Sequence record: OQ349392.1
DNA: 64,000 nucleotides
Source: Escherichia phage KIT06
Direction: 5' to 3' (one strand)
A program made the translations under genes and the position numbers. How positions within the stretch are numbered: position 1 is the stretch's first letter; the number at the start of each line of letters is the position of its first letter. The notes under the pieces were generated by a model that was not told the origin of the DNA, did not search any database, and worked only from the letters and a program-made list of their open reading frames with translations. Of the stretch, positions 1 to 64,000 are shown piece by piece.

Positions 1-25
1 AATCTGTTGATGAAGCAAAAGATGA

Positions 26-487
<462 letters not shown>

Positions 488-500
488 TTTCACAAAGTTG

Positions 501-529
501 TTTACACGCTGATGAGGTAGTGATACTAT
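501..529 (+). promoter_or_regulatory. T4-type early promoter (-35 TTTACA, 17-bp spacer, -10 TACTAT, TG-extended)
   Basis: GTTGTTTACA...TGATACTAT with A/T-rich TTTCACAAAG upstream element; precedes ipI. Confidence 0.7.
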
Positions 530-559
530 TATCTCATCAAAATTAATTAGGAAAATAAA

Positions 560-847
560 ATGAAAACTTTCAAAGAATTTACTTCTACAACTATCCCGGT
601 TTCTACTATTACTGAAGCTACTCTTACTTCTGAAGTTATTAAAGCAAATAAAGGACGAGAAGGTAAACCAATGATTAGTTTGGTTGATGGCGAAGAAATC
701 AAAGGTACTGTTTACCTAGGTGATGGGTGGTCTGCTAAAAAGGATGGTGCTACAATCATTATCTCTCCTGCTGAAGAAACTGCGTTGTTTAAAGCTAAAC
801 ACATTTCTGCGGCACATCTCAAGATTATTGCTAAAAATCTTTTGTAA
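560..847 (+). CDS. ipI: internal protein I (capsid-targeted; anti-type-IV-restriction IPI in T4)
   Basis: 95 aa; N-terminal MKTFKEF capsid-targeting-like sequence with I-T-E site at residue 19; C-terminus ...HISAAHLKIIAKNLL as recalled for T4 IPI. Confidence 0.6.
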   Translation: MKTFKEFTSTTIPVSTITEATLTSEVIKANKGREGKPMISLVDGEEIKGTVYLGDGWSAKKDGATIIISPAEETALFKAKHISAAHLKIIAKNLL

Positions 848-866
848 TAAATATTTCACAAAGTTG

Positions 867-895
867 TTTACATAGGGTTTTAGTTGTGATACTAT
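867..895 (+). promoter_or_regulatory. T4-type early promoter
   Basis: TTTACA-N17-TACTAT with upstream TTTCACAAAG element. Confidence 0.7.
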
Positions 896-923
896 TACCC
901 TATCAACTACTGAGGAGAATAAA

Positions 924-1196
924 ATGAAAACATTTAAAGAATTTATCAATGAAGCTACTTTTAACGAAAAAGTAAAAATTAGCAAAGCTGTCAAGACTAT
1001 GATTGATAACATCAATTACCTATATGGTATTGATTTAACTGACTATGTAACAGTTGGTAACAAACGTAACTATTTCGTGTTTGACATCTCTGAACTTGAC
1101 CAGAATCAAATTAACAACATTGAGCGTTTTGCTAATGATAAGGGTCTTCGTCATGAGTCAGCGGGTTATAAAAAATACGCAATTTATTTAAAATGA
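924..1196 (+). CDS. capsid-targeted internal-protein-like protein (CTS MKTFKEFINE)
   Basis: 90 aa; N-terminal 10 residues match the T4 internal-protein capsid-targeting sequence with I-x-E site; own early promoter and GAGGAGAATAAAATG leader. Confidence 0.55.
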   Translation: MKTFKEFINEATFNEKVKISKAVKTMIDNINYLYGIDLTDYVTVGNKRNYFVFDISELDQNQINNIERFANDKGLRHESAGYKKYAIYLK

Positions 1197-1197
1197 G

Positions 1198-1226
1198 TTT
1201 ACTTTTAAATAGGGTTGTGGTACTAT
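1198..1226 (+). promoter_or_regulatory. T4-type early promoter
   Basis: TTTACT-N17-TACTAT, TG-extended. Confidence 0.65.
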
Positions 1227-1256
1227 TACCTTATCAAAATTAATTAGGAAAATAAA

Positions 1257-1565
1257 ATGAAAACTTACCAAGAATTTATCAATGAAGCGGCTGCACCAAA
1301 GACATTCATTATTTATACTCAAGCGGGTCTTGATGATGAGTATGCGGAAGCAATTCTGAGGTCACTTGCTAAGAACGGCGTTGAAGTAATCGCCTCGGAC
1401 TTTAAGAAAGGGGCTTCCGAGCTGTTTATTTCTATAACTAAAGGATCTAAAGCTAAAATCAAATCATCATTCGGAGTTGCTCGTACCGATCAAATCGACA
1501 ATCATGACTTTAAACAAACTGGTGCTAAACGGCAGAACACAATTGCATCACGCGGAATAAAATAG
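1257..1565 (+). CDS. capsid-targeted internal-protein-like protein (CTS MKTYQEFINE)
   Basis: 102 aa; CTS-type N-terminus; preceded by AGGAAAATAAAATG leader identical to the one before ipI. Confidence 0.55.
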   Translation: MKTYQEFINEAAAPKTFIIYTQAGLDDEYAEAILRSLAKNGVEVIASDFKKGASELFISITKGSKAKIKSSFGVARTDQIDNHDFKQTGAKRQNTIASRGIK

Positions 1566-1576
1566 TTTATAAACCG

Positions 1577-1605
1577 TTTACTTTTAGATAGGGTAGTGAT
1601 ATTAT
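1577..1605 (+). promoter_or_regulatory. T4-type early promoter
   Basis: TTTACT-N17-TATTAT. Confidence 0.65.
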
Positions 1606-1633
1606 TACCCTATCAACTACTGAGGAGAATAAA

Positions 1634-1857
1634 ATGAAAACTTATCAAAAATTTATCGCTGAAGCTAAAAGACATGAAGATGAACTACCAATTGTTACGA
1701 AAACTTTTGATGGTACATTAAGTGATTTTAAAAAATTCCTAGCGATAAACTTTCTAAGTTAACTGGCTCTATTAGTGAAAAGGATGGTAAAGTCACGTTT
1801 TCTGCTCGTGGCACTGCTAATCTTAAAAAGCTTTTGAAAGCTGCTGGAGCGGAATAA
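1634..1857 (+). pseudogene. frameshifted CTS-type internal-protein gene
   Basis: ATG 1634 opens MKTYQKFIAEA... which stops at 1760-1762; the -1 frame continues from the A-run at 1730-1735 to a stop at 1855-1857 (…KLSKLTGSISEKDGKVTFSARGTANLKKLLKAAGAE). Confidence 0.5.
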
Positions 1858-1861
1858 GTTG

Positions 1862-1890
1862 TTTACTTCTGGGTAGTAGTGTGATACTAT
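1862..1890 (+). promoter_or_regulatory. T4-type early promoter
   Basis: TTTACT-N17-TACTAT followed by the conserved leader. Confidence 0.7.
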
Positions 1891-1918
1891 TACCCTATCA
1901 ACTACTGAGGAGAATAAA

Positions 1919-2104
1919 ATGAAACGTTGTGAATTAATTCGAAATGTTGCTATTGCAATTTCTGCTTCCGCTTTTAGTTTTTCAATGTTTGTTGGATTTA
2001 TATGCGGATTATTGACTACAGCAGAAAATGTTTTTTCACTTGTAGTAGCATTTTTAATTGGTTTAATCGCTATTGTTATGGATAAAATTTCTAAAGGTGA
2101 ATAA
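1919..2104 (+). CDS. small membrane protein (two predicted TM helices)
   Basis: 61-aa hydrophobic ORF directly after early promoter and GAGGAGAATAAAATG leader. Confidence 0.45.
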   Translation: MKRCELIRNVAIAISASAFSFSMFVGFICGLLTTAENVFSLVVAFLIGLIAIVMDKISKGE

Positions 2105-2509
2105 ATGAATATTAACGAATATTATGTTTATGCTGGGGATTATGCAAATCCTTCTCATTTTGAAGGTAATTTAATACCTGATAGAGTTTTTAATACTCCT
2201 TTTGAAGCGTGGAGTTGGGTTGAAAGTAAAAATGGATTTTCTTATCGTTATGTTGAAGTAACTGATTGGAAAGGAACTAAATATCCTAAAGAGCATTATT
2301 ATGTAGACCCATCTAAAGTAAATTTTCTTTTGTTCGCAGGCGATAATTACTATCCTTGCGGTGGATATGATGATTTGATTGCGTATGCTGAAACAGAAGA
2401 TGAATTACGCCAAATTATTGAAGACAATAAATCAAAACGATTTGGTGATAGTTTTGACTGGTGGCAAATCGTAAATGCCCATACACATACTATTGTTGAT
2501 AAAGGTTAA
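2105..2509 (+). CDS. hypothetical protein
   Basis: 134-aa ORF, ATGA overlap with upstream stop. Confidence 0.5.
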   Translation: MNINEYYVYAGDYANPSHFEGNLIPDRVFNTPFEAWSWVESKNGFSYRYVEVTDWKGTKYPKEHYYVDPSKVNFLLFAGDNYYPCGGYDDLIAYAETEDELRQIIEDNKSKRFGDSFDWWQIVNAHTHTIVDKG

Positions 2510-2511
2510 TA

Positions 2512-2802
2512 ATGATTCTTTATGCGAAAGTATCATCCATTGAAAATGGATATAAATATGATCAAGATGCGGCTAAAGCCTTGATTGATGATTATGGCAT
2601 TTTAACATGTTTTGAAGTTGAAAAGGTTTACATTGACCGTTCATCTTCTCAAGTTAAATTAGTGAAGGAAGACCGTAAATTTAATACAGTAAATTTTGAT
2701 TTCTTTATTGAAACAGAAAAAGGTCCTCTTGAATATGATATTTTCAAGAATCCTTTGGGTCTTGAATGTATTAAATATACTTACATTAATGCAGCGTGGT
2801 GA
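2512..2802 (+). CDS. hypothetical protein
   Basis: 96-aa ORF tightly packed with neighbours. Confidence 0.45.
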   Translation: MILYAKVSSIENGYKYDQDAAKALIDDYGILTCFEVEKVYIDRSSSQVKLVKEDRKFNTVNFDFFIETEKGPLEYDIFKNPLGLECIKYTYINAAW

Positions 2803-3320
2803 AAATGAATATTTGTTTGGGTACTACAATTCCGCAGGGTTACGTAATTGATGTCACTACCTGGGAAAATGATGGTGACAACTATAAAACCAAAACACTG
2901 TTTGGCGTAGAAGAGCATGAAATCTTACAATTCCAATATCTTTTAAAGAAGTTTAAAAGCCGACATTCTAGTACTAAAATTGAGCACTATTGTGGTAATG
3001 CTTCGTTCAGTGAGCAATCGCTTTTTATCTATGAATACTTGGTTGAAGGACTGTTCTCAGACCAACTTTATCCAGAATTCATTAAAAAGGTCTTTGATAT
3101 AGAAGTTGACCTTGGTAATAAATCTGAAGAAGATGAAGAACGTGTATTTGACTTATTCTTTGTGAATGGTAATAAAGTGCTTGAAGGACTTATTAATATT
3201 TTAGGTAATGCTTCTGAGTATTATGATTATGATTTTTTGCGTGTAGTTGAGAGTGTTAAATACTCTTATATAGAAGAAGAAATTGTTTTGCCGACCGTTA
3301 AAATGTTTAATTTGCTTTAA
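2796..3320 (+). CDS. hypothetical acidic protein
   Basis: 174-aa ORF overlapping upstream stop. Confidence 0.45.
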   Translation: MVKMNICLGTTIPQGYVIDVTTWENDGDNYKTKTLFGVEEHEILQFQYLLKKFKSRHSSTKIEHYCGNASFSEQSLFIYEYLVEGLFSDQLYPEFIKKVFDIEVDLGNKSEEDEERVFDLFFVNGNKVLEGLINILGNASEYYDYDFLRVVESVKYSYIEEEIVLPTVKMFNLL

Positions 3321-3406
3321 GAATTATTTGTTATTATTAACTCATATCGCATTGATTAATACCCTCTATCATCAAGGGTTCTTTCCTGAGAGCCTTTGTT
3401 AATAAT

Positions 3407-3479
3407 TGGGAATTAGCCAAGTTGGTAAGGCATAGCACTTTGACTGCTAGATGCAAAGGTTCGAGTCCTTTATTCCCAG
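3407..3479 (+). tRNA. tRNA-Gln (anticodon TTG)
   Basis: Cloverleaf folded by hand: acceptor TGGGAAT/ATTCCCA, anticodon stem TAGCA/TGCTA, loop CTTTGAC, T-loop GGTTCGAGTCC. Confidence 0.85.
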
Positions 3480-3480
3480 C

Positions 3481-3567
3481 GCGAGAATGGTCAAATTGGT
3501 AAAGGCACAGCACTTAAAATGCTGCGGAATGATTTCCTTGTGGGTTCGAGTCCCACTTCTCGCACCA
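3481..3567 (+). tRNA. tRNA-Leu (anticodon TAA)
   Basis: Acceptor GCGAGAA/TTCTCGC, loop CTTAAAA, long variable arm, encoded CCA. Confidence 0.85.
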
Positions 3568-3572
3568 AATTT

Positions 3573-3647
<75 letters not shown>

Positions 3648-3657
3648 ATTTAATTTA

Positions 3658-3731
3658 CTCCGTGTAGCTCAGTTTGGTAGAGCGTCTGCTTTGGGAGCAG
3701 AATGTCGCAGGTTCAAATCCTGCCGCGGAGA
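3658..3731 (+). tRNA. tRNA-Pro (anticodon TGG)
   Basis: Acceptor CTCCGTG/CGCGGAG, loop TTTGGGA, T-loop GGTTCAAATCC; no encoded CCA. Confidence 0.8.
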
Positions 3732-3733
3732 CT

Positions 3734-3823
3734 GGAGGCGTGGCAGAGTGGTTTAATGCACCGGTCTTGAAAACCGGCAGTCGCTCCGGCGACTCATAGG
3801 TTCAAATCCTATCGCCTCCGCCA
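3734..3823 (+). tRNA. tRNA-Ser (anticodon TGA)
   Basis: Acceptor GGAGGCG/CGCCTCC, loop CTTGAAA, long variable arm, encoded CCA. Confidence 0.85.
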
Positions 3824-3828
3824 GTTTT

Positions 3829-3904
3829 GCTGATTTAGCTCAGTAGGTAGAGCAACTCACTTGTAATGAGAAGGTCGGCGGTTCGATTCCGTCAATCAGC
3901 ACCA
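3829..3904 (+). tRNA. tRNA-Thr (anticodon TGT)
   Basis: Acceptor GCTGATT/AATCAGC, loop CTTGTAA, encoded CCA. Confidence 0.85.
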
Positions 3905-3905
3905 A

Positions 3906-3980
3906 GGCCCTGTAGCTGGAAGGTTCAAGCAAGCGACTCATAATCGCCAGATGGTGGTTCAATTCCACCCAGGGCCACCA
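3906..3980 (+). tRNA. tRNA with CAT anticodon (Ile via lysidine as in T4, or Met)
   Basis: Acceptor GGCCCTG/CAGGGCC, loop CTCATAA, encoded CCA; occupies the tRNA-Ile position of the T4 array. Confidence 0.75.
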
Positions 3981-3989
3981 AATTAATTT

Positions 3990-4076
3990 GGGGAGTTATC
4001 CCGTAGAGGTAGCGGTGTGGACTGTAAATCCATTGTCATTGCGACTCGGGTGGTTCGACTCCATCACTCCCCACCA
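3990..4076 (+). tRNA. tRNA-Tyr (anticodon GTA)
   Basis: Acceptor GGGGAGT/ACTCCCC, loop CTGTAAA, long variable arm, encoded CCA. Confidence 0.75.
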
Positions 4077-4080
4077 ATTT

Positions 4081-4155
4081 GGATGTGTAGCTCAATGGCA
4101 GAGCGATCGCCTGTTAAGCGATTGGTTATAGGTTCGAATCCTATCACGTCCGCCA
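4081..4155 (+). tRNA. tRNA-Asn (anticodon GTT)
   Basis: Acceptor GGATGTG/CACGTCC (one G-U), anticodon stem ATCGC/GCGAT, loop CTGTTAA, encoded CCA. Confidence 0.75.
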
Positions 4156-4159
4156 AATC

Positions 4160-4235
4160 CGAGGCATAGCTCAGAAGGAAGAGCAAGGACCTTCTAAGTC
4201 CTAGGTCGTAGGTTCGATCCCTATTGCCTCGACCA
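4160..4235 (+). tRNA. tRNA-Arg (anticodon TCT)
   Basis: Acceptor CGAGGCA/TGCCTCG, loop CTTCTAA, T-loop TTCGATC, encoded CCA. Confidence 0.8.
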
Positions 4236-4251
4236 ATTAAGTGAGGAAAAT

Positions 4252-4602
4252 ATGAAAGGTAATGTTTATTTAGTAGTTCATGGTTTAACATTCTATTTTA
4301 ATCACAATGACACTGTTATTTCTGAACGTGTAATTAATTTACTTTATCAGCATGCAGATTATGTTTATGTCGAAAACGAATACGGTCATTGGCAATTTCT
4401 CAAAAATCGTTCATTTGGTTTAGATGGTTACGAATACTTTGAACGTAAAGACCTTTTAGATAAAATTCCATTATCTACACAATATCAAAATCACAAGTCT
4501 TTATATAAATGCCGTCCAATTCGAAATGCTGAATCTGCGTATGAAGTAATTGATTTATGGCGTAAACGTCGTGGACAGGTTGATGCTTTAAAAGAATATT
4601 AA
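4252..4602 (+). CDS. hypothetical protein
   Basis: 116-aa ORF with GAGGAAAATATG ribosome-binding site directly after tRNA-Arg. Confidence 0.5.
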   Translation: MKGNVYLVVHGLTFYFNHNDTVISERVINLLYQHADYVYVENEYGHWQFLKNRSFGLDGYEYFERKDLLDKIPLSTQYQNHKSLYKCRPIRNAESAYEVIDLWRKRRGQVDALKEY

Positions 4603-4604
4603 GA

Positions 4605-4915
4605 AACCGGGTCGCTACCGGTAAGTCGTCGGACTGATGTTCCCTGGGTAAGGACTGGCATTAACAAATCTTTACGATCTGTTAATGTCCCCTTACATCA
4701 CAGCAGAAACGGCGCACCGAATTATCGATTCGAGGAAATATCTTTGCCGTAAGCCGAGTAGCGTTTTTGACGGAACGTTCGGATATGGTCGAGATATGGC
4801 CTTTTAAAAATATTGAGTAGCGTCAACTACTCAATAACCGGGTTCGAATCCCGGCGTTTCGTACAAACACTTGCCTTAGCAGGTGGAACCCCGACAAGGT
4901 TGCCGCAAGGCTTAG
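4605..4915 (+). ncRNA. structured non-coding region, probably stable RNA species (T4 rnaC/rnaD-like)
   Basis: ~310 bp without ORF, tRNA-like T-arm CCGGGTTCGAATCCCGG at ~4838-4854, ends at a strong terminator; T4 has two stable RNAs beside its tRNA cluster. Confidence 0.4.
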
Positions 4916-4941
4916 CCCCGACCGAAAGGTCGGGGCTTTTT
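4916..4941 (+). terminator. rho-independent terminator (GAAA tetraloop hairpin plus T-run)
   Basis: CCCCGACC-GAAA-GGTCGGGG followed by CTTTTT. Confidence 0.75.
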
Positions 4942-5075
4942 GGCATCTAGGCCTTTCTGGACCTCTCTAGGCATCATTTAGTTTCTACCCTTTATAATAT
5001 ATTATCCTACATTTTAATTGCCCCTCCCTGCCCTAGAATTCCCTAAAACTTTTTAAAAAATTTTTCACAAAACTG

Positions 5076-5104
5076 TTTACATCCCCGTTCTTCCATGGTA
5101 CTAT
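5076..5104 (+). promoter_or_regulatory. T4-type early promoter
   Basis: TTTACA-N17-TACTAT with TTTTTCACAAAA upstream element. Confidence 0.7.
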
Positions 5105-5148
5105 ACAACTATCAACTACTGATACAGAAAAACAACTTGGAGAATGAA

Positions 5149-5412
5149 ATGGATAATTACGGCGAACTGTTCAACTTCTTTATGAAATGCGTTTCAGAAG
5201 ATTTCGGTCGTACAGTGAATGATATTAAAGTCATCGGTCCTGACCATCCGATGTTTGAAACTTACGCAGTAATGGGTAATGAAGACGGTCAGTGGTATAC
5301 TGTAAAAGTTGTGATTAATATGTTCACTGCTGAAGGTTATGTTAAACTGTCTTCTAAAGTTTACCACGATAACGATGAAATCGCAGAAGAATATTTCAAT
5401 AATATGAAATAA
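5149..5412 (+). CDS. hypothetical protein
   Basis: In-frame ATG 5149 after GGAG; the annotated 5095 start lies inside the promoter. Confidence 0.5.
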   Translation: MDNYGELFNFFMKCVSEDFGRTVNDIKVIGPDHPMFETYAVMGNEDGQWYTVKVVINMFTAEGYVKLSSKVYHDNDEIAEEYFNNMK

Positions 5413-5480
5413 GTGTGTACAAACACCAAGGACGGTGTTATTATAGATTTATCAAAACAATCACAGAAGCGGAGAAATAA

Positions 5481-5657
5481 ATGACTATTTTAACTATTTG
5501 GTTTGACGAAAATGAAGAAACATACTGTGTGAACATTGATGAAAGTCCAATGCCTGACTTTGAATCTTCAGATAAAAACTCGGTTGTATCTTGGGCTGAA
5601 GGTTATAAAGCAGCAAAAGGCGATGTTGAAATAGTTTACAAACTATCCGGAGTATAA
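5481..5657 (+). CDS. hypothetical small protein (58 aa)
   Basis: ORF not in the supplied track; GGAGAAATAAATG ribosome-binding site. Confidence 0.4.
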   Translation: MTILTIWFDENEETYCVNIDESPMPDFESSDKNSVVSWAEGYKAAKGDVEIVYKLSGV

Positions 5658-5700
5658 TACTCTCATGGATTTTAAATCTTAATTAACCTAAGGAAATACT

Positions 5701-6294
5701 ATGAACACACTGAAGAAAATTGTTGATTTTATTCGCACTAAACTTGGTTCTGCAATGGCTAAAAATCTATCTGTTGAAGAACAGTATACTGCTGCAGCAG
5801 CAAAACTGCTTGATAAAATTAAAGACCTAAAAACTGCTTCTGTTAAATCTATTAATGAAGAAAAACGTATTCGTGAACTTATTGTTGAAAAGAATAAACA
5901 GGCTGAATCAAAAGAGCGTGAAATTCGCAAGCTTCTTTCCGAAGGTCAAGATGTAACAATGCATGCTAAACTCGGTTTACTATATCGCCGAACAGCTGAG
6001 CAGTTGACTACTAAAGCTGACGGTTATGCTGAAATGCGAATTGAAATCGCCAAGAAAGTAGTTGAGTTAGATGATGCTCGCCAAGAACTTGCGGTTAAAT
6101 TGGAATATATCCGTGAAACTCGTGCGGCAAATGCCCTTGGAATTAGTACTGCCGATGATGTAGTTGAAATTGCAGCACTGACTAAGGTTGATATTGAAGA
6201 TACCCTTGCTCGAGTTGAAACCTTTAATGGTAATATTTCCGGGGTTGAAACTACCTCTGCCGATGTTCAGGAATACATTAATTCTCTGAAATAA
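5701..6294 (+). CDS. hypothetical coiled-coil protein
   Basis: 197 aa, heptad-rich, AAGGA ribosome-binding site. Confidence 0.5.
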
Positions 6295-6298
6295 TGAT

Positions 6299-6320
6299 AA
6301 GGGGCTTCGGCCCCTATTAC
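6299..6320 (+). terminator. UUCG-tetraloop hairpin (terminator or RNA-stabilising element)
   Basis: GGGGC-TTCG-GCCCC immediately after the stop; weak T-run. Confidence 0.5.
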
Positions 6321-6335
6321 TTGGAGTAAATAGGA

Positions 6336-6944
6336 ATGAAAATGCAAAGTGATTTCAATTCAATGTTTGAAGAGTTCCAAAGACAGGTTGATGTTCCAGA
6401 TCAATTACTAAATGCTCTTAAACGTATGGCAGAAGGACGTAATTACTATTGGGGGTCTTCATATGAAACTGATGAAAGCCTTTCTGGAAGATTTTATAAA
6501 GGTAAAAAGTCTTTAATACGTCCTGGAATACTCATTAAAAGTATTGAATCAATTCATTCATTGACGTGTGATTTTGATGTTGAATTTACTGATTTCATTT
6601 CTCCTGAATGGACAGTTTGTTATTTAAATGACGATTATGATTATCTTGGCGTTTACAGTTTAAGTGACGCATGGTTTAAACGTAATTTACAAAAGTCAAA
6701 TTTATTTTATATTGATACTACGGTAAAATTTCAGGGAAAGAAATATTTCTTTACTCTTATAGTTGATTCTGAAACAAAACATGAAAATAAACGTATTCTT
6801 AGTAAAAAGAATATCTTGACTATTGTTGATGATCTTTTTGATAAATTCGTAGAAAATCCTAATTTTGAAAGCGATTTATTATTAGAAAAATTTGTTAAGG
6901 AATGTAGAGAATATGTCAAAGCCATCACTATACCTTCCAAGTAA
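6336..6944 (+). CDS. hypothetical protein
   Basis: 202-aa ORF. Confidence 0.5.
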   Translation: MKMQSDFNSMFEEFQRQVDVPDQLLNALKRMAEGRNYYWGSSYETDESLSGRFYKGKKSLIRPGILIKSIESIHSLTCDFDVEFTDFISPEWTVCYLNDDYDYLGVYSLSDAWFKRNLQKSNLFYIDTTVKFQGKKYFFTLIVDSETKHENKRILSKKNILTIVDDLFDKFVENPNFESDLLLEKFVKECREYVKAITIPSK

Positions 6945-7305
6945 ACCTGTGAAGTATGAACTAAAGCGTCAGCTAATTCCTACTGACGTATTAATAGGTC
7001 CTGTGACAGCTATATCATTTGTAATTCTATTGATTGTTGGAATGGTTATAGACTTTATGACTGATATTGAATCTGGCGTAATATTTTTGTTAGTATTAAT
7101 TCTTCCATTAGTAGTTCCATTTTTATTGGTACCTGTAAATTGGGTAGGATATTGGTATCAAGGAAGGCATTATCGTAAACGTGTACGTGAATGGAAAGCT
7201 CAGTGTAAAAAGATTAAAAAGGAACACCAGCTTAAACTAAATATGTATGAATTTAATGAAATTATGAAATTTGTTAAGGAATCACGATGCAAAAGCCAAA
7301 ACTAA
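6913..7305 (+). CDS. membrane protein (two TM helices, basic C-terminus)
   Basis: ORF 6892-7305; ATG 6913 preferred as start, uncertain. Confidence 0.4.
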   Translation: MSKPSLYLPSKPVKYELKRQLIPTDVLIGPVTAISFVILLIVGMVIDFMTDIESGVIFLLVLILPLVVPFLLVPVNWVGYWYQGRHYRKRVREWKAQCKKIKKEHQLKLNMYEFNEIMKFVKESRCKSQN

Positions 7306-7661
7306 ATAAAGTCAAATATTCTTTTTCTGAGTCATTTTTAATTTTTGCTGTGGCGTTGGCTGCAGCTCTTGCTGGTAGTCTTATTGGATTAATGATTGAC
7401 TGTATTATTTTAAACATCCGCAGTAACGTCAGCGGTATAGTAGATATAATAGAAGTTTGGAGTGAACTTCATTATACTATAGCGATTTCATTATTTTCAT
7501 TCTTTGGTATTATTTTATATTTTCATTATGATAATTTTAAAATAAATTGGCAAAGAAAAAAGGATTACAAAATACAATTAAAAGAATATAATAACTACAT
7601 GTCTTATATTGAAAATGAATCAATGAAAGAATTCGTGAATGATTGTAGGAAAATCAAATGA
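7287..7661 (+). CDS. membrane protein
   Basis: 124 aa, AAGGA ribosome-binding site, two hydrophobic segments. Confidence 0.45.
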   Translation: MQKPKLNKVKYSFSESFLIFAVALAAALAGSLIGLMIDCIILNIRSNVSGIVDIIEVWSELHYTIAISLFSFFGIILYFHYDNFKINWQRKKDYKIQLKEYNNYMSYIENESMKEFVNDCRKIK

Positions 7662-8146
7662 TTTTAAAAACTCGCTGGTATGATTTAGATGATGGGGACG
7701 ATGGCATTCCAGTTGATAGAGTTGACTGGAATGGCTGTTCCGAAGATATGAAAAATTTGTTAATTAGGGAGTTTAGAATGGGATATCAGCCAGTTAAGCC
7801 ATCTACTGCAACAGATGATAAGTTTGTATGTATTCAAAATGGCCGCGCTAAGTTAACGAACGCTGATTGGTTCACAGATAAAATTATGATTCTGTGGTAT
7901 ATTATTAGTCTTCCTGTGACATCATTCGTATTTTACTTTTTTATAAAAAATCCAATGGACAGAATAGGAGATTGGATTCTTTTAACCATACTTGTTAATA
8001 TTTTTACAGCAGCAATATTATCTGGGATATGGTACACGTTCATTGAAATGCCATGGCGGCTACGCAGACAACAAAAGATTTTTGATGAAAAGAAATATAC
8101 TCAAAATTTAAATAACTTTATCACTGAATGCAGGAAATTAAAATGA
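7658..8146 (+). CDS. membrane protein
   Basis: 162 aa, ATGA overlap, hydrophobic central segments. Confidence 0.45.
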   Translation: MILKTRWYDLDDGDDGIPVDRVDWNGCSEDMKNLLIREFRMGYQPVKPSTATDDKFVCIQNGRAKLTNADWFTDKIMILWYIISLPVTSFVFYFFIKNPMDRIGDWILLTILVNIFTAAILSGIWYTFIEMPWRLRRQQKIFDEKKYTQNLNNFITECRKLK

Positions 8147-8583
8147 AAACATTATCAGCTGGTATTATCTTTATGACAGAAGATAAAGATTTATTCATGG
8201 GACGGGTTACTGGTTCTCGTAAGCCTGGAATGATGGCACATCGCTGGGATATCCCAAAGGGCCGCGTAGAAAATTCTGATTTAAGCGCACTAGATGCAGC
8301 ACGAAGAGAATGTTTAGAAGAGACTGGTTTTAACAATTATAATCCAGACCTTCTAGAAGACCTAGGTGTATTTAAATATTCTAGTAATAAAGACTTACAT
8401 CTGTTTTATTATACGATTCCAGTAGAGCATGAGATGTTTAGAAATTGCCATTGCGAGTCTTATTTTGAAAATAAAGATGGCGTTATGATTCCAGAGATGG
8501 ATGCTTTTGCTCTTATTCCTCGTACTCAGTGGCAATATGTGATGGGTCCTTCACTTTACCGAATAATGAACAACCTCTTTTAA
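8143..8583 (+). CDS. nudE: Nudix hydrolase NudE (T4 e.1)
   Basis: Nudix box ...RRECLEETGF...; ATG 8143 overlaps upstream stop; position immediately upstream of e. Confidence 0.75.
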   Translation: MKTLSAGIIFMTEDKDLFMGRVTGSRKPGMMAHRWDIPKGRVENSDLSALDAARRECLEETGFNNYNPDLLEDLGVFKYSSNKDLHLFYYTIPVEHEMFRNCHCESYFENKDGVMIPEMDAFALIPRTQWQYVMGPSLYRIMNNLF

Positions 8584-9114
<531 letters not shown>

Positions 9115-9119
9115 AGTTG

Positions 9120-9148
9120 TTTACTTTCTCCTAGAACTGTGATAGTAT
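9120..9148 (+). promoter_or_regulatory. T4-type early promoter
   Basis: TTTACT-N17-TAGTAT overlapping the e stop; precedes ipII. Confidence 0.65.
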
Positions 9149-9185
9149 ATTCATAGTTACTAATTAAAATATTTAAAGGAACCAT

Positions 9186-9503
9186 ATGAAAACGTTTAAA
9201 GAATTTATTGCAGAATCTGCCCAAGGACAACGTGTAGAAGGCGGTTATATCTGGATTGAACAAGTTGAGCCGCCAAGTCGCACTTCTACAGGTAAATGGA
9301 AAATTACTGTTGATGGTCCTGGTGGTAAACGTAGGACTCTTAAAGAAATTAATGGGTACTATGAAGAAGCTCTTTCGGATGCAGGAACTTACATGATGCA
9401 AATCATGATTAAAAACCCTGAAAACCGTTTTGCAGCTAGAGTTTTCCGACGCATCGGTAATAAACTTTATGACGCATACTCTAAAAACTTCCCTAAAGAA
9501 TAA
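9186..9503 (+). CDS. ipII: internal protein II
   Basis: 105 aa with CTS MKTFKEFIAE. Confidence 0.8.
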   Translation: MKTFKEFIAESAQGQRVEGGYIWIEQVEPPSRTSTGKWKITVDGPGGKRRTLKEINGYYEEALSDAGTYMMQIMIKNPENRFAARVFRRIGNKLYDAYSKNFPKE

Positions 9504-9529
9504 CATGAATTAAAACAATAGGAACAAAA

Positions 9530-10108
9530 ATGAAAACGTATCAAGAATTTATTGCTGAAGCTTCTGTAGTAAAGGCCAAAGGCATTAATAAGGACGAGTG
9601 GAACTATCGTGGTGGAAACGGCTTTGACCCTAAAACAGCCCCTATTGAACGATACTTAGCTACAAAAGCTTCCGATTTTAAAGCTTTCGCTTGGGAAGGA
9701 CTTCGCTGGCGTACCGATTTAAATATTGAAGTTGACGGACTTAAATTTGGTCATATTCAAGATGTTGTTGCTAGTAACTTGGACGCAGCTTTTGTTAAAG
9801 CTGACGGTGACCTTCGTCGCTGGAATTTAAAACTATTCTCTAAACAGAAAGGCCCGGTGTTTGTGCCTAAAGCTGGTAAATGGGTTATTGATAATAAATT
9901 AGCTAAGGCTGTCAACTACGCTGGCCTTGAATTCGCCAAGCATAAATCATCATGGAAAGGTCTTGATGCAATGGCCTTCCGTAAAGAATTTGCTGATGTT
10001 ATGGCTAAAGGCGGCTTTAAGGCAGAAATAGATACCTCTAAAGGTACGTTTAAGGACGCTAATGTTCAGTACGCTTATGCCGTTGCTAATGCAGCCCGTG
10101 GTAATTAA
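9530..10108 (+). CDS. ipIII: internal protein III
   Basis: 192 aa with CTS MKTYQEFIAE. Confidence 0.85.
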   Translation: MKTYQEFIAEASVVKAKGINKDEWNYRGGNGFDPKTAPIERYLATKASDFKAFAWEGLRWRTDLNIEVDGLKFGHIQDVVASNLDAAFVKADGDLRRWNLKLFSKQKGPVFVPKAGKWVIDNKLAKAVNYAGLEFAKHKSSWKGLDAMAFRKEFADVMAKGGFKAEIDTSKGTFKDANVQYAYAVANAARGN

Positions 10109-10110
10109 TA

Positions 10111-10135
10111 AGGCCGATACTTAGGCCTATTTACA
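10111..10135 (+). terminator. hairpin, possible terminator
   Basis: AGGCC-loop-GGCCT after ipIII; weak T-run. Confidence 0.4.
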
Positions 10136-10285
10136 TTCAAATAACATGGGAACAACCTGGACCTCATGATTCTATGAGGGATTCCCGCCAACCTGTAATA
10201 AGGTCGAGCCCAAGTGCGGTAATGGGTAAATACAGAAATGGACAATTCATGCGCCATGGAATGGCCCAAATTTAGAGAGAATAAA

Positions 10286-10825
10286 ATGAGAACATTTTTA
10301 ACTGGTCCTTATCTATCCCTGATGAATGCTTTTACACACCATTCTGATGCTAGAGTAGAAGAAATTTGTAAAAACGATTATATCCCACCATTTGAAGACT
10401 TACTCAAACAGTATTGTACACTTCGTTTAGATGGTGGCAGACAATCTGGTAAATCAACTGCAGTAACTAATTTTGCCGCTAATTGGTTATATGATGGTGG
10501 AACAGTTATTGTTCTTTCTAATACTTCAGCTTATGCTAAAATTTCTGCGGGCCACATTAAAAAAGAATTTTCTCGTTATTCTAGCGATGATATTCGATTC
10601 CGCTTATTTACCGATTCTGTCCGTAGTTTTATCGGTAATAAAGGAAGCAAGTTCAGAGGTTTATTGCTTTCGCGAATTTTGTATATAATTGATGATCCTG
10701 TTAAAGCTCCTGATATGGATAAAATTTACGATATTCATATTGAAACTGTGCACCACTGTTGCAATAGTAAATGCTGCATTGGTGGTATTACTCGTCCACA
10801 GTTTTTCATAATCGGAATGCAATGA
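10286..10825 (+). CDS. P-loop NTPase-like protein with C-terminal Cys cluster
   Basis: Walker A GGRQSGKST, Walker-B-like LYIIDD, HHCCNSKCC; ATG 10286 after GAGAGAATAAAATG. Confidence 0.45.
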   Translation: MRTFLTGPYLSLMNAFTHHSDARVEEICKNDYIPPFEDLLKQYCTLRLDGGRQSGKSTAVTNFAANWLYDGGTVIVLSNTSAYAKISAGHIKKEFSRYSSDDIRFRLFTDSVRSFIGNKGSKFRGLLLSRILYIIDDPVKAPDMDKIYDIHIETVHHCCNSKCCIGGITRPQFFIIGMQ

Positions 10826-11151
10826 TGACAGACACGCAACTTTTCGAATATCTTTATTTTTCGCCAAAAACTGTTAAAAATAAATTGGTGAATCATTTTG
10901 AAATTTTGGCAAATAACAACGTCTTGAGCGAATTTTATCCTAAGCAATACAAACTACAAAAAGGTGTATTCAAAGGATGCAGAGTTTTGTGCACTGCTCC
11001 TAATGTAAGATTAATGAATAAAATTCCATATTTTACCATGGAATTTATTGATGGGCCTTTTAAAGGACTAATCACGCAGAGTTTAATGGCATATGATTCT
11101 GAGCCATTTTTAATTAAAGAGCAATCTTGGATAAATTTATTTTCTAATTGA
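10822..11151 (+). CDS. hypothetical protein
   Basis: ATG overlapping upstream TGA (ATGATG). Confidence 0.45.
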
Positions 11152-11159
11152 GAGGTTAT

Positions 11160-11522
11160 ATGAAAGCATATCAAATTCTTGAAGGCACGCATAAAGGTAC
11201 TATTTATTTTGAAGACGGTATTCAAGCACGAATTATTGTCTCTAAAACTTTTAAAGAGGACTCTTTTGTAGACCCAGAAATTTTCTATGGTTTGCATGCC
11301 CGTGAAATTGAAATTGAAACACAACCTACAGTTAAAATTGAAGGTGGTCAACACCTGAACGTTAACGTTCTGCGTCGTGAAACTCTGGAAGATGCAGTTA
11401 AGCATCCGGAAAAATATCCGCAGCTGACCATCCGTGTATCCGGTTATGCAGTTCGCTTTAACTCTCTGACTCCGGAACAGCAGCGCGACGTTATCGCTCG
11501 TACCTTTACTGAGAGTCTGTAA
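11160..11522 (+). CDS. autonomous glycyl-radical cofactor (GrcA/YfiD-like; T4 Y06I-type)
   Basis: C-terminus ...[59 protein letters not shown] with glycyl-radical motif RVSGY; 3' ~190 bp uses host-like GC-rich codons. Confidence 0.8.
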
Positions 11523-11743
11523 TGGCAAAGATAATTATTGAAGGTTCTGAAGATGTGTTAAATGCTTTCGCCGAATGGTTTAGTAATTCAGGCGAACAGC
11601 AATTTAATGAAGCGTGGAACATGGGTGATATTAGTGGAATTTATCCTACGACAGAAATTTCTGTTCAGGGATATGGCATTCATGAGCCTATTCGTTTAAT
11701 TGAATATGATTTGGGTACTGGTGAGGAAGTAAAATATGATTGA
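11522..11743 (+). CDS. hypothetical protein
   Basis: 73 aa, TAATG stop-start overlap. Confidence 0.45.
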   Translation: MAKIIIEGSEDVLNAFAEWFSNSGEQQFNEAWNMGDISGIYPTTEISVQGYGIHEPIRLIEYDLGTGEEVKYD

Positions 11744-12002
11744 AGATATTAAGGGTTATAAGCCACATACTGAAGAGAAAATCGGTAAAGTGAATGCTAT
11801 CAAAGATGCTGAAGTTCGTTTAGGACTTATCTTTGATGCTTTATATGATGAATTCTGGGAAGCACTAGATAATTGTGAAGACTGTGAATTCGCGAAGAAT
11901 TATGCTGAAAGCCTTGATCAGTTAACTATTGCTAAAACTAAACTCAAAGAAGCCAGTATGTGGGCTTGTCGTGCTGTGTTCCAACCAGAGGAAAAATATT
12001 AA
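11736..12002 (+). CDS. hypothetical protein (vs-block; Acb2/vs.4 candidate by position only)
   Basis: 88-aa ORF. Confidence 0.45.
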
Positions 12003-12280
12003 TGGCTCAATTAAGCGCAGGGTTTGGTTATGAGTATTATACTGCCCCTCGTCGTGTATCTGTTGCTCCTAAGAAAATTCAAAGTCTTGATGATTTCCAG
12101 GAAGTAATTCGTAACGCTTTCCAGGACTATGCGCGTTATCTTAAAGAAGATTCACAGGACTGTCTCGAAGAAGATGAAATTGCTTACTATGAGCAGCGTC
12201 TTGAACAGCTTAAAAACTTACATGAGGTTCGTGCAGAAGTTTCAAAGTCTATGAATAAATTGATTAGATTTAAAGAATAA
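12002..12280 (+). CDS. hypothetical protein (vs-block)
   Basis: 92 aa [13 protein letters not shown]...; ATG overlaps upstream stop. Confidence 0.5.
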
Positions 12281-12283
12281 CTG

Positions 12284-12312
12284 TTTACTTTTCCTCTTGA
12301 CTGTGGTATAAT
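12284..12312 (+). promoter_or_regulatory. T4-type early promoter
   Basis: TTTACT-N17-TATAAT (perfect -10) upstream of regB. Confidence 0.7.
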
Positions 12313-12339
12313 TTTTCTATCAGTTAAGAGGAGAATAAC

Positions 12340-12801
12340 ATGACTATCAACACAGAAGTTTTTATCCGTCGAAATAAGCTCCGTCGTCACTTTGAGTCGG
12401 AGTTTCGTCAAATTAACAATGAGATTCGTGAGGCATCAAAAGCAGCAGGGGTCTCATCGTTTCATCTAAAATATTCTCAGCATCTTCTTGATCGTGCAAT
12501 TCAACGGGAGATTGATGAGACATATGTTTTTGAATTATTCCATAAAATAAAAGACCATGTTTTAGAAGTTAATGAATTCCTGAATATGCCTCCACGCCCT
12601 GACATTGACGAGGATTTTATTGATGGGATTGAATATCGTCCTGGGCGTTTAGAAATCACAGATGGAAATCTTTGGCTTGGATTTACAGTTTGTAAACCTA
12701 ATGCGAAGTTCAAAGACCCGTCGCTTCAATGCAGGATGGCAATTATCAACAGTCGTCGTTTACCGGGAAAGGCTTCTAAGGCAGTAATTAAAACTCAATG
12801 A
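12340..12801 (+). CDS. regB: RegB endoribonuclease
   Basis: 153 aa MTINTEVFIRRNKLRRHFESEFRQINNEIREASKAAG... as recalled for T4 RegB. Confidence 0.9.
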   Translation: MTINTEVFIRRNKLRRHFESEFRQINNEIREASKAAGVSSFHLKYSQHLLDRAIQREIDETYVFELFHKIKDHVLEVNEFLNMPPRPDIDEDFIDGIEYRPGRLEITDGNLWLGFTVCKPNAKFKDPSLQCRMAIINSRRLPGKASKAVIKTQ

Positions 12802-12808
12802 GGTAAGC

Positions 12809-13354
12809 ATGAGAAAAGCACTACTCGCTGGTCTATTGGCCATTTCTATGATGGCACATAGCTCCGAGCATACTTTCAGTAATGTCCAACTCGATAACAT
12901 GCGTTACGCGTATCAATTCGGGGAACAATTTTCTAAGGATGGAAAATATAAAACACACAAAAATATCCACAAGAGCGGATTAGGTCATATAATGGCTGCT
13001 ATTTTATGGCAAGAAAGCTCTGCCGGAGTTAATTTAAAATCTAAACCAAAGCATCATGCCTACGGAATGTTCCAAAATTATTTGCCGACCATGCGCGCAA
13101 GAGTTAAGGAACTTGGTTATAATATGACCGATGCCGAAATAAAAAGAATGTTGAATAAACGGTCCAATTCAGCTTCCTGGGCGTACATTGAACTTTCTTA
13201 TTGGTTAAATATACATAAGGGCGATATAAGAAAAGCAATATCCTCTTATAATTCGGGATGGAATGTTAAAGCAGGTTCTAAATATGCTTCTGAAGTCCTA
13301 GAAAAGGCTAACTACCTTAAAAATAATAAACTGTTGGAAATAGTAAATGACTAA
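12809..13354 (+). CDS. secreted lytic-transglycosylase-like protein (SLT motifs)
   Basis: Signal peptide MRKALLAGLLAISMMAHS; E-S...GMFQ...SYNSGWN motifs. Confidence 0.5.
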   Translation: MRKALLAGLLAISMMAHSSEHTFSNVQLDNMRYAYQFGEQFSKDGKYKTHKNIHKSGLGHIMAAILWQESSAGVNLKSKPKHHAYGMFQNYLPTMRARVKELGYNMTDAEIKRMLNKRSNSASWAYIELSYWLNIHKGDIRKAISSYNSGWNVKAGSKYASEVLEKANYLKNNKLLEIVND

Positions 13355-13688
13355 AATTTTGGTTTTATGTGTAGGATTAATTTCATTTTCTGCGTTAGCA
13401 GATATATCATATTCTGAAGTTAGAGAGTATGTAAACCGTACTGCCGCGGATTATTGTGGGAAAAATAAAGCATGCCAAGCTGAATTTGCGCAGAAATTAA
13501 TATATGCATATAAAGACGGAGAAAGAGATAAATCAAGTAGATACAAGAACGATACTTTATTAAAACGATATGCTAAAAAGTGGAATACCTTAGAATGTTC
13601 AGTTGCGGAGGAGAAAGATAAAGCCGCTTGTCATTCAATGGTTGACCGTTTAGTAGATTCTTATAATCGAGGATTGAGTACTAGATGA
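13347..13688 (+). CDS. secreted Cys-containing protein
   Basis: 113 aa, signal peptide MTKILVLCVGLISFSALA, four Cys. Confidence 0.45.
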   Translation: MTKILVLCVGLISFSALADISYSEVREYVNRTAADYCGKNKACQAEFAQKLIYAYKDGERDKSSRYKNDTLLKRYAKKWNTLECSVAEEKDKAACHSMVDRLVDSYNRGLSTR

Positions 13689-14164
13689 TTGTAAAATATA
13701 TCAAGGGCGATATTGTCGCCCTATTTCTTCAAGGTAATATTATTGCGCACGGGTGCAATTGTTTTCATACTATGGGTTCAGGTGTAGCAGGTCAATTAGC
13801 AAGGGCCTATCCTAAAATTTTAGAAATAGATAAAACTACTACCGAGTACGGTTCTCGCGATAAATTAGGCGATATGTCTATTGTTTTTAAACATAGTCCT
13901 ACGGGATTTGGTATATGCTATAACCTGTATACGCAATACGAACCGGGTCCTAATCTTGATTATGGTGCTTTAGTAAACTGCATGATAGAATTAAATCTAC
14001 AGGCAGAGACCCTTTTGTTTAAACCAGTAATTTACATTCCACGCATAGGTTGCGGTATTGCTGGCGGTGATTGGGATAAGGTTTCTAAATTAATCGATAT
14101 GTTTACTCCTGATATTGATTTAATAGTGGTGGATTATGAAAGTACATTACCCGCATCCGTTTGA
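13685..14164 (+). CDS. macro-domain-like protein (ADP-ribose binding/hydrolase fold, tentative)
   Basis: N-terminal IKGDI, glycine-rich HGCNCFHTMGSGVAGQL loop, later PRIGCGIAGG, resembling macro-domain signatures. Confidence 0.4.
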   Translation: MIVKYIKGDIVALFLQGNIIAHGCNCFHTMGSGVAGQLARAYPKILEIDKTTTEYGSRDKLGDMSIVFKHSPTGFGICYNLYTQYEPGPNLDYGALVNCMIELNLQAETLLFKPVIYIPRIGCGIAGGDWDKVSKLIDMFTPDIDLIVVDYESTLPASV

Positions 14165-14348
14165 TCCTAAAAACAAAGCGGAAATTATTCGTCAATGGGA
14201 ACGCATTTGCCGTACTAAATGCCCAATTAATAGTTCTCATGATGTAGATAAAGATTATATTGGAACATTCGTTGAATATACCTTTATTGATAGGAAAGGT
14301 CGTAAACAACATGTAGAAGAATATTGCTTAAAGGTTACATGGTTATGA
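14136..14348 (+). CDS. hypothetical protein
   Basis: 70-aa ORF overlapping upstream gene end. Confidence 0.35.
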   Translation: MKVHYPHPFDPKNKAEIIRQWERICRTKCPINSSHDVDKDYIGTFVEYTFIDRKGRKQHVEEYCLKVTWL

Positions 14349-14530
14349 GTCTGAGTAAAGAACAAAAAGATAAATTGTTTGAGCTTATCCATGAACTTCT
14401 AGATGAGCATACAGAAGCAAACACCTTTTATGATGAATACGGCCCGCTATCTCCCGAACAGCAAGAAGAATTTGCTGACCGGTTTGATAAGAAAGAAAAC
14501 GAATTAATAGCTTATGTGAATACGCTTTAA
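14324..14530 (+). CDS. hypothetical protein
   Basis: 68-aa ORF; start may be ATG 14345. Confidence 0.4.
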   Translation: MLKGYMVMSLSKEQKDKLFELIHELLDEHTEANTFYDEYGPLSPEQQEEFADRFDKKENELIAYVNTL

Positions 14531-14539
14531 GAAGGTGAT

Positions 14540-15121
14540 ATGGCGAGTTTAATTTTTACTTATGCAGCAATGAATGCTGGAAAATCTGCTTCTCTTTTGA
14601 CTGCTGCGCATAATTATAAAGAACGCGGAATGGGTGTATTAGTTCTTAAACCTGCTATTGATACTCGCGATTCTGTCTGTGAAGTCGTTTCTCGCATTGG
14701 AATTAAGCAGGAAGCGAATATTATTACGGATGATATGGATATTTTTGAGTTCTATAAATGGGCTGAAGCACAAAAAGATATTCATTGCGTATTTGTAGAT
14801 GAAGCTCAGTTTTTAAAAACTGAACAGGTGCATCAATTAAGCCGAATTGTCGATACATACAATGTTCCTGTTATGGCTTATGGTCTAAGGACTGATTTCG
14901 CTGGAAAATTATTTGAAGGTTCTAAAGAACTTTTGGCGATTGCAGATAAACTTATTGAACTAAAGGCAGTTTGTCATTGCGGTAAAAAAGCGATTATGAC
15001 GGCTCGATTAATGGAAGATGGAACACCAGTTAAAGAAGGTAATCAAATCTGTATTGGTGATGAAATTTATGTTTCTTTGTGCAGAAAACATTGGAATGAA
15101 TTAACTAAAAAGCTCGGTTAG
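14540..15121 (+). CDS. tk: thymidine kinase
   Basis: 193 aa with P-loop NAGKSAS; MASLIFTYAAMNAGKSASLL... as recalled for T4 Tk. Confidence 0.95.
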   Translation: MASLIFTYAAMNAGKSASLLTAAHNYKERGMGVLVLKPAIDTRDSVCEVVSRIGIKQEANIITDDMDIFEFYKWAEAQKDIHCVFVDEAQFLKTEQVHQLSRIVDTYNVPVMAYGLRTDFAGKLFEGSKELLAIADKLIELKAVCHCGKKAIMTARLMEDGTPVKEGNQICIGDEIYVSLCRKHWNELTKKLG

Positions 15122-15130
15122 TGCAAAAGT

Positions 15131-15138
15131 TATAAATA
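15131..15138 (+). promoter_or_regulatory. T4 late promoter (TATAAATA)
   Basis: Exact TATAAATA 26 bp before ATG 15164. Confidence 0.55.
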
Positions 15139-15163
15139 GGTTTATCTAACTAAAGGGGTATAT

Positions 15164-15376
15164 ATGCTACAATTAACTGAAAAGCAACTTCGCAATCTTA
15201 CTGTTCTTCAATTAGATGAAATTCGTAGGGAAGTTGGAAATATCATTTCAGCTTTGCGTCGAGAAGTATCACTCAACCAATCTCCGGCAGACTATACTAG
15301 ATTGCGAAATTTTGAAAAATACCTTGATAAAGTTAAGGCCGTGCATCGGCACAAAGTAAATACAGGACAAAAATGA
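15164..15376 (+). CDS. hypothetical protein (rI-adjacent)
   Basis: 70-aa ORF. Confidence 0.5.
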
Positions 15377-15388
15377 TAGGAGGCCTTT

Positions 15389-15682
15389 ATGGCCTTAAAA
15401 GCAACGGCACTATTTGCCATGCTAGGATTAGCGTTTGCTTTATCTCCACCGATTGAAGCGAATGTCGATCCTCATTTTGATAAATTTATGGAATCTGGCA
15501 TTAGACATGTTTATATGCTTTTTGAAAATAAAAGCGTAGAATCATCTGAACAGTTCTATAGTTTTATGCGAACGACCTATAAAAATGACCCGTGCTCTTC
15601 CGATTTTGAATGTATAGAGCGAGGCGCGGAGATGGCACAATCATACGCTAGAATTATGAACATTAAATTGGAGACTGAATGA
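15389..15682 (+). CDS. rI: RI antiholin (lysis-inhibition regulator)
   Basis: 97 aa MALKATALFAMLGLAFALSPPIEANVDPHFDKFMESGIRH... as recalled for T4 RI. Confidence 0.9.
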   Translation: MALKATALFAMLGLAFALSPPIEANVDPHFDKFMESGIRHVYMLFENKSVESSEQFYSFMRTTYKNDPCSSDFECIERGAEMAQSYARIMNIKLETE

Positions 15683-16065
15683 AATTCAGCGACTTTTCAC
15701 AAAGTGGAAAACCTTCAAAGGCAGATGAATACTTAGGTTTATTAATGGCTGCACAAGCTTATTTTCATTCTGCACATTTTGAAACTAAAAGTTATGCTAG
15801 ACACAAAGCATACGATTTTATTTTCTCTGAGTTGCCAGATTTGATTGATAAATTTGGTGAGCAATATTTGGGGTATTCTGGTAGAAAATACACACCTTCT
15901 ATTCCAGATGCCAGTAAACTTCCTACCGACACAATTAAAATGATTGATCGCATATTAGACCAATCTAACAGCATTTACAAAGAAATGCCTCCAGCCATTC
16001 AAAGCACGATAGATGATATTACTGGAATGTTTTATCAAAGTAAATATCTTCTTTCCCTCGAATAA
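15679..16065 (+). CDS. hypothetical protein
   Basis: 128 aa, ATGA overlap. Confidence 0.5.
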
Positions 16066-16070
16066 CATTA

Positions 16071-16092
16071 GTCTCCTTCGGGAGACTTTTTT
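16071..16092 (+). terminator. rho-independent terminator (UUCG tetraloop)
   Basis: GTCTCC-TTCG-GGAGAC followed by TTTTTT. Confidence 0.8.
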
Positions 16093-16103
16093 CATTTTAC
16101 CGG

Positions 16104-16132
16104 TTTACTTTCCATTTGAGCTGTGATACTAT
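16104..16132 (+). promoter_or_regulatory. T4-type early promoter
   Basis: TTTACT-N17-TACTAT. Confidence 0.7.
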
Positions 16133-16160
16133 ACAACTATCGGATAAAGAGGAGAACATC

Positions 16161-16349
16161 ATGAAAATTGAAGCACTTAATCAAGAAGGAAATATCTACG
16201 TCATCATTAATGGTGATTTTTTCGTCGACATGGATGAAGTTACCAGTGAAGAACTTGAAAAACTTCTTAAGAAACGTTATGATATGTGTGATGAAGCTGC
16301 AACTCATATGGCGTGTGCAATATTCTCTCTTTCATATGTGGTGGAATAA
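16161..16349 (+). CDS. hypothetical small acidic protein
   Basis: ATG 16161 after AGAGGAGAACATC. Confidence 0.5.
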
Positions 16350-16552
16350 TGATTAGTATCGAACAAGCAGATAAAATTAAAGAATTGGTAGCTTTAATTC
16401 GCAAAGCAGACGAGGAACTTAGTGACTTTGCTTGGTTTTCGGCAGGCATTGCAAATAAAGGCGCTGAAGAACTTGAAGCTAAAGTTGATAATGCTGTAGA
16501 AGCTTTAGATATGTTTCTTGATGAAATTATCGATCATAATACGAGAGTTTAA
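16349..16552 (+). CDS. hypothetical small protein
   Basis: ATG 16349 overlapping upstream TAA. Confidence 0.45.
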   Translation: MISIEQADKIKELVALIRKADEELSDFAWFSAGIANKGAEELEAKVDNAVEALDMFLDEIIDHNTRV

Positions 16553-16554
16553 GT

Positions 16555-16749
16555 ATGCTAACACGTGAACAGTTTGAAAAAATCATTAAATTAGCACGTG
16601 ATATTGAAATAGATTCATACCAATTGGCAGTTGAGCATTGTGAAGGATATTCATACGATGGTATAGAAGCAGCTAAAAAGGATTTGGATAAATCCAAAGC
16701 TAAGTTAGTTCAATATCTTGAAATGATTAGGTGGAATAATGAAAACTGA
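16555..16749 (+). CDS. hypothetical small protein
   Basis: 64-aa ORF. Confidence 0.45.
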   Translation: MLTREQFEKIIKLARDIEIDSYQLAVEHCEGYSYDGIEAAKKDLDKSKAKLVQYLEMIRWNNEN

Positions 16750-16912
16750 AAAGCAGATGTTTTTAATGAAGCTAATTGAAGAATATGCTAATGCAGTTTC
16801 TGACTATGAGTATTCTTCTCGTGAAAGAGGTACAGCTTTCGCAAAGGAAGAAATGAAAATCATGGTTGATGCTCACACAAAGCTTCAGAATTTTATTGAA
16901 AACGTCATTTAA
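16739..16912 (+). CDS. hypothetical small protein (57 aa)
   Basis: Not in the track (<60 aa); ATG overlaps upstream stop. Confidence 0.35.
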   Translation: MKTEKQMFLMKLIEEYANAVSDYEYSSRERGTAFAKEEMKIMVDAHTKLQNFIENVI

Positions 16913-16915
16913 TGG

Positions 16916-16944
16916 TTTACAAGTTGGCAAGGTTATGGTATAGT
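16916..16944 (+). promoter_or_regulatory. T4-type early promoter
   Basis: TTTACA-N17-TATAGT. Confidence 0.65.
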
Positions 16945-17137
16945 AATCTTGTCAACTGCCAAGGAGAAGAGAATGAAAATTTTGTTTGTTGTGTATGTGA
17001 TGATTCAATATAATTACCCAATGTTTACTTATAATCTAGTGAACAACATTATTGATATTATTCAAAGGAGTATGTAATGACAAATGAACAAGCTTTTAAG
17101 TTAAGAGAATTAATTGAAACTTTAATTGGTGAATAAT

Positions 17138-17404
17138 GTGAGCTTTCCGAAATTAGAAGTAGGTGATTTAGTCTTAACAAAATTGTGGAATGATGCTCAA
17201 TCAGTAGAAATCTGCCAATATCGTGGAGCAACAGGTAATTTGATGTACACGATTTATAATCCAGAAATTTTATTAGAGTGTCATTTGGAACGCTTTATAA
17301 AAGACACTGATAGTATGCCTTATAGTGTATCGATTGTGCGTAAATCTGATACAAAGGAATACTCTAAAATTTTAGAAAAAATTCATGCCAATAAAAAGGA
17401 TTAA
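17138..17404 (+). CDS. hypothetical protein (non-ATG start)
   Basis: ORF 17126-17404 has no in-frame ATG near its 5' end; GTG 17138 after GGTGA is most plausible. Confidence 0.3.
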   Translation: MSFPKLEVGDLVLTKLWNDAQSVEICQYRGATGNLMYTIYNPEILLECHLERFIKDTDSMPYSVSIVRKSDTKEYSKILEKIHANKKD

Positions 17405-17405
17405 T

Positions 17406-17936
17406 ATGAAACGATTAGTACTAGAAGTTAGTTCACTTTTTGGTGAATTGGCTATAGAAAAAGTAAATAATATGTATCGTTTGACGCAAGAAGACGATAT
17501 GCTGTATTTTACACCTAGTGAAATTATTCATTTAACCCAAATTGAAAAACCTTATACTGATAAAATTGTAAGCATTAATGATGAGCATAAAATTCATTTC
17601 TATTCTTTATGCCCAGGATTTAACATTGAAAGCGAGTCAATATGCTTATCAATTAATAATTGGGATAATTTTATAACTAAAATTAAATATTTTTATTATT
17701 CTAACGAAAGAAAACATGGTTTAAAATGGTTTAAAAATTGCAATGCTATTATTACTAACGCTTGTAATCAAAATTATGAAACTGTTTTAAATGTATCAAA
17801 GTGTTACGAAGAAGGAGATGTCTTAACTATTCGTCAATCGGTAAATGATGTTAATGTTGTTGTATTAAACAAAGAAGAAGCTGTTTTATTAAAGACTTAT
17901 CTTGATTCTGTCATTCCAACTATGATTTCAAAGTGA
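17406..17936 (+). CDS. hypothetical protein (paralogue A of a tandem pair)
   Basis: ATG 17406 after AAAAAGGA; C-terminal motif KTYLDSVIPTM shared with next gene. Confidence 0.5.
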   Translation: MKRLVLEVSSLFGELAIEKVNNMYRLTQEDDMLYFTPSEIIHLTQIEKPYTDKIVSINDEHKIHFYSLCPGFNIESESICLSINNWDNFITKIKYFYYSNERKHGLKWFKNCNAIITNACNQNYETVLNVSKCYEEGDVLTIRQSVNDVNVVVLNKEEAVLLKTYLDSVIPTMISK

Positions 17937-17942
17937 GGAAAT

Positions 17943-18464
17943 ATGTTTATTTCAAGTGAAAGCGGTTTAATTCGTGTTGAATTTAAAAATGACATCTTCC
18001 TTATTCAAGGAGATGATATTATTAAAATGAGTTATGATGAAATTAAGAAAATTTGTAATGCTCTTGAAAATCATGGAAAGGTGAATGCTGTCATTGATAT
18101 TGGCGATTTATGGGTGACACTTTATGAAGTATCCGAAGGATTTAACATTGAAGATGAAAACAACATCTTAGCTATTGATAAAAGAAGTGATTTGTTTGAT
18201 GTGTTAAAAGTTTATGAACAGTCAAACGGTGGAAGAAAAGCTGCATTGATTTATCAAAAACCACATTCATGCGGAACTGCTTCAATCATTTCAGATATTG
18301 AAGATGAAACTGATACTTATATGTGTATTTTAAAAGCTGGTGGTGACCGTCATCCGGATTTTATTTCTATTCGTCAAAACAATGGAGAAATTTCATTATC
18401 AAAATCAGAAGCTGAAGCTATGATTAAGTATTTAACAACTGTTACACCTTCAATGAAAGGATAA
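17943..18464 (+). CDS. hypothetical protein (paralogue B of a tandem pair)
   Basis: 173 aa; C-terminal IKYLTTVTPSM and EGFNIE segment echo the upstream gene. Confidence 0.5.
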   Translation: MFISSESGLIRVEFKNDIFLIQGDDIIKMSYDEIKKICNALENHGKVNAVIDIGDLWVTLYEVSEGFNIEDENNILAIDKRSDLFDVLKVYEQSNGGRKAALIYQKPHSCGTASIISDIEDETDTYMCILKAGGDRHPDFISIRQNNGEISLSKSEAEAMIKYLTTVTPSMKG

Positions 18465-18466
18465 TT

Positions 18467-18928
18467 ATGATTATTAATGAAAGCTCTTGGCACTATAAAT
18501 TATTCAAAATGTTTAACGACGAATGGAAACGACCTAAGACACTGTGTGCATATTTTTGGTCTATTGTTATCCCTACATTTTTCGTTTCTTTTTTCGGATG
18601 TACTATACTCGCAGGTCTAACTATCATCTGCGCAGAAATCATGCAGAAATGGCTTATTTTTGGTAGTTTATGGACTCTTATTCCATCAGCATTTATACTT
18701 GCTATTTTGCTTGTTTTACTTATTATTGGTTCATTTGTTATTCCTGCACAATTGCATGAAAAATATAAAGATTATAAATGGAAAAAGGATTATGCTTTAC
18801 ATGTAGAAAATATTGATAGAGCGTATAAAGGTTTACCTCCTATTCAACCAAAGAAATCTATTATCGTCGAATTTTTAAAAGCGCGTAAAGCTAAAGTATG
18901 TCCTGTTATTGAATATAAGGCTGAATGA
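18467..18928 (+). CDS. integral membrane protein
   Basis: 153 aa with several hydrophobic helices. Confidence 0.5.
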   Translation: MIINESSWHYKLFKMFNDEWKRPKTLCAYFWSIVIPTFFVSFFGCTILAGLTIICAEIMQKWLIFGSLWTLIPSAFILAILLVLLIIGSFVIPAQLHEKYKDYKWKKDYALHVENIDRAYKGLPPIQPKKSIIVEFLKARKAKVCPVIEYKAE

Positions 18929-19938
18929 TGAAAACAGTAATGAAAAGCTATTTTGGTAGTCATCTTTATGGAACTTCTACTCCAGAATCTGATGTAGATT
19001 TTAAAGAAATCTTTGTTCCTCCTGCTCGTGATATTCTTATCGGAAATGTTAAAGAGCATATGAGTAAAAACACTAACAACACATCATCTAAAAACACTAA
19101 AGATGATATTGACCATGAACTATACAGTCTTAAGTATTTCTTTAAATTAGCAGCAGATGGTGAAACTGTAGCATTGGATATGCTCCACACTCCACCTGAA
19201 CTGGTAGTTAAATCTGATTTGCCTGATGTATGGAAGTTTATTCAAGACAATCGTTCTCGTTTTTATACAACTAACATGAAATCTTATTTAGGATATGTCC
19301 GCAAGCAAGCTTCTAAATATGGTGTCAAGGGTTCTCGTTTGGCCGCATTGCGTGATGTATTGAAAGTAGTTAATCAAATCCCTGAGCAATGGGTTGATTA
19401 CCAAGAAGACGGTTCCATTAAGCAGCGTCGAACTAAAGTTGAAGATATTAAGCATCGTCTTCCAGAGAACGAATTCTGTGAATGGGTATTCCATAATCAT
19501 GAGAAAACAGGCCCACAAACGTTCTACACTGTGTTGGGCCGTAAATATCAGACAACGCTTTCTCTTATCGAGCTTAAGCAGTCACTGAACAAATTAGATG
19601 CTGAATATGGCGAGCGCGCTCGTAAGGCTGAAGCTAATGAAGGTATTGACTGGAAAGCTCTGAGTCATGCTTGTCGTGGTGGACTCCAACTATTGGAAAT
19701 TTACAAAACTGGTGACTTAGTCTATCCACTTCAAGACGCTCCTTTTATTCTCGACGTGAAGTTGGGTAAACATCCATTTAAAACTGTTCAAGAGTTTTTG
19801 GAAGATGTGGTCGATCAAGTAGAAGCAGCATCCATTGAAGCTTCTAAGAACGGTATGCAGCAAAAAGTAGATATGAGTTTCTGGGATGACTTCCTTGAGA
19901 GGGTTTATCTTGAAAACCACCGAAGTTATTATAAATGA
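18925..19938 (+). CDS. hypothetical protein with nucleotidyltransferase-like motif
   Basis: 337 aa; N-terminal GSHLYGTSTPESDVDF fits the G-S...D-x-D pattern of pol-beta-type nucleotidyltransferases (tentative). Confidence 0.45.
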   Translation: MMKTVMKSYFGSHLYGTSTPESDVDFKEIFVPPARDILIGNVKEHMSKNTNNTSSKNTKDDIDHELYSLKYFFKLAADGETVALDMLHTPPELVVKSDLPDVWKFIQDNRSRFYTTNMKSYLGYVRKQASKYGVKGSRLAALRDVLKVVNQIPEQWVDYQEDGSIKQRRTKVEDIKHRLPENEFCEWVFHNHEKTGPQTFYTVLGRKYQTTLSLIELKQSLNKLDAEYGERARKAEANEGIDWKALSHACRGGLQLLEIYKTGDLVYPLQDAPFILDVKLGKHPFKTVQEFLEDVVDQVEAASIEASKNGMQQKVDMSFWDDFLERVYLENHRSYYK

Positions 19939-19940
19939 TA

Positions 19941-19964
19941 GGGAGCCTTCGGGCTCCCTTTTTT
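19941..19964 (+). terminator. rho-independent terminator (UUCG tetraloop)
   Basis: GGGAGCC-TTCG-GGCTCCC followed by TTTTTT. Confidence 0.8.
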
Positions 19965-19987
19965 GTTTAAATGACGTCACAAAGTTG

Positions 19988-20016
19988 TTTACAAGCATAA
20001 AGCTTTGTGGTACTAT
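19988..20016 (+). promoter_or_regulatory. T4-type early promoter
   Basis: TTTACA-N17-TACTAT. Confidence 0.7.
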
Positions 20017-20050
20017 ACAACTATCAACTGATGTGGATTTGGGGAATAAA

Positions 20051-20200
20051 ATGAAAACTACGTTAATTGAAGTAAAAAAGTTGATTGACACAGAAGAGAT
20101 TTCAGCTTATTTTGAAAATTTCTTAGAAGATGCAACTGAAGATAACGCGGTTTATCTCGCTCAGAAAATTATAGAAACATATTTGGAGCAGAATCAATGA
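20051..20200 (+). CDS. hypothetical small acidic protein (49 aa)
   Basis: ATG after GGGGAATAAA; upstream part of ORF 19886 overlaps the promoter. Confidence 0.45.
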   Translation: MKTTLIEVKKLIDTEEISAYFENFLEDATEDNAVYLAQKIIETYLEQNQ

Positions 20201-20460
20201 CAGTTTACGTAGATGTTTTAATGAATCATGGATGGAAACTTCGCGGTCATCCAACTAAAAATTGTCATATGTTCACTGATGGAGATATTGAAGAGCTTCA
20301 TGAAATGGCAGAAGCAATAGGAATGAAACGTTCTTGGTTTCAAGATAAACGCATTAAACATTATGACTTACACGCGCGGCGACGCCAAAAAGCCGTAGAA
20401 CTTGGAGCTGTAGAAGTATCTCGTCGCGAAGCAGTAAAAATTTGGCGAACATTAAAATAA
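20197..20460 (+). CDS. hypothetical basic protein
   Basis: 87 aa, ATGA overlap. Confidence 0.5.
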   Translation: MTVYVDVLMNHGWKLRGHPTKNCHMFTDGDIEELHEMAEAIGMKRSWFQDKRIKHYDLHARRRQKAVELGAVEVSRREAVKIWRTLK

Positions 20461-20464
20461 ATTG

Positions 20465-20493
20465 TTTACAGTAGGGTAGTAGTGTGATACTAT
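20465..20493 (+). promoter_or_regulatory. T4-type early promoter
   Basis: TTTACA-N17-TACTAT. Confidence 0.7.
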
Positions 20494-20529
20494 TACCCTA
20501 TCAAAACAAATGTGAAATTGGAGAATAAA

Positions 20530-21498
20530 ATGAAAACTGTAACTATCAATAAGGGTATCTACTTCGGTAAAGAAATCTCTGGAACTTTTGAGCTTTTAGG
20601 CGAATGGTTCCCAGATAATGCTCCGGTAGATGCACAAGGAGATGGTAAAGTTTTTGTTGAAATTGACGGTAAACGTCGCGGTGTTTGGGTTTACAAATCA
20701 GATATTTCATATGATGGTGTAAAAGTTGAAGAAGTTAAAGAATCATATGAAGATATGAAAACCCGCATTAATAAAAGATTTAATGTTATGGGAATGATGA
20801 CGAATGGTATTATTAACGGAAATATTCGTTCATTGATTATCTCTGGCGCAGCAGGTATTGGTAAAACGTATTCTTTAGATAAAGCTTTAAATAAAGCAAA
20901 TGATATTGGATACATTGAATATAAAAGCATTAATGGTAAAATCTCTGGTATTGGTCTTTATGAACAGCTTTGGAATAATCGTGAAGAGAATTCTGTCCTT
21001 TTGATTGATGATGTGGATGTTTTCTCTGATATGGACATTCTTAATCTTCTAAAAGCTGCTCTGGACACTGGAGAGACCCGTAAAGTCTGCTGGAGCACTG
21101 CATCTTCTTACTTAGAAGAAAAAGGCATTGACCGTGAGTTTGAATTTAAAGGAACGATTGTTTTTATCACAAACGTTGACATTGACCGCGAATTAGACCG
21201 TGGTACTAAACTTGCCCCACACTTACAAGCATTAGTGTCCCGCTCAGTTTATTTGGATTTGGGTGTTCACACTAATGAAGAAATTATGGTCAGGGTTGAA
21301 GATGTTATTCTTTCAACTGACATGATGCAAAAGCGCGGTCTTTCTGATGAAGAAACTTATAAAGCATTATCATGGATGAAAGTTAATGTTAATCGTTTAC
21401 GCAATGTTTCACTGCGTACTGCTCTTTATCTTGCTGACTTTATTATGACCGACAAAAACGGTTGGGAAGAAATTGCTGAGGTTACTCTTCTGAAATAA
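20530..21498 (+). CDS. AAA+ ATPase-like protein
   Basis: Walker A GAAGIGKT, Walker B LLIDDVD; ATG 20530 after GGAGAATAAA. Confidence 0.55.
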   Translation: MKTVTINKGIYFGKEISGTFELLGEWFPDNAPVDAQGDGKVFVEIDGKRRGVWVYKSDISYDGVKVEEVKESYEDMKTRINKRFNVMGMMTNGIINGNIRSLIISGAAGIGKTYSLDKALNKANDIGYIEYKSINGKISGIGLYEQLWNNREENSVLLIDDVDVFSDMDILNLLKAALDTGETRKVCWSTASSYLEEKGIDREFEFKGTIVFITNVDIDRELDRGTKLAPHLQALVSRSVYLDLGVHTNEEIMVRVEDVILSTDMMQKRGLSDEETYKALSWMKVNVNRLRNVSLRTALYLADFIMTDKNGWEEIAEVTLLK

Positions 21499-21599
21499 TT
21501 CATAAGAGGACTTCTATGACAAAAAGGCAGTTCAGAAATAGATTATATGGACTGCCATCAAAAAGATGACTAGAATTAAACTGGTGAATGGAGGTAGTG

Positions 21600-21902
21600 A
21601 TGTTATACTCAAAGGCTCGTGAAATTTACGAAACTAAGATTAAAGAAGCTGTATTTCAATTCGCAACGACAATGCGATGGACAAATGATTGGGAATATTC
21701 AAAAAATCATAAGAAGCCCTTGGTGACAAGAAAGGCTCATATGTTAGTGTTAATAGACCGTGAGCAGATTAAAGCCCGAGAAGCCCTCCAGAATCATAAA
21801 AAGGCTGCCTTTGAATGGTTTATGGATAACACTGCTCCTGAGACTAAGAAAGCAGTGAGCGCTTGGTTCAGTGGAAAAAATTGTGAAAGAAGTTTCTTTT
21901 AG
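21600..21902 (+). CDS. hypothetical protein
   Basis: ATG 21600 after GGAGG (alternative ATG 21588). Confidence 0.45.
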   Translation: MLYSKAREIYETKIKEAVFQFATTMRWTNDWEYSKNHKKPLVTRKAHMLVLIDREQIKAREALQNHKKAAFEWFMDNTAPETKKAVSAWFSGKNCERSFF

Positions 21903-21905
21903 TGG

Positions 21906-21934
21906 TTTACAAGACTGTTCCTCTGTGGTACTAT
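21906..21934 (+). promoter_or_regulatory. T4-type early promoter
   Basis: TTTACA-N17-TACTAT. Confidence 0.7.
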
Positions 21935-21962
21935 ACAACTATCAACTACGGAGGAACAGAAA

Positions 21963-22490
21963 ATGAACGCTAAAGATATTTTCAACTTGGTAAATTACAA
22001 TGATGGTAAATTTAAATCTGAAGCACAGAGTAAGTTCTTTAATGACATCTCAATCGGAGGTGAAATCACTGTTGATGGAGGACAAATTTACAAATCCCGT
22101 TGGAATTGGATCGTTATTATTGATGAGATTGGTATTGTAGAAATTTACAAGAATACGAATAAAAATCGTACATTACACTGGTCTCGTGATACTAACGAAC
22201 AGTACAAAAAGGATAAAGCATCTAAATTATCTCGTGTAACTCAAGAAGATATTGAGTTCATCAAGAAAGATATTTTAATGTATGATAACTTAATTGCTGA
22301 AGAGCAAGCTGTTATTGATAAATTTGATGAGATTAAAGCTTCTCGTGAAATTCCTGATTTTATGAAAGAATCAGTAAATGAACGATACACTCTCATTTCA
22401 GAGCGTATTGAAACTTACAAAAAGCAAAGAGCTGAACGCCAAAATACTCTTCGGAAGTTTGAAGAACGGTTAAAGACGGTACTCGCATAA
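21963..22490 (+). CDS. hypothetical protein (coiled-coil C-terminus)
   Basis: 175 aa after GGAGGAACAGAAAATG. Confidence 0.5.
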   Translation: MNAKDIFNLVNYNDGKFKSEAQSKFFNDISIGGEITVDGGQIYKSRWNWIVIIDEIGIVEIYKNTNKNRTLHWSRDTNEQYKKDKASKLSRVTQEDIEFIKKDILMYDNLIAEEQAVIDKFDEIKASREIPDFMKESVNERYTLISERIETYKKQRAERQNTLRKFEERLKTVLA

Positions 22491-22492
22491 CC

Positions 22493-22516
22493 GCTTTATA
22501 CCAAGGATGGTATAAT
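22493..22516 (+). promoter_or_regulatory. possible MotA-dependent middle promoter (imperfect MotA box)
   Basis: CGCTTTA, 12-bp spacer, TATAAT. Confidence 0.35.
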
Positions 22517-22545
22517 GGTTCTAAGCCCTTTTAATTGAGATTATT

Positions 22546-22953
22546 ATGAAACAGTTGATAATTAAAAGATTGAATTTATTGATATGTTGTTTATGTGTAG
22601 TAGTTGCATACGGTTATTATGCTATTAATGATTATATGCATTATAAAGATTATGATGTTACTGTAGTTAATACCATTACAGGAACACAAGGAAAAGGGTC
22701 TAGTTTATCGTTTATTGCCGTATATGAACTTAAAGACGGTTATAGATTTAGTGAATATATTTCCCCAGAGATGTATTCTTCAATAGAAAAAGGTGATAAT
22801 ATTACTGTAAGTTTACGTCCTTTCGACGTAAAACAGACACTGTTTGATAATATTGTTTGGTTCTTTGGGATGGTATTAGTTCAATCTGTGTGCGGTGCTT
22901 ATGTAGTCTGTTCCATCTTATTCTGTATATTTAGTAAAATTGAAATTGAGTGA
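22546..22953 (+). CDS. membrane protein
   Basis: 135 aa with N- and C-terminal hydrophobic helices. Confidence 0.5.
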   Translation: MKQLIIKRLNLLICCLCVVVAYGYYAINDYMHYKDYDVTVVNTITGTQGKGSSLSFIAVYELKDGYRFSEYISPEMYSSIEKGDNITVSLRPFDVKQTLFDNIVWFFGMVLVQSVCGAYVVCSILFCIFSKIEIE

Positions 22954-22960
22954 GGAAAAT

Positions 22961-23851
22961 ATGTCAGTAGTAATTAATAATGTCAATGCAGTAATTAAAT
23001 CTTTAGTTAATAAAAAAATGATGAATGAATGGACTGTATTTCGTCGTGGAGAGCCAGATAAATTTTTTCATAGATTTAACCCAACTTTGGATTTGAATGT
23101 TATCGACAAAGATGTTCATGCAGAAATTTTAGATAAGTTTAAAGTTGATATTGGATTTGGATTAGAAAAACATTTACAGCGAACAACCGGGTCTGGAATG
23201 AGTTTATCTAATCGCATTATGAAAGCCCTTAATAAAATTGGAGCGTTGTCTCGTATTAATGCGAGTGAAATTCTTCGTAATTATAATAAAGGATATGACC
23301 TTTATGGTCGACTAATGCCGAAATTATCATTCGATCAAATGATTGCGGATTTGTGGGAAAATCAACGACGATTATTAGCATTAGGCGCTCGATTAGCTAA
23401 AGGTCTAGATAAACAAATGATTTTTAAGACCAATAATACAGAAGACCTTAAATGCTTTAAATTTAGTATTCGTGGAGATGATTATTACATCAGAGCTCGC
23501 TCTACCGATTATATTAATATGGGACATCATCTCTGTTTAGCTTTTGAAGTTTTAAAAGAAGCTGGAACACTAGAATATTCATCTGGTGCAAAATGCCCTA
23601 TTGGTTCAAGTTGTATTTTAATTTATCGCCCGGATGAATCTAGTTCAACTAAATTGCCTACAAAACCTGTACCGGTTCGTAGTAACGAAAAACATTCTGA
23701 ACAAATTGATTATTTTAATAAGCAGATTGAAGAGCTGAATATTTCTATTCAACAATATGATGATGAAATTTTCAGACTATCTGGATTGAGTAGTAAAGCT
23801 AAATCTGAGCGTGAAAAGTTAATTAAAATTGTTGATTTACTTAAATCTTAA
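22961..23851 (+). CDS. hypothetical protein, C-terminal coiled coil (array member 1)
   Basis: ATG 22961 after GAGGAAAAT; C-terminal ~40 aa heptad-like. Confidence 0.5.
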   Translation: MSVVINNVNAVIKSLVNKKMMNEWTVFRRGEPDKFFHRFNPTLDLNVIDKDVHAEILDKFKVDIGFGLEKHLQRTTGSGMSLSNRIMKALNKIGALSRINASEILRNYNKGYDLYGRLMPKLSFDQMIADLWENQRRLLALGARLAKGLDKQMIFKTNNTEDLKCFKFSIRGDDYYIRARSTDYINMGHHLCLAFEVLKEAGTLEYSSGAKCPIGSSCILIYRPDESSSTKLPTKPVPVRSNEKHSEQIDYFNKQIEELNISIQQYDDEIFRLSGLSSKAKSEREKLIKIVDLLKS

Positions 23852-23859
23852 GGAACACC

Positions 23860-24888
23860 ATGAAAACTCGTTCTCAAATTGAAGATATGGTTCGTACTGC
23901 CAGTGATACTCGTAATGTTATGACATTTTTGTGTGAAAATAATTTAGACCCTGATAAAGTTAATCGTGTTATTCATCACTTTAAGTATACGAATAGCAGT
24001 GAATGGGTGCGTAATTTTAGTAAAGCGGGTTATATTACACAAATGACTGCTCGTGAGCAACTCACCGATTTCTGTAAAACTATTGATTATAAAAATCCTC
24101 TATTTGTTCAAGGCGTTGGTCAAAGTAAGGTCGATTTATCATCTGGATTTTTCAATCCAAATCATTATCGTATTGAATGGAGATTTATTGCTCTGTTCCG
24201 TAGACAATTAAAGCAAATTTTATCAACTGCGAGTCGATTAAAAGGTTCTGATATTAATTTAAAGAATCTGAAATTTGATGGTTATACTCTTCAGATGGAA
24301 GTAAGACCATTAAAAGAAAATAATAGAACTGCACGAATTAGCTTTAAACCTAATACAAAAAATTCTCTTTCAATTTGCGAATGCCTTAAATCGCAGTTGA
24401 CAGAAGCATTTAAGTATATGGATGTTGTTGCCGCTGTTCAGTCTAAGATTTTACCTCGTTTTGAGCGATTTAAATTAGACACAACAACATATGAACTTGA
24501 TATGATCGTTTCATTTAAATACGATTTTTTGAGAAAGGATGAAGTCACGCAAGAGAAAAAGCAAGAAGTGCAAGATAACTTAAATTTAAATTTATCCAAT
24601 TACTCATCAAACGACCCTAAATTTTGGATGTATAGCTCAAGCAATATAGATGCATGTAAACTTAATAAAGTGAGTTTTCTTCCTACTGAAAATTCAAATT
24701 TTAAACCTGTAGAAAAATGGCACGCTGACGCGATTGAGAAGTCTCTTGAGGCAGTAGATGATGAACTCGTTAAAGCGACCAATGAAGTGCTAGAAGCTGA
24801 AAAGGTGTTAGAACAAGCTCAGTCAAGGGTTCAAAATCTGACAAAGCAACGTTCTAAACTGAACAATGCACTAAATGCACTGAACTAG
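23860..24888 (+). CDS. hypothetical protein, C-terminal coiled coil (array member 2)
   Basis: 342 aa; C-terminus ...EAEKVLEQAQSRVQNLTKQRSKLNNALNALN. Confidence 0.5.
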   Translation: MKTRSQIEDMVRTASDTRNVMTFLCENNLDPDKVNRVIHHFKYTNSSEWVRNFSKAGYITQMTAREQLTDFCKTIDYKNPLFVQGVGQSKVDLSSGFFNPNHYRIEWRFIALFRRQLKQILSTASRLKGSDINLKNLKFDGYTLQMEVRPLKENNRTARISFKPNTKNSLSICECLKSQLTEAFKYMDVVAAVQSKILPRFERFKLDTTTYELDMIVSFKYDFLRKDEVTQEKKQEVQDNLNLNLSNYSSNDPKFWMYSSSNIDACKLNKVSFLPTENSNFKPVEKWHADAIEKSLEAVDDELVKATNEVLEAEKVLEQAQSRVQNLTKQRSKLNNALNALN

Positions 24889-24917
24889 TTTACTTTGCCA
24901 CAAGGATGTGGTATAAT
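24889..24917 (+). promoter_or_regulatory. T4-type early promoter
   Basis: TTTACT-N17-TATAAT overlapping upstream stop. Confidence 0.65.
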
Positions 24918-24945
24918 GTTCTTACTTTCTACTGAGGAGATTAAT

Positions 24946-25947
24946 ATGACTCGTAACGAATATATCAAATCATTCAATAGTGTTATTGATGATAAAGCTA
25001 TACCGATGTTTGGCCAAAATAGCGTTCTTTCTATTATCAATCAATGGCTCAATAGTGTTGATGCAGGTATTGTTTCTTCTACTAAATTTATTCATGAAAT
25101 TCGTAAAATTTCTAGTCGTGTAGATAAAGATGTTATCAAGAAAACCTTTAAAGAGTCTCGTCTTCTTTCATATTTGGTTAATCGGGATATTCTTGGTAAT
25201 TTTGGGAAAGAAATTAAACGAACCAAAGATGTAGTAGGATATAATTGGTTCGGTGATGTTAATTCTTATCATCTTAATAATAAAGAAGACCCTGAGAATA
25301 TTTTTACTCGTCGTTGGATTAGTAATTTCAGACTTTTCAAAGGACAGATTCTAAAATCAGCTTCTAAATTATGTTATGGCGATTATCGTCAAATTCATCC
25401 TTTGGCTTCTGATATGATTATCATAAAAGAATATGAACTTGATAAAAATAAAGTATCTATTTTTGTGAATTATGGATTTTTTACACCAGAAACTAACCAA
25501 AAGAATATTAATAAATTTTTCTCAATTGCTAGCACTATAACTCGTCAATTAGAAACCGCATTACTTTGTATGGAAACGGTAGAAAATATTCATACTTATC
25601 CTTTTAAGAATATGTGTGGTTGGGAAGGATATAAAATTATAATTAGCCTTCGTGAAGTGAAATGCGCTTATTCACCGACTGATAAAGAAATTTACCAACA
25701 AAAATGTGATGAAATTGTGAATACTCCTAAAGAAGAAACTACCCTTGAAGAACTAATGGATAATCTTGACGATTCGCCTGAACCGATAGAAATTCGTCCA
25801 GAAGTTATTGCACTAGAAAAAGCTTATAAAGAAGTTCTAGAAATTTCTAATAAAGCGCAGAAAGAATATGAGAAGGCTAAAAGGATTTGGGAAGAATCTG
25901 TTAATCGTCTGGATCGTCTTGAACAAGCTTTACAGCTAATTAAGTAA
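24946..25947 (+). CDS. hypothetical protein, C-terminal coiled coil (array member 3)
   Basis: ATG 24946 after GAGGAGATTAAT; C-terminus ...KAQKEYEKAKRIWEESVNRLDRLEQALQLIK. Confidence 0.5.
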   Translation: MTRNEYIKSFNSVIDDKAIPMFGQNSVLSIINQWLNSVDAGIVSSTKFIHEIRKISSRVDKDVIKKTFKESRLLSYLVNRDILGNFGKEIKRTKDVVGYNWFGDVNSYHLNNKEDPENIFTRRWISNFRLFKGQILKSASKLCYGDYRQIHPLASDMIIIKEYELDKNKVSIFVNYGFFTPETNQKNINKFFSIASTITRQLETALLCMETVENIHTYPFKNMCGWEGYKIIISLREVKCAYSPTDKEIYQQKCDEIVNTPKEETTLEELMDNLDDSPEPIEIRPEVIALEKAYKEVLEISNKAQKEYEKAKRIWEESVNRLDRLEQALQLIK

Positions 25948-25999
25948 TTTAAAGCCAAGGATGGCTCGGAGTATAAATCATTAACCAAATGAGAAGAAC

Positions 26000-26929
26000 A
26001 TGAAAACTCGTAAACATTATATTGATTATTTTGATAGTCTTATTACTAAACACCGTAATTATCAGATCGGACACAGAGCAGTAATCAATAATATTCTTCG
26101 TGATTTCCTTCAATATGTTGGCCAGGAAAATCATATCTGTAAAGATACACAGAACGCTTATTCTCATTCGTTGGGCAATTTGCTTCAATGGTTTAAACGT
26201 TCTCGTATGTTATCTTCTACTGTAGCTCGCGATAACATTAAAAACTTTATGAAGCCGAGTTTTATTAAATCTGCGACATCTATAACTGATTTGGTTGAAT
26301 TTACTATTGTTAACGATGTTAAAAAGACCCATTTGGCTGATTGGCTATCTACCATTCCTGAAACTAAATTTGCTGATAAATTTGCCTGTCAATTTAATGA
26401 CCAAGTGAATATGCTTTTTAAGCATGCTCGTAAACTATTTACCGCAGGCGATGACCGTACAAATACAGTTCATGTTAAGGACTGGGTTATTGCTGATGAA
26501 GTAACACACAAGCCAGGTGGTTCATCAGTATTAATTAATATCCAGGTTCCTTATTATTACTCACGTAATCTCGGCACCATGACAGCTAGAGAAATTAATA
26601 AGCACAACAAAACTATTCGTTCGTTGTCTTATAAACTCCGCATGATGCTAAAAATTATGGACGTAGTGGAAATGTATGACGAAACCGAAGATAACGGTTC
26701 AATGTTATACAGTTCACGCATTCTAATTAAACTGAAGAACCCTAATACATATAAGACAGTTGTAAAAGAGCCTAAAGTAGAAAAGATTGATAACTTGAGC
26801 GAAGAACGTGAATATCTCAATGCTCGCTTAATTGAAGTTGAATCCCAGATTGCCGAACACACCAAATTGTTAAAAGCTCTTAATGCAAAAGCAAATGGTT
26901 TACGCAATGCTATTGAGGTATTGAAATGA
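26000..26929 (+). CDS. hypothetical protein, C-terminal coiled coil (array member 4)
   Basis: 309 aa; C-terminus ...[42 protein letters not shown]. Confidence 0.5.
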   Translation: MKTRKHYIDYFDSLITKHRNYQIGHRAVINNILRDFLQYVGQENHICKDTQNAYSHSLGNLLQWFKRSRMLSSTVARDNIKNFMKPSFIKSATSITDLVEFTIVNDVKKTHLADWLSTIPETKFADKFACQFNDQVNMLFKHARKLFTAGDDRTNTVHVKDWVIADEVTHKPGGSSVLINIQVPYYYSRNLGTMTAREINKHNKTIRSLSYKLRMMLKIMDVVEMYDETEDNGSMLYSSRILIKLKNPNTYKTVVKEPKVEKIDNLSEEREYLNARLIEVESQIAEHTKLLKALNAKANGLRNAIEVLK

Positions 26930-27243
26930 AAAAGCGTCTATTAGAAGATATTGCAGCTTCAAGTAATTCCAGTCTAATTAAAATTATTATGGCTGGTGAA
27001 GAAGACGATCTGGAAATGCGTGGAAAGATTCATGGTTGCGATGATTTAGACTTTAAACCTCCAGCCTGGGATGCCATTATGGTTATGGTTGAACGCCGCG
27101 AAAGGGCTTCTAAGAATGTTCCGAACTGCCCAAAATGTGGTACTGAACAGGTTCAATTAATTCATTGGCAGACTAGTAATCTTCGTTATAAATGTCGTCA
27201 TTGCAAACACCGATTTAACCGAGAAGAAAATGACCAAGCGTAA
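26926..27243 (+). CDS. zinc-ribbon protein
   Basis: CPKCG...CRHCKH four-Cys motif. Confidence 0.5.
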
Positions 27244-27472
27244 AGAATATATGGAGATTGCTGAAAAGGCAGTCCGCGAATTAGCAATAGCTTATTATTA
27301 TGAACATGGTAAATTTCCTGATAGATACAGCGTGCTTAAATCTGCTTTAACTCGTTCATATAAAAATATGCTATCAGAAGTAAGTGATATTATATACAAA
27401 CATAAAGAACAAACAGGTCAAAGTCTTGATTACGACGAGACTTTTAAACAAGTACTAGGAATTAAGGAATAA
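27230..27472 (+). CDS. hypothetical protein
   Basis: 80-aa ORF. Confidence 0.45.
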
Positions 27473-27473
27473 T

Positions 27474-27737
27474 ATGTTTAAAGTATATGGTTATGATAGC
27501 AGCATCCATAAATGTGTGTATTGCGATAATGCAAAACGTCTTTTGACTGTGAAGAAACAGCCGTTTGAATTTATCAACATTATGCCGGAAAAAGGTGTTT
27601 TTGATGATGAGAAAATCGCTGAGCTTCTAACTAAACTGGGTCGTGATACTCAAATTGGTTTGACAATGCCACAAGTATTTGCTCCTGATGGAAGTCATAT
27701 TGGTGGATTTGACCAATTGCGGGAATACTTTAAATGA
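27474..27737 (+). CDS. nrdC: thioredoxin/glutaredoxin NrdC
   Basis: 87 aa MFKVYGYDSSIHKCVYCDNAKRLL... with CVYC redox motif. Confidence 0.92.
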   Translation: MFKVYGYDSSIHKCVYCDNAKRLLTVKKQPFEFINIMPEKGVFDDEKIAELLTKLGRDTQIGLTMPQVFAPDGSHIGGFDQLREYFK

Positions 27738-27949
27738 TGCTCGAAGGAACTGATTATATCCATGACTACCGCGGAAGCTCGGTATATGTAGGTGATGAGG
27801 TTGCAGTTTATTACGGGTATGGAACTTTGATGACAGCAAAGGTTATTCAAATTAAAAATAATCGTGCTAAACTCGAAGTTTATTATTCTAACGGTGAAAA
27901 GTCTATTTCTAAATGGAAATACGGCGATTGCATGGTCAAACTGGGGTAA
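27734..27949 (+). CDS. hypothetical protein
   Basis: 71 aa, ATGA overlap. Confidence 0.45.
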   Translation: MMLEGTDYIHDYRGSSVYVGDEVAVYYGYGTLMTAKVIQIKNNRAKLEVYYSNGEKSISKWKYGDCMVKLG

Positions 27950-27951
27950 AT

Positions 27952-28122
27952 ATGATTTACGATATTAGTGTATCAAGAACTCCGTCAATGGTTACTATTC
28001 CAGCCGAAGAATTAGATCGTCTTCAGAAAATTGAAGAGCTTCTTTGGGAAATTGAATCTGATTTGCCATCAGGATTAGAATCCTGGATTGATTATGAAGA
28101 ACTTAATAAATTGCGAAATTAA
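27952..28122 (+). CDS. hypothetical small protein (56 aa)
   Basis: ATG 27952 right after upstream stop. Confidence 0.4.
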   Translation: MIYDISVSRTPSMVTIPAEELDRLQKIEELLWEIESDLPSGLESWIDYEELNKLRN

Positions 28123-28133
28123 AGTGGTGAAAA

Positions 28134-28454
28134 ATGAATATTGAAAATAAATTAGATGTTGATGCAGTTCTGAGTGAAATCATCGAAGACCATGATGCAT
28201 TTTCAGAAAATTATGATTTCGATTTTTCGGATTATCTTAAACCTGTCGAAATAGAAGATTGGGTACAAGATGGCAAATGCCAATATCGGAAGTGCGTTTA
28301 TTTTAGTCCGAAACATAATGTACATGTTTCCGTAAATGAATCTCGCTCAGGTTCTTACCATTCTGACTGGTATTATGCAGTTCCAACTGTTGAACTAGTC
28401 GAGCCTCGTGAACGCGTAGTAACTCAGACAATACGAGAATGGATTACGCTATAA
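28134..28454 (+). CDS. hypothetical acidic protein
   Basis: 106-aa ORF. Confidence 0.5.
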   Translation: MNIENKLDVDAVLSEIIEDHDAFSENYDFDFSDYLKPVEIEDWVQDGKCQYRKCVYFSPKHNVHVSVNESRSGSYHSDWYYAVPTVELVEPRERVVTQTIREWITL

Positions 28455-28594
28455 AACCTTGGTGGGCGGCTAGATGGGAAACTGTAGAGCCAGAGCCGGA
28501 AGAACCGGTTTACACTGATGAAGAAACAGTATATAATGAACCTACGATAAATGACTTAATTGATATGGAGATGGGACATGATTACAGTAGATAA
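28439..28594 (+). CDS. hypothetical small acidic protein (51 aa)
   Basis: Not in the track; overlaps both neighbours. Confidence 0.3.
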   Translation: MDYAIKPWWAARWETVEPEPEEPVYTDEETVYNEPTINDLIDMEMGHDYSR

Positions 28595-29024
28595 GTGGTT
28601 TAGAATTAATCGTGCTGATACAGGGCTGTGTAATTATTGGCCGGAACTTAGTGCAGGTACTGTCTTTAAAGTTCGTGAACTTACAAAAGAATGCGAAGAT
28701 GATATAGAACCTGATACTGGAATTATTGAAATTGAACTTTCTGATGGAAAGATTATTAACATCTACGATAAGCCAATTACGTATTGGTGCTTATGGAATA
28801 CTGAATCAGTAGAAAATGGCGAAATTGAAGAGGTCGTAGAACGAGTTGATCAAGCTATTCATAAACCTAAAGCCGCTTTTCAAGGTGAACGTATTTCATA
28901 TGCATTAGCTAAATTAGCTGCGCAAGAAAACAACGATGGCTATGAAGGAAATTTGATGCAAGCTGCGGCAGAATATATTGAATGGCTTGAAACTCAAATT
29001 TCTTTTTCTGACCGAGCATTTTAA
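28578..29024 (+). CDS. hypothetical protein
   Basis: ATG 28578 (MITVDKW...); alternative ATG 28560. Confidence 0.45.
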   Translation: MITVDKWFRINRADTGLCNYWPELSAGTVFKVRELTKECEDDIEPDTGIIEIELSDGKIINIYDKPITYWCLWNTESVENGEIEEVVERVDQAIHKPKAAFQGERISYALAKLAAQENNDGYEGNLMQAAAEYIEWLETQISFSDRAF

Positions 29025-29042
29025 TACTTGAAAATAATAAAT

Positions 29043-29067
29043 ACCCTTATCTATTCAAGGTAAGGGT
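29043..29067 (+). promoter_or_regulatory. hairpin sequestering the gene 49 ribosome-binding site
   Basis: ACCCTTA-11 nt loop-TAAGGGT then TTTTATT; the 3' stem contains AAGGG 8 nt before ATG 29074. Confidence 0.5.
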
Positions 29068-29073
29068 TTTATT

Positions 29074-29547
29074 ATGTTATTGACTGGCAAATTATACAAA
29101 GAAGAAAAACAAAAATTTTATGATGCACAAAACGGTAAATGCTTAATTTGCCAACGAGAACTAAATCCTGATGTTCAAGCTAATCACCTTGACCATGACC
29201 ATGAATTAAATGGACCAAAAGCAGGAAAGGTACGTGGGTTGCTATGTAATCTCTGTAATGCTGCAGAAGGTCAAATGAAGCATAAATTCAATCGTTCTGG
29301 CTTAAAGGGACAAGGTGTTGATTATCTTGAATGGCTAGAAAATTTACTTACTTATTTAAAATCCGATTACACCCAAAATAATATTCACCCTAACTTCGTT
29401 GGAGATAAATCAAAGGAATTTTCTCGTTTAGGAAAAGAGGAAATGATGGCTGAGATGCTTCAAAGAGGATTTGAATATAATGAATCTGACACTAAAACAC
29501 AATTAATAGCTTCATTTAAGAAGCAGCTTAGAAAGAGTTTAAAATGA
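29074..29547 (+). CDS. 49: endonuclease VII (Holliday-junction resolvase)
   Basis: 157 aa MLLTGKLYKEEKQKFYDAQNGKCLICQRELNPDVQANHLDHDHELNGPKAGKVRGLLCNLCN... as recalled for T4 gp49. Confidence 0.95.
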   Translation: MLLTGKLYKEEKQKFYDAQNGKCLICQRELNPDVQANHLDHDHELNGPKAGKVRGLLCNLCNAAEGQMKHKFNRSGLKGQGVDYLEWLENLLTYLKSDYTQNNIHPNFVGDKSKEFSRLGKEEMMAEMLQRGFEYNESDTKTQLIASFKKQLRKSLK

Positions 29548-31361
29548 CAATTGAAAAAGAAATTGAAGGATTGATTCATAAAACTAATAAAGACCTTTTA
29601 AACGAGAATGCTAATAAAGATTCTCGTGTTTTTCCAACTCAACGGGACCTTATGGCTGGTATTGTGTCTAAACACATTGCCAAAAATATGGTCCCGTCTT
29701 TTATTATGAAAGCGCATGAAAGCGGAATTATTCATTTCCATGATATTGATTATTCCCCTGCTCTTCCATTTACTAATTGCTGTTTAGTAGATTTAAAAGG
29801 AATGCTTGAGAACGGATTTAAGCTCGGTAATGCACAGATTGAAACTCCTAAATCAATCGGTGTTGCTACTGCAATTATGGCACAAATTACTGCACAGGTT
29901 GCTTCCCATCAATATGGTGGAACGACTTTTGCGAATGTAGATAAAGTACTTTCTCCTTATGTTAAACGCACCTATGCAAAACATATTGAGGACGCAGAAA
30001 AATGGCAAATCGCTGATGCGTTGAATTATGCCCAATCTAAAACAGAAAAAGATGTATACGATGCATTCCAAGCTTATGAATACGAAGTAAATACTCTCTT
30101 TAGTTCAAACGGACAAACGCCTTTTGTAACAATTACATTTGGTACGGGAACTGACTGGACTGAACGAATGATTCAGAAAGCAATTCTGAAAAATCGTATT
30201 AAAGGCCTTGGTCGCGACGGGATAACTCCTATTTTCCCTAAACTTGTTATGTTCGTTGAAGAAGGTGTTAATCTTTATAAAGACGATCCGAACTATGATA
30301 TTAAGCAGCTTGCTCTAGAATGTGCAAGTAAAAGAATGTATCCTGACATCATTTCGGCTAAGAACAATAAAGCTATCACCGGTTCATCTATTCCTGTTTC
30401 TCCAATGGGTTGTCGTAGTTTCTTGGGTGTATGGAAAGATTCGACTGGTAATGAAATTCTTGATGGACGTAATAATCTTGGTGTTGTAACACTGAATCTT
30501 CCTCGCATTGCACTAGATTCTTATATTGGAACACAGTTCAATGAACAGAAATTTGCCGAATTGTTCAATGAGAGAATGGATTTATGTTTTGAAGCATTGA
30601 TGTGTAGAATTAGTTCATTAAAAGGAGTTAAAGCTACTGTTGCTCCTATTCTTTACCAAGAAGGTGCATTCGGGGTTCGTCTTAAACCTGATGACGATAT
30701 AATTGAGTTATTTAAAAACGGTAGAAGTTCAGTGTCTTTGGGATACATTGGTATTCACGAATTGAATATTCTTGTCGGTCGTGATATTGGACAAGAAATT
30801 TTAACTAAAATGAATGCTCATCTTAAGCAGTGGACTGAAAGAACTGGTTTTGCTTTTAGTTTGTATTCGACACCTGCTGAAAACCTGTGCTATCGCTTCT
30901 GTAAACTTGATACCGAAAAATATGGAAGTGTAAAAGATGTTACCGATAAAGGCTGGTACACTAACAGTTTCCACGTTTCAGTAGAAGAAAATATCACTCC
31001 GTTTGAAAAGATTTCTCGTGAAGCACCATATCATTTCATTGCGACAGGTGGTCACATTTCTTATGTTGAACTTCCTGATATGAAAAATAACCTAAAAGGT
31101 CTTGAGGCTGTATGGGATTATGCTGCGCAACATTTAGATTATTTTGGCGTTAACATGCCAGTAGATAAATGTTTTACGTGTGGAAGTACCCATGAAATGA
31201 CTCCTACTGAAAACGGATTTGTTTGTTCTATTTGTGGAGAAACTGATCCTAAAAAGATGAACACAATAAGAAGAACATGCGGATATCTTGGAACTCCTAG
31301 CGTTGTTCCATGGAATTTAGGTAAAATGAAAGAAATGGTAAAACGAGTAAAACATGCATAG
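29544..31361 (+). CDS. nrdD: anaerobic ribonucleoside-triphosphate reductase NrdD
   Basis: 605-aa uninterrupted ORF with C-terminal glycyl-radical motif RRTCGYLG and Cys cluster. Confidence 0.97.
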   Translation: MTIEKEIEGLIHKTNKDLLNENANKDSRVFPTQRDLMAGIVSKHIAKNMVPSFIMKAHESGIIHFHDIDYSPALPFTNCCLVDLKGMLENGFKLGNAQIETPKSIGVATAIMAQITAQVASHQYGGTTFANVDKVLSPYVKRTYAKHIEDAEKWQIADALNYAQSKTEKDVYDAFQAYEYEVNTLFSSNGQTPFVTITFGTGTDWTERMIQKAILKNRIKGLGRDGITPIFPKLVMFVEEGVNLYKDDPNYDIKQLALECASKRMYPDIISAKNNKAITGSSIPVSPMGCRSFLGVWKDSTGNEILDGRNNLGVVTLNLPRIALDSYIGTQFNEQKFAELFNERMDLCFEALMCRISSLKGVKATVAPILYQEGAFGVRLKPDDDIIELFKNGRSSVSLGYIGIHELNILVGRDIGQEILTKMNAHLKQWTERTGFAFSLYSTPAENLCYRFCKLDTEKYGSVKDVTDKGWYTNSFHVSVEENITPFEKISREAPYHFIATGGHISYVELPDMKNNLKGLEAVWDYAAQHLDYFGVNMPVDKCFTCGSTHEMTPTENGFVCSICGETDPKKMNTIRRTCGYLGTPSVVPWNLGKMKEMVKRVKHA

Positions 31362-32184
31362 GTATTATATAATTTATAAAATAACAAATATAATTAATTC
31401 AAAGGAATATATCGGTGCGCATAGCACCGATAACATAAATGACGGTTATATGGGGTCAGGAACATTGATTCGTGCCGCTTTATTAAAATATGGTAGAAAA
31501 AATTTTAATAAAGAAATTTTACATGTTTTTGATAATGAAAAACAAATGTATGATAAAGAAGCTGAACTCGTAACCGAAGAGTATTGTCTAAAAGAAAATA
31601 CATATAATATTAAACCTGGTGGAAAAGGTGGAACTGCCTATGAACAGACACTTGAACATCGCCGCAAAAATAGTTTAGCAAATAAAGGTAAAAAGAGAAC
31701 AGAAGAAACTAAAATAGCTATTTCACGTGCTTTAAAGAAATATAAACGTACGCCAGAGCATCAAGCAAATTTAAATAAAGCCGTAAGCATAGCTATGAAG
31801 CGAAAAGATGTTAGAAGTAAATTAGCTGGAGAGCGGTCTGAGAAAGATAAATTATCTATATCAAACGGTGTTAAAAAATATTACAATTCTTTGAGTGAAG
31901 AAGAACGCGAACTTCATCGCAAGCGAATTATTGAAGGTAAAAAGAATTCTCCCATGTCATTGGAATCTAGACAAAAGCTTTCAAAAGCTTTAAAAGGACT
32001 TCAAGTTGGTTCAAAAAATCCAATGTATGGAAAAATTTCTCCAACTAGCAAAACCGTTTCAGTTGACGGTATTAAATATGATTCAATTAAAAAGTGCTCA
32101 AATGCCATAAAAGTTTCTAGACATCTTATACTAAAACGCTGTAATTCTACTGATGAAGCTTGGAAAAATTGGATATTATTATGA
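31354..32184 (+). CDS. free-standing GIY-YIG homing endonuclease (Seg-like)
   Basis: N-terminal YIIYKITN...EYIGAHS GIY-YIG module; basic C-terminal region with NUMOD3-like GSKNPMYGK; overlaps nrdD stop and nrdG start. Confidence 0.8.
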   Translation: MHRYYIIYKITNIINSKEYIGAHSTDNINDGYMGSGTLIRAALLKYGRKNFNKEILHVFDNEKQMYDKEAELVTEEYCLKENTYNIKPGGKGGTAYEQTLEHRRKNSLANKGKKRTEETKIAISRALKKYKRTPEHQANLNKAVSIAMKRKDVRSKLAGERSEKDKLSISNGVKKYYNSLSEEERELHRKRIIEGKKNSPMSLESRQKLSKALKGLQVGSKNPMYGKISPTSKTVSVDGIKYDSIKKCSNAIKVSRHLILKRCNSTDEAWKNWILL

Positions 32185-32651
32185 ATTATGACAGAATATA
32201 CCCGTGTTGCTTTGTTAACGGTCCTGGGTGCCGAACTGTTCTTTTCGTTACAGGTTGTTTGCATAAATGTGAAGGGTGTTATAATAAATCAACATGGAAT
32301 GCTAGAAATGGCGTTCCATTCACTGGTGAAACACTAGAACAATTAATTAAATGTTTGAATAATGATTATATAGAAGGATTAACTATAACTGGAGGAGACC
32401 CTCTCTATCCAGATAACCGAGATGTTGTTCATTGCATTGTTCAAACAGTAAAAAATCTTTATCCGAATAAAAGCATTTGGTTGTGGACAGGATATAAGTT
32501 TGAAGATATTAAACAACTAGAAATGCTTAAATATGTTGATGTTATTATTGATGGGAAGTATGAGAAAAATCTTCCGACCAAAAAGCTGTGGCGAGGTTCA
32601 GATAATCAGCGACTTTGGTCAAATACCGATGGGGTGTGGAAACATGATTAA
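32181..32651 (+). CDS. nrdG: anaerobic RNR activating enzyme NrdG (radical SAM)
   Basis: MNYDRIYPCCFVNGPGCRTVLFVTGCLHKCEGCYN...; ATG 32181 overlaps the endonuclease stop. Confidence 0.9.
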   Translation: MNYDRIYPCCFVNGPGCRTVLFVTGCLHKCEGCYNKSTWNARNGVPFTGETLEQLIKCLNNDYIEGLTITGGDPLYPDNRDVVHCIVQTVKNLYPNKSIWLWTGYKFEDIKQLEMLKYVDVIIDGKYEKNLPTKKLWRGSDNQRLWSNTDGVWKHD

Positions 32652-32765
32652 ACTGAATTATATTATTGATACTATAAATGATATGATTTTTCATTTTGGT
32701 CCAGAATTTTATTCGCAGTATAGTTTAGTACTTATCAATGCTTGGTTAATCAATTAAGGGTAAAT

Positions 32766-32981
32766 ATGTATAAATTTCGTAAAGGTTTAGCTGATTTTCT
32801 TACAACTGTAACATTCTTTTTGTTTATGGCAGTTGGTGCTATTTTTCTTATTCCTTTTATTGCTATATTTTTCGTGATTAGCTTAATTTCTCCAGAAAAA
32901 GGACTATCTTCTAGCGAGTTCAATGAGCGTCTGGATAAAATTACTAACAAACTGAATGCTGTTCTTGATAAAAAGGCTTAA
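32766..32981 (+). CDS. small membrane protein
   Basis: ATG 32766 after AAGGG; hydrophobic core. Confidence 0.45.
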   Translation: MYKFRKGLADFLTTVTFFLFMAVGAIFLIPFIAIFFVISLISPEKGLSSSEFNERLDKITNKLNAVLDKKA

Positions 32982-32983
32982 TT

Positions 32984-33295
32984 ATGATTAGTTTTGAGCG
33001 GTATGTGGTAGAGAGTTGGAAGGGTTTTGATATGTTCGGTAATGACTATTATTTCTATGAATGTAGTCTAAATCCTAGTTTTTGGGCTGGACGAGAACGA
33101 GAACTTGAAGAAATTAATAACCGCGCTGAATTGTTAGGTGAATTACCTACGGTTTATTTTACCTTTGATGCATCTGGATTTGTTATCCAGGTTTATTTTC
33201 CTGAAGAAAATTCTGGCGATGATTCTGTTAACCCGCCATACTGGGCTTATCAAGGAATTATTTCTCGTGGAACAAAACTCGAACTTAAAGAATAA
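32984..33295 (+). CDS. hypothetical protein
   Basis: 103-aa ORF. Confidence 0.5.
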   Translation: MISFERYVVESWKGFDMFGNDYYFYECSLNPSFWAGRERELEEINNRAELLGELPTVYFTFDASGFVIQVYFPEENSGDDSVNPPYWAYQGIISRGTKLELKE

Positions 33296-33296
33296 G

Positions 33297-33590
33297 ATTG
33301 AAGTCTATGGAATTCCAGATGAAGTAGGTCGTTGTCCTGGATGTCAATCAGTTACAAAACTTCTAAAGGAGCTCAATGCTCCTTTTACTTTCTATAAAGT
33401 TCTTACAAATAATGGTAAGATTGAGTATGATCGCCCACTGATTGTATCTCTTGCTAAACGTGCTGGATTCACATCTCTTAACATTCGTTATCCAGTCATT
33501 TTCATCAATGATTCTAGACAAAAGAACATTAAACACTTCAAAGAAACTCTCATTTCACTTGGATATGATAGAGATATCATAGAAGATTAA
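33297..33590 (+). CDS. nrdH: glutaredoxin-like protein (NrdH-like) without canonical start codon
   Basis: KIEVYGIPDEVGRCPGCQ... with CPGC redox motif; reading frame opens right after upstream TAA; first sense codon ATT, no in-frame ATG. Confidence 0.4.
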   Translation: MEVYGIPDEVGRCPGCQSVTKLLKELNAPFTFYKVLTNNGKIEYDRPLIVSLAKRAGFTSLNIRYPVIFINDSRQKNIKHFKETLISLGYDRDIIED

Positions 33591-33593
33591 GAC

Positions 33594-33613
33594 GGGCCCT
33601 CTGGGCCTTTCTT
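33594..33613 (+). terminator. hairpin plus T-rich tract (possible terminator)
   Basis: GGCCC-TCT-GGGCC followed by TTTCTTTCTC. Confidence 0.45.
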
Positions 33614-33689
33614 TCTCGCATTCTGTATATTACCATTCTAAGCTATCGTTCCCTTCTTATCATTCCCTAAAATAATTTTCACAAAGTTG

Positions 33690-33718
33690 TTTACAAGAAG
33701 TTCAAACTGTGGTATTAT
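33690..33718 (+). promoter_or_regulatory. T4-type early promoter
   Basis: TTTACA-N17-TATTAT. Confidence 0.65.
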
Positions 33719-33748
33719 TAACATATGAATTGCCTTTGAGGATTTGAT

Positions 33749-33925
33749 ATGGTTGATAAAGAGATTAAAAGGGATCAGTATTATCGTGTTAACGGACATA
33801 TTGTTATTGTTACAGCAGTAGATGATCTAGATGTTCATTATACTGTACTTAAATGGAACAAACACATGATTTGTGACCGTGCTGTATTTAGTTCAGTTGC
33901 TAAGGAAATTAAACTCCATGGGTAA
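33749..33925 (+). CDS. hypothetical small protein (58 aa)
   Basis: Not in the track; ATG 33749. Confidence 0.35.
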   Translation: MVDKEIKRDQYYRVNGHIVIVTAVDDLDVHYTVLKWNKHMICDRAVFSSVAKEIKLHG

Positions 33926-34211
33926 AACGTATCGTCGTAAAGATTTAAAAGTACGTGATTATGACTATTTCGGAAAGCGTAAAGCTCCTGATGGTGTAAG
34001 TCATAAAGATATGGTTGAAAACATTTTTCGCTCTGATAAATGGCGTAGAATGAAAGGCATTGATTCAGAAGTTAAAGATGAGCTAAATCGTCAATTACGT
34101 AGTGAAGTAAGAAAGTTGAAAAAATCAGTTTACATTGATGACGATTTTGATTATAATACTTCTCAACGAGTTGCTAAACGTAAATCAAACGAGTGCTATC
34201 GTTACAGCTGA
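33918..34211 (+). CDS. hypothetical basic protein
   Basis: ATG 33918 overlapping upstream stop; Lys/Arg-rich. Confidence 0.45.
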   Translation: MGKTYRRKDLKVRDYDYFGKRKAPDGVSHKDMVENIFRSDKWRRMKGIDSEVKDELNRQLRSEVRKLKKSVYIDDDFDYNTSQRVAKRKSNECYRYS

Positions 34212-34218
34212 GGAAAAT

Positions 34219-34350
34219 ATGAATATCAAACGTATGCTTTTTAAACAAGGATTATACACTTTAAATGTTGCTCCAAAAGGCGATACGACCAAGTGGTCAG
34301 TAAATGACTGGATTAAATTCATTGATGAAAATGGCAATTGGAAAATTTAA
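34219..34350 (+). CDS. hypothetical small protein (43 aa)
   Basis: ATG after GAGGAAAAT. Confidence 0.4.
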   Translation: MNIKRMLFKQGLYTLNVAPKGDTTKWSVNDWIKFIDENGNWKI

Positions 34351-34551
34351 ATGAATCCTGAATCTAAATTATCACAACGAATTGCCGAAGCTCGTCGTCA
34401 GTTCTTTGAAAATATGATAGCCCAAGGTATTGATGACGAAGTTTTTCTGAACTGGTTTTGGAATCACAAATATTCAAGTTGTTCAGGGGCAATATTAATA
34501 TCAGCCGCAATGATGTATGAAGGCTGGAAGGGTGCCAAACAGTTTAGCTAA
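34351..34551 (+). CDS. hypothetical small protein
   Basis: 66 aa, TAAATG junction. Confidence 0.45.
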   Translation: MNPESKLSQRIAEARRQFFENMIAQGIDDEVFLNWFWNHKYSSCSGAILISAAMMYEGWKGAKQFS

Positions 34552-34569
34552 GGGCTTCGGCCCTTTTTG
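34551..34569 (+). terminator. rho-independent terminator (UUCG tetraloop)
   Basis: AGGGC-TTCG-GCCCT followed by TTTTT. Confidence 0.8.
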
Positions 34570-34603
34570 GATAATAAAATTTTAACGCAATTGAGGATAA
34601 TGT

Positions 34604-34930
34604 ATGACTATTCAAATTAAAAACGCCATCAATTCTTATGCATATGATAAAGTAGTTTCTCTGCTAGAAAAAGGCGATATTGTAACTCCTCAAATTTTGG
34701 ATAAATGGGAAAAAGAGCTTCATCAGATGATGAAACAGAATGATCAGAAAATTGGACGAAATACTATTCGTGAATTGTTGGTTCAATATATCTTGTCAGA
34801 ATTTGATGTTAAAGCTTTTGGTGTAGAATCTAAAGCTTATCAAAAGCATGAAATTTCTGATAAAACTATTCGTCGTATGAAAAATCAACGCAAGAAAAAA
34901 TTTGCTGATCTGAAAATTACTAAGGTATAA
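34604..34930 (+). CDS. hypothetical protein
   Basis: 108 aa after GAGGATAATGTATG. Confidence 0.5.
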   Translation: MTIQIKNAINSYAYDKVVSLLEKGDIVTPQILDKWEKELHQMMKQNDQKIGRNTIRELLVQYILSEFDVKAFGVESKAYQKHEISDKTIRRMKNQRKKKFADLKITKV

Positions 34931-34932
34931 TT

Positions 34933-35148
34933 ATGAATGAATCTCTTATCAATGATTTGCGTCTTGCCGGATATGAAGTAAATACAAATGGCATTGGTTT
35001 AACTCAAATTGAAGGAAATGGATTTATCCTTGAGTATGAATTTAGCCAATGGTGGTTATATGCTAATTACGGCGAATTGATTGAATATGCCGATCAATTT
35101 GATTCACTAGATGCAGCTCTTGAAGCGGCTAAGTTGATGAATGCATGA
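34933..35148 (+). CDS. hypothetical small acidic protein
   Basis: 71-aa ORF. Confidence 0.45.
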   Translation: MNESLINDLRLAGYEVNTNGIGLTQIEGNGFILEYEFSQWWLYANYGELIEYADQFDSLDAALEAAKLMNA

Positions 35149-35414
35149 AATTTATTAATATTTCTATTACTATTGAAAATTATGGAATTTTCTATGTTGA
35201 CCAATATATGAAAATTTCATTTTTCCCAAATAAGACTGGTGTTGGATATTGGGAAAGCCATGTTTCTGAATTAAATGAAAGCGAATATGTTAGCACACAT
35301 GAAAAGTTTTTAGACTTTTTATATCATGCTGATTTAACTAGTCATTATATAGATATTCATGAATTTAAAAAGATGATGGAGAAAGTATTCCAAGCATACT
35401 GTTTACTTAGATAG
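35145..35414 (+). CDS. hypothetical protein
   Basis: 89 aa, ATGA overlap. Confidence 0.45.
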   Translation: MKFINISITIENYGIFYVDQYMKISFFPNKTGVGYWESHVSELNESEYVSTHEKFLDFLYHADLTSHYIDIHEFKKMMEKVFQAYCLLR

Positions 35415-35494
35415 CTGATTTATCCTCTATGCTTTAAGATAGATCTTCAAATATTATGATATAATAGATCTATGAATTGAGCTAAGAGGTGAAA

Positions 35495-36052
35495 ATGTCA
35501 GAAACTAAGCCTAAATATAATTACGTAAACAATAAAGAGCTTTTACAAGCTATTATTGATTGGAAAACAGAATTAGCAAATAATAAAGACCCAAATAAAG
35601 TAGTTCGTCAGAATGATACTATCGGATTAGCCATTATGCTTATTGCAGAAGGCTTATCTAAACGTTTCAACTTTTCAGGATACACCCAATCCTGGAAACA
35701 AGAAATGATTGCAGATGGTATAGAAGCTTCTATTAAGGGGCTTCATAATTTTGATGAAACGAAATATAAAAACCCACATGCATATATAACTCAAGCTTGT
35801 TTTAATGCATTCGTCCAACGTATTAAAAAAGAACGTAAGGAAGTTGCAAAGAAATATAGTTACTTCGTTCACAATGTCTATGACAGTCGTGACGACGATA
35901 TGGTTGCGTTAGTAGATGAAACTTTTATTCAAGACATCTACGATAAAATGACGCATTACGAAGAATCAACCTATAGAACACCGGGGGCTGAAAAGAAAAG
36001 TGTTGTAGACGATTCTCCTAGTTTGGATTTTTTATATGAGGCTAACGATTAA
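35495..36052 (+). CDS. 55: late-transcription sigma factor gp55
   Basis: 185 aa [20 protein letters not shown]... after AAGAGG. Confidence 0.92.
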
Positions 36053-36254
36053 CCTCTCCGGATTCTTGGAAGAAATACCTGAAGTTGAAGCTATTCCCTA
36101 TTTACTTAAAATGTATCTCAGGGAAGTTTTAGCTCTTGACATTGATATTGATCCAGAAAATCCGTATGATACCGCTTTTAAATCTAATGGTGTAGAATTA
36201 AACTATCGGTATCATTTAACAGATGATGATTTTTATTTTATATTAGAGAAATAA
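36036..36254 (+). CDS. hypothetical small protein
   Basis: 72-aa ORF overlapping the end of gene 55; start uncertain. Confidence 0.35.
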
Positions 36255-36255
36255 T

Positions 36256-36573
36256 ATGACTGATAAACCCGAAATTAATGATGAAGTGGAAAAGCTTATT
36301 TCTTCTATTGAAGAAAAGAACCGTCTTGAAGCAGAAAGAAAAGCAAATAAGTTATTGTCTAAAAACAAACGCGAACTGAACCGTCTTTATAAGCACGCTC
36401 AGATTGCAGCTGAAAACAATAATTTTGCTCAATACGAATATGCTATCAAGAAAAGTCGGGATATTCTAAAACAGCCATATAACGATGAACTTATTAGTAT
36501 TCTTTGGAAGACTACTAGATCGCAGATTGAGGATATGATTGATGCTTACACACGTAAAATTCAAGCGTCTTAA
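36256..36573 (+). CDS. hypothetical protein
   Basis: 105-aa ORF. Confidence 0.5.
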   Translation: MTDKPEINDEVEKLISSIEEKNRLEAERKANKLLSKNKRELNRLYKHAQIAAENNNFAQYEYAIKKSRDILKQPYNDELISILWKTTRSQIEDMIDAYTRKIQAS

Positions 36574-36745
36574 AATTAACGCAGGATTTACTGAATCTTT
36601 GAATGGTCATCTTTGTGTGAAAATTTCTGAAAAAGAATACCATGATAGTTCAATTAAAGAAGTTAATCCTCCTATTGTAAGAGCAGACCCTAATATGAAA
36701 GTGTGGGTTGATTCTTATCAAGTCAAAAAATGGTGGCAACTGTGA
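36542..36745 (+). CDS. hypothetical small protein
   Basis: ATG 36542 overlaps upstream gene by 32 nt; start uncertain. Confidence 0.3.
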   Translation: MLTHVKFKRLKINAGFTESLNGHLCVKISEKEYHDSSIKEVNPPIVRADPNMKVWVDSYQVKKWWQL

Positions 36746-36921
36746 AAGATGAACACCAGACTTCTGAAATAGATTATAATAAAATTCGTTCCTCTAAAGT
36801 AGAAATGATGAGACGCTTTAAAGAGGCTCATGATAAAGCTAAAGCAGAAGGAACTATAACGTATAAGCGTATTAAATTTAGAAGCTCTAATGAGCCTCTG
36901 TACGGTGTATTATGCGGATAG
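36730..36921 (+). CDS. hypothetical small protein
   Basis: 63-aa ORF. Confidence 0.4.
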   Translation: MVATVKDEHQTSEIDYNKIRSSKVEMMRRFKEAHDKAKAEGTITYKRIKFRSSNEPLYGVLCG

Positions 36922-36936
36922 GAGCTTCGGCTCCTA
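36919..36936 (+). terminator. UUCG-tetraloop hairpin (terminator or stabiliser)
   Basis: TAGGAGC-TTCG-GCTCCTA. Confidence 0.5.
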
Positions 36937-36939
36937 TAT

Positions 36940-36963
36940 TGCTTTATAAATTTTTGGTAAAAT
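36940..36963 (+). promoter_or_regulatory. MotA-dependent middle promoter
   Basis: MotA box TTGCTTTA, 11-bp spacer, -10 TAAAAT; 25 bp before the alpha-gt start. Confidence 0.5.
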
Positions 36964-36987
36964 AAACCAAAACAATGAGGATATTAA

Positions 36988-38190
36988 ATGAAAGTATGTA
37001 TTTTTATGGCTCGAGGTCTTGAAGGTTGCGGTGTAACTAAATTTTCTCTTGAGCAGCGTGATTGGTTTATTAAAAATGGTCATGAAGTAACTTTGGTTTA
37101 TGCTAAAGATAAATCATTTACTCGTAATTGCGCGCATGATTATAAATCATTTTCAATTCCGGTTTTATTGGCAAAAGAATACGATAAAACGCTTAAGCTG
37201 GTAAATGATTGTGATATTCTAGTTATCAATTCAGTTCCTGCTACTTCAGTCGAAGAAGACACAATTAATAACTATAAAAAAATTATTGATAACATTAAAC
37301 CTTCGGTTCGTGTTGTAGTTTATCAGCATGACCATTCTTCTCTTTCTTTGCGTCGAAATTTGGGATTAGAAGAAACTGTTCGTCGAGCTGATGTTATTTT
37401 TAGCCATTCTGATAATGGCGATTTTAATAAAGTTTTAATGAAAGAATGGTATCCAGAAACTGTTTCACTGTTTGATGATATTGAAGAAGCACCGACTGTA
37501 TATAACTTTCAGCCTCCTATGGATATTGCGAAGGTTCGATCAACTTACTGGAAAGATGTTTCTGAAATTAACATGAATATCAACCGTTGGATTGGTCGTA
37601 CTACTACATGGAAAGGCTTTTATCAGATGTTTGATTTTCACGAAAAACATCTTAAACCTGCAGGACTAAGTACTATTATGGAAGGTCTGGAACGTTCTCC
37701 AGCGTTCATTCCTATTAAAGAAAAAGGAATTCCATACGAGTATTATCGTCTTCATCAAGTAGACCAAATTAAAATTGCTCCTAATTTGCCGACGCAAATT
37801 CTCGACCGTTATGTAAATAGCGAAATGCTTGAACGCATGAGTAAATCCGGATTTGGTTATCAGCTGAGTAAATTAGATAAAAAATATCTACAGCGTTCTT
37901 TAGAATATACTCATCTCGAGCTTGGTGCGTGTGGAACAATTCCGGTATTTTGGAAATCTACTGGCGAAAATTTAAAATTCCGTGTTGATAATACTCCGTT
38001 AATTTCACATGATAGTGGTATCGTTTGGTTTGATGAAAATGACATGGAATCAACATTTGAACGTATTAAAGAACTGTCATCTGATCGAGCTCTTTATGAC
38101 CGTGAACGTGAAAAAGCTTATGAATTTTTGTATCAGCATCAAGATTCAAGCTTCTGCTTTAAAGAACAGTTTGACATTATTACAAAATAA
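36988..38190 (+). CDS. agt: DNA alpha-glucosyltransferase
   Basis: 400 aa M(K)VCIFMARGLEGCGVTKFSLEQRDWFIKNGHEVTLVYAKDKSF... as recalled for T4 alpha-gt. Confidence 0.93.
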   Translation: MKVCIFMARGLEGCGVTKFSLEQRDWFIKNGHEVTLVYAKDKSFTRNCAHDYKSFSIPVLLAKEYDKTLKLVNDCDILVINSVPATSVEEDTINNYKKIIDNIKPSVRVVVYQHDHSSLSLRRNLGLEETVRRADVIFSHSDNGDFNKVLMKEWYPETVSLFDDIEEAPTVYNFQPPMDIAKVRSTYWKDVSEINMNINRWIGRTTTWKGFYQMFDFHEKHLKPAGLSTIMEGLERSPAFIPIKEKGIPYEYYRLHQVDQIKIAPNLPTQILDRYVNSEMLERMSKSGFGYQLSKLDKKYLQRSLEYTHLELGACGTIPVFWKSTGENLKFRVDNTPLISHDSGIVWFDENDMESTFERIKELSSDRALYDREREKAYEFLYQHQDSSFCFKEQFDIITK

Positions 38191-38212
38191 AGGGCTTCGG
38201 CCCTTTAGCTTT
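38191..38212 (+). terminator. UUCG-tetraloop hairpin terminator
   Basis: AGGGC-TTCG-GCCCT then TTAGCTTTA. Confidence 0.6.
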
Positions 38213-38229
38213 ATACGGAGTTTGATATA

Positions 38230-38370
38230 ATGATATTTCTTGGATATGTGATACTTTTTCTTGCATTTTATCTATTTGCTAGAGCATGTTGGATTGGGTT
38301 CTTTAGCACTCCAGATGGATTTATTTCAATAATTTTATTTTGCATTTCAATGACGGTTCTTGATATATGA
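38230..38370 (+). CDS. small hydrophobic peptide (46 aa)
   Basis: Not in the track; ends ATATGA overlapping gene 47 start. Confidence 0.35.
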   Translation: MIFLGYVILFLAFYLFARACWIGFFSTPDGFISIILFCISMTVLDI

Positions 38371-39386
38371 AAATTTTAAATTTAGGTGATTGGCATTTAG
38401 GCGTTAAAGCTGATGATGAGTGGATTCAATCAATCCAGTTGGATGGAATTAAGCAAGCGATAGAATATTCTAAGAAAAACGGAATTACTACATGGATTCA
38501 ATACGGCGATATTTTTGATGTGCGAAAAGCAATCACACATAAAACTATGGAGTTCGCCCGTGAAATAGTTCAAATGCTTGATGATGCTGGTATTACCCTG
38601 CATACTGTTGTAGGAAACCATGATATGCACTTTAAAAATACTTTAACTCCAAATGCTTCTACTGAGCTTTTGGCTAAATATTCTAATGTTAAAGTATATG
38701 ATAAGCCTACTACAGTAGATTTTGACGGATGTTTGATTGATTTAATTCCTTGGATGTGTGAAGAAAATACTGGTGAAATTCTTGAACACATCAAAACTTC
38801 ATCTGCTTCTTTTTGTGTCGGTCACTGGGAACTGAATGGATTTTATTTTTATAAAGGAATGAAATCTCACGGTCTTGAACCTGATTTCCTTAAGACTTAT
38901 AAAGAGGTGTGGTCTGGTCACTTCCATACTATCTCTGAGGCTGCTAACGTCAGATATATTGGGACACCATGGACACTAACTGCAGGTGACGAGAATGACC
39001 CTCGTGGGTTCTGGATGTTTGATACAGAAACAGAACGAATGGAATTTATTCCAAACAACACTACCTGGCATCGTCGAATTCAATATCCATTTAAGGGAAA
39101 AATTGACTATAAAGATTTTACAAATCTATCAGTACGTGTTATAGTAACTGAGGTAGACAAAAATCTGACGAAGTTCGAATCTGAACTAGAAAAAGTTGTG
39201 CATTCATTACGAGTTGTGTCAAAGATTGATAACTCTGTCGAGTCAGATGATAGTGAAGAAGTTGAAGTTCAATCTCTTCAGACGTTAATGGAAGAATACA
39301 TTAATGCAATTCCAGACATCACTGATTCTGACCGCGAAGCACTTATTCAATATGCAAATCAGTTATATGTAGAGGCAACACAATGA
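38367..39386 (+). CDS. 47: recombination nuclease subunit gp47 (Mre11-like)
   Basis: 339 aa with phosphoesterase motifs LGDWHLG, GDIFD, GNHD. Confidence 0.93.
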   Translation: MKILNLGDWHLGVKADDEWIQSIQLDGIKQAIEYSKKNGITTWIQYGDIFDVRKAITHKTMEFAREIVQMLDDAGITLHTVVGNHDMHFKNTLTPNASTELLAKYSNVKVYDKPTTVDFDGCLIDLIPWMCEENTGEILEHIKTSSASFCVGHWELNGFYFYKGMKSHGLEPDFLKTYKEVWSGHFHTISEAANVRYIGTPWTLTAGDENDPRGFWMFDTETERMEFIPNNTTWHRRIQYPFKGKIDYKDFTNLSVRVIVTEVDKNLTKFESELEKVVHSLRVVSKIDNSVESDDSEEVEVQSLQTLMEEYINAIPDITDSDREALIQYANQLYVEATQ

Positions 39387-39646
39387 CTTTTGATGAATTT
39401 AAAAATGTTATGATGAGTCAGCATTTTGAATGCGAAGTAAAAGATGATATTGGGCATAAAGAAATTATTGAATATTGGTTTGAACCGCTAGAGGTTGAAG
39501 ATAATTGTATTAAAAAGGTCACGGTCTGCACTGACTGGGCTGTATCTTTTAACTTCAACATTTTAGATAATGACACACCTAAATCATTACAAGATATGGC
39601 TGTATCTTGTATTAAGGATGCATACTGTGAAGTTTTCGACATTTGA
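39383..39646 (+). CDS. hypothetical protein
   Basis: 87 aa, ATGA overlap with gene 47 stop. Confidence 0.45.
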   Translation: MTFDEFKNVMMSQHFECEVKDDIGHKEIIEYWFEPLEVEDNCIKKVTVCTDWAVSFNFNILDNDTPKSLQDMAVSCIKDAYCEVFDI

Positions 39647-39833
39647 CATTAATGATGAATTCATAGCAAATATTGATTACACCGAAGAAGATTCTAGATA
39701 TGTTGGAATAATTTATATCACATCAAAAGCAGCACAAGGTGTTGTTTGCATGGCTGAATTTGATGAATACTTTTTAGATTATGACGATATGATAGAATGG
39801 TCTAAAAGATACATTAAAAGGAATCTTTTGTGA
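39618..39833 (+). CDS. hypothetical protein (start uncertain)
   Basis: ORF 39570-39833 overlaps upstream gene; ATG 39618 or GTG 39627 after AAGGA. Confidence 0.35.
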   Translation: MHTVKFSTFDINDEFIANIDYTEEDSRYVGIIYITSKAAQGVVCMAEFDEYFLDYDDMIEWSKRYIKRNLL

Positions 39834-41512
39834 AGAATTTTAAACTAAACCGAGTTAGGTATCAAAATATAATGTCAGTAGGTGGAAATCCTATTGACAT
39901 TCAACTAGATAAGGTTCAAAAAACTCTTATTACTGGACGAAATGGCGGTGGTAAGTCTACTATGTTAGAAGCCATCACATTTGGGCTTTTCGGCAAGCCA
40001 TTCCGTGATGTAAAGAAAGGTCAATTAATAAACAGCACAAATAAGAAAGAACTTTTAGTTGAACTGTGGATGGAATATGATGAGAAAAAGTACTATATCA
40101 AAAGAGGACAAAAACCAAACGTTTTCGAAATCACCGTTAACGGTACACGTCTTAATGAATCTGCCAGCAGTAAAGATTTCCAAGCAGAATTTGAACAGCT
40201 TATCGGAATGTCATATGCCAGTTTCAAGCAGATTGTTGTCCTTGGTACAGCAGGGTATACCCCTTTCATGGGTTTGTCGACCCCTGCGCGAAGAAAGCTT
40301 GTGGAAGACCTGCTTGAGGTAGGAACATTAGCTGAAATGGATAAGCTTAATAAAGCACTAATACGTGAATTAAATTCACAAAACCAAGTGCTTGATGTTA
40401 AAAAAGATAGTATTATCCAACAAATTAAAATATATAATGATAACGTTGAACGCCAGAAAAAATTAACTGGTGATAATCTTACTCGTCTGCAGAATATGTA
40501 TGATGATTTAGCAAAAGAAGCTAGAACGTTAAAATCGGAAATAGAAGAAGCTAATGAAAGATTAGTTAATATTGTTTTGGATGAAGACCCGACTGATGCA
40601 TTTAATAAAATCGGTCAAGAAGCATTTTTAATTAAATCAAAAATTGACTCGTATAATAAAGTTATTAATATGTATCACGAAGGTGGATTATGTCCAACCT
40701 GTTTGTCACAATTAAGTTCCGGTGATAAAGTTGTTTCTAAAATTAAAGATAAAGTTTCTGAATGCACGCATTCATTTGAACAGCTTTCAACACATCGTGA
40801 TAATTTAAAAGTTCTTGTTGATGAATACCGAGATAATATTAAAACCCAACAGACGTTGGCAAATGATATTCGCAATAAAAAGCAATCTCTAATCACGACT
40901 GTAGATAAAGCTAAAAAGGTTAAAGCGGCTATAGAAAAAGCATCATCTGAGTTTATTGACCATGCTGATGAAATAGCACTGCTTCAAGAAGAACTTGATA
41001 AAATTGTTAAGACAAAAACTAATTTAGTAATGGAAAAATACCACAGAGGAATTTTGACTGACATGCTCAAAGATTCTGGTATTAAAGGTGCTATTATTAA
41101 AAAGTACATTCCATTATTTAATAAGCAAATTAACCATTATCTTAAAATAATGGAAGCGGATTATGTGTTTACATTAGATGAAGAATTTAATGAGACAATT
41201 AAATCCCGTGGTCGTGAAGATTTTAGTTATGCTTCATTTAGTCAAGGTGAAAAAGCACGAATTGATATTGCTCTTTTATTTACTTGGCGTGATATTGCTG
41301 AAAAAGTTTCAGGTGTTAAAATAAACACACTAATTCTTGATGAAGTTTTTGATTCAGCAACTGATGTTGAAGGCGTAAAAGCTATTTCAACTATTTTAGA
41401 TAGTTTAAAAAATACTAATGTTTTTGTTATTTCGCATAGAGACCATGACCCACAAGCATATGGTCAGCATCTTCAAATGAAGAAAGTTGGTCGATTTACT
41501 GTAATGGTTTAA
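39830..41512 (+). CDS. 46: recombination ATPase gp46 (Rad50/SbcC-like)
   Basis: 560 aa; Walker A GRNGGGKST; GTG start M(V)KNFKLNRV... Confidence 0.93.
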   Translation: MKNFKLNRVRYQNIMSVGGNPIDIQLDKVQKTLITGRNGGGKSTMLEAITFGLFGKPFRDVKKGQLINSTNKKELLVELWMEYDEKKYYIKRGQKPNVFEITVNGTRLNESASSKDFQAEFEQLIGMSYASFKQIVVLGTAGYTPFMGLSTPARRKLVEDLLEVGTLAEMDKLNKALIRELNSQNQVLDVKKDSIIQQIKIYNDNVERQKKLTGDNLTRLQNMYDDLAKEARTLKSEIEEANERLVNIVLDEDPTDAFNKIGQEAFLIKSKIDSYNKVINMYHEGGLCPTCLSQLSSGDKVVSKIKDKVSECTHSFEQLSTHRDNLKVLVDEYRDNIKTQQTLANDIRNKKQSLITTVDKAKKVKAAIEKASSEFIDHADEIALLQEELDKIVKTKTNLVMEKYHRGILTDMLKDSGIKGAIIKKYIPLFNKQINHYLKIMEADYVFTLDEEFNETIKSRGREDFSYASFSQGEKARIDIALLFTWRDIAEKVSGVKINTLILDEVFDSATDVEGVKAISTILDSLKNTNVFVISHRDHDPQAYGQHLQMKKVGRFTVMV

Positions 41513-41567
41513 TTTATAAGAGATTATGCTTTAATTTATTAGAGTATAATCTCTATGGAGGAAAAAC

Positions 41568-41756
41568 ATGGAATATTCAACTGGACAGCATCTATTAACT
41601 ATTCCTGAAATAAAACGATATATTCTGAGAAATAATTTTTCTAATGAAGAGCATATAGTTACTGAATCTATGCTTAAGAATGCATTTAAATCAGAATATA
41701 CGAAAATAATGTCCAACAGAAATGAAGCTTGGACTGTTACTGATTATTATGACTAA
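41568..41756 (+). CDS. hypothetical small protein
   Basis: 62 aa after GGAGGAAAAACATG. Confidence 0.5.
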   Translation: MEYSTGQHLLTIPEIKRYILRNNFSNEEHIVTESMLKNAFKSEYTKIMSNRNEAWTVTDYYD

Positions 41757-41765
41757 AGGTGTATT

Positions 41766-42155
41766 ATGACTAAAATTACCGTGAATTATACTGTTGATGT
41801 AAAAGATATTCAGCCAAAACACGTGCGTTCTGAATCAAATCCACAAAACCAAAATAAAATTCGTCGAGCATGGGTTTTGTCTCTTTCTGATAACGCGATG
41901 GAAGTTATTCAGAACAAAATTAAATCTGCACCTGCTCGTCATGCGTATTATGAAGCTATCGATCGTGAAGTTAGTGATAAATGGATTGAACTGATGCGCA
42001 AACATACGGCAGAATCTCTAAATGCTGGTGCTAAATTTATTATGACTTCATGCGGTGAACGCCTTGAAGATGATTATTGCGGTAATGCAGATGAACGTCT
42101 AATTGTTGCTGCTCAAATTGTTGCGGAAACAATTGCTGCTGATTTTAATCGTTAA
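41766..42155 (+). CDS. rpbA: RNA polymerase binding protein RpbA
   Basis: 129 aa immediately upstream of gene 45, as in T4. Confidence 0.75.
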
Positions 42156-42156
42156 T

Positions 42157-42181
42157 TGCTTTATTAAATTAGTTATAAAAT
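42157..42181 (+). promoter_or_regulatory. MotA-dependent middle promoter
   Basis: MotA box TTGCTTTA then TATAAAAT; 30 bp before the gene 45 start. Confidence 0.55.
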
Positions 42182-42210
42182 TAAATCTCATTTGAATTGA
42201 AGGAAATTAC

Positions 42211-42897
42211 ATGAAACTGTCTAAAGATACTACTGCTCTGCTTAAAAATTTCGCTACTATTAACTCTGGTATTATGCTTAAATCCGGTCAATTTATTATG
42301 ACTCGCGCGGTTAATGGTACCACTTATGCGGAAGCAAATATTTCTGACACTATTGATTTTGATGTAGCAATTTACGATTTGAACGGTTTTCTCGGTATTC
42401 TGTCTCTAGTTAATGACGATGCAGAAATTTCCCAGTCAGAAGATGGAAATATTAAAATTGCTGATGCCCGTTCAACAATTTTTTGGCCAGCAGCCGATCC
42501 GAGTACAGTAGTTGCTCCTAATAAACCAATTCCATTCCCGGTAGCATCTGTTGTTACTGAAATTAAAGCTGAAGACCTTCAACAGCTGTTGCGTGTATCT
42601 CGTGGTCTGCAGATTGATACAATTGCTATCACAGTAAAAGAAGGTAAAATCGTAATTAACGGTTTTAATAAAGTAGAAGATTCTGCTTTGACTCGTGTTA
42701 AATATTCTTTGACTCTTGGTGATTATGATGGTGAAAATACATTTAATTTCATTATCAATATGGCAAATATGAAAATGCAACCAGGAAATTATAAACTTCT
42801 TCTCTGGGCAAAAGGTAAACAAGGCGCTGCTAAATTTGAAGGTGAACACGCGAATTATGTAGTAGCTCTTGAAGCTGATTCTACCCACGATTTTTAA
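42211..42897 (+). CDS. 45: sliding clamp gp45
   Basis: 228 aa MKLSKDTTALLKNFATINSGIMLKSGQFIMTRAVNGTTYAEANISD... Confidence 0.95.
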   Translation: MKLSKDTTALLKNFATINSGIMLKSGQFIMTRAVNGTTYAEANISDTIDFDVAIYDLNGFLGILSLVNDDAEISQSEDGNIKIADARSTIFWPAADPSTVVAPNKPIPFPVASVVTEIKAEDLQQLLRVSRGLQIDTIAITVKEGKIVINGFNKVEDSALTRVKYSLTLGDYDGENTFNFIINMANMKMQPGNYKLLLWAKGKQGAAKFEGEHANYVVALEADSTHDF

Positions 42898-42898
42898 T

Positions 42899-42922
42899 AG
42901 AGGGCTTCGGCCCTTTATAATT
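42899..42922 (+). terminator. UUCG-tetraloop hairpin terminator
   Basis: GAGGGC-TTCG-GCCCTT then TATAATTT. Confidence 0.6.
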
Positions 42923-42948
42923 TACACTAAAACTTGAATGAGGAAATT

Positions 42949-43908
42949 ATGATTACTGTAAATGAAAAAGAACACATTCTTGAACAGAAATATCGTCCAT
43001 CTACTATCGATGAATGTATTCTTCCCGCCTTTGATAAAGAAACCTTTAAATCTATTACAAGTAAAGGTAAGATTCCACATATTATTCTTCATTCTCCTTC
43101 TCCAGGAACAGGTAAAACAACTGTAGCAAAAGCATTGTGTCATGATGTAAATGCTGATATGATGTTTGTGAATGGATCAGATTGTAAAATTGATTTCGTT
43201 CGTGGTCCTTTGACTAATTTTGCCAGTGCAGCTTCATTTGATGGTCGTCAAAAAGTAATCGTTATTGATGAATTTGACCGTTCAGGGTTAGCAGAGTCTC
43301 AGCGACATCTTCGTTCCTTTATGGAAGCTTATAGTTCAAACTGTAGTATTATTATTACTGCTAACAATATTGATGGTATTATTAAACCGCTTCAGTCACG
43401 CTGCCGAGTTATTACGTTCGGTCAACCGACCGATGAAGATAAAATTGAAATGATGAAGCAGATGATTCGTCGATTGACTGAAATCTGTAAGCATGAAGGA
43501 ATTGCTATAGCTGATATGAAAGTTGTAGCAGCTTTGGTTAAAAAGAATTTTCCTGATTTTCGTAAAACTATTGGCGAGCTCGATAGTTATTCATCTAAAG
43601 GTGTTTTGGATGCTGGTATTTTATCACTGGTTACTAACGATCGTGGTGCTATTGATGATGTTCTTGAGTCTCTCAAAAATAAAGATGTTAAACAACTCAG
43701 AGCTTTAGCACCAAAATATGCGGCTGATTATTCGTGGTTCGTTGGTAAACTTGCCGAAGAAATTTATACACGCGTAACTCCGCAAAGTATTATTCGTATG
43801 TATGAAATTGTTGGTGAAAATAACCAGTATCATGGAATTGCGGCTAATACGGAATTACATTTAGCATATCTTTTCATTCAATTGGCATGTGAAATGCAGT
43901 GGAAGTGA
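42949..43908 (+). CDS. 44: clamp loader large subunit gp44
   Basis: 319 aa [17 protein letters not shown]... with Walker [11 protein letters not shown]. Confidence 0.95.
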
Positions 43909-43909
43909 T

Positions 43910-44473
43910 ATGAGCTTATTTGAAGATGATATTCAATTAAACGAGCATCAAGTTGCTTGGTATTCAAAAGATTGGACAGCTGTCCAATCTGCTGCTGATT
44001 CTTTTAAAGAAAAAGCTGAAAATGAATTTTTTGAAATAATTGGAGCTATTAATAATAAAACTAAATGCTCTATTGCTCAAAAAGATTATTCAAAATACAT
44101 GGTTGAGAATGCATTATCACAATTTCCTGAATGTATGCCAGCTGTATATGCTATGAATTTAATTGGATCAGGTTTAAGCGATGAAGCCCATTTTAATTAT
44201 CTAATGGCTGCTGTTCCTCGGGGTAAAAGATATGGTAAATGGGCAAAACTGGTAGAAGATTCTACCGAAGTATTGATTATTAAGTTACTTGCTAAGCGGT
44301 ATCAAGTTAATACAAATGATGCAATTAACTATAAATCAATTCTTACTAAAAATGGAAAACTCCCTTTAGTATTAAAAGAACTAAAAGGTTTAGTCACGGA
44401 TGATTTTTTGAAAGAAGTGACTAAGAACGTAAAAGAACAGAAACAACTCAAAAAACTAGCATTGGAATGGTAA
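43910..44473 (+). CDS. 62: clamp loader small subunit gp62
   Basis: 187 aa [22 protein letters not shown]...; ATG overlaps gene 44 stop. Confidence 0.92.
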
Positions 44474-44474
44474 A

Positions 44475-44843
44475 ATGATTGAAATTACTCTTAAAAAACC
44501 TGAAGATTTTCTGAAAGTTAAAGAAACTCTGACTCGTATGGGAATTGCTAATAATAAAGATAAAGTTCTATATCAGTCCTGTCATATTCTTCAGAAAAAA
44601 GGACTATACTATATCGTTCATTTTAAAGAAATGCTTCGTATGGATGGTCGCCAGGTTGAAATGACAGAAGAAGATGAAGTTCGTCGTGATTCGATTGCAT
44701 GGCTGTTAGAAGATTGGGGACTGATTGAAATCGTTCCTGGTCAAAGAACTTTTATGAAAGATTTAACCAATAACTTCCGAGTTATTTCTTTTAAACAAAA
44801 ACATGAATGGAAACTCGTTCCAAAATATACGATTGGTAATTAA
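44475..44843 (+). CDS. regA: translational repressor RegA
   Basis: 122 aa MIEITLKKPEDFLKVKETLTRMGIANNKDKVLYQSCHILQKKG... Confidence 0.92.
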   Translation: MIEITLKKPEDFLKVKETLTRMGIANNKDKVLYQSCHILQKKGLYYIVHFKEMLRMDGRQVEMTEEDEVRRDSIAWLLEDWGLIEIVPGQRTFMKDLTNNFRVISFKQKHEWKLVPKYTIGN

Positions 44844-44844
44844 T

Positions 44845-45066
44845 ATGACTGCTATAACCCCACAAGAATACATGGCGTCTCTTAAAGAAAAATATAATCT
44901 TTCTGCAACAGAAACACTTTTTGATTTACCAGAAAATCTCCAACTAAAATTTCAGGTAGAATTTCAAAAATTAGTTCACCCAGAACAAAAACACTTTACC
45001 GCAGTGGTTAAGTCAATTAATGCAGATGGATTGACAATTTTTCACCGACAAATGGTATTAATTTAA
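44845..45066 (+). CDS. hypothetical small protein
   Basis: 73 aa, ATG right after regA stop. Confidence 0.45.
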   Translation: MTAITPQEYMASLKEKYNLSATETLFDLPENLQLKFQVEFQKLVHPEQKHFTAVVKSINADGLTIFHRQMVLI

Positions 45067-45068
45067 GC

Positions 45069-45090
45069 AAGGGGCTTCGGCCCCTTATTT
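45069..45090 (+). terminator. UUCG-tetraloop hairpin terminator
   Basis: GGGGC-TTCG-GCCCC then TTATTT. Confidence 0.65.
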
Positions 45091-45144
45091 GGAGTATAAT
45101 ATATCAAGAGCCTAATAACTCGGGCTATAAACTAAGGAATATCT

Positions 45145-47841
45145 ATGAAAGAATTTTATATCTCTATCGAAACAGTCGGAAATAATATTGTTGAGCGTTA
45201 TATTGATGAAAACGGAAAGGAACGTACTCGTGAAGTAGAATATCTTCCGACTATGTTTAGGCATTGTAAGGAAGAGTCAAAGTACAAAGACATTTACGGT
45301 AAAAATTGCGCTCCTCAAAAATTTCCATCAATGAAAGATGCACGAGACTGGATGAAGCGAATGGAAGACATCGGTCTCGAAGCTCTTGGTATGAACGATT
45401 TTAAACTCGCTTATATCAGTGATACATATGGTTCAGAAATTGTTTATGACCGAAAATTTGTTCGTGTAGCTAACTGTGACATTGAGGTTACTGGTGATAA
45501 ATTTCCTGACCCAATGAAAGCAGAATATGAAATTGATGCTATCACTCATTATGATTCAATTGACGACCGTTTTTACGTCTTTGATTTGTTGAATTCAATG
45601 TACGGTTCAGTATCAAAATGGGATGCAAAGTTAGCTGCTAAGCTTGACTGTGAAGGTGGTGATGAAGTTCCTCAAGAAATTCTTGACCGAGTAATTTATA
45701 TGCCATTTGATAATGAGCGCGATATGCTCATGGAATATATTAATCTCTGGGAACAGAAACGACCTGCTATTTTTACTGGTTGGAATATTGAGGGATTTGA
45801 CGTTCCGTATATCATGAATCGTGTTAAAATGGTTCTCGGTGAACGTAGTATGAAACGTTTCTCTCCAATCGGTCGAGTAAAATCTAAACTAATTCAAAAT
45901 ATGTACGGTAGCAAAGAAATTTATTCTATTGATGGCGTATCTATTCTTGATTATTTAGATTTGTACAAGAAGTTCGCATTTACTAATTTGCCATCGTTCT
46001 CTTTGGAATCAGTTGCTCAACACGAAACCAAAAAAGGTAAATTGCCGTACGATGGTCCTATTAATAAACTTCGTGAGACTAATCATCAACGATACATTAG
46101 TTATAACATCATTGACGTAGAATCAGTTCAAGCAATTGATAAAATTCGTGGGTTTATCGATCTAGTTTTAAGTATGTCTTATTACGCTAAAATGCCTTTT
46201 TCTGGTGTAATGAGTCCTATTAAAACTTGGGATGCTATTATTTTTAACTCATTGAAAGGTGAACATAAGGTTATTCCTCAACAAGGTTCGCACGTTAAAC
46301 AGAGTTTTCCAGGTGCATTTGTATTTGAACCTAAACCGATTGCTCGTCGATACATTATGAGTTTTGACTTGACGTCTCTGTATCCTAGCATTATTCGTCA
46401 GGTTAACATTAGTCCTGAGACTATTCGTGGACAGTTTAAAGTTCATCCAATTCATGAATATATCGCAGGAACAGCTCCTAAGCCAAGTGATGAATATTCT
46501 TGTTCTCCGAATGGATGGATGTATGATAAGCATCAAGAAGGTATCATTCCAAAGGAAATCGCTAAAGTATTTTTCCAACGTAAAGATTGGAAAAAGAAAA
46601 TGTTCGCTGAAGAAATGAATGCCGAAGCTATTAAAAAGATTATTATGAAAGGTGCAGGGTCTTGTTCAACTAAACCAGAAGTTGAACGATATGTTAAGTT
46701 CAATGATGATTTCTTAAACGAATTATCGAATTACACTGAATCTGTTCTTAATAGTCTGATCGAAGAATGTGAAAAAGCAGCTACACTTGCTAACACAAAT
46801 CAGCTGAACCGTAAAATTCTTATTAACAGTCTTTATGGTGCTCTTGGTAATATTCATTTCCGTTACTATGATTTGCGAAATGCTACTGCTATCACAATTT
46901 TTGGTCAAGTTGGTATTCAGTGGATTGCTCGTAAAATTAATGAATACCTAAATAAAGTATGTGGAACTGATGGTGAAGATTTCATCGCGGCGGGTGATAC
47001 TGATTCGGTATATGTTTGTGTAGATAAAGTTATTGAAAAAGTAGGTCTTGACCGCTTTAAAGAACAAAATGATTTAGTTGAATTCATGAATCAGTTTGGT
47101 AAGAAAAAGATGGAACCTATGATTGATGTTGCATATCGTGAGTTATGTGATTATATGAATAACCGCGAGCATCTGATGCATATGGACCGTGAAGCTATTT
47201 CTTGCCCTCCACTTGGTTCAAAGGGTGTTGGTGGATTTTGGAAAGCGAAAAAACGTTATGCTCTGAACGTTTATGATATGGAAGATAAACGATTTGCTGA
47301 ACCGCATCTAAAAATCATGGGTATGGAAACTCAACAAAGTTCAACACCAAAAGCAGTACAAGAAGCTCTCGAAGAAAGTATTCGTCGTATTCTTCAGGAA
47401 GGTGAAGAGTCTGTCCAAGAATACTATAAGAACTTTGAGAAAGAATACCGTCAACTTGACTATAAAGTTATTGCTGAAGTAAAAACCGCGAACGATATAG
47501 CGAAATATGATGATAAAGGTTGGCCAGGGTTTAAATGCCCGTTCCATATTCGTGGTGTACTAACTTATCGTCGAGCTGTTAGTGGTTTAGGTGTAGCTCC
47601 AATTTTGGATGGAAATAAGGTAATGGTTCTTCCATTACGTGAGGGAAATCCATTTGGTGACAAGTGCATTGCTTGGCCGTCGGGTACGGAACTTCCAAAA
47701 GAAATTCGTTCTGATGTACTGTCTTGGATTGACTACTCAACTTTGTTCCAAAAATCGTTTGTTAAACCGCTTGCGGGCATGTGTGAATCGGCAGGTATGG
47801 ACTATGAGGAAAAAGCTTCGTTAGACTTCTTGTTTGGCTGA
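45145..47841 (+). CDS. 43: DNA polymerase gp43 (family B)
   Basis: 898 aa MKEFYISIETVGNNIVERYIDENGKERTRE...; polymerase motifs DTDS and KxxxNSLYG. Confidence 0.97.
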   Translation: MKEFYISIETVGNNIVERYIDENGKERTREVEYLPTMFRHCKEESKYKDIYGKNCAPQKFPSMKDARDWMKRMEDIGLEALGMNDFKLAYISDTYGSEIVYDRKFVRVANCDIEVTGDKFPDPMKAEYEIDAITHYDSIDDRFYVFDLLNSMYGSVSKWDAKLAAKLDCEGGDEVPQEILDRVIYMPFDNERDMLMEYINLWEQKRPAIFTGWNIEGFDVPYIMNRVKMVLGERSMKRFSPIGRVKSKLIQNMYGSKEIYSIDGVSILDYLDLYKKFAFTNLPSFSLESVAQHETKKGKLPYDGPINKLRETNHQRYISYNIIDVESVQAIDKIRGFIDLVLSMSYYAKMPFSGVMSPIKTWDAIIFNSLKGEHKVIPQQGSHVKQSFPGAFVFEPKPIARRYIMSFDLTSLYPSIIRQVNISPETIRGQFKVHPIHEYIAGTAPKPSDEYSCSPNGWMYDKHQEGIIPKEIAKVFFQRKDWKKKMFAEEMNAEAIKKIIMKGAGSCSTKPEVERYVKFNDDFLNELSNYTESVLNSLIEECEKAATLANTNQLNRKILINSLYGALGNIHFRYYDLRNATAITIFGQVGIQWIARKINEYLNKVCGTDGEDFIAAGDTDSVYVCVDKVIEKVGLDRFKEQNDLVEFMNQFGKKKMEPMIDVAYRELCDYMNNREHLMHMDREAISCPPLGSKGVGGFWKAKKRYALNVYDMEDKRFAEPHLKIMGMETQQSSTPKAVQEALEESIRRILQEGEESVQEYYKNFEKEYRQLDYKVIAEVKTANDIAKYDDKGWPGFKCPFHIRGVLTYRRAVSGLGVAPILDGNKVMVLPLREGNPFGDKCIAWPSGTELPKEIRSDVLSWIDYSTLFQKSFVKPLAGMCESAGMDYEEKASLDFLFG

Positions 47842-47854
47842 TAGAATAAATCTA

Positions 47855-47876
47855 GGGACCTCCGGGTCCCTTTTTC
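47855..47876 (+). terminator. rho-independent terminator
   Basis: GGGACC-TCCG-GGTCCC followed by TTTTT. Confidence 0.8.
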
Positions 47877-47959
47877 ATACAAGTAATATAAATCTATACT
47901 TAGGAAAAATAGATGATTCTGGGCCCTTTGAATTCATTAAAAATTTTTTCACAAAATGG

Positions 47960-47988
47960 TTTACATCCCGGTTCCTTTATGGTACTAT
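47960..47988 (+). promoter_or_regulatory. T4-type early promoter
   Basis: TTTACA-N17-TACTAT with TTTTTTCACAAAA upstream element. Confidence 0.7.
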
Positions 47989-48022
47989 ACAACTATCAAC
48001 TGATGCGGATTTGGAGAATGAA

Positions 48023-48403
48023 ATGAAAATCGCTATTTTGGTTATTGCATTGGGTCTTACTGGTTGTGTAGCTCAAGGACCAGTAGTAAATCAGTCTGAT
48101 GTAGGAAAAATTGTAAACTGTTCAAGCAAATTTTATAATCCTAATGTTAAGTGTTATAAAGAAGCTCCAAAACAGACAGTAGAACAAATGCAGGCGAATT
48201 TTGACGAAGCTATTCGTCCAGATGAATCTGCCCAAGCATATCGTAATTCAGATGTAATTACACGCGAAGAAAAAATTGAAAGCTACTGCGCTGAACTTTG
48301 GGCAAATTGGGCTAATAATTACCAATGGCGTACTGGTAAAAATGCTCCGATGGAGTATGTAGTAAATTCTTATAATTCATGTGTAAAAAATTTAACTAAG
48401 TGA
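48023..48403 (+). CDS. predicted lipoprotein
   Basis: ATG 48023 after GGAGAATGAA; signal peptide with lipobox LTGC. Confidence 0.55.
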   Translation: MKIAILVIALGLTGCVAQGPVVNQSDVGKIVNCSSKFYNPNVKCYKEAPKQTVEQMQANFDEAIRPDESAQAYRNSDVITREEKIESYCAELWANWANNYQWRTGKNAPMEYVVNSYNSCVKNLTK

Positions 48404-48410
48404 GGAAAAC

Positions 48411-48662
48411 ATGGAAACTTTAGTAGCAGGTTCAATTTTTATGGTTTTAGTTTCAGGCGTGTTGGCTATTATTATATACATGCTTCCATGGTTCATCGCC
48501 TTGATGCGTGGGTCAAAATCTACAGTAGGAATCTTTTTCACATCTTTACTGTTTAACTGGTCAATTATTGGTTGGTTTATTACATTTATTTGGTCAATTG
48601 CCGGTGAAACTAAAAAATCTGCACAGCAAAACCAAGTAATTATCATCAGAGAGAAGGAATGA
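48411..48662 (+). CDS. imm: immunity protein Imm (superinfection exclusion)
   Basis: 83-aa two-TM protein METLVAGSIFMVLVSGVLAIIIYMLPWFIALMRGSKSTVG... Confidence 0.9.
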   Translation: METLVAGSIFMVLVSGVLAIIIYMLPWFIALMRGSKSTVGIFFTSLLFNWSIIGWFITFIWSIAGETKKSAQQNQVIIIREKE

Positions 48663-48808
48663 AAAGCAAAATTATAGCAGTGCTGCTTTTAATCTTGATG
48701 ATTATAATAAGTATATACTATAGTGTAACGGTTCCTCTTATGATTCCAACGCTTATTATAGGGTGGAGTTTATTACTGTTACAAGTTAAATATGAATGTA
48801 TCAATTGA
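48659..48808 (+). CDS. small membrane peptide (49 aa)
   Basis: Not in the track; ATGA overlap with imm stop. Confidence 0.35.
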   Translation: MKSKIIAVLLLILMIIISIYYSVTVPLMIPTLIIGWSLLLLQVKYECIN

Positions 48809-48815
48809 GGTTTAA

Positions 48816-49556
48816 ATGATTAATGACTCTATGACAGTTGAAGAAATTCGTCTTCATTTGGGAATTGCATTAAAGGAAAAAGATTTTGTAATTGACAAAA
48901 CCGGGGTTAAAACTATTGAAATTATTGGTGCATCATTTGTAGCAGATGAACCTTTTATTTTTGGTGCTCTTAATGACGAATACATTCAGCGTGAACTTGA
49001 ATGGTATAAATCTAAAAGCTTGTTTGTTAAAGATATTCCAGGTGAAACACCGAAGATTTGGCAACAAGTAGCATCTTCTAAAGGTGAAATTAACTCGAAT
49101 TATGGTTGGGCTATCTGGTCAGAAGATAACTATGCTCAGTATGATATGTGTTTAGCTGAACTTTGTCAAAATCCTGATTCTCGACGTGGTATCATGATTT
49201 ATACTCGTCCATCCATGCAATTTGACTACAATAAAGATGGTATGTCAGATTTCATGTGTACTAATACAGTACAGTACCTGATTCGTGATAAGAAAGTCAA
49301 TGCAGTCGTTAACATGAGAAGCAATGATTGCTGGGCAGGCTATCGTAATGATTATGCATGGCAAAAATACGTATTAGATAAATTAGTATCTGATTTGAAT
49401 GCAGGCGACCCATCGCGGCAATATAAAGCAGGTTCTATTATATGGAACGTTGGAAGTCTTCATGTGTACGAAAATCAGTTTTATTTAGTTGACCATTGGT
49501 GGAACACTGGTGAAACTCATATTGCTAAAAAGGATTATACTGGAAAATGGAAGTAA
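48816..49556 (+). CDS. 42: dCMP hydroxymethylase gp42
   Basis: 246 aa MINDSMTVEEIRLHLGIALKEKDFVIDKTGVKTIEIIGASFVADEPF... Confidence 0.95.
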   Translation: MINDSMTVEEIRLHLGIALKEKDFVIDKTGVKTIEIIGASFVADEPFIFGALNDEYIQRELEWYKSKSLFVKDIPGETPKIWQQVASSKGEINSNYGWAIWSEDNYAQYDMCLAELCQNPDSRRGIMIYTRPSMQFDYNKDGMSDFMCTNTVQYLIRDKKVNAVVNMRSNDCWAGYRNDYAWQKYVLDKLVSDLNAGDPSRQYKAGSIIWNVGSLHVYENQFYLVDHWWNTGETHIAKKDYTGKWK

Positions 49557-50188
49557 ATGTGCCACATGTTTATAAGTATAAACATCCTAAAACTAAAAAG
49601 TGGTATATAGGAAGTCATGATGGTCACAACCCGAATTATGATGGTTCGGGTGTAGTTTGGCAACATGCTAAAAAGAAATATGGAATAAAATCCTTTAATA
49701 AAGAAATATTATATGAAGGACCAATGTTTAGACAAGTTGAAGAAATTATTTTAACTTGTTTAGATGCTGCTAATTGTCCGGATTCATATAATTTAAAGAA
49801 TGAAGCATGGGGAGGAAGTTTTCCAGGCAAATTAAATGGAATGTACGGTAAAAAACTATCTCCAGAAGAAAGATATAAGTGCGGAAATGCCTTTCGTGGA
49901 ATCAAGCGTCCTGATCATTCTAAAAGAATGAAAGGCGAAGGTAATCCAATGTATGGTAAAAATGAGCAGGCATATGGAATTATAAATCGAGCAAAGGAAA
50001 ATTCTGGTAAAACTTATGAAGAAATTTTTGGCGCAGAAAAAGCTAAAATAATTAAAGAAACGATGTCTAAAAATCGTAAAGGAAAACCTCATAATTTGAT
50101 AGAAAAAATATGTCCGCATTGCGGACTAAAAGGACGTGGGCCAAATATGACAAGATACCATTTTGACAAATGTAAGGCACTTAAATGA
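49547..50188 (+). CDS. free-standing GIY-YIG homing endonuclease (Seg-like)
   Basis: HVYKYKH...KKWYIGSHDG GIY-YIG module; repeated NUMOD3-like GKKLSPEE / NPMYGK motifs; overlaps gene 42 stop. Confidence 0.75.
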   Translation: MEVNVPHVYKYKHPKTKKWYIGSHDGHNPNYDGSGVVWQHAKKKYGIKSFNKEILYEGPMFRQVEEIILTCLDAANCPDSYNLKNEAWGGSFPGKLNGMYGKKLSPEERYKCGNAFRGIKRPDHSKRMKGEGNPMYGKNEQAYGIINRAKENSGKTYEEIFGAEKAKIIKETMSKNRKGKPHNLIEKICPHCGLKGRGPNMTRYHFDKCKALK

Positions 50189-51027
50189 TTCAATTTGTAA
50201 TTCCAAGTTATCAACGCGTAGGGGCAGTTTCTGCCCTTGATATGTTTCCGACTGATTATGAACCTCATATTGTAGTACGTGAACACGAAGAAAAAGCTTA
50301 TTTTGACGCTTACGGGTCTAGAGCTAAAATTATAACTATTCCTGATGATGTTAATGGAATTGCTGGAACTCGTAAAGCAATTACTGATATGTATGCAGGT
50401 CAACGAATTTGGATGATCGATGATGATACTACTATTCGTATGAGTTCAATGCGAAAGAAAGATGATCGTCGCTGCGTAGATAAAATTAATCAGTTAACTC
50501 GTGAACAGTTCTATGAATTGATTCAATATGTTGAAGATGCCATGGATTGCGGATATTATCATGGCCATGCTCGTTTACCAATTTTTAAAATTACTTCATC
50601 TTGGGGTAATTATCGTGAAAATTCATATGGATTCACGAATACATGGTATGACCTTGGAAAACTTACGACAGAACAAATTGGGTATGGAAAAATTGATTTA
50701 TGCGAAGATATGTATGCATTTCTCAATTTAATTAATCAAGGTTATCCGCATTTGGCCTTGTTCAAATATCTGGTTGTGTCTGGAAAAGCACAAGCTCCAG
50801 GTGGATGTAGTTCAATTCGTAGTAATTCAAAACATAATAGAGCTCTTGAGCAAATCAATAGAGAGTTTCCAGAGCAAGCTCGTTGGAAAACATCGAATAT
50901 TGAAAAGAGAAAATCGTTGGGTGAAGAAGACGAGCCATTAAAGGTTCTTCGCATGTGTGTTTCGCGCAAAGAAAAATCAGAAGCGTTTCATAAGTTTAAT
51001 GCTATTCATCCAATAGCAGTCGATTAA
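50185..51027 (+). CDS. GT-A-type glycosyltransferase in the beta-gt slot (possibly T2/T6 beta-glucosyl-HMC-alpha-glucosyltransferase)
   Basis: 280 aa with DxD-type motif WMIDDDTTI; unlike T4 beta-gt as recalled. Confidence 0.5.
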   Translation: MIQFVIPSYQRVGAVSALDMFPTDYEPHIVVREHEEKAYFDAYGSRAKIITIPDDVNGIAGTRKAITDMYAGQRIWMIDDDTTIRMSSMRKKDDRRCVDKINQLTREQFYELIQYVEDAMDCGYYHGHARLPIFKITSSWGNYRENSYGFTNTWYDLGKLTTEQIGYGKIDLCEDMYAFLNLINQGYPHLALFKYLVVSGKAQAPGGCSSIRSNSKHNRALEQINREFPEQARWKTSNIEKRKSLGEEDEPLKVLRMCVSRKEKSEAFHKFNAIHPIAVD

Positions 51028-51104
51028 TGCCTAAATTTATTGTGTTATAATTACTTTATCTTTAACCAGTGAGGAAAATATAATGATGCCTATGGAAAAA
51101 ATGA

Positions 51105-52286
51105 ATGTCTATTGCAGATTTAAAATCCCGTTTGATTAAAGCTTCCACTTCTAAAATGACTGCTGAACTGACTACATCTAAATTCTTTAATGAAAAGGAT
51201 GTAATCCGTACAAAAATCCCAATGCTTAATATCGCTATTTCTGGTGCGATTGATGGTGGTATGCAGTCTGGTTTAACCATTTTTGCAGGTCCTTCTAAAC
51301 ACTTTAAATCAAATATGTCTTTGACTATGGTTGCGGCGTATTTGAACAAATATCCTGATGCGGTTTGTTTATTTTATGATAGCGAATTTGGTATTACTCC
51401 AGCTTATTTGCGATCCATGGGAGTTGACCCGGAACGAGTAATTCATACACCAATTCAGTCAGTTGAACAGCTGAAAATTGATATGGTGAATCAGCTTGAA
51501 GCTATTGAGCGCGGTGAAAAAGTTATTGTATTCATCGACTCAATCGGTAATATGGCTTCTAAGAAAGAAACGGAAGATGCCTTGAATGAAAAATCTGTGG
51601 CAGATATGACTCGTGCTAAATCACTGAAGTCATTATTCCGTATTGTTACTCCTTATTTTAGTATTAAAAACATTCCGTGTGTTGCGGTTAACCACACAAT
51701 TGAAACAATTGAAATGTTTAGTAAAACCGTGATGACAGGTGGTACAGGCGTAATGTATTCGGCTGATACTGTATTCATTATCGGTAAGCGCCAGATTAAA
51801 GATGGTTCTGATCTTCAGGGGTATCAATTTGTTCTAAATGTAGAAAAATCTCGTACCGTTAAAGAAAAAAGTAAATTCTTTATTGATGTTAAATTTGACG
51901 GTGGTATCGATCCTTATTCTGGATTGTTAGATATGGCTCTTGAATTAGGATTTGTAGTAAAACCTAAAAATGGTTGGTATGCTCGTGAATTTCTTGACGA
52001 AGAAACCGGCGAGATGATTCGCGAAGAAAAATCTTGGCGTGCAAAAGATACCAATTGCACTACATTCTGGGGTCCTTTATTTAAGCATCAACCATTCCGA
52101 GATGCTATTAAACGTGCTTATCAGTTAGGTGCTATTGATAGTAATGAAATTGTTGAAGCTGAAGTTGATGAATTGATTAACTCAAAGGTTGAAAAATTTA
52201 AATCTCCAGAAAGTAAAAGTAAATCAGCCGCTGATTTAGAAACTGACCTAGATCAGTTAAGTGATATGGAAGAATTTAATGAATAA
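51105..52286 (+). CDS. uvsX: recombinase UvsX (RecA-like)
   Basis: 393 aa MSIADLKSRLIKASTSKMTAELT... Confidence 0.95.
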   Translation: MSIADLKSRLIKASTSKMTAELTTSKFFNEKDVIRTKIPMLNIAISGAIDGGMQSGLTIFAGPSKHFKSNMSLTMVAAYLNKYPDAVCLFYDSEFGITPAYLRSMGVDPERVIHTPIQSVEQLKIDMVNQLEAIERGEKVIVFIDSIGNMASKKETEDALNEKSVADMTRAKSLKSLFRIVTPYFSIKNIPCVAVNHTIETIEMFSKTVMTGGTGVMYSADTVFIIGKRQIKDGSDLQGYQFVLNVEKSRTVKEKSKFFIDVKFDGGIDPYSGLLDMALELGFVVKPKNGWYAREFLDEETGEMIREEKSWRAKDTNCTTFWGPLFKHQPFRDAIKRAYQLGAIDSNEIVEAEVDELINSKVEKFKSPESKSKSAADLETDLDQLSDMEEFNE

Positions 52287-52623
52287 AGATGATTTAGATT
52301 TAGATCTAGAAATTATCGATGAATCCCCCTCTTCGGAGGGGGAAGAAGAAAGAAAAGAACGTCTTTTTAATGAATCTCTTAAGATAATTAAATCTGCCAT
52401 GGAAAATGTTATCCAGGAGATTGTCATTAAACTAGAAGACGGTTCTACACACATTGTGTATGTGACAAAATTAGATTGGGTTGATGGAAAAGTCGTAATG
52501 GACTTTGCTGTTCTTGACCAAGAAAGAGGAGCTGAGTTAGCTCCTCATGTAGAAAAATGTATTACAATGCAACTACAAGATGCATTTAATAAAAGGTCAA
52601 AGAAAAAATTTAAATTCTTTTAA
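52279..52623 (+). CDS. 40: gp40 (head-vertex assembly factor)
   Basis: MNKDDLDLDLEIIDESPSSEGEEERKERLF...; ATG 52279 overlaps uvsX stop. Confidence 0.75.
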   Translation: MNKDDLDLDLEIIDESPSSEGEEERKERLFNESLKIIKSAMENVIQEIVIKLEDGSTHIVYVTKLDWVDGKVVMDFAVLDQERGAELAPHVEKCITMQLQDAFNKRSKKKFKFF

Positions 52624-52632
52624 GGAGTAAGT

Positions 52633-54060
52633 GTGGTAGAAATTATTCTTTCTCATCTCATATTTGATCAAGCTTATTTTTCAAAAGTTTGGCCATATAT
52701 GGATTCAGAATATTTTGAAAGTGGTCCGGCTAAAAATACGTTCAAATTAATTAAATCTCATGTTAATGAGTATCATAGCGTTCCATCCATTAATGCGTTA
52801 AATGTTGCATTAGAAAATAGTTCATTTACTGAAACAGAATATTCTGGTGTAAAAACACTTATTTCAAAACTAGCCGATTCTCCGGAAGACCACAGCTGGT
52901 TAGTAAAAGAAACAGAAAAATATGTTCAGCAAAGGGCAATGTTTAATGCCACGTCTAAAATAATTGAAATTCAAACTAATGCTGAGCTTCCTCCGGAAAA
53001 ACGAAATAAGAAAATGCCAGATGTAGGTGCTATTCCTGACATCATGCGCCAAGCATTATCAATTTCATTTGATAGTTACGTTGGTCATGATTGGATGGAT
53101 GACTACGAAGCACGTTGGCTATCTTATATGAATAAAGCTCGTAAGGTTCCATTTAAACTCAAAATTCTAAATAAAATTACTAAAGGCGGAGCTGAGACTG
53201 GAACACTGAACGTTTTAATGGCTGGTGTTAACGTTGGTAAGTCATTAGGTCTGTGTTCATTGGCAGCAGATTATTTACAGCTTGGACATAATGTTCTTTA
53301 CATTTCCATGGAAATGGCAGAAGAAGTCTGTGCTAAGCGTATTGACGCTAATATGCTTGATGTTTCTCTTGATGACATTGATGATGGGCATATTTCTTAC
53401 GCTGAGTATAAAGGAAAAATGGAAAAATGGCGTGAGAAATCTACTCTCGGTCGTTTAATCGTTAAACAGTATCCTACTGGTGGAGCAGACGCTAATACAT
53501 TTCGATCGCTTTTAAACGAATTAAAGCTCAAGAAGAATTTTGTTCCAACAATCATTATTGTTGACTATCTAGGTATTTGTAAATCTTGCCGCATCAGAGT
53601 TTACTCAGAAAATAGTTACACAACTGTTAAAGCTATCGCAGAGGAATTGCGTGCTCTGGCTGTTGAAACCGAAACTGTTCTTTGGACTGCAGCACAGGTT
53701 GGTAAGCAAGCTTGGGATTCTTCTGATGTTAACATGAGCGATATTGCAGAATCTGCCGGTCTTCCAGCAACAGCCGATTTTATGCTTGCGGTCATTGAAA
53801 CCGAGGAGTTAGCAGCTGCTGAACAACAACTCATTAAGCAAATCAAATCACGATATGGTGATAAGAATAAATGGAATAAGTTTTTGATGGGTGTTCAAAA
53901 AGGAAATCAGAAATGGGTAGAAATTGAACAAGATTCTACTCCAACTGAAGTGAACGAAGTAGCAGGTTCACAGCAGATTCAGGCTGAGCAGAATCGCTAT
54001 CAAAGAAACGAATCTACTCGAGCCCAGTTAGATGCTTTGGCAAATGAATTAAAATTTTAG
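52633..54060 (+). CDS. 41: replicative DNA helicase gp41
   Basis: 475 aa, GTG start after AAGGAG; Walker A GVNVGKS. Confidence 0.95.
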   Translation: MVEIILSHLIFDQAYFSKVWPYMDSEYFESGPAKNTFKLIKSHVNEYHSVPSINALNVALENSSFTETEYSGVKTLISKLADSPEDHSWLVKETEKYVQQRAMFNATSKIIEIQTNAELPPEKRNKKMPDVGAIPDIMRQALSISFDSYVGHDWMDDYEARWLSYMNKARKVPFKLKILNKITKGGAETGTLNVLMAGVNVGKSLGLCSLAADYLQLGHNVLYISMEMAEEVCAKRIDANMLDVSLDDIDDGHISYAEYKGKMEKWREKSTLGRLIVKQYPTGGADANTFRSLLNELKLKKNFVPTIIIVDYLGICKSCRIRVYSENSYTTVKAIAEELRALAVETETVLWTAAQVGKQAWDSSDVNMSDIAESAGLPATADFMLAVIETEELAAAEQQLIKQIKSRYGDKNKWNKFLMGVQKGNQKWVEIEQDSTPTEVNEVAGSQQIQAEQNRYQRNESTRAQLDALANELKF

Positions 54061-54089
54061 TTTACAAGCTGACAGGACTATGGTATAGT
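54061..54089 (+). promoter_or_regulatory. T4-type early promoter
   Basis: TTTACA-N17-TATAGT abutting gene 41 stop. Confidence 0.65.
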
Positions 54090-54118
54090 AGTCTTGTTGG
54101 TTAAATGAGGAGATTGTT

Positions 54119-54301
54119 ATGGAATTGGTAAAGGTAGTTTTTATGGGGTGGTTTAAGAATGAAAGCATGTTTACTAAAGAAATCACAATGATGAAAGACG
54201 ACGTTCAATGGGCTACTACTCAATATGCTGAAGTTAATAAAGCATTAGTTAAAGCTTTCATTGATGACAAGAAAGTATGCGAAGTGGATTGCCGAGGGTA
54301 A
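54119..54301 (+). CDS. dmd: Dmd, inhibitor of host RnlA/LsoA RNase toxins (T4 61.5)
   Basis: 60 aa MELVKVVFMGWFKNESMFTKEITMMKDDVQWATTQYAEVNKALVKAFIDDKKVCEVDCRG; first gene after 41 as in T4. Confidence 0.8.
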   Translation: MELVKVVFMGWFKNESMFTKEITMMKDDVQWATTQYAEVNKALVKAFIDDKKVCEVDCRG

Positions 54302-54302
54302 T

Positions 54303-54545
54303 ATGCATATCGTTTTATTTAAACCTACTCCGTATAATGTCAGGAAAAATACTCAATTCAAAGCACTTATTGCAGATACGTGGGAATTGGTGTTAGATAT
54401 TCCAGCAGAAGAAAGTCCTCCATTTGGTCGAGTGGAATTTATTAAGTTTGCTGTGCGCCCTACGAAGCGGCAGATTCGCCAATGCAAAAGATACTTTCGT
54501 AAAATCGTCAAGTTAAAGAAACAGTTATTGATGCTAGTAAAATAG
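54303..54545 (+). CDS. hypothetical small basic protein
   Basis: ATG 54303 after GAGGGTAAT. Confidence 0.45.
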   Translation: MHIVLFKPTPYNVRKNTQFKALIADTWELVLDIPAEESPPFGRVEFIKFAVRPTKRQIRQCKRYFRKIVKLKKQLLMLVK

Positions 54546-54548
54546 TAG

Positions 54549-54577
54549 TTTACAAGCTGATAGAGTTGTGTTATAGT
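54549..54577 (+). promoter_or_regulatory. T4-type early promoter
   Basis: TTTACA-N17-TATAGT. Confidence 0.65.
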
Positions 54578-54608
54578 AATTCTATCAGCTAATCGCGGAG
54601 AAAAGAAA

Positions 54609-54863
54609 ATGATGCTAGTTAATAGAGAATATCAGTTTAAATCAGAAGAAGATTTGGAAAAATTCGCAAGTGGTTGTGAACTGAATAGACGCACAGCTAA
54701 AGTCATAGGATTAAAACCCTTTACAGTTCTAGATTGTGAAGTTTCTAAATTCCGCAGAGGGTGTTCTATTAGCGGTCATGCTCTGGTTGATGGGAACACA
54801 TTTTTCTTTGTTTTTAGCGTCAGAGAACTTTTATTGATTAACGAACTTGAGGAAATAAAATAG
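54609..54863 (+). CDS. hypothetical small protein
   Basis: 84 aa after GCGGAGAAAAGAAAATG. Confidence 0.5.
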   Translation: MMLVNREYQFKSEEDLEKFASGCELNRRTAKVIGLKPFTVLDCEVSKFRRGCSISGHALVDGNTFFFVFSVRELLLINELEEIK

Positions 54864-54892
54864 TTTACTTTTGTTAGAAATTGAGATACTAT
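54864..54892 (+). promoter_or_regulatory. T4-type early promoter
   Basis: TTTACT-N17-TACTAT. Confidence 0.65.
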
Positions 54893-54921
54893 TATAAACA
54901 TAAACTACTGAGGAGATTATC

Positions 54922-55215
54922 ATGAAAAAATTTGTTTTTGCTGCAATTTTTGCTTTGGCTTCTTGTGCTGCTCAGCCTGCTATGGCGGGTTATGATAAAG
55001 ATTTGTGCGAATGGTCTATGACTGCAGATCAGACTGAGGTTGAAACTCAGATTGAAGCAGATATTATGAATATCGTTGAGCGTGATCGCCCTGAAATGAA
55101 AGCTGAAGTACAAAAACAGCTTAAGTCTGGTGGTGTAATGCAGTATAATTACGTTCTGTATTGTGATAAAAACTTCAATAATAAAAATATCATCGCTGAA
55201 GTAGTAGGTGAATAA
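54922..55215 (+). CDS. sp: Spackle periplasmic protein (superinfection exclusion)
   Basis: 97 aa with signal peptide MKKFVFAAIFALASCAAQPAMA... Confidence 0.85.
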   Translation: MKKFVFAAIFALASCAAQPAMAGYDKDLCEWSMTADQTEVETQIEADIMNIVERDRPEMKAEVQKQLKSGGVMQYNYVLYCDKNFNNKNIIAEVVGE

Positions 55216-55841
55216 TGCTCTATCAAATGCACAAGTGTAAAGACACGTACAATTATAAAGGTGCCCAGTGTTATATCATCAATCGTGAAAACGTGGGTCC
55301 AGGTCATTCGCATCAATCACGGTTTGTATTCGTTAAAAATAATGAAATTATAGCAGTTGCTAATTACATGCTTGTGACTAATGATGTTAATCCGGTGCCT
55401 TTTACGTATTATAATCTAATGGATTTGGCGTACGATTATAATTGGTTTAATCATGATAATTTGGCTCATATTGAAGGCGTAGGATTTGACATCTCTTATT
55501 CTAGTTACTCGTTGTGTCCTATGAGCCGAGCTCATAAAGAGCCTGAATATTTTTCATTTCGTCGGCGTGTAGACTTTGAACGCAGCACAGAGTATATCGG
55601 TGGAATTTTTGTTAAAGATAATCGAATTACTCGCATTATTTATCCTTTGGGCTGTGGTCAAAAAGATATTGATGTTGATTTAGACTTTACTGAAAACATC
55701 ATTAATCATATTGCTTCTGTGTATTTTGATATTGATCATAAAATTGTAATATGTGGATATGAATTACCATCAGAAAAACAGTCTAAAGTGAATGTTTCTA
55801 TTGATGACCAAATTTTTAATGCTTTTATGAATAGAGGTTAA
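55215..55841 (+). CDS. hypothetical protein in the T4 61.2 position (AdfA-like anti-DarT candidate by synteny)
   Basis: 208-aa ORF between sp and primase; assignment is positional only. Confidence 0.4.
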   Translation: MLYQMHKCKDTYNYKGAQCYIINRENVGPGHSHQSRFVFVKNNEIIAVANYMLVTNDVNPVPFTYYNLMDLAYDYNWFNHDNLAHIEGVGFDISYSSYSLCPMSRAHKEPEYFSFRRRVDFERSTEYIGGIFVKDNRITRIIYPLGCGQKDIDVDLDFTENIINHIASVYFDIDHKIVICGYELPSEKQSKVNVSIDDQIFNAFMNRG

Positions 55842-55842
55842 T

Positions 55843-56007
55843 ATGAAAACGTTTAAAGAATTTATCAAAGAAGATATGGTCGCTGGAGATTCAGGTGGTA
55901 ATCCTGAAAATATCTCTACTGGAACAACGTCAGGCGCTGTAGTAAATAAAGGTCCTGAACAGATTCCTAAAAAGAAAAAAGAGGAATCTAAAGAAAAAGA
56001 AGAGTAA
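55843..56007 (+). CDS. small CTS-bearing protein (54 aa)
   Basis: Not in the track; MKTFKEFIKE N-terminus identical in type to internal-protein CTS; Lys/Glu-rich tail. Confidence 0.4.
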   Translation: MKTFKEFIKEDMVAGDSGGNPENISTGTTSGAVVNKGPEQIPKKKKEESKEKEE

Positions 56008-56009
56008 AA

Positions 56010-57038
56010 ATGTCATCAATACCTTGGATTGATAATGAGTTTGCATACCGTGCGCTAGCTCATTTACCTAAATTCACACAAGTAAATAATAGTTCAACTT
56101 TTAAATTACGGTTTAGATGCCCTGTTTGTGGAGATTCAAAAACCGACCAAAATAAAGCCCGTGGATGGTATTATGGTGATAATAATGAAGGAAATATTCA
56201 TTGTTATAACTGTAACTATCATGCACCAATCGGAATATATTTAAAGGAGTTTGAACCTGATTTATATCGTGAGTATATCTTTGAAATAAGAAAAGAAAAA
56301 GGTAAAAGTCGTCCAGTAGAAAAACCTAAAGAACTTCCTAAACAACCTGAGAAGAAAATAATTAAATCTCTTCCGTCATGTATTAGATTAGATAAACTGG
56401 CGGAAGACCATCCAATTATAAAATACGTAAAAGCTCGCTGTATTCCAAAGGATAAATGGAAATATCTTTGGTTTACAACCGAATGGCCTAAATTAGTTAA
56501 TAGTATAGCACCAGGAACATACAAAAAGGAAATACCTGAGCCCCGTCTTGTTATTCCAATTTATAATGCTAATGGAAAAGCTGAGTCTTTTCAAGGACGT
56601 GCATTAAAGAAAGATGCTCCCCAAAAATATATCACAATCAAAGCTTATCCTGAGGCAACAAAAATCTATGGAGTCGAACGAGTCAAAGATGGTGATGTAT
56701 ATGTTCTAGAAGGACCTATAGATTCACTTTTTATTGAAAACGGTATAGCTATTACGGGTGGTCAATTAGACCTAGAAATTGTTCCATTTAAAGATAGACG
56801 TGTATGGGTTTTAGATAATGAACCTCGTCACCCTGACACTATTAAACGAATGACTAAATTAGTTGATGCAGGAGAAAGGGTTATGTTTTGGGACAAATCT
56901 CCCTGGAAATCAAAAGATGTTAATGATATGATTAGAAAGGAAGGTGCAACCCCTGAACAAATTATGGAATATATGAAAAATAATATTGCACAGGGGTTGA
57001 TGGCTAAAATGCGGCTATCTAAATATGCTAAGATTTAA
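56010..57038 (+). CDS. 61: DNA primase gp61
   Basis: 342 aa with zinc-binding CPVCGDS...CYNCNYH and TOPRIM-like core. Confidence 0.93.
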   Translation: MSSIPWIDNEFAYRALAHLPKFTQVNNSSTFKLRFRCPVCGDSKTDQNKARGWYYGDNNEGNIHCYNCNYHAPIGIYLKEFEPDLYREYIFEIRKEKGKSRPVEKPKELPKQPEKKIIKSLPSCIRLDKLAEDHPIIKYVKARCIPKDKWKYLWFTTEWPKLVNSIAPGTYKKEIPEPRLVIPIYNANGKAESFQGRALKKDAPQKYITIKAYPEATKIYGVERVKDGDVYVLEGPIDSLFIENGIAITGGQLDLEIVPFKDRRVWVLDNEPRHPDTIKRMTKLVDAGERVMFWDKSPWKSKDVNDMIRKEGATPEQIMEYMKNNIAQGLMAKMRLSKYAKI

Positions 57039-57235
57039 ATTAACCCAACTAAAGCAAATGCTAAATCTACGAATGTATCAAGAGTAATTACTGGAATACT
57101 AACGCCATGAGCAATAGCAACTGGCGATAAAACAAAATTCCAAAGTAAAATTCCTATCATAGCAGAAATAGTAAAAGCTATACGTTTTTTATTACCTTTG
57201 ATGGCATTAACAAGTGCCATTAATTTTTGTACCAT
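57035..57235 (-). CDS. small membrane protein on the opposite strand
   Basis: 66 aa, two hydrophobic helices; strong minus-strand AAGGAGG 5 nt before ATG. Confidence 0.55.
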   Translation of the reverse strand: MVQKLMALVNAIKGNKKRIAFTISAMIGILLWNFVLSPVAIAHGVSIPVITLDTFVDLAFALVGLI

Positions 57236-57248
57236 ATGTCCTCCTTAT

Positions 57249-57272
57249 TGCTTTATATATTTATTGTATAAT
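57249..57272 (+). promoter_or_regulatory. MotA-dependent middle promoter
   Basis: MotA box TTGCTTTA, 11-bp spacer, -10 TATAAT; upstream of gene 56. Confidence 0.55.
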
Positions 57273-57308
57273 TAATCTACTAACCCATGAATTGAAAGGA
57301 AAAATAAC

Positions 57309-57827
57309 ATGCCACATTTTAACGAATGTAGTCATCTGATCGAAGGCGCTGATAAAGCTCAAAATGAATACTGGGATATTCTCGGTGATGAAAAAGACCC
57401 GCTGCAGGTTATGCTTGATATGCAGAAATCTTTGCAGGTTCGTTTAGCTAAAGATAAACCTGAATATAACCGTCATCCTGATGATTTGGCTACTGCTGGT
57501 GAAGTTGTTGATTGGCTGCGTAATCAGAAAGATTATATTGATGATGAATTCCGCGAACTTCTGACTTCTCTTGGCGGTATGAGCAATGGCGAAAAAGATG
57601 CATCTGCTGTATGGAAACCTTGGAAGTCACAGCACGGTGAACGCCGTGAAACTCTAATTACTGATTTGTCTCCACAAGACCAGTTAGAAATTAAATTCGA
57701 AATGATTGATATTCTTCATTTCGTTCTGAATATGTTCCAAGGTCTCGGTCTTACGGCTGAAGAAATCTTTAAACTTTATTATCTGAAAAATGCTGAAAAC
57801 TTCGCTCGTCAAGATCGAGGTTATTAA
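57309..57827 (+). CDS. 56: dCTP pyrophosphatase gp56
   Basis: 172 aa M(P)HFNEC(S)HLIEG...NEYWDILGDEKDPLQVMLDMQ...LYYLKNAENFARQDRGY. Confidence 0.92.
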   Translation: MPHFNECSHLIEGADKAQNEYWDILGDEKDPLQVMLDMQKSLQVRLAKDKPEYNRHPDDLATAGEVVDWLRNQKDYIDDEFRELLTSLGGMSNGEKDASAVWKPWKSQHGERRETLITDLSPQDQLEIKFEMIDILHFVLNMFQGLGLTAEEIFKLYYLKNAENFARQDRGY

Positions 57828-58036
57828 TGGCTCGTTTAAATAAACGCCAGCTTAAGAAAGCCCGCAAGAAACGTATTGACCAGCTATTTAAAAATTATGA
57901 CAAAGAGCTCGTATGTGAGCTCTTATCTAATCAGCTTCGTGTGGTTGATTGGGTTGATTGGGTTGTAGAAGAAGGTCCTGATGAAATTTTTGTCAGCGAA
58001 GAAGCCTTAAAATTAATTATAGAACATTCAAAATGA
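57827..58036 (+). CDS. hypothetical small protein (occupies the T4 segF position)
   Basis: 69 aa; contains 9-bp tandem repeat encoding VDWVDWV. Confidence 0.45.
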   Translation: MARLNKRQLKKARKKRIDQLFKNYDKELVCELLSNQLRVVDWVDWVVEEGPDEIFVSEEALKLIIEHSK

Positions 58037-58242
58037 AATTTGATTTTTATGCATGGCAAAAAGCCGGGAGACCGGCTAGTCGAGCATTTGGTTCTGATGG
58101 ATATAATATTAGAGCCCATTGGAAATTTAATGCTCCAGAAGATTATTCTCCGGTAATTATTAACGGCGATGTTGTTATATTAACTAAAATCGGGTATTTT
58201 AACGTTCCGCGAGAATTTATTATAAATAATCATGTAATTTAA
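58033..58242 (+). CDS. hypothetical small protein
   Basis: 69 aa, ATGA overlap. Confidence 0.45.
   Translation: MKFDFYAWQKAGRPASRAFGSDGYNIRAHWKFNAPEDYSPVIINGDVVILTKIGYFNVPREFIINNHVI
58231..58238 (+). promoter_or_regulatory. T4 late promoter (TATAAATA)
   Basis: Exact TATAAATA 21 bp before soc ATG. Confidence 0.65.
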
Positions 58243-58258
58243 ATAAAAGGAGAATTAC

Positions 58259-58516
58259 ATGGCTAGTACTCGCGGTTATGTTAATATCAAAACATTTGAC
58301 CAAGCAGTTGATGGTGGTACAATTCAGGGTAAAGAAATTTCTGTAGCTTTCCCTCTTTATTCTGATGTTCACAAAATTTCTGGTGCTCATTATCAGACAT
58401 TCCCTTCTGAAAAAGCAGCATATTCTACAGTATATGAAGAAAATCAGCGTACTGAATGGATCACTGCTAATGAAGGTCTTTGGACTGTTACACCTACACC
58501 AGGTGTAGGTGGTTAA
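58259..58516 (+). CDS. soc: small outer capsid protein Soc
   Basis: 85 aa MASTRGYVNIKTFDQ...ISVAFPLYSDVHKISGAHYQTFPSEKAAYSTVYEENQRTEW... Confidence 0.9.
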   Translation: MASTRGYVNIKTFDQAVDGGTIQGKEISVAFPLYSDVHKISGAHYQTFPSEKAAYSTVYEENQRTEWITANEGLWTVTPTPGVGG

Positions 58517-58525
58517 ATAATTTAA

Positions 58526-58548
58526 GGAATCCTTCGGGGTTCCTTTTT
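58526..58548 (+). terminator. rho-independent terminator (UUCG tetraloop)
   Basis: GGAATCC-TTCG-GGGTTCC followed by TTTTT. Confidence 0.8.
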
Positions 58549-58559
58549 CGTTTTTGCAG

Positions 58560-58588
58560 TTTACATATCAAAATGAGTGTGGTATAAT
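58560..58588 (+). promoter_or_regulatory. T4-type early promoter
   Basis: TTTACA-N17-TATAAT. Confidence 0.7.
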
Positions 58589-58614
58589 AGAATTATCTTA
58601 TAGAGGAGAACACT

Positions 58615-58827
58615 ATGTTAAATCGTTGGATTAAACCAAATGAAGACCTCCAGAAGGTTCTTGATAAAGCTATCGCTGATAAATGGGGTATGAAAAGCTG
58701 GGATTGTGATGTCGTCACGCATTCATTCATGATGCATGCAGATGGTTCAGTCGAGTTCAATGCTGAAATGCGATACACTGACTGGGGTGGATTTCAAAGA
58801 GTCGAATTTCAAAGAGGCTTTTTGTAA
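58615..58827 (+). CDS. hypothetical small protein
   Basis: 70 aa after AGAGGAGAACACTATG. Confidence 0.5.
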   Translation: MLNRWIKPNEDLQKVLDKAIADKWGMKSWDCDVVTHSFMMHADGSVEFNAEMRYTDWGGFQRVEFQRGFL

Positions 58828-59168
58828 TGTTTATCTTTAATTGGTTTAAAAGTTTCTTTACGGATTTTTTCTCTACAACTCCCGGAGAAGGTGTAGTTCC
58901 TATTTCAAACGACTACCTTCCTTTAACTGTAGTTGAATATGTTTATATGGGAGATGGAACAGTAGAAGCAGTTACTATGACTTATGAAGAAGCCCAAGAA
59001 TATTATAAAAATCCTTGGCGCTGGTCAACACCTACTACATCATCTAATACACAGAATACGCAGTCTAGTTCTGATTCATATGATACTAATGTTCCTGTTC
59101 ATGTATGGACGGGCGATTCATGTGGAAGTTCTTGTGATTCTAGTTGTTCATCTACATCTTGTGATTGA
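58827..59168 (+). CDS. hypothetical protein with Ser/Cys-rich C-terminus
   Basis: 113 aa ending [18 protein letters not shown]. Confidence 0.45.
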
Positions 59169-59176
59169 GGAAAATT

Positions 59177-59662
59177 ATGGAAGCGATTTTGTTTGAAATG
59201 TATATTAGCAGTAATAGTATGTCGTTTGCTAAAGACGTTCCAATTACTGTAGCAGTAATGATTGATAAAAGATATGATAATAGCATGTATCTAGTAGAAG
59301 ATTTTATTTCAATGCCAGTTCCAGAAGATGCTGAAATAAAACTTAAAAAGATTGGTATTATTGAAACTGTACGAAATTCTCCATTTATGTCAATTCAAGC
59401 ATTTACTAAATCTAACTATATTGATGTTGCTGAAGCATATTATAACAATAAACCGTTGCCATTATATTCATATGATTCAATATATGACTGGAAAGTAGAT
59501 AAGGGAAATAAATTTATAATTACGGAAGAAAATGCGCTATCATATTTTATTACCTCTTTATGGAATAATTTAAATCCAAATTTGCTAAAAATTCATAAAT
59601 TCGATGATGCTCCTACTGTTGTTTTAGGTAAAATAAATGAAAGTTCTGAAGAAAATGTTTGA
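59177..59662 (+). CDS. hypothetical protein
   Basis: ATG 59177 after GAGG (track start 59165 is TTG). Confidence 0.45.
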
Positions 59663-59840
59663 ATGGTTCAATAGACCAAACTCAATGTACATTGATGATG
59701 GTTGGGTTGAACAAGCAAATAAAGAAATACAGAATGAATCAGAAGAATGGATGAAATCAATGATTAGTGCTGAGAAAGAAAAGAAATTAGAACGCTCAGC
59801 GCTTAAATTGATGAGAGACATCTATGGGGATAAATCATGA
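59637..59840 (+). CDS. hypothetical small protein
   Basis: 67-aa ORF overlapping upstream gene end. Confidence 0.35.
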
Positions 59841-60001
59841 ACAGAGATATGACGCTAGAAGAGGCCAAGGCTAAAGCAAATGAAGCATTGGATTTGCTTC
59901 TTAAAATCGGTAGTAAAATGATGAAAGAAAATGAGAAATATATCCAGGAAAACAAAATTCCTGACGGCCCGTTAGTAGGCAAGAGGAAATCACATGATTG
60001 A
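59837..60001 (+). CDS. hypothetical small protein (54 aa)
   Basis: Not in the track; overlaps both neighbours. Confidence 0.35.
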
Positions 60002-60464
60002 AGTAGCAAAACATTATTCAATAGAATTTATGTCTAAAGAAGGTAAATCGGTAAATACACTTGATAAAGAGTGCTCATTAATTATTCCTTTAGCAGAAAA
60101 TCCGGATATTTTAATTAAAGATATAAAAGAAAGAAAATATCCAGAAAATGTTATTCTAATTATAAAGCATACTGAAGATATTTTGCAGAATACTGATTCA
60201 CCGTTTTCTTCTTCCGAAGCTTTAACTATTAAAGGCTATAAAAGAGCCCATGAATATGGTCTTTTTGACCTGTTTGAAGACGATAAAGTTAAATTAGCGA
60301 GTCAACCTTCTAAAAGTAAAACATTCATTATTGAAGATATTAAAGATATAAATGCATTTGTTAAGATGGTCTGGGCTCATTTTGATGTTGGACTACGCTG
60401 GAGAATGTCCGAAGAAGAAAGAAAAATTATTGAAGCTAATCGTTATTTTGGTTTTTATCGCTAG
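59994..60464 (+). CDS. hypothetical protein (possibly mrh-like by position)
   Basis: 156-aa ORF upstream of the mod genes. Confidence 0.45.
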
Positions 60465-60472
60465 GAATTAAT

Positions 60473-60655
60473 ATGGATTTATTTGAGATGTTAGAAGATA
60501 ATCATTCTACGAATATCCAGAATGATTCTAGTGATTATAAGAAAGAGTACCGTATAGTATTACAGAATTATGGAATTGAAGCCCCAGATGCTCTTCTAGA
60601 AGAACTAGCTTCATACCATCTTGACCCTCCGCCCTGGGCTCCCTGGGCAAAATAA
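60473..60655 (+). CDS. hypothetical small acidic protein
   Basis: 60-aa ORF. Confidence 0.4.
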   Translation: MDLFEMLEDNHSTNIQNDSSDYKKEYRIVLQNYGIEAPDALLEELASYHLDPPPWAPWAK

Positions 60656-60667
60656 TTCAAAAAGTTG

Positions 60668-60696
60668 TTTACTTTCCTTCCTAACAATGATATGAT
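60668..60696 (+). promoter_or_regulatory. T4-type early promoter
   Basis: TTTACT-N17-TATGAT. Confidence 0.6.
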
Positions 60697-60722
60697 AGCT
60701 TCTGAAGTATATGGAGGCTATC

Positions 60723-61346
60723 ATGATTATTAATCTTGCAGATGTTGAACAGTTATCTATAAAAGCTGAAAGCGTTGATTTTCAATATGATATGTATAAA
60801 AAGGTCTGTGAAAAATTTACTGACTTTGAACAATCAGTTCTTTGGCAATGTATGGAAGCCAAAAAGAATGAATCTCTTCATCGGCAGTTGAATAAAATCA
60901 TTAAAAAGCATTTAACTAAATCACCTTATCAGCTATATCGTGGTATATCAAAATCGACAAAAGAACTCATTAAAGATTTACAAGTTGGAGAAGTGTTTTC
61001 AACGAATAGAGTAGATTCATTTACTACTAGTTTGCACACAGCATGTGGTTTTTCTTATGTTGAGTATTTCACTGAAATAATATTTCGCTTAAAAACTGAT
61101 AAAGCTTTTAATTATTCTGACCATATCAGCGATATTATACTTTCTTCTCCTAATACTGAGTTTAAGTATACATATGAAGATACTGATGGATTAGATTCAG
61201 AACGTACTGATAACTTAATGATGATTGTGCGTGAACAAGAATGGATGATTCCAATTGGAAAGTATAAAATAACTTCTATTTCAAAAGAAAAATTACACGA
61301 TTCGTTTGGAACATTTAAAGTGTATGATATTGAGGTAGTTGAATGA
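60723..61346 (+). CDS. modB: mono-ADP-ribosyltransferase ModB-like
   Basis: ATG 60723 after GGAGG; R-S-E type motifs LYRG, STN, REQEWMIP. Confidence 0.7.
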   Translation: MIINLADVEQLSIKAESVDFQYDMYKKVCEKFTDFEQSVLWQCMEAKKNESLHRQLNKIIKKHLTKSPYQLYRGISKSTKELIKDLQVGEVFSTNRVDSFTTSLHTACGFSYVEYFTEIIFRLKTDKAFNYSDHISDIILSSPNTEFKYTYEDTDGLDSERTDNLMMIVREQEWMIPIGKYKITSISKEKLHDSFGTFKVYDIEVVE

Positions 61347-61945
61347 AATATTCAGCAATGCAATTAAAAGATTTTAAAATCAAATCAATGGATGCATCGG
61401 TGCGTGCTTCTATTCGTGAAGAATTACTTTCTGAAGGATTTAATTTATCCGAAATTGAACTTTTAATTCATTGTATTACTAATAAGCCAGACGATCATTC
61501 TTGGTTAAATGAAATAATCAAATCTCGTTTGGTTCCAAACGATAAACCTCTTTGGAGAGGTGTTCCAGTTGAGACTAAGCAGGCGTTAAATCAAGGAATT
61601 GATATTATTACATTTGATAAAGTAGTATCAGCTTCATATGATAAAAATATAGCTTTACATTTTGCTTCTGGATTAGAATACAATACACAAGTTATTTTTG
61701 AATTCAAAGCTCCTATGGTATTTAATTTCCAGGAGTATGCTATAAAAGCTTTACGTTGTAAAGAATATAGTCCGAGTTTTAAATTTCCAGATAGCCATCG
61801 CTATCGTAATATGGAATTAGTTTCAGATGAACAAGAAGTAATGATACCAGCTGGAAGTGTATTTAGAATTGCGGATAGATATGAATATAAAAAGTATTCA
61901 ACATACACTATCTATACTCTTGATTTTGAAGGATTTAATCTATAA
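61343..61945 (+). CDS. modA: mono-ADP-ribosyltransferase ModA-like
   Basis: 200 aa; LWRG, SAS, DEQEVMIP motifs; paralogue of upstream gene. Confidence 0.75.
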   Translation: MKYSAMQLKDFKIKSMDASVRASIREELLSEGFNLSEIELLIHCITNKPDDHSWLNEIIKSRLVPNDKPLWRGVPVETKQALNQGIDIITFDKVVSASYDKNIALHFASGLEYNTQVIFEFKAPMVFNFQEYAIKALRCKEYSPSFKFPDSHRYRNMELVSDEQEVMIPAGSVFRIADRYEYKKYSTYTIYTLDFEGFNL

Positions 61946-62002
61946 TGGAAGGACTTAGATTCATTATACCATGAAAGTTTTAAAGCATTTTTCATAAAGT
62001 TG

Positions 62003-62031
62003 TTTACAAGCTGAAGTAAAAATGTTATAGT
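62003..62031 (+). promoter_or_regulatory. T4-type early promoter
   Basis: TTTACA-N17-TATAGT. Confidence 0.65.
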
Positions 62032-62061
62032 ATAAGTAGTTAACCCGTCCGTGAGAAAAAT

Positions 62062-62808
62062 ATGAAACTGTCTAAAAATCAAATTCGTAAAATTACACGT
62101 CGTTTAGAGCATACTCAGGCATCTGCCAAAAGACGTTCTAAAGATTTTAACTTAGACTTCAATTACATTAAGAACATTTTAGATCAGAAAGTTTGCGCTT
62201 ACTCGGGAGAACCTTTTGATAATCGTATTGAAGGAGAGAAATTATCGTTAGAACGTTTTGATAATAACGTTGGATACATTAAAGGGAATGTTATTGCAGT
62301 AAAGAAAAAGTATAATACATTTCGTTCTGATTATACTTTAGAAGAGTTGATTGAAAAGCGTGATTTATTTGCTTTGCGAATTGGTCGTTCATCTGCGAAA
62401 AAAGTTCATAAACTAAATTTAGATGAAAAGAAATGGGCTAAAATCAAAAAGACTTATAATCAAATTAAAGCTATACAGAAAAAACGTGAAAACCGAATTG
62501 AGCACATTTCTCAGCTTTCTAAATCAAAACAAACTTCTGACGTTAAGCTAACGATTATAGCACTCAAAGCTCGTATTGATGGTTCTCGTATAGCAGAAGG
62601 CGCTGAAGTTGTTAAATTGAACGTTCTTCTTAAAGGCTCGGATTGGAAAACTGTGAAAAAGTTGTCAGAAGCAGAAATGCAATATGATATGTGTGATAAA
62701 ATTATTCAAGGTGTAGAGCGGTATCAAAACTTGTCTTTTATTGATAAACTTAAACTGAAAAGAGGATACCCGCTAAATTGTTCAATTTTTAAACTTATCC
62801 GAGGATAA
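62062..62808 (+). CDS. srd: Srd (sigma-like protein)
   Basis: 248-aa basic protein between modA and dda as in T4. Confidence 0.65.
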   Translation: MKLSKNQIRKITRRLEHTQASAKRRSKDFNLDFNYIKNILDQKVCAYSGEPFDNRIEGEKLSLERFDNNVGYIKGNVIAVKKKYNTFRSDYTLEELIEKRDLFALRIGRSSAKKVHKLNLDEKKWAKIKKTYNQIKAIQKKRENRIEHISQLSKSKQTSDVKLTIIALKARIDGSRIAEGAEVVKLNVLLKGSDWKTVKKLSEAEMQYDMCDKIIQGVERYQNLSFIDKLKLKRGYPLNCSIFKLIRG

Positions 62809-62809
62809 T

Positions 62810-63121
62810 ATGTTTTATGTATATGCGATAGTGTATAGAGATAAAGATGGATTTGCGGTGCCTGTTCCTCTTGATGAACATCGTCCTGCTGTATTTTTTG
62901 AAAGGGAGATTGCTGATAAAGTATTTACTACTCTTAAAGAGCAGTATCGACTAGCTTTAGGTATGGGAATTCCGAGATTAGTTGAGACTCCACGCAAGTT
63001 TTGGTTTAATAAAATAGAAGTTAAACATGTTAAGCCTGATGTAGACACACAAAGATTATATCGGCGAATTTTAGATACTGGGCGTATTGTTAGTATACCA
63101 ATTGCAGGGAATTTACGATGA
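62810..63121 (+). CDS. hypothetical protein (dda.1 position)
   Basis: 103 aa; stop overlaps dda ATG. Confidence 0.5.
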   Translation: MFYVYAIVYRDKDGFAVPVPLDEHRPAVFFEREIADKVFTTLKEQYRLALGMGIPRLVETPRKFWFNKIEVKHVKPDVDTQRLYRRILDTGRIVSIPIAGNLR

Positions 63122-64000
63122 CATTTGATGATTTGACAGAAGGCCAGAAAAATGCCTTTAACATCGTTATGAGGGCTATTAAAGAAAAGAAACATCATGT
63201 AACTATTAATGGACCTGCTGGTACTGGTAAGACTACTCTTACTAAGTTCATCATTGAAGCCTTAATATCTACAGGCGAAACTGGCATTATTTTAGCAGCT
63301 CCTACTCATGCAGCTAAAAAGATTCTTTCAAAACTGTCAGGGAAAGAAGCGAGTACTATTCACAGTATTCTTAAAATTAACCCAGTAACATACGAAGAAA
63401 ACGTTCTTTTTGAGCAAAAAGAAGTACCGGATTTGGCTAAATGCAGAGTACTAATCTGCGACGAAGTGTCAATGTATGATAGAAAGCTATTTAAAATTCT
63501 GCTTTCAACTATTCCACCTTGGTGTACTATAATTGGAATAGGCGATAATAAGCAAATTAGACCTGTTGACCCAGGAGAAAATACTGCTTATATCAGTCCA
63601 TTCTTTACGCACAAAGACTTTTATCAGTGTGAACTCACTGAAGTTAAACGCAGTAATGCTCCTATTATTGATGTAGCTACTGATGTTCGTAACGGTAAGT
63701 GGATTTATGATAAAATTGTTGACGGACATGGAGTACGTGGATTTACTGGTGATACCGCTTTACGCGATTTTATGGTAAATTATTTTTCAATCGTCAAATC
63801 ACTAGATGATTTGTTTGAAAATCGCGTAATGGCATTTACGAATAAATCTGTTGATAAGTTAAATAGCATTATTCGCAAAAAGATTTTTGAAACCGATAAA
63901 GATTTTATCGTTGGTGAAATTATTGTAATGCAGGAACCATTAATTAAAACATATAAAATTGATGGAAAGCCTGTGTCAGAAATTATTTTTAATAACGGGC
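63118..64000 (+). CDS. dda: Dda DNA helicase (5' part; continues beyond window)
   Basis: MTFDDLTEGQKNAFNIVMRAIKEKKHHVTINGPAGTGKTTLTKF... Walker A GPAGTGKTT; no stop before window end. Confidence 0.9.
   Translation, partial: MTFDDLTEGQKNAFNIVMRAIKEKKHHVTINGPAGTGKTTLTKFIIEALISTGETGIILAAPTHAAKKILSKLSGKEASTIHSILKINPVTYEENVLFEQKEVPDLAKCRVLICDEVSMYDRKLFKILLSTIPPWCTIIGIGDNKQIRPVDPGENTAYISPFFTHKDFYQCELTEVKRSNAPIIDVATDVRNGKWIYDKIVDGHGVRGFTGDTALRDFMVNYFSIVKSLDDLFENRVMAFTNKSVDKLNSIIRKKIFETDKDFIVGEIIVMQEPLIKTYKIDGKPVSEIIFNNG

Follow-up and report, generated by a model that had tools for sequence, protein, structure and literature searches.

A conserved minus-strand gene for a small membrane protein, with a candidate late promoter, beside the primase gene of the T4-like phage KIT06

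The Locus Between Genes 61 and 56

The window analyzed here, a 64-kb stretch of the Escherichia phage KIT06 genome, has matches at 95-98% identity in hundreds of Tequatrovirus (T4-like) genomes, and its plus strand corresponds to the early (counter-clockwise) direction of T4. Between the primase gene 61 and the dCTPase gene 56 lies an intact open reading frame (ORF) of 66 aa on the minus strand, reading from an ATG at 57235-57233 to a TAA at 57037-57035. The genes and features of this region, several of them predicted from motifs, are given below.

54922-55215, plus strand: sp (local gene order)
55215-55841, plus strand: 61.2 (local gene order)
55843-56007, plus strand: 61.1 (local gene order)
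56010-57038, plus strand: gene 61, DNA primase (phrog_47, E 8e-107), convergent with the 66-aa ORF
57035-57235, minus strand: coding sequence of the 66-aa small membrane protein (phrog_2024 / RB32ORF030w), based on the ORF, conservation, dN/dS and the AlphaFold2 (AF2) model
57198-57228, plus strand: terminator-like hairpin and T-run for gene 61 transcripts, within ORF codons 4-13
57240-57246, minus strand: Shine-Dalgarno (SD) sequence AAGGAGG, followed by a 4-nt spacer (ACAT) and the ATG
57249-57272, plus strand: putative MotA-type middle promoter of gene 56 (TGCTTTA at 57249-57255, TATAAT at 57267-57272)
57258-57265, minus strand: T4 late-promoter-like motif AATAAATA (consensus TATAAATA at -13 to -6)
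57309-57827, plus strand: gene 56, dCTPase, divergent from the 66-aa ORF, with the T4 oriA-equivalent region at its 5′ end

The original prediction had placed a 66-aa minus-strand frame here, convergent with the primase gene and representing the sole coding capacity between genes 61 and 56. The sequence bears this out at 57035-57235: the TAA stop codons of gene 61 and of the ORF overlap by 4 bp, and no plus-strand ORF of at least 50 aa covers 57039-57308. The frame had also been called the only opposite-strand gene in the window, which holds as far as it was tested, that is, for minus-strand ORFs of at least 60 aa and for 10 tRNA genes. Each of the other minus-strand ORFs of this size lies at least 64% inside a plus-strand ORF, with the single exception of 63505-63729 (minus strand), which is located inside the dda helicase gene, itself cut off by the end of the window. 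The 10 tRNA genes all lie on the plus strand. On these grounds 57035-57235 is, within the range tested, the only credible minus-strand gene of the 64-kb window. As for the ribosome-binding site, AAGGAGG is present as predicted, although it is separated from the ATG by 4 nt (ACAT) and not by 5 nt, and a strong SD upstream of the ORF is kept at all orthologous loci. The interval toward gene 56 varies among relatives: T4 holds the dam methylase gene between the ORF and gene 56 whereas the KIT06 window has nothing there, and a homing endonuclease occupies this place in fPS-2 and others.

Conservation and Selection

The protein belongs to a known family. Its profile match to phrog_2024 (E 1.9e-30) extends over residues 2-66 on profile positions 1-65 of 65, and older annotations of the family carry the names RB32ORF030w and VR7ORF033w; compared with these, the KIT06 protein is a plain member of the same length, position and orientation. 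Catalogues already list the ORF as a hypothetical protein (RB32ORF030w, phrog_2024), an annotation shared by family members in hundreds of genomes, so the window adds no new entity. What is not evident from the annotation is the near-universal presence of the gene, including in T4 where it is unannotated, its apparent late-promoter architecture, and the swapping of its alleles together with a link to late operons in unrelated phages.

A tblastn search located the ORF in 692 phage records, T4 and T6 among them, and the family was found in roughly 950 relatives. At a threshold of at least 80% identity the ORF occurs in 502 records, while a primase at least 95% identical to that of KIT06 occurs in 501; because the two counts agree, the ORF is present in essentially all Tequatrovirus. 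The T4 copy (NC_000866 17738-17938, plus strand) shows 92% identity and sits in a 309-bp stretch between dam and 61 that is without RefSeq annotation. T4 is among the best-annotated viruses, and its RefSeq record nevertheless omits a conserved gene with its own candidate late promoter.

Outside this genus, the convergent place beside the primase gene is retained in Mosig-, Gapriver-, Kanagawa-, Marfa-, Gelderland- and Jiaodavirus as well as in a metagenomic T4-like contig, and both position and orientation are the same in at least eight Tevenvirinae genera. Protein identity drops to 15-30% across genera, with W32, N33 and P38 invariant and A40, G44, P48 and V50 conserved in at least 90% of 31 family sequences, which can be written as a core W-N-[FLY]-x3-P-x-A-x3-G-x3-P-x-V that the KIT06 protein also carries. 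The family is absent from T4-like phages that are farther removed, namely Krischvirus, Serratia phage 4S, Acinetobacter phage AM101 and Klebsiella phage KM2, where gene 56 follows directly after 61.

Within Tequatrovirus, dN/dS amounts to 0.15-0.21 in the ORF frame and exceeds 1 in both shifted frames, and pooled within-genus variation distributes variable sites over the three codon positions as 18:5:25 (p=0.0016). By our own estimate, 66 stop-free codons would arise by chance at ~65% A+T with a probability near 0.008 per frame. The ORF is a real conserved gene under purifying selection; conservation, selection and the promoter motif described below independently support that it is more than a chance frame.

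Candidate Late Promoter and Transcriptional Surroundings

A gene running against the early flow was predicted to need a promoter of its own, and a candidate is indeed present. The late-type (gp55) motif AATAAATA at 57258-57265 (minus strand) lies 22 nt before the ATG and agrees with TATAAATA in seven of eight positions, the variable first position being A; the minus strand upstream of the ORF yielded no site resembling a sigma-70 promoter. In T4 the late consensus TATAAATA is positioned at -13 to -6, and its first T shows little conservation among T4 relatives (PMC1524935). When the motif is placed accordingly, transcription is predicted to start near 57252 (minus strand), giving a leader of 17 nt.

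The heptamer ATAAATA is scarce in the 64-kb window: both strands together have 11 copies where 40 would be expected, and the minus strand accounts for just 4 of them. It is followed by an SD sequence and an ATG at e (8587/8600), 49 (29037), soc (58222) and the 66-aa ORF, and also at 15132 before a 70-aa ORF upstream of rI. The lysozyme gene e, the endonuclease VII gene 49 and soc are all known to be transcribed late in T4. The small-protein gene shares with these three, in the same window, the order of (T/A)ATAAATA, short leader with SD, and ATG; unlike them, it is inverted and convergent with the primase gene whereas they run with the early flow (plus strand), and its late motif occupies part of the spacer in the middle promoter of gene 56.

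The motif recurs among orthologues. (N)ATAAATA is found 15-22 nt before the ATG in seven genera and in the metagenomic locus L032, and the upstream flanks of the orthologues are unalignable between genera. Among the lineages examined, only Gelderlandvirus is without ATAAATA, and both of its loci have TATTAAATA. The perfect TATAAATA is seen at three loci (Kosakonia phage 305, Klebsiella phage P545 and Enterobacter phage ZX14), and the first base, T in the consensus, is A in KIT06, G in T4 and C in VR7. Judged from this sequence evidence, the promoter of the ORF is very probably of the gp55-dependent late type, and the gene is apparently switched on late. That 57035-57235 is a real membrane protein gene driven by a late promoter is accordingly a claim we hold with high confidence. 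A T4 dRNA-seq preprint reports a total of 150 phage transcription start sites (TSSs), of which 22 are antisense (bioRxiv 10.1101/2024.04.04.588121); our searches of the literature on RB32ORF030w, on T4 Ribo-seq and small ORFs, and on T4 TSS and cappable-seq mapping returned nothing on the gene.

On the opposite strand, the putative middle promoter of gene 56 has its T4 homologue in P(M) 16.53, a dam-56 intergenic promoter with annotated mot-box and -10 that also primes oriA, and fPS-2 carries an annotated “predicted middle promoter” at the gene 56 position. The late motif falls within the spacer of this middle promoter, so that the two promoters would stand back-to-back; such an overlap of MotA middle and gp55 late promoters would be a compact case of switching strands over time within one 25-bp stretch. 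Since the promoter motif of the ORF is late-type, convergent transcription with gene 61 is probably separated in time, with the plus strand transcribed in the early/middle period and the minus strand late.

Transcripts of gene 61 may end within the ORF itself. The hairpin at 57198-57228 (plus strand) has an 11-bp stem and a TTTTT tail, the 91-nt stretch 57170-57260 that includes it folds with a minimum free energy of -17.2 kcal/mol (z -3.1), and a terminator is annotated at the same place in fPS-2. Because the hairpin lies in codons 4-13, gene 61 transcripts would cross most of the ORF in antisense and then stop. We considered whether conservation of the family might be owed to this terminator, and rejected the idea because the hairpin is confined to Tequatrovirus and does not occur in the other genera. 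In the minus-strand direction, no terminator-like site was found downstream of the ORF until 52546-52526, ~4.5 kb off, so a late transcript could extend in antisense across 61, 61.1, 61.2, sp and further; as far as the sequence suggests, the primase and helicase genes may thereby be transcribed in antisense as a side effect.

Predicted Topology and Searches for Characterized Relatives

The description of the product as a small membrane protein is supported alike by hydropathy, charge and structure prediction. Residues 1-18 include five basic and no acidic residues, hydropathy is continuous over residues 18-66 with peaks at 19-41 and 45-66, the only two acidic residues in 18-66 are D53 and D57, and the protein ends in AFALVGLI with no basic residue past position 18. 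An AF2 model built on the 31-sequence alignment (pLDDT 80) consists of an amphipathic helix 2-14, a long helix 16-42, a loop 43-51 and a helix 52-63, with the conserved residues clustered at the outer end of the long helix and in the loop. The “two-helix” part of the original prediction is borne out in part, in that two hydropathy peaks exist, but the second hydrophobic segment is modeled as a short helix of 12 residues that may either span the membrane or rest at its periplasmic interface. The model thus confidently predicts one transmembrane helix plus a hydrophobic C-terminal helix, and by the positive-inside rule the N-terminus should be cytoplasmic.

Searches for a characterized relative were negative at every level. 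No Pfam family, holin families included, was matched at E up to 10; NCBIfam gave nothing above noise for the 31 family members, none of which (0/31) matched a PADLOC model; and the PDB sequence profile search likewise stayed within noise. In fold searches with the AF2 model, PDB yielded no match and BFVD only the protein's own orthologue. Direct profile comparison by hhalign returned probabilities of 0.5% for T4 Imm and 0.4% for T4 RI, co-distribution with RI over 965 records turned out to be a non-specific, clade-level effect, and Rfam on 56800-57500 produced only noise.

Family Diversity and Remote Relatives

At least four diverged subtypes of the family occupy one locus, and in Gaprivervirus two paralogues, A and B, lie in tandem 9 nt apart. 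Kanagawavirus phages 305 and ZX14 have primases 98% identical and small proteins 35% identical, and for Gelderlandvirus phages SEA1 and STP4-a the corresponding values are 91% and 15%. Because near-identical primases accompany different subtypes, the locus behaves as an exchangeable cassette, and allele swapping at a fixed position would mark phage-phage or phage-host conflict. The gene is also probably dispensable, since T6 has ATT at the position of the ATG start codon and ECCR664 carries a frameshift.

An HMM search of 1.8 billion representatives recovered only 18 clusters of the small protein, with no bacterial or characterized relatives. Several remote clusters come from non-T4-like contigs and are still recognizable as phrog_2024 (E 1e-9 to 6e-11). 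Three independent contigs of this kind carry, on one strand and in this order, tail-fibre/tail-tip genes, a 94-aa protein, an endonuclease VII homologue and the family member; in a fourth contig, the member closes the run of phage genes ahead of host genes, and a lysozyme lies ~1.5 kb away. The 94-aa neighbour has an N-terminal membrane anchor and a coiled coil; a tblastn search with it hit no annotated phage, and resemblances of this and an 81-aa neighbour to XhlA, BhlA and DUF2730 all fell below threshold. These remote members are co-directional genes of their operons with no primase nearby, which places the family in late/structural operons elsewhere too.

Possible Functions of the Small Membrane Protein

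Our preferred explanation, to which we give a probability of roughly 60% as a whole, is that the gene encodes a late inner-membrane protein that takes part in lysis timing or inhibition, or in the blocking or sensing of secondary phages. RNA polymerase with gp55, together with gp33 and the gp45 clamp, would start near 57252 (minus strand) at AATAAATA, and late transcription of the gene would run against the early/middle units. AAGGAGG on the 17-nt leader would direct translation of the 66-aa protein, which would insert in the inner membrane so that its basic N-terminus (+5 charge) faces the cytoplasm; a long transmembrane helix (~16-42), a short loop and a hydrophobic C-terminal helix would follow. 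The cluster of W32-N33, P38, G44 and P48 would then be the likely contact surface for a membrane partner, through which the protein may act by helix-helix contact in a late envelope event. We infer late transcription, topology, partner and phenotype alike; the envelope role is proposed because the gene appears to be late and because remote homologues stand at the distal end of tail/late operons.

Within this explanation, an accessory role in lysis timing or lysis inhibition is the single most likely one, ranked first because of the timing and of the neighbours of remote relatives, and it is put forward tentatively, at well below even odds. Since the known lysis set of T4 is complete, a contribution of the small protein to lysis would be accessory only. 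In outline, the protein resembles the T4 antiholin RI, class II holins and pinholins, and the “releasin” gp25 of phage Mu, all being small, late and membrane-embedded. It differs from them in having neither sequence or profile similarity, nor a charged C-terminal tail, nor linkage to an endolysin.

More speculatively, and with considerable doubt on our side, the gene could be an unrecognized late membrane component of the T-even phages, either a partner in lysis inhibition or holin control or a conflict specificity determinant whose alleles can replace one another. That such a component escaped notice for decades would be explained by its absence from the reference annotation of T4 and by transcription opposed to that of the early genes. 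If a role in lysis timing, inhibition or exclusion were true, the gene would offer a small and genetically tractable handle on open questions of T4 biology.

Among the alternatives, the one that survives best regards the protein as a variable cassette for exclusion, competition or anti-defence, made late in the membrane to protect the infected cell or the progeny, where the variable partner would be a competing phage or a protein of the host, from its envelope or its defences. The different alleles and tandem paralogues fit an arms race or specificity function at least as well as they fit lysis, as both the swapping of at least four subtypes at one locus despite near-identical primases and the A+B pair of Gaprivervirus are expected of it. 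Exclusion genes and morons such as cor and llp often sit after tail genes or near prophage ends, and remote homologues of the KIT06 protein are likewise found just after tail-fibre/tail-tip genes and near prophage ends. T4 Imm and Sp, phi80 Cor and T5 Llp are also small envelope proteins, and sp itself is only 2 kb from the KIT06 ORF. Unlike the genes of these four, however, the KIT06 gene has a late and not an early promoter motif, and its product shows no similarity to Imm, no lipobox and no signal peptide. Late synthesis is a poor fit with exclusion given that Imm and Sp are early, PADLOC models do not recognize the family, and selection within Tequatrovirus is purifying, not diversifying. 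We therefore regard this alternative as unlikely overall, and keep a role in conflict close behind lysis because of the cassette-like exchange of alleles.

An effect at the level of RNA or DNA, in which late antisense transcription shuts down the primase and helicase genes, or the region serves as the gene 61 terminator, or both, with the ORF being incidental, would draw on the ~4.5 kb of minus strand past the ORF that are free of terminator-like sites and on the plus-strand terminator hairpin inside the ORF. It is improbable in view of protein-level conservation across genera whose DNA is unalignable, a coding pattern of substitutions, the confinement of the hairpin to Tequatrovirus, the co-directional members without a nearby primase in other phages, and the absence of an Rfam match. 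An added antisense effect beside the role of the protein is possible.

Of slightly lower standing still is the proposal of an early or constitutive small hydrophobic toxin, or a true holin, expressed from a sigma-70 promoter. Small size, hydrophobicity, two hydropathy peaks and one UniProt homologue entry labeled “Holin” would agree with it, but upstream of the ORF the minus strand offers the late motif in place of a sigma-70-like promoter, and Pfam searched up to E 10 returned no holin family. The C-terminus of the protein is a hydrophobic helix that lacks a charged tail, so that the pattern of class II holins and pinholins (two transmembrane domains and a charged C-terminal tail) is not seen; no endolysin is adjacent in T4-like phages, and T4 already has its holin in gpt. 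As for a chance ORF in an AT-rich intergenic spacer, with no gene there at all, its absence from the T4 RefSeq annotation and the lack of a known domain would be in keeping with it, but conservation, selection, SD and promoter motif all oppose it and effectively refute it.

Database entries for homologues carry the names “Holin”, “putative head morphogenesis protein”, “dCTP pyrophosphatase” and “DNA packaging ATPase”, all of which we took to be errors of annotation transfer. At the neighbouring gene, the T6 record labels the dCTPase as “ferredoxin”-similar.

Overlapping Promoter Motifs Around the Small ORF

Two signals overlap at 57249-57272, upstream of the small ORF (66-aa membrane protein of the phrog_2024 family, minus strand): a middle promoter of MotA type that belongs to gene 56 (+), and the predicted late motif of the small ORF (-). 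The late element lies within the spacer of the middle promoter, with the MotA box on one side and the -10 element on the other. Throughout the window ATAAATA is about four-fold too rare, with 11 copies against 40 expected and every shuffled sequence giving a higher count, a deficit that fits avoidance of late promoters arising by accident. Three more late-promoter-like motifs were found in the window:

1310-1317 (-), TATAAATA
11201-11208 (-), AATAAATA
55637-55644 (-), GATAAATA

All three lie inside plus-strand genes with neither a Shine-Dalgarno site nor an ORF downstream, and may represent late antisense starts or chance occurrences.

Orthologues and Variant Copies in T4-Like Phages

Family members in T4 and in the VR7-like genus Gaprivervirus are located as follows:

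NC_000866.4 17738-17938 (L002 5739-5939) (+), T4 orthologue, 92% identity
L005 and L017-L019, 1495-1692 and 1701-1901, two tandem members in Gaprivervirus

The T4 orthologue is preceded by GATAAATA and AAAGGAGG, and the T4 RefSeq record annotates no CDS in the interval that separates dam (16846-17625) from 61 (17935-18963). The Gaprivervirus pair occupies the gap before the primase gene, with the A-type subtype first and the diverged B-type 9 nt after it; in L019 the second copy is apparently truncated at its N-terminus. In T6, ATT is found at the position of the ATG start of other phages (L007 1501-1503), and the annotated CDS is shorter and begins at Met6. Many product names in the T6 record are clearly wrong transfers. 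The orthologue of ECCR664 (L006, about 1400-1650) is split by a frameshift that separates the N-terminal from the membrane part. It is a pseudogene unless the incomplete 134-kb record contains a sequencing error here.

A Variable Slot and Neighboring ORFs

Comparison with T4 (L002 4787-5935) and L001 (3637-4358) defines 57236-57308, which separates the small ORF from gene 56, as a variable slot. The slot is empty in the window, holds dam in T4, and is filled by a homing endonuclease in fPS-2, GRNsp7, LH2 and others. The segF gene, which follows gene 56 in T4, is missing from the window. Other ORFs of the window are:

57827-58036 and 58033-58242, two 69-aa ORFs in the place of segF
62062-62808 (+), 248-aa basic ORF upstream of the srd/dda region

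Judged by eye, the latter looks like a putative insertion of homing-endonuclease type.

Family Members Outside T4-Like Phages

A recurrent module lies after the tail genes in three non-T4 phage contigs:

L026 3260-4210
L028 3272-4159
L029 3263-4153

Its order is a 94-aa protein with a coiled coil and an N-terminal membrane anchor, an endonuclease VII homologue, and then the phrog_2024 member. At L031 129-1383, on a 2-kb metagenomic contig, a 59-aa phrog_2024-like protein is directly followed by a 352-aa RelA/SpoT-domain protein.
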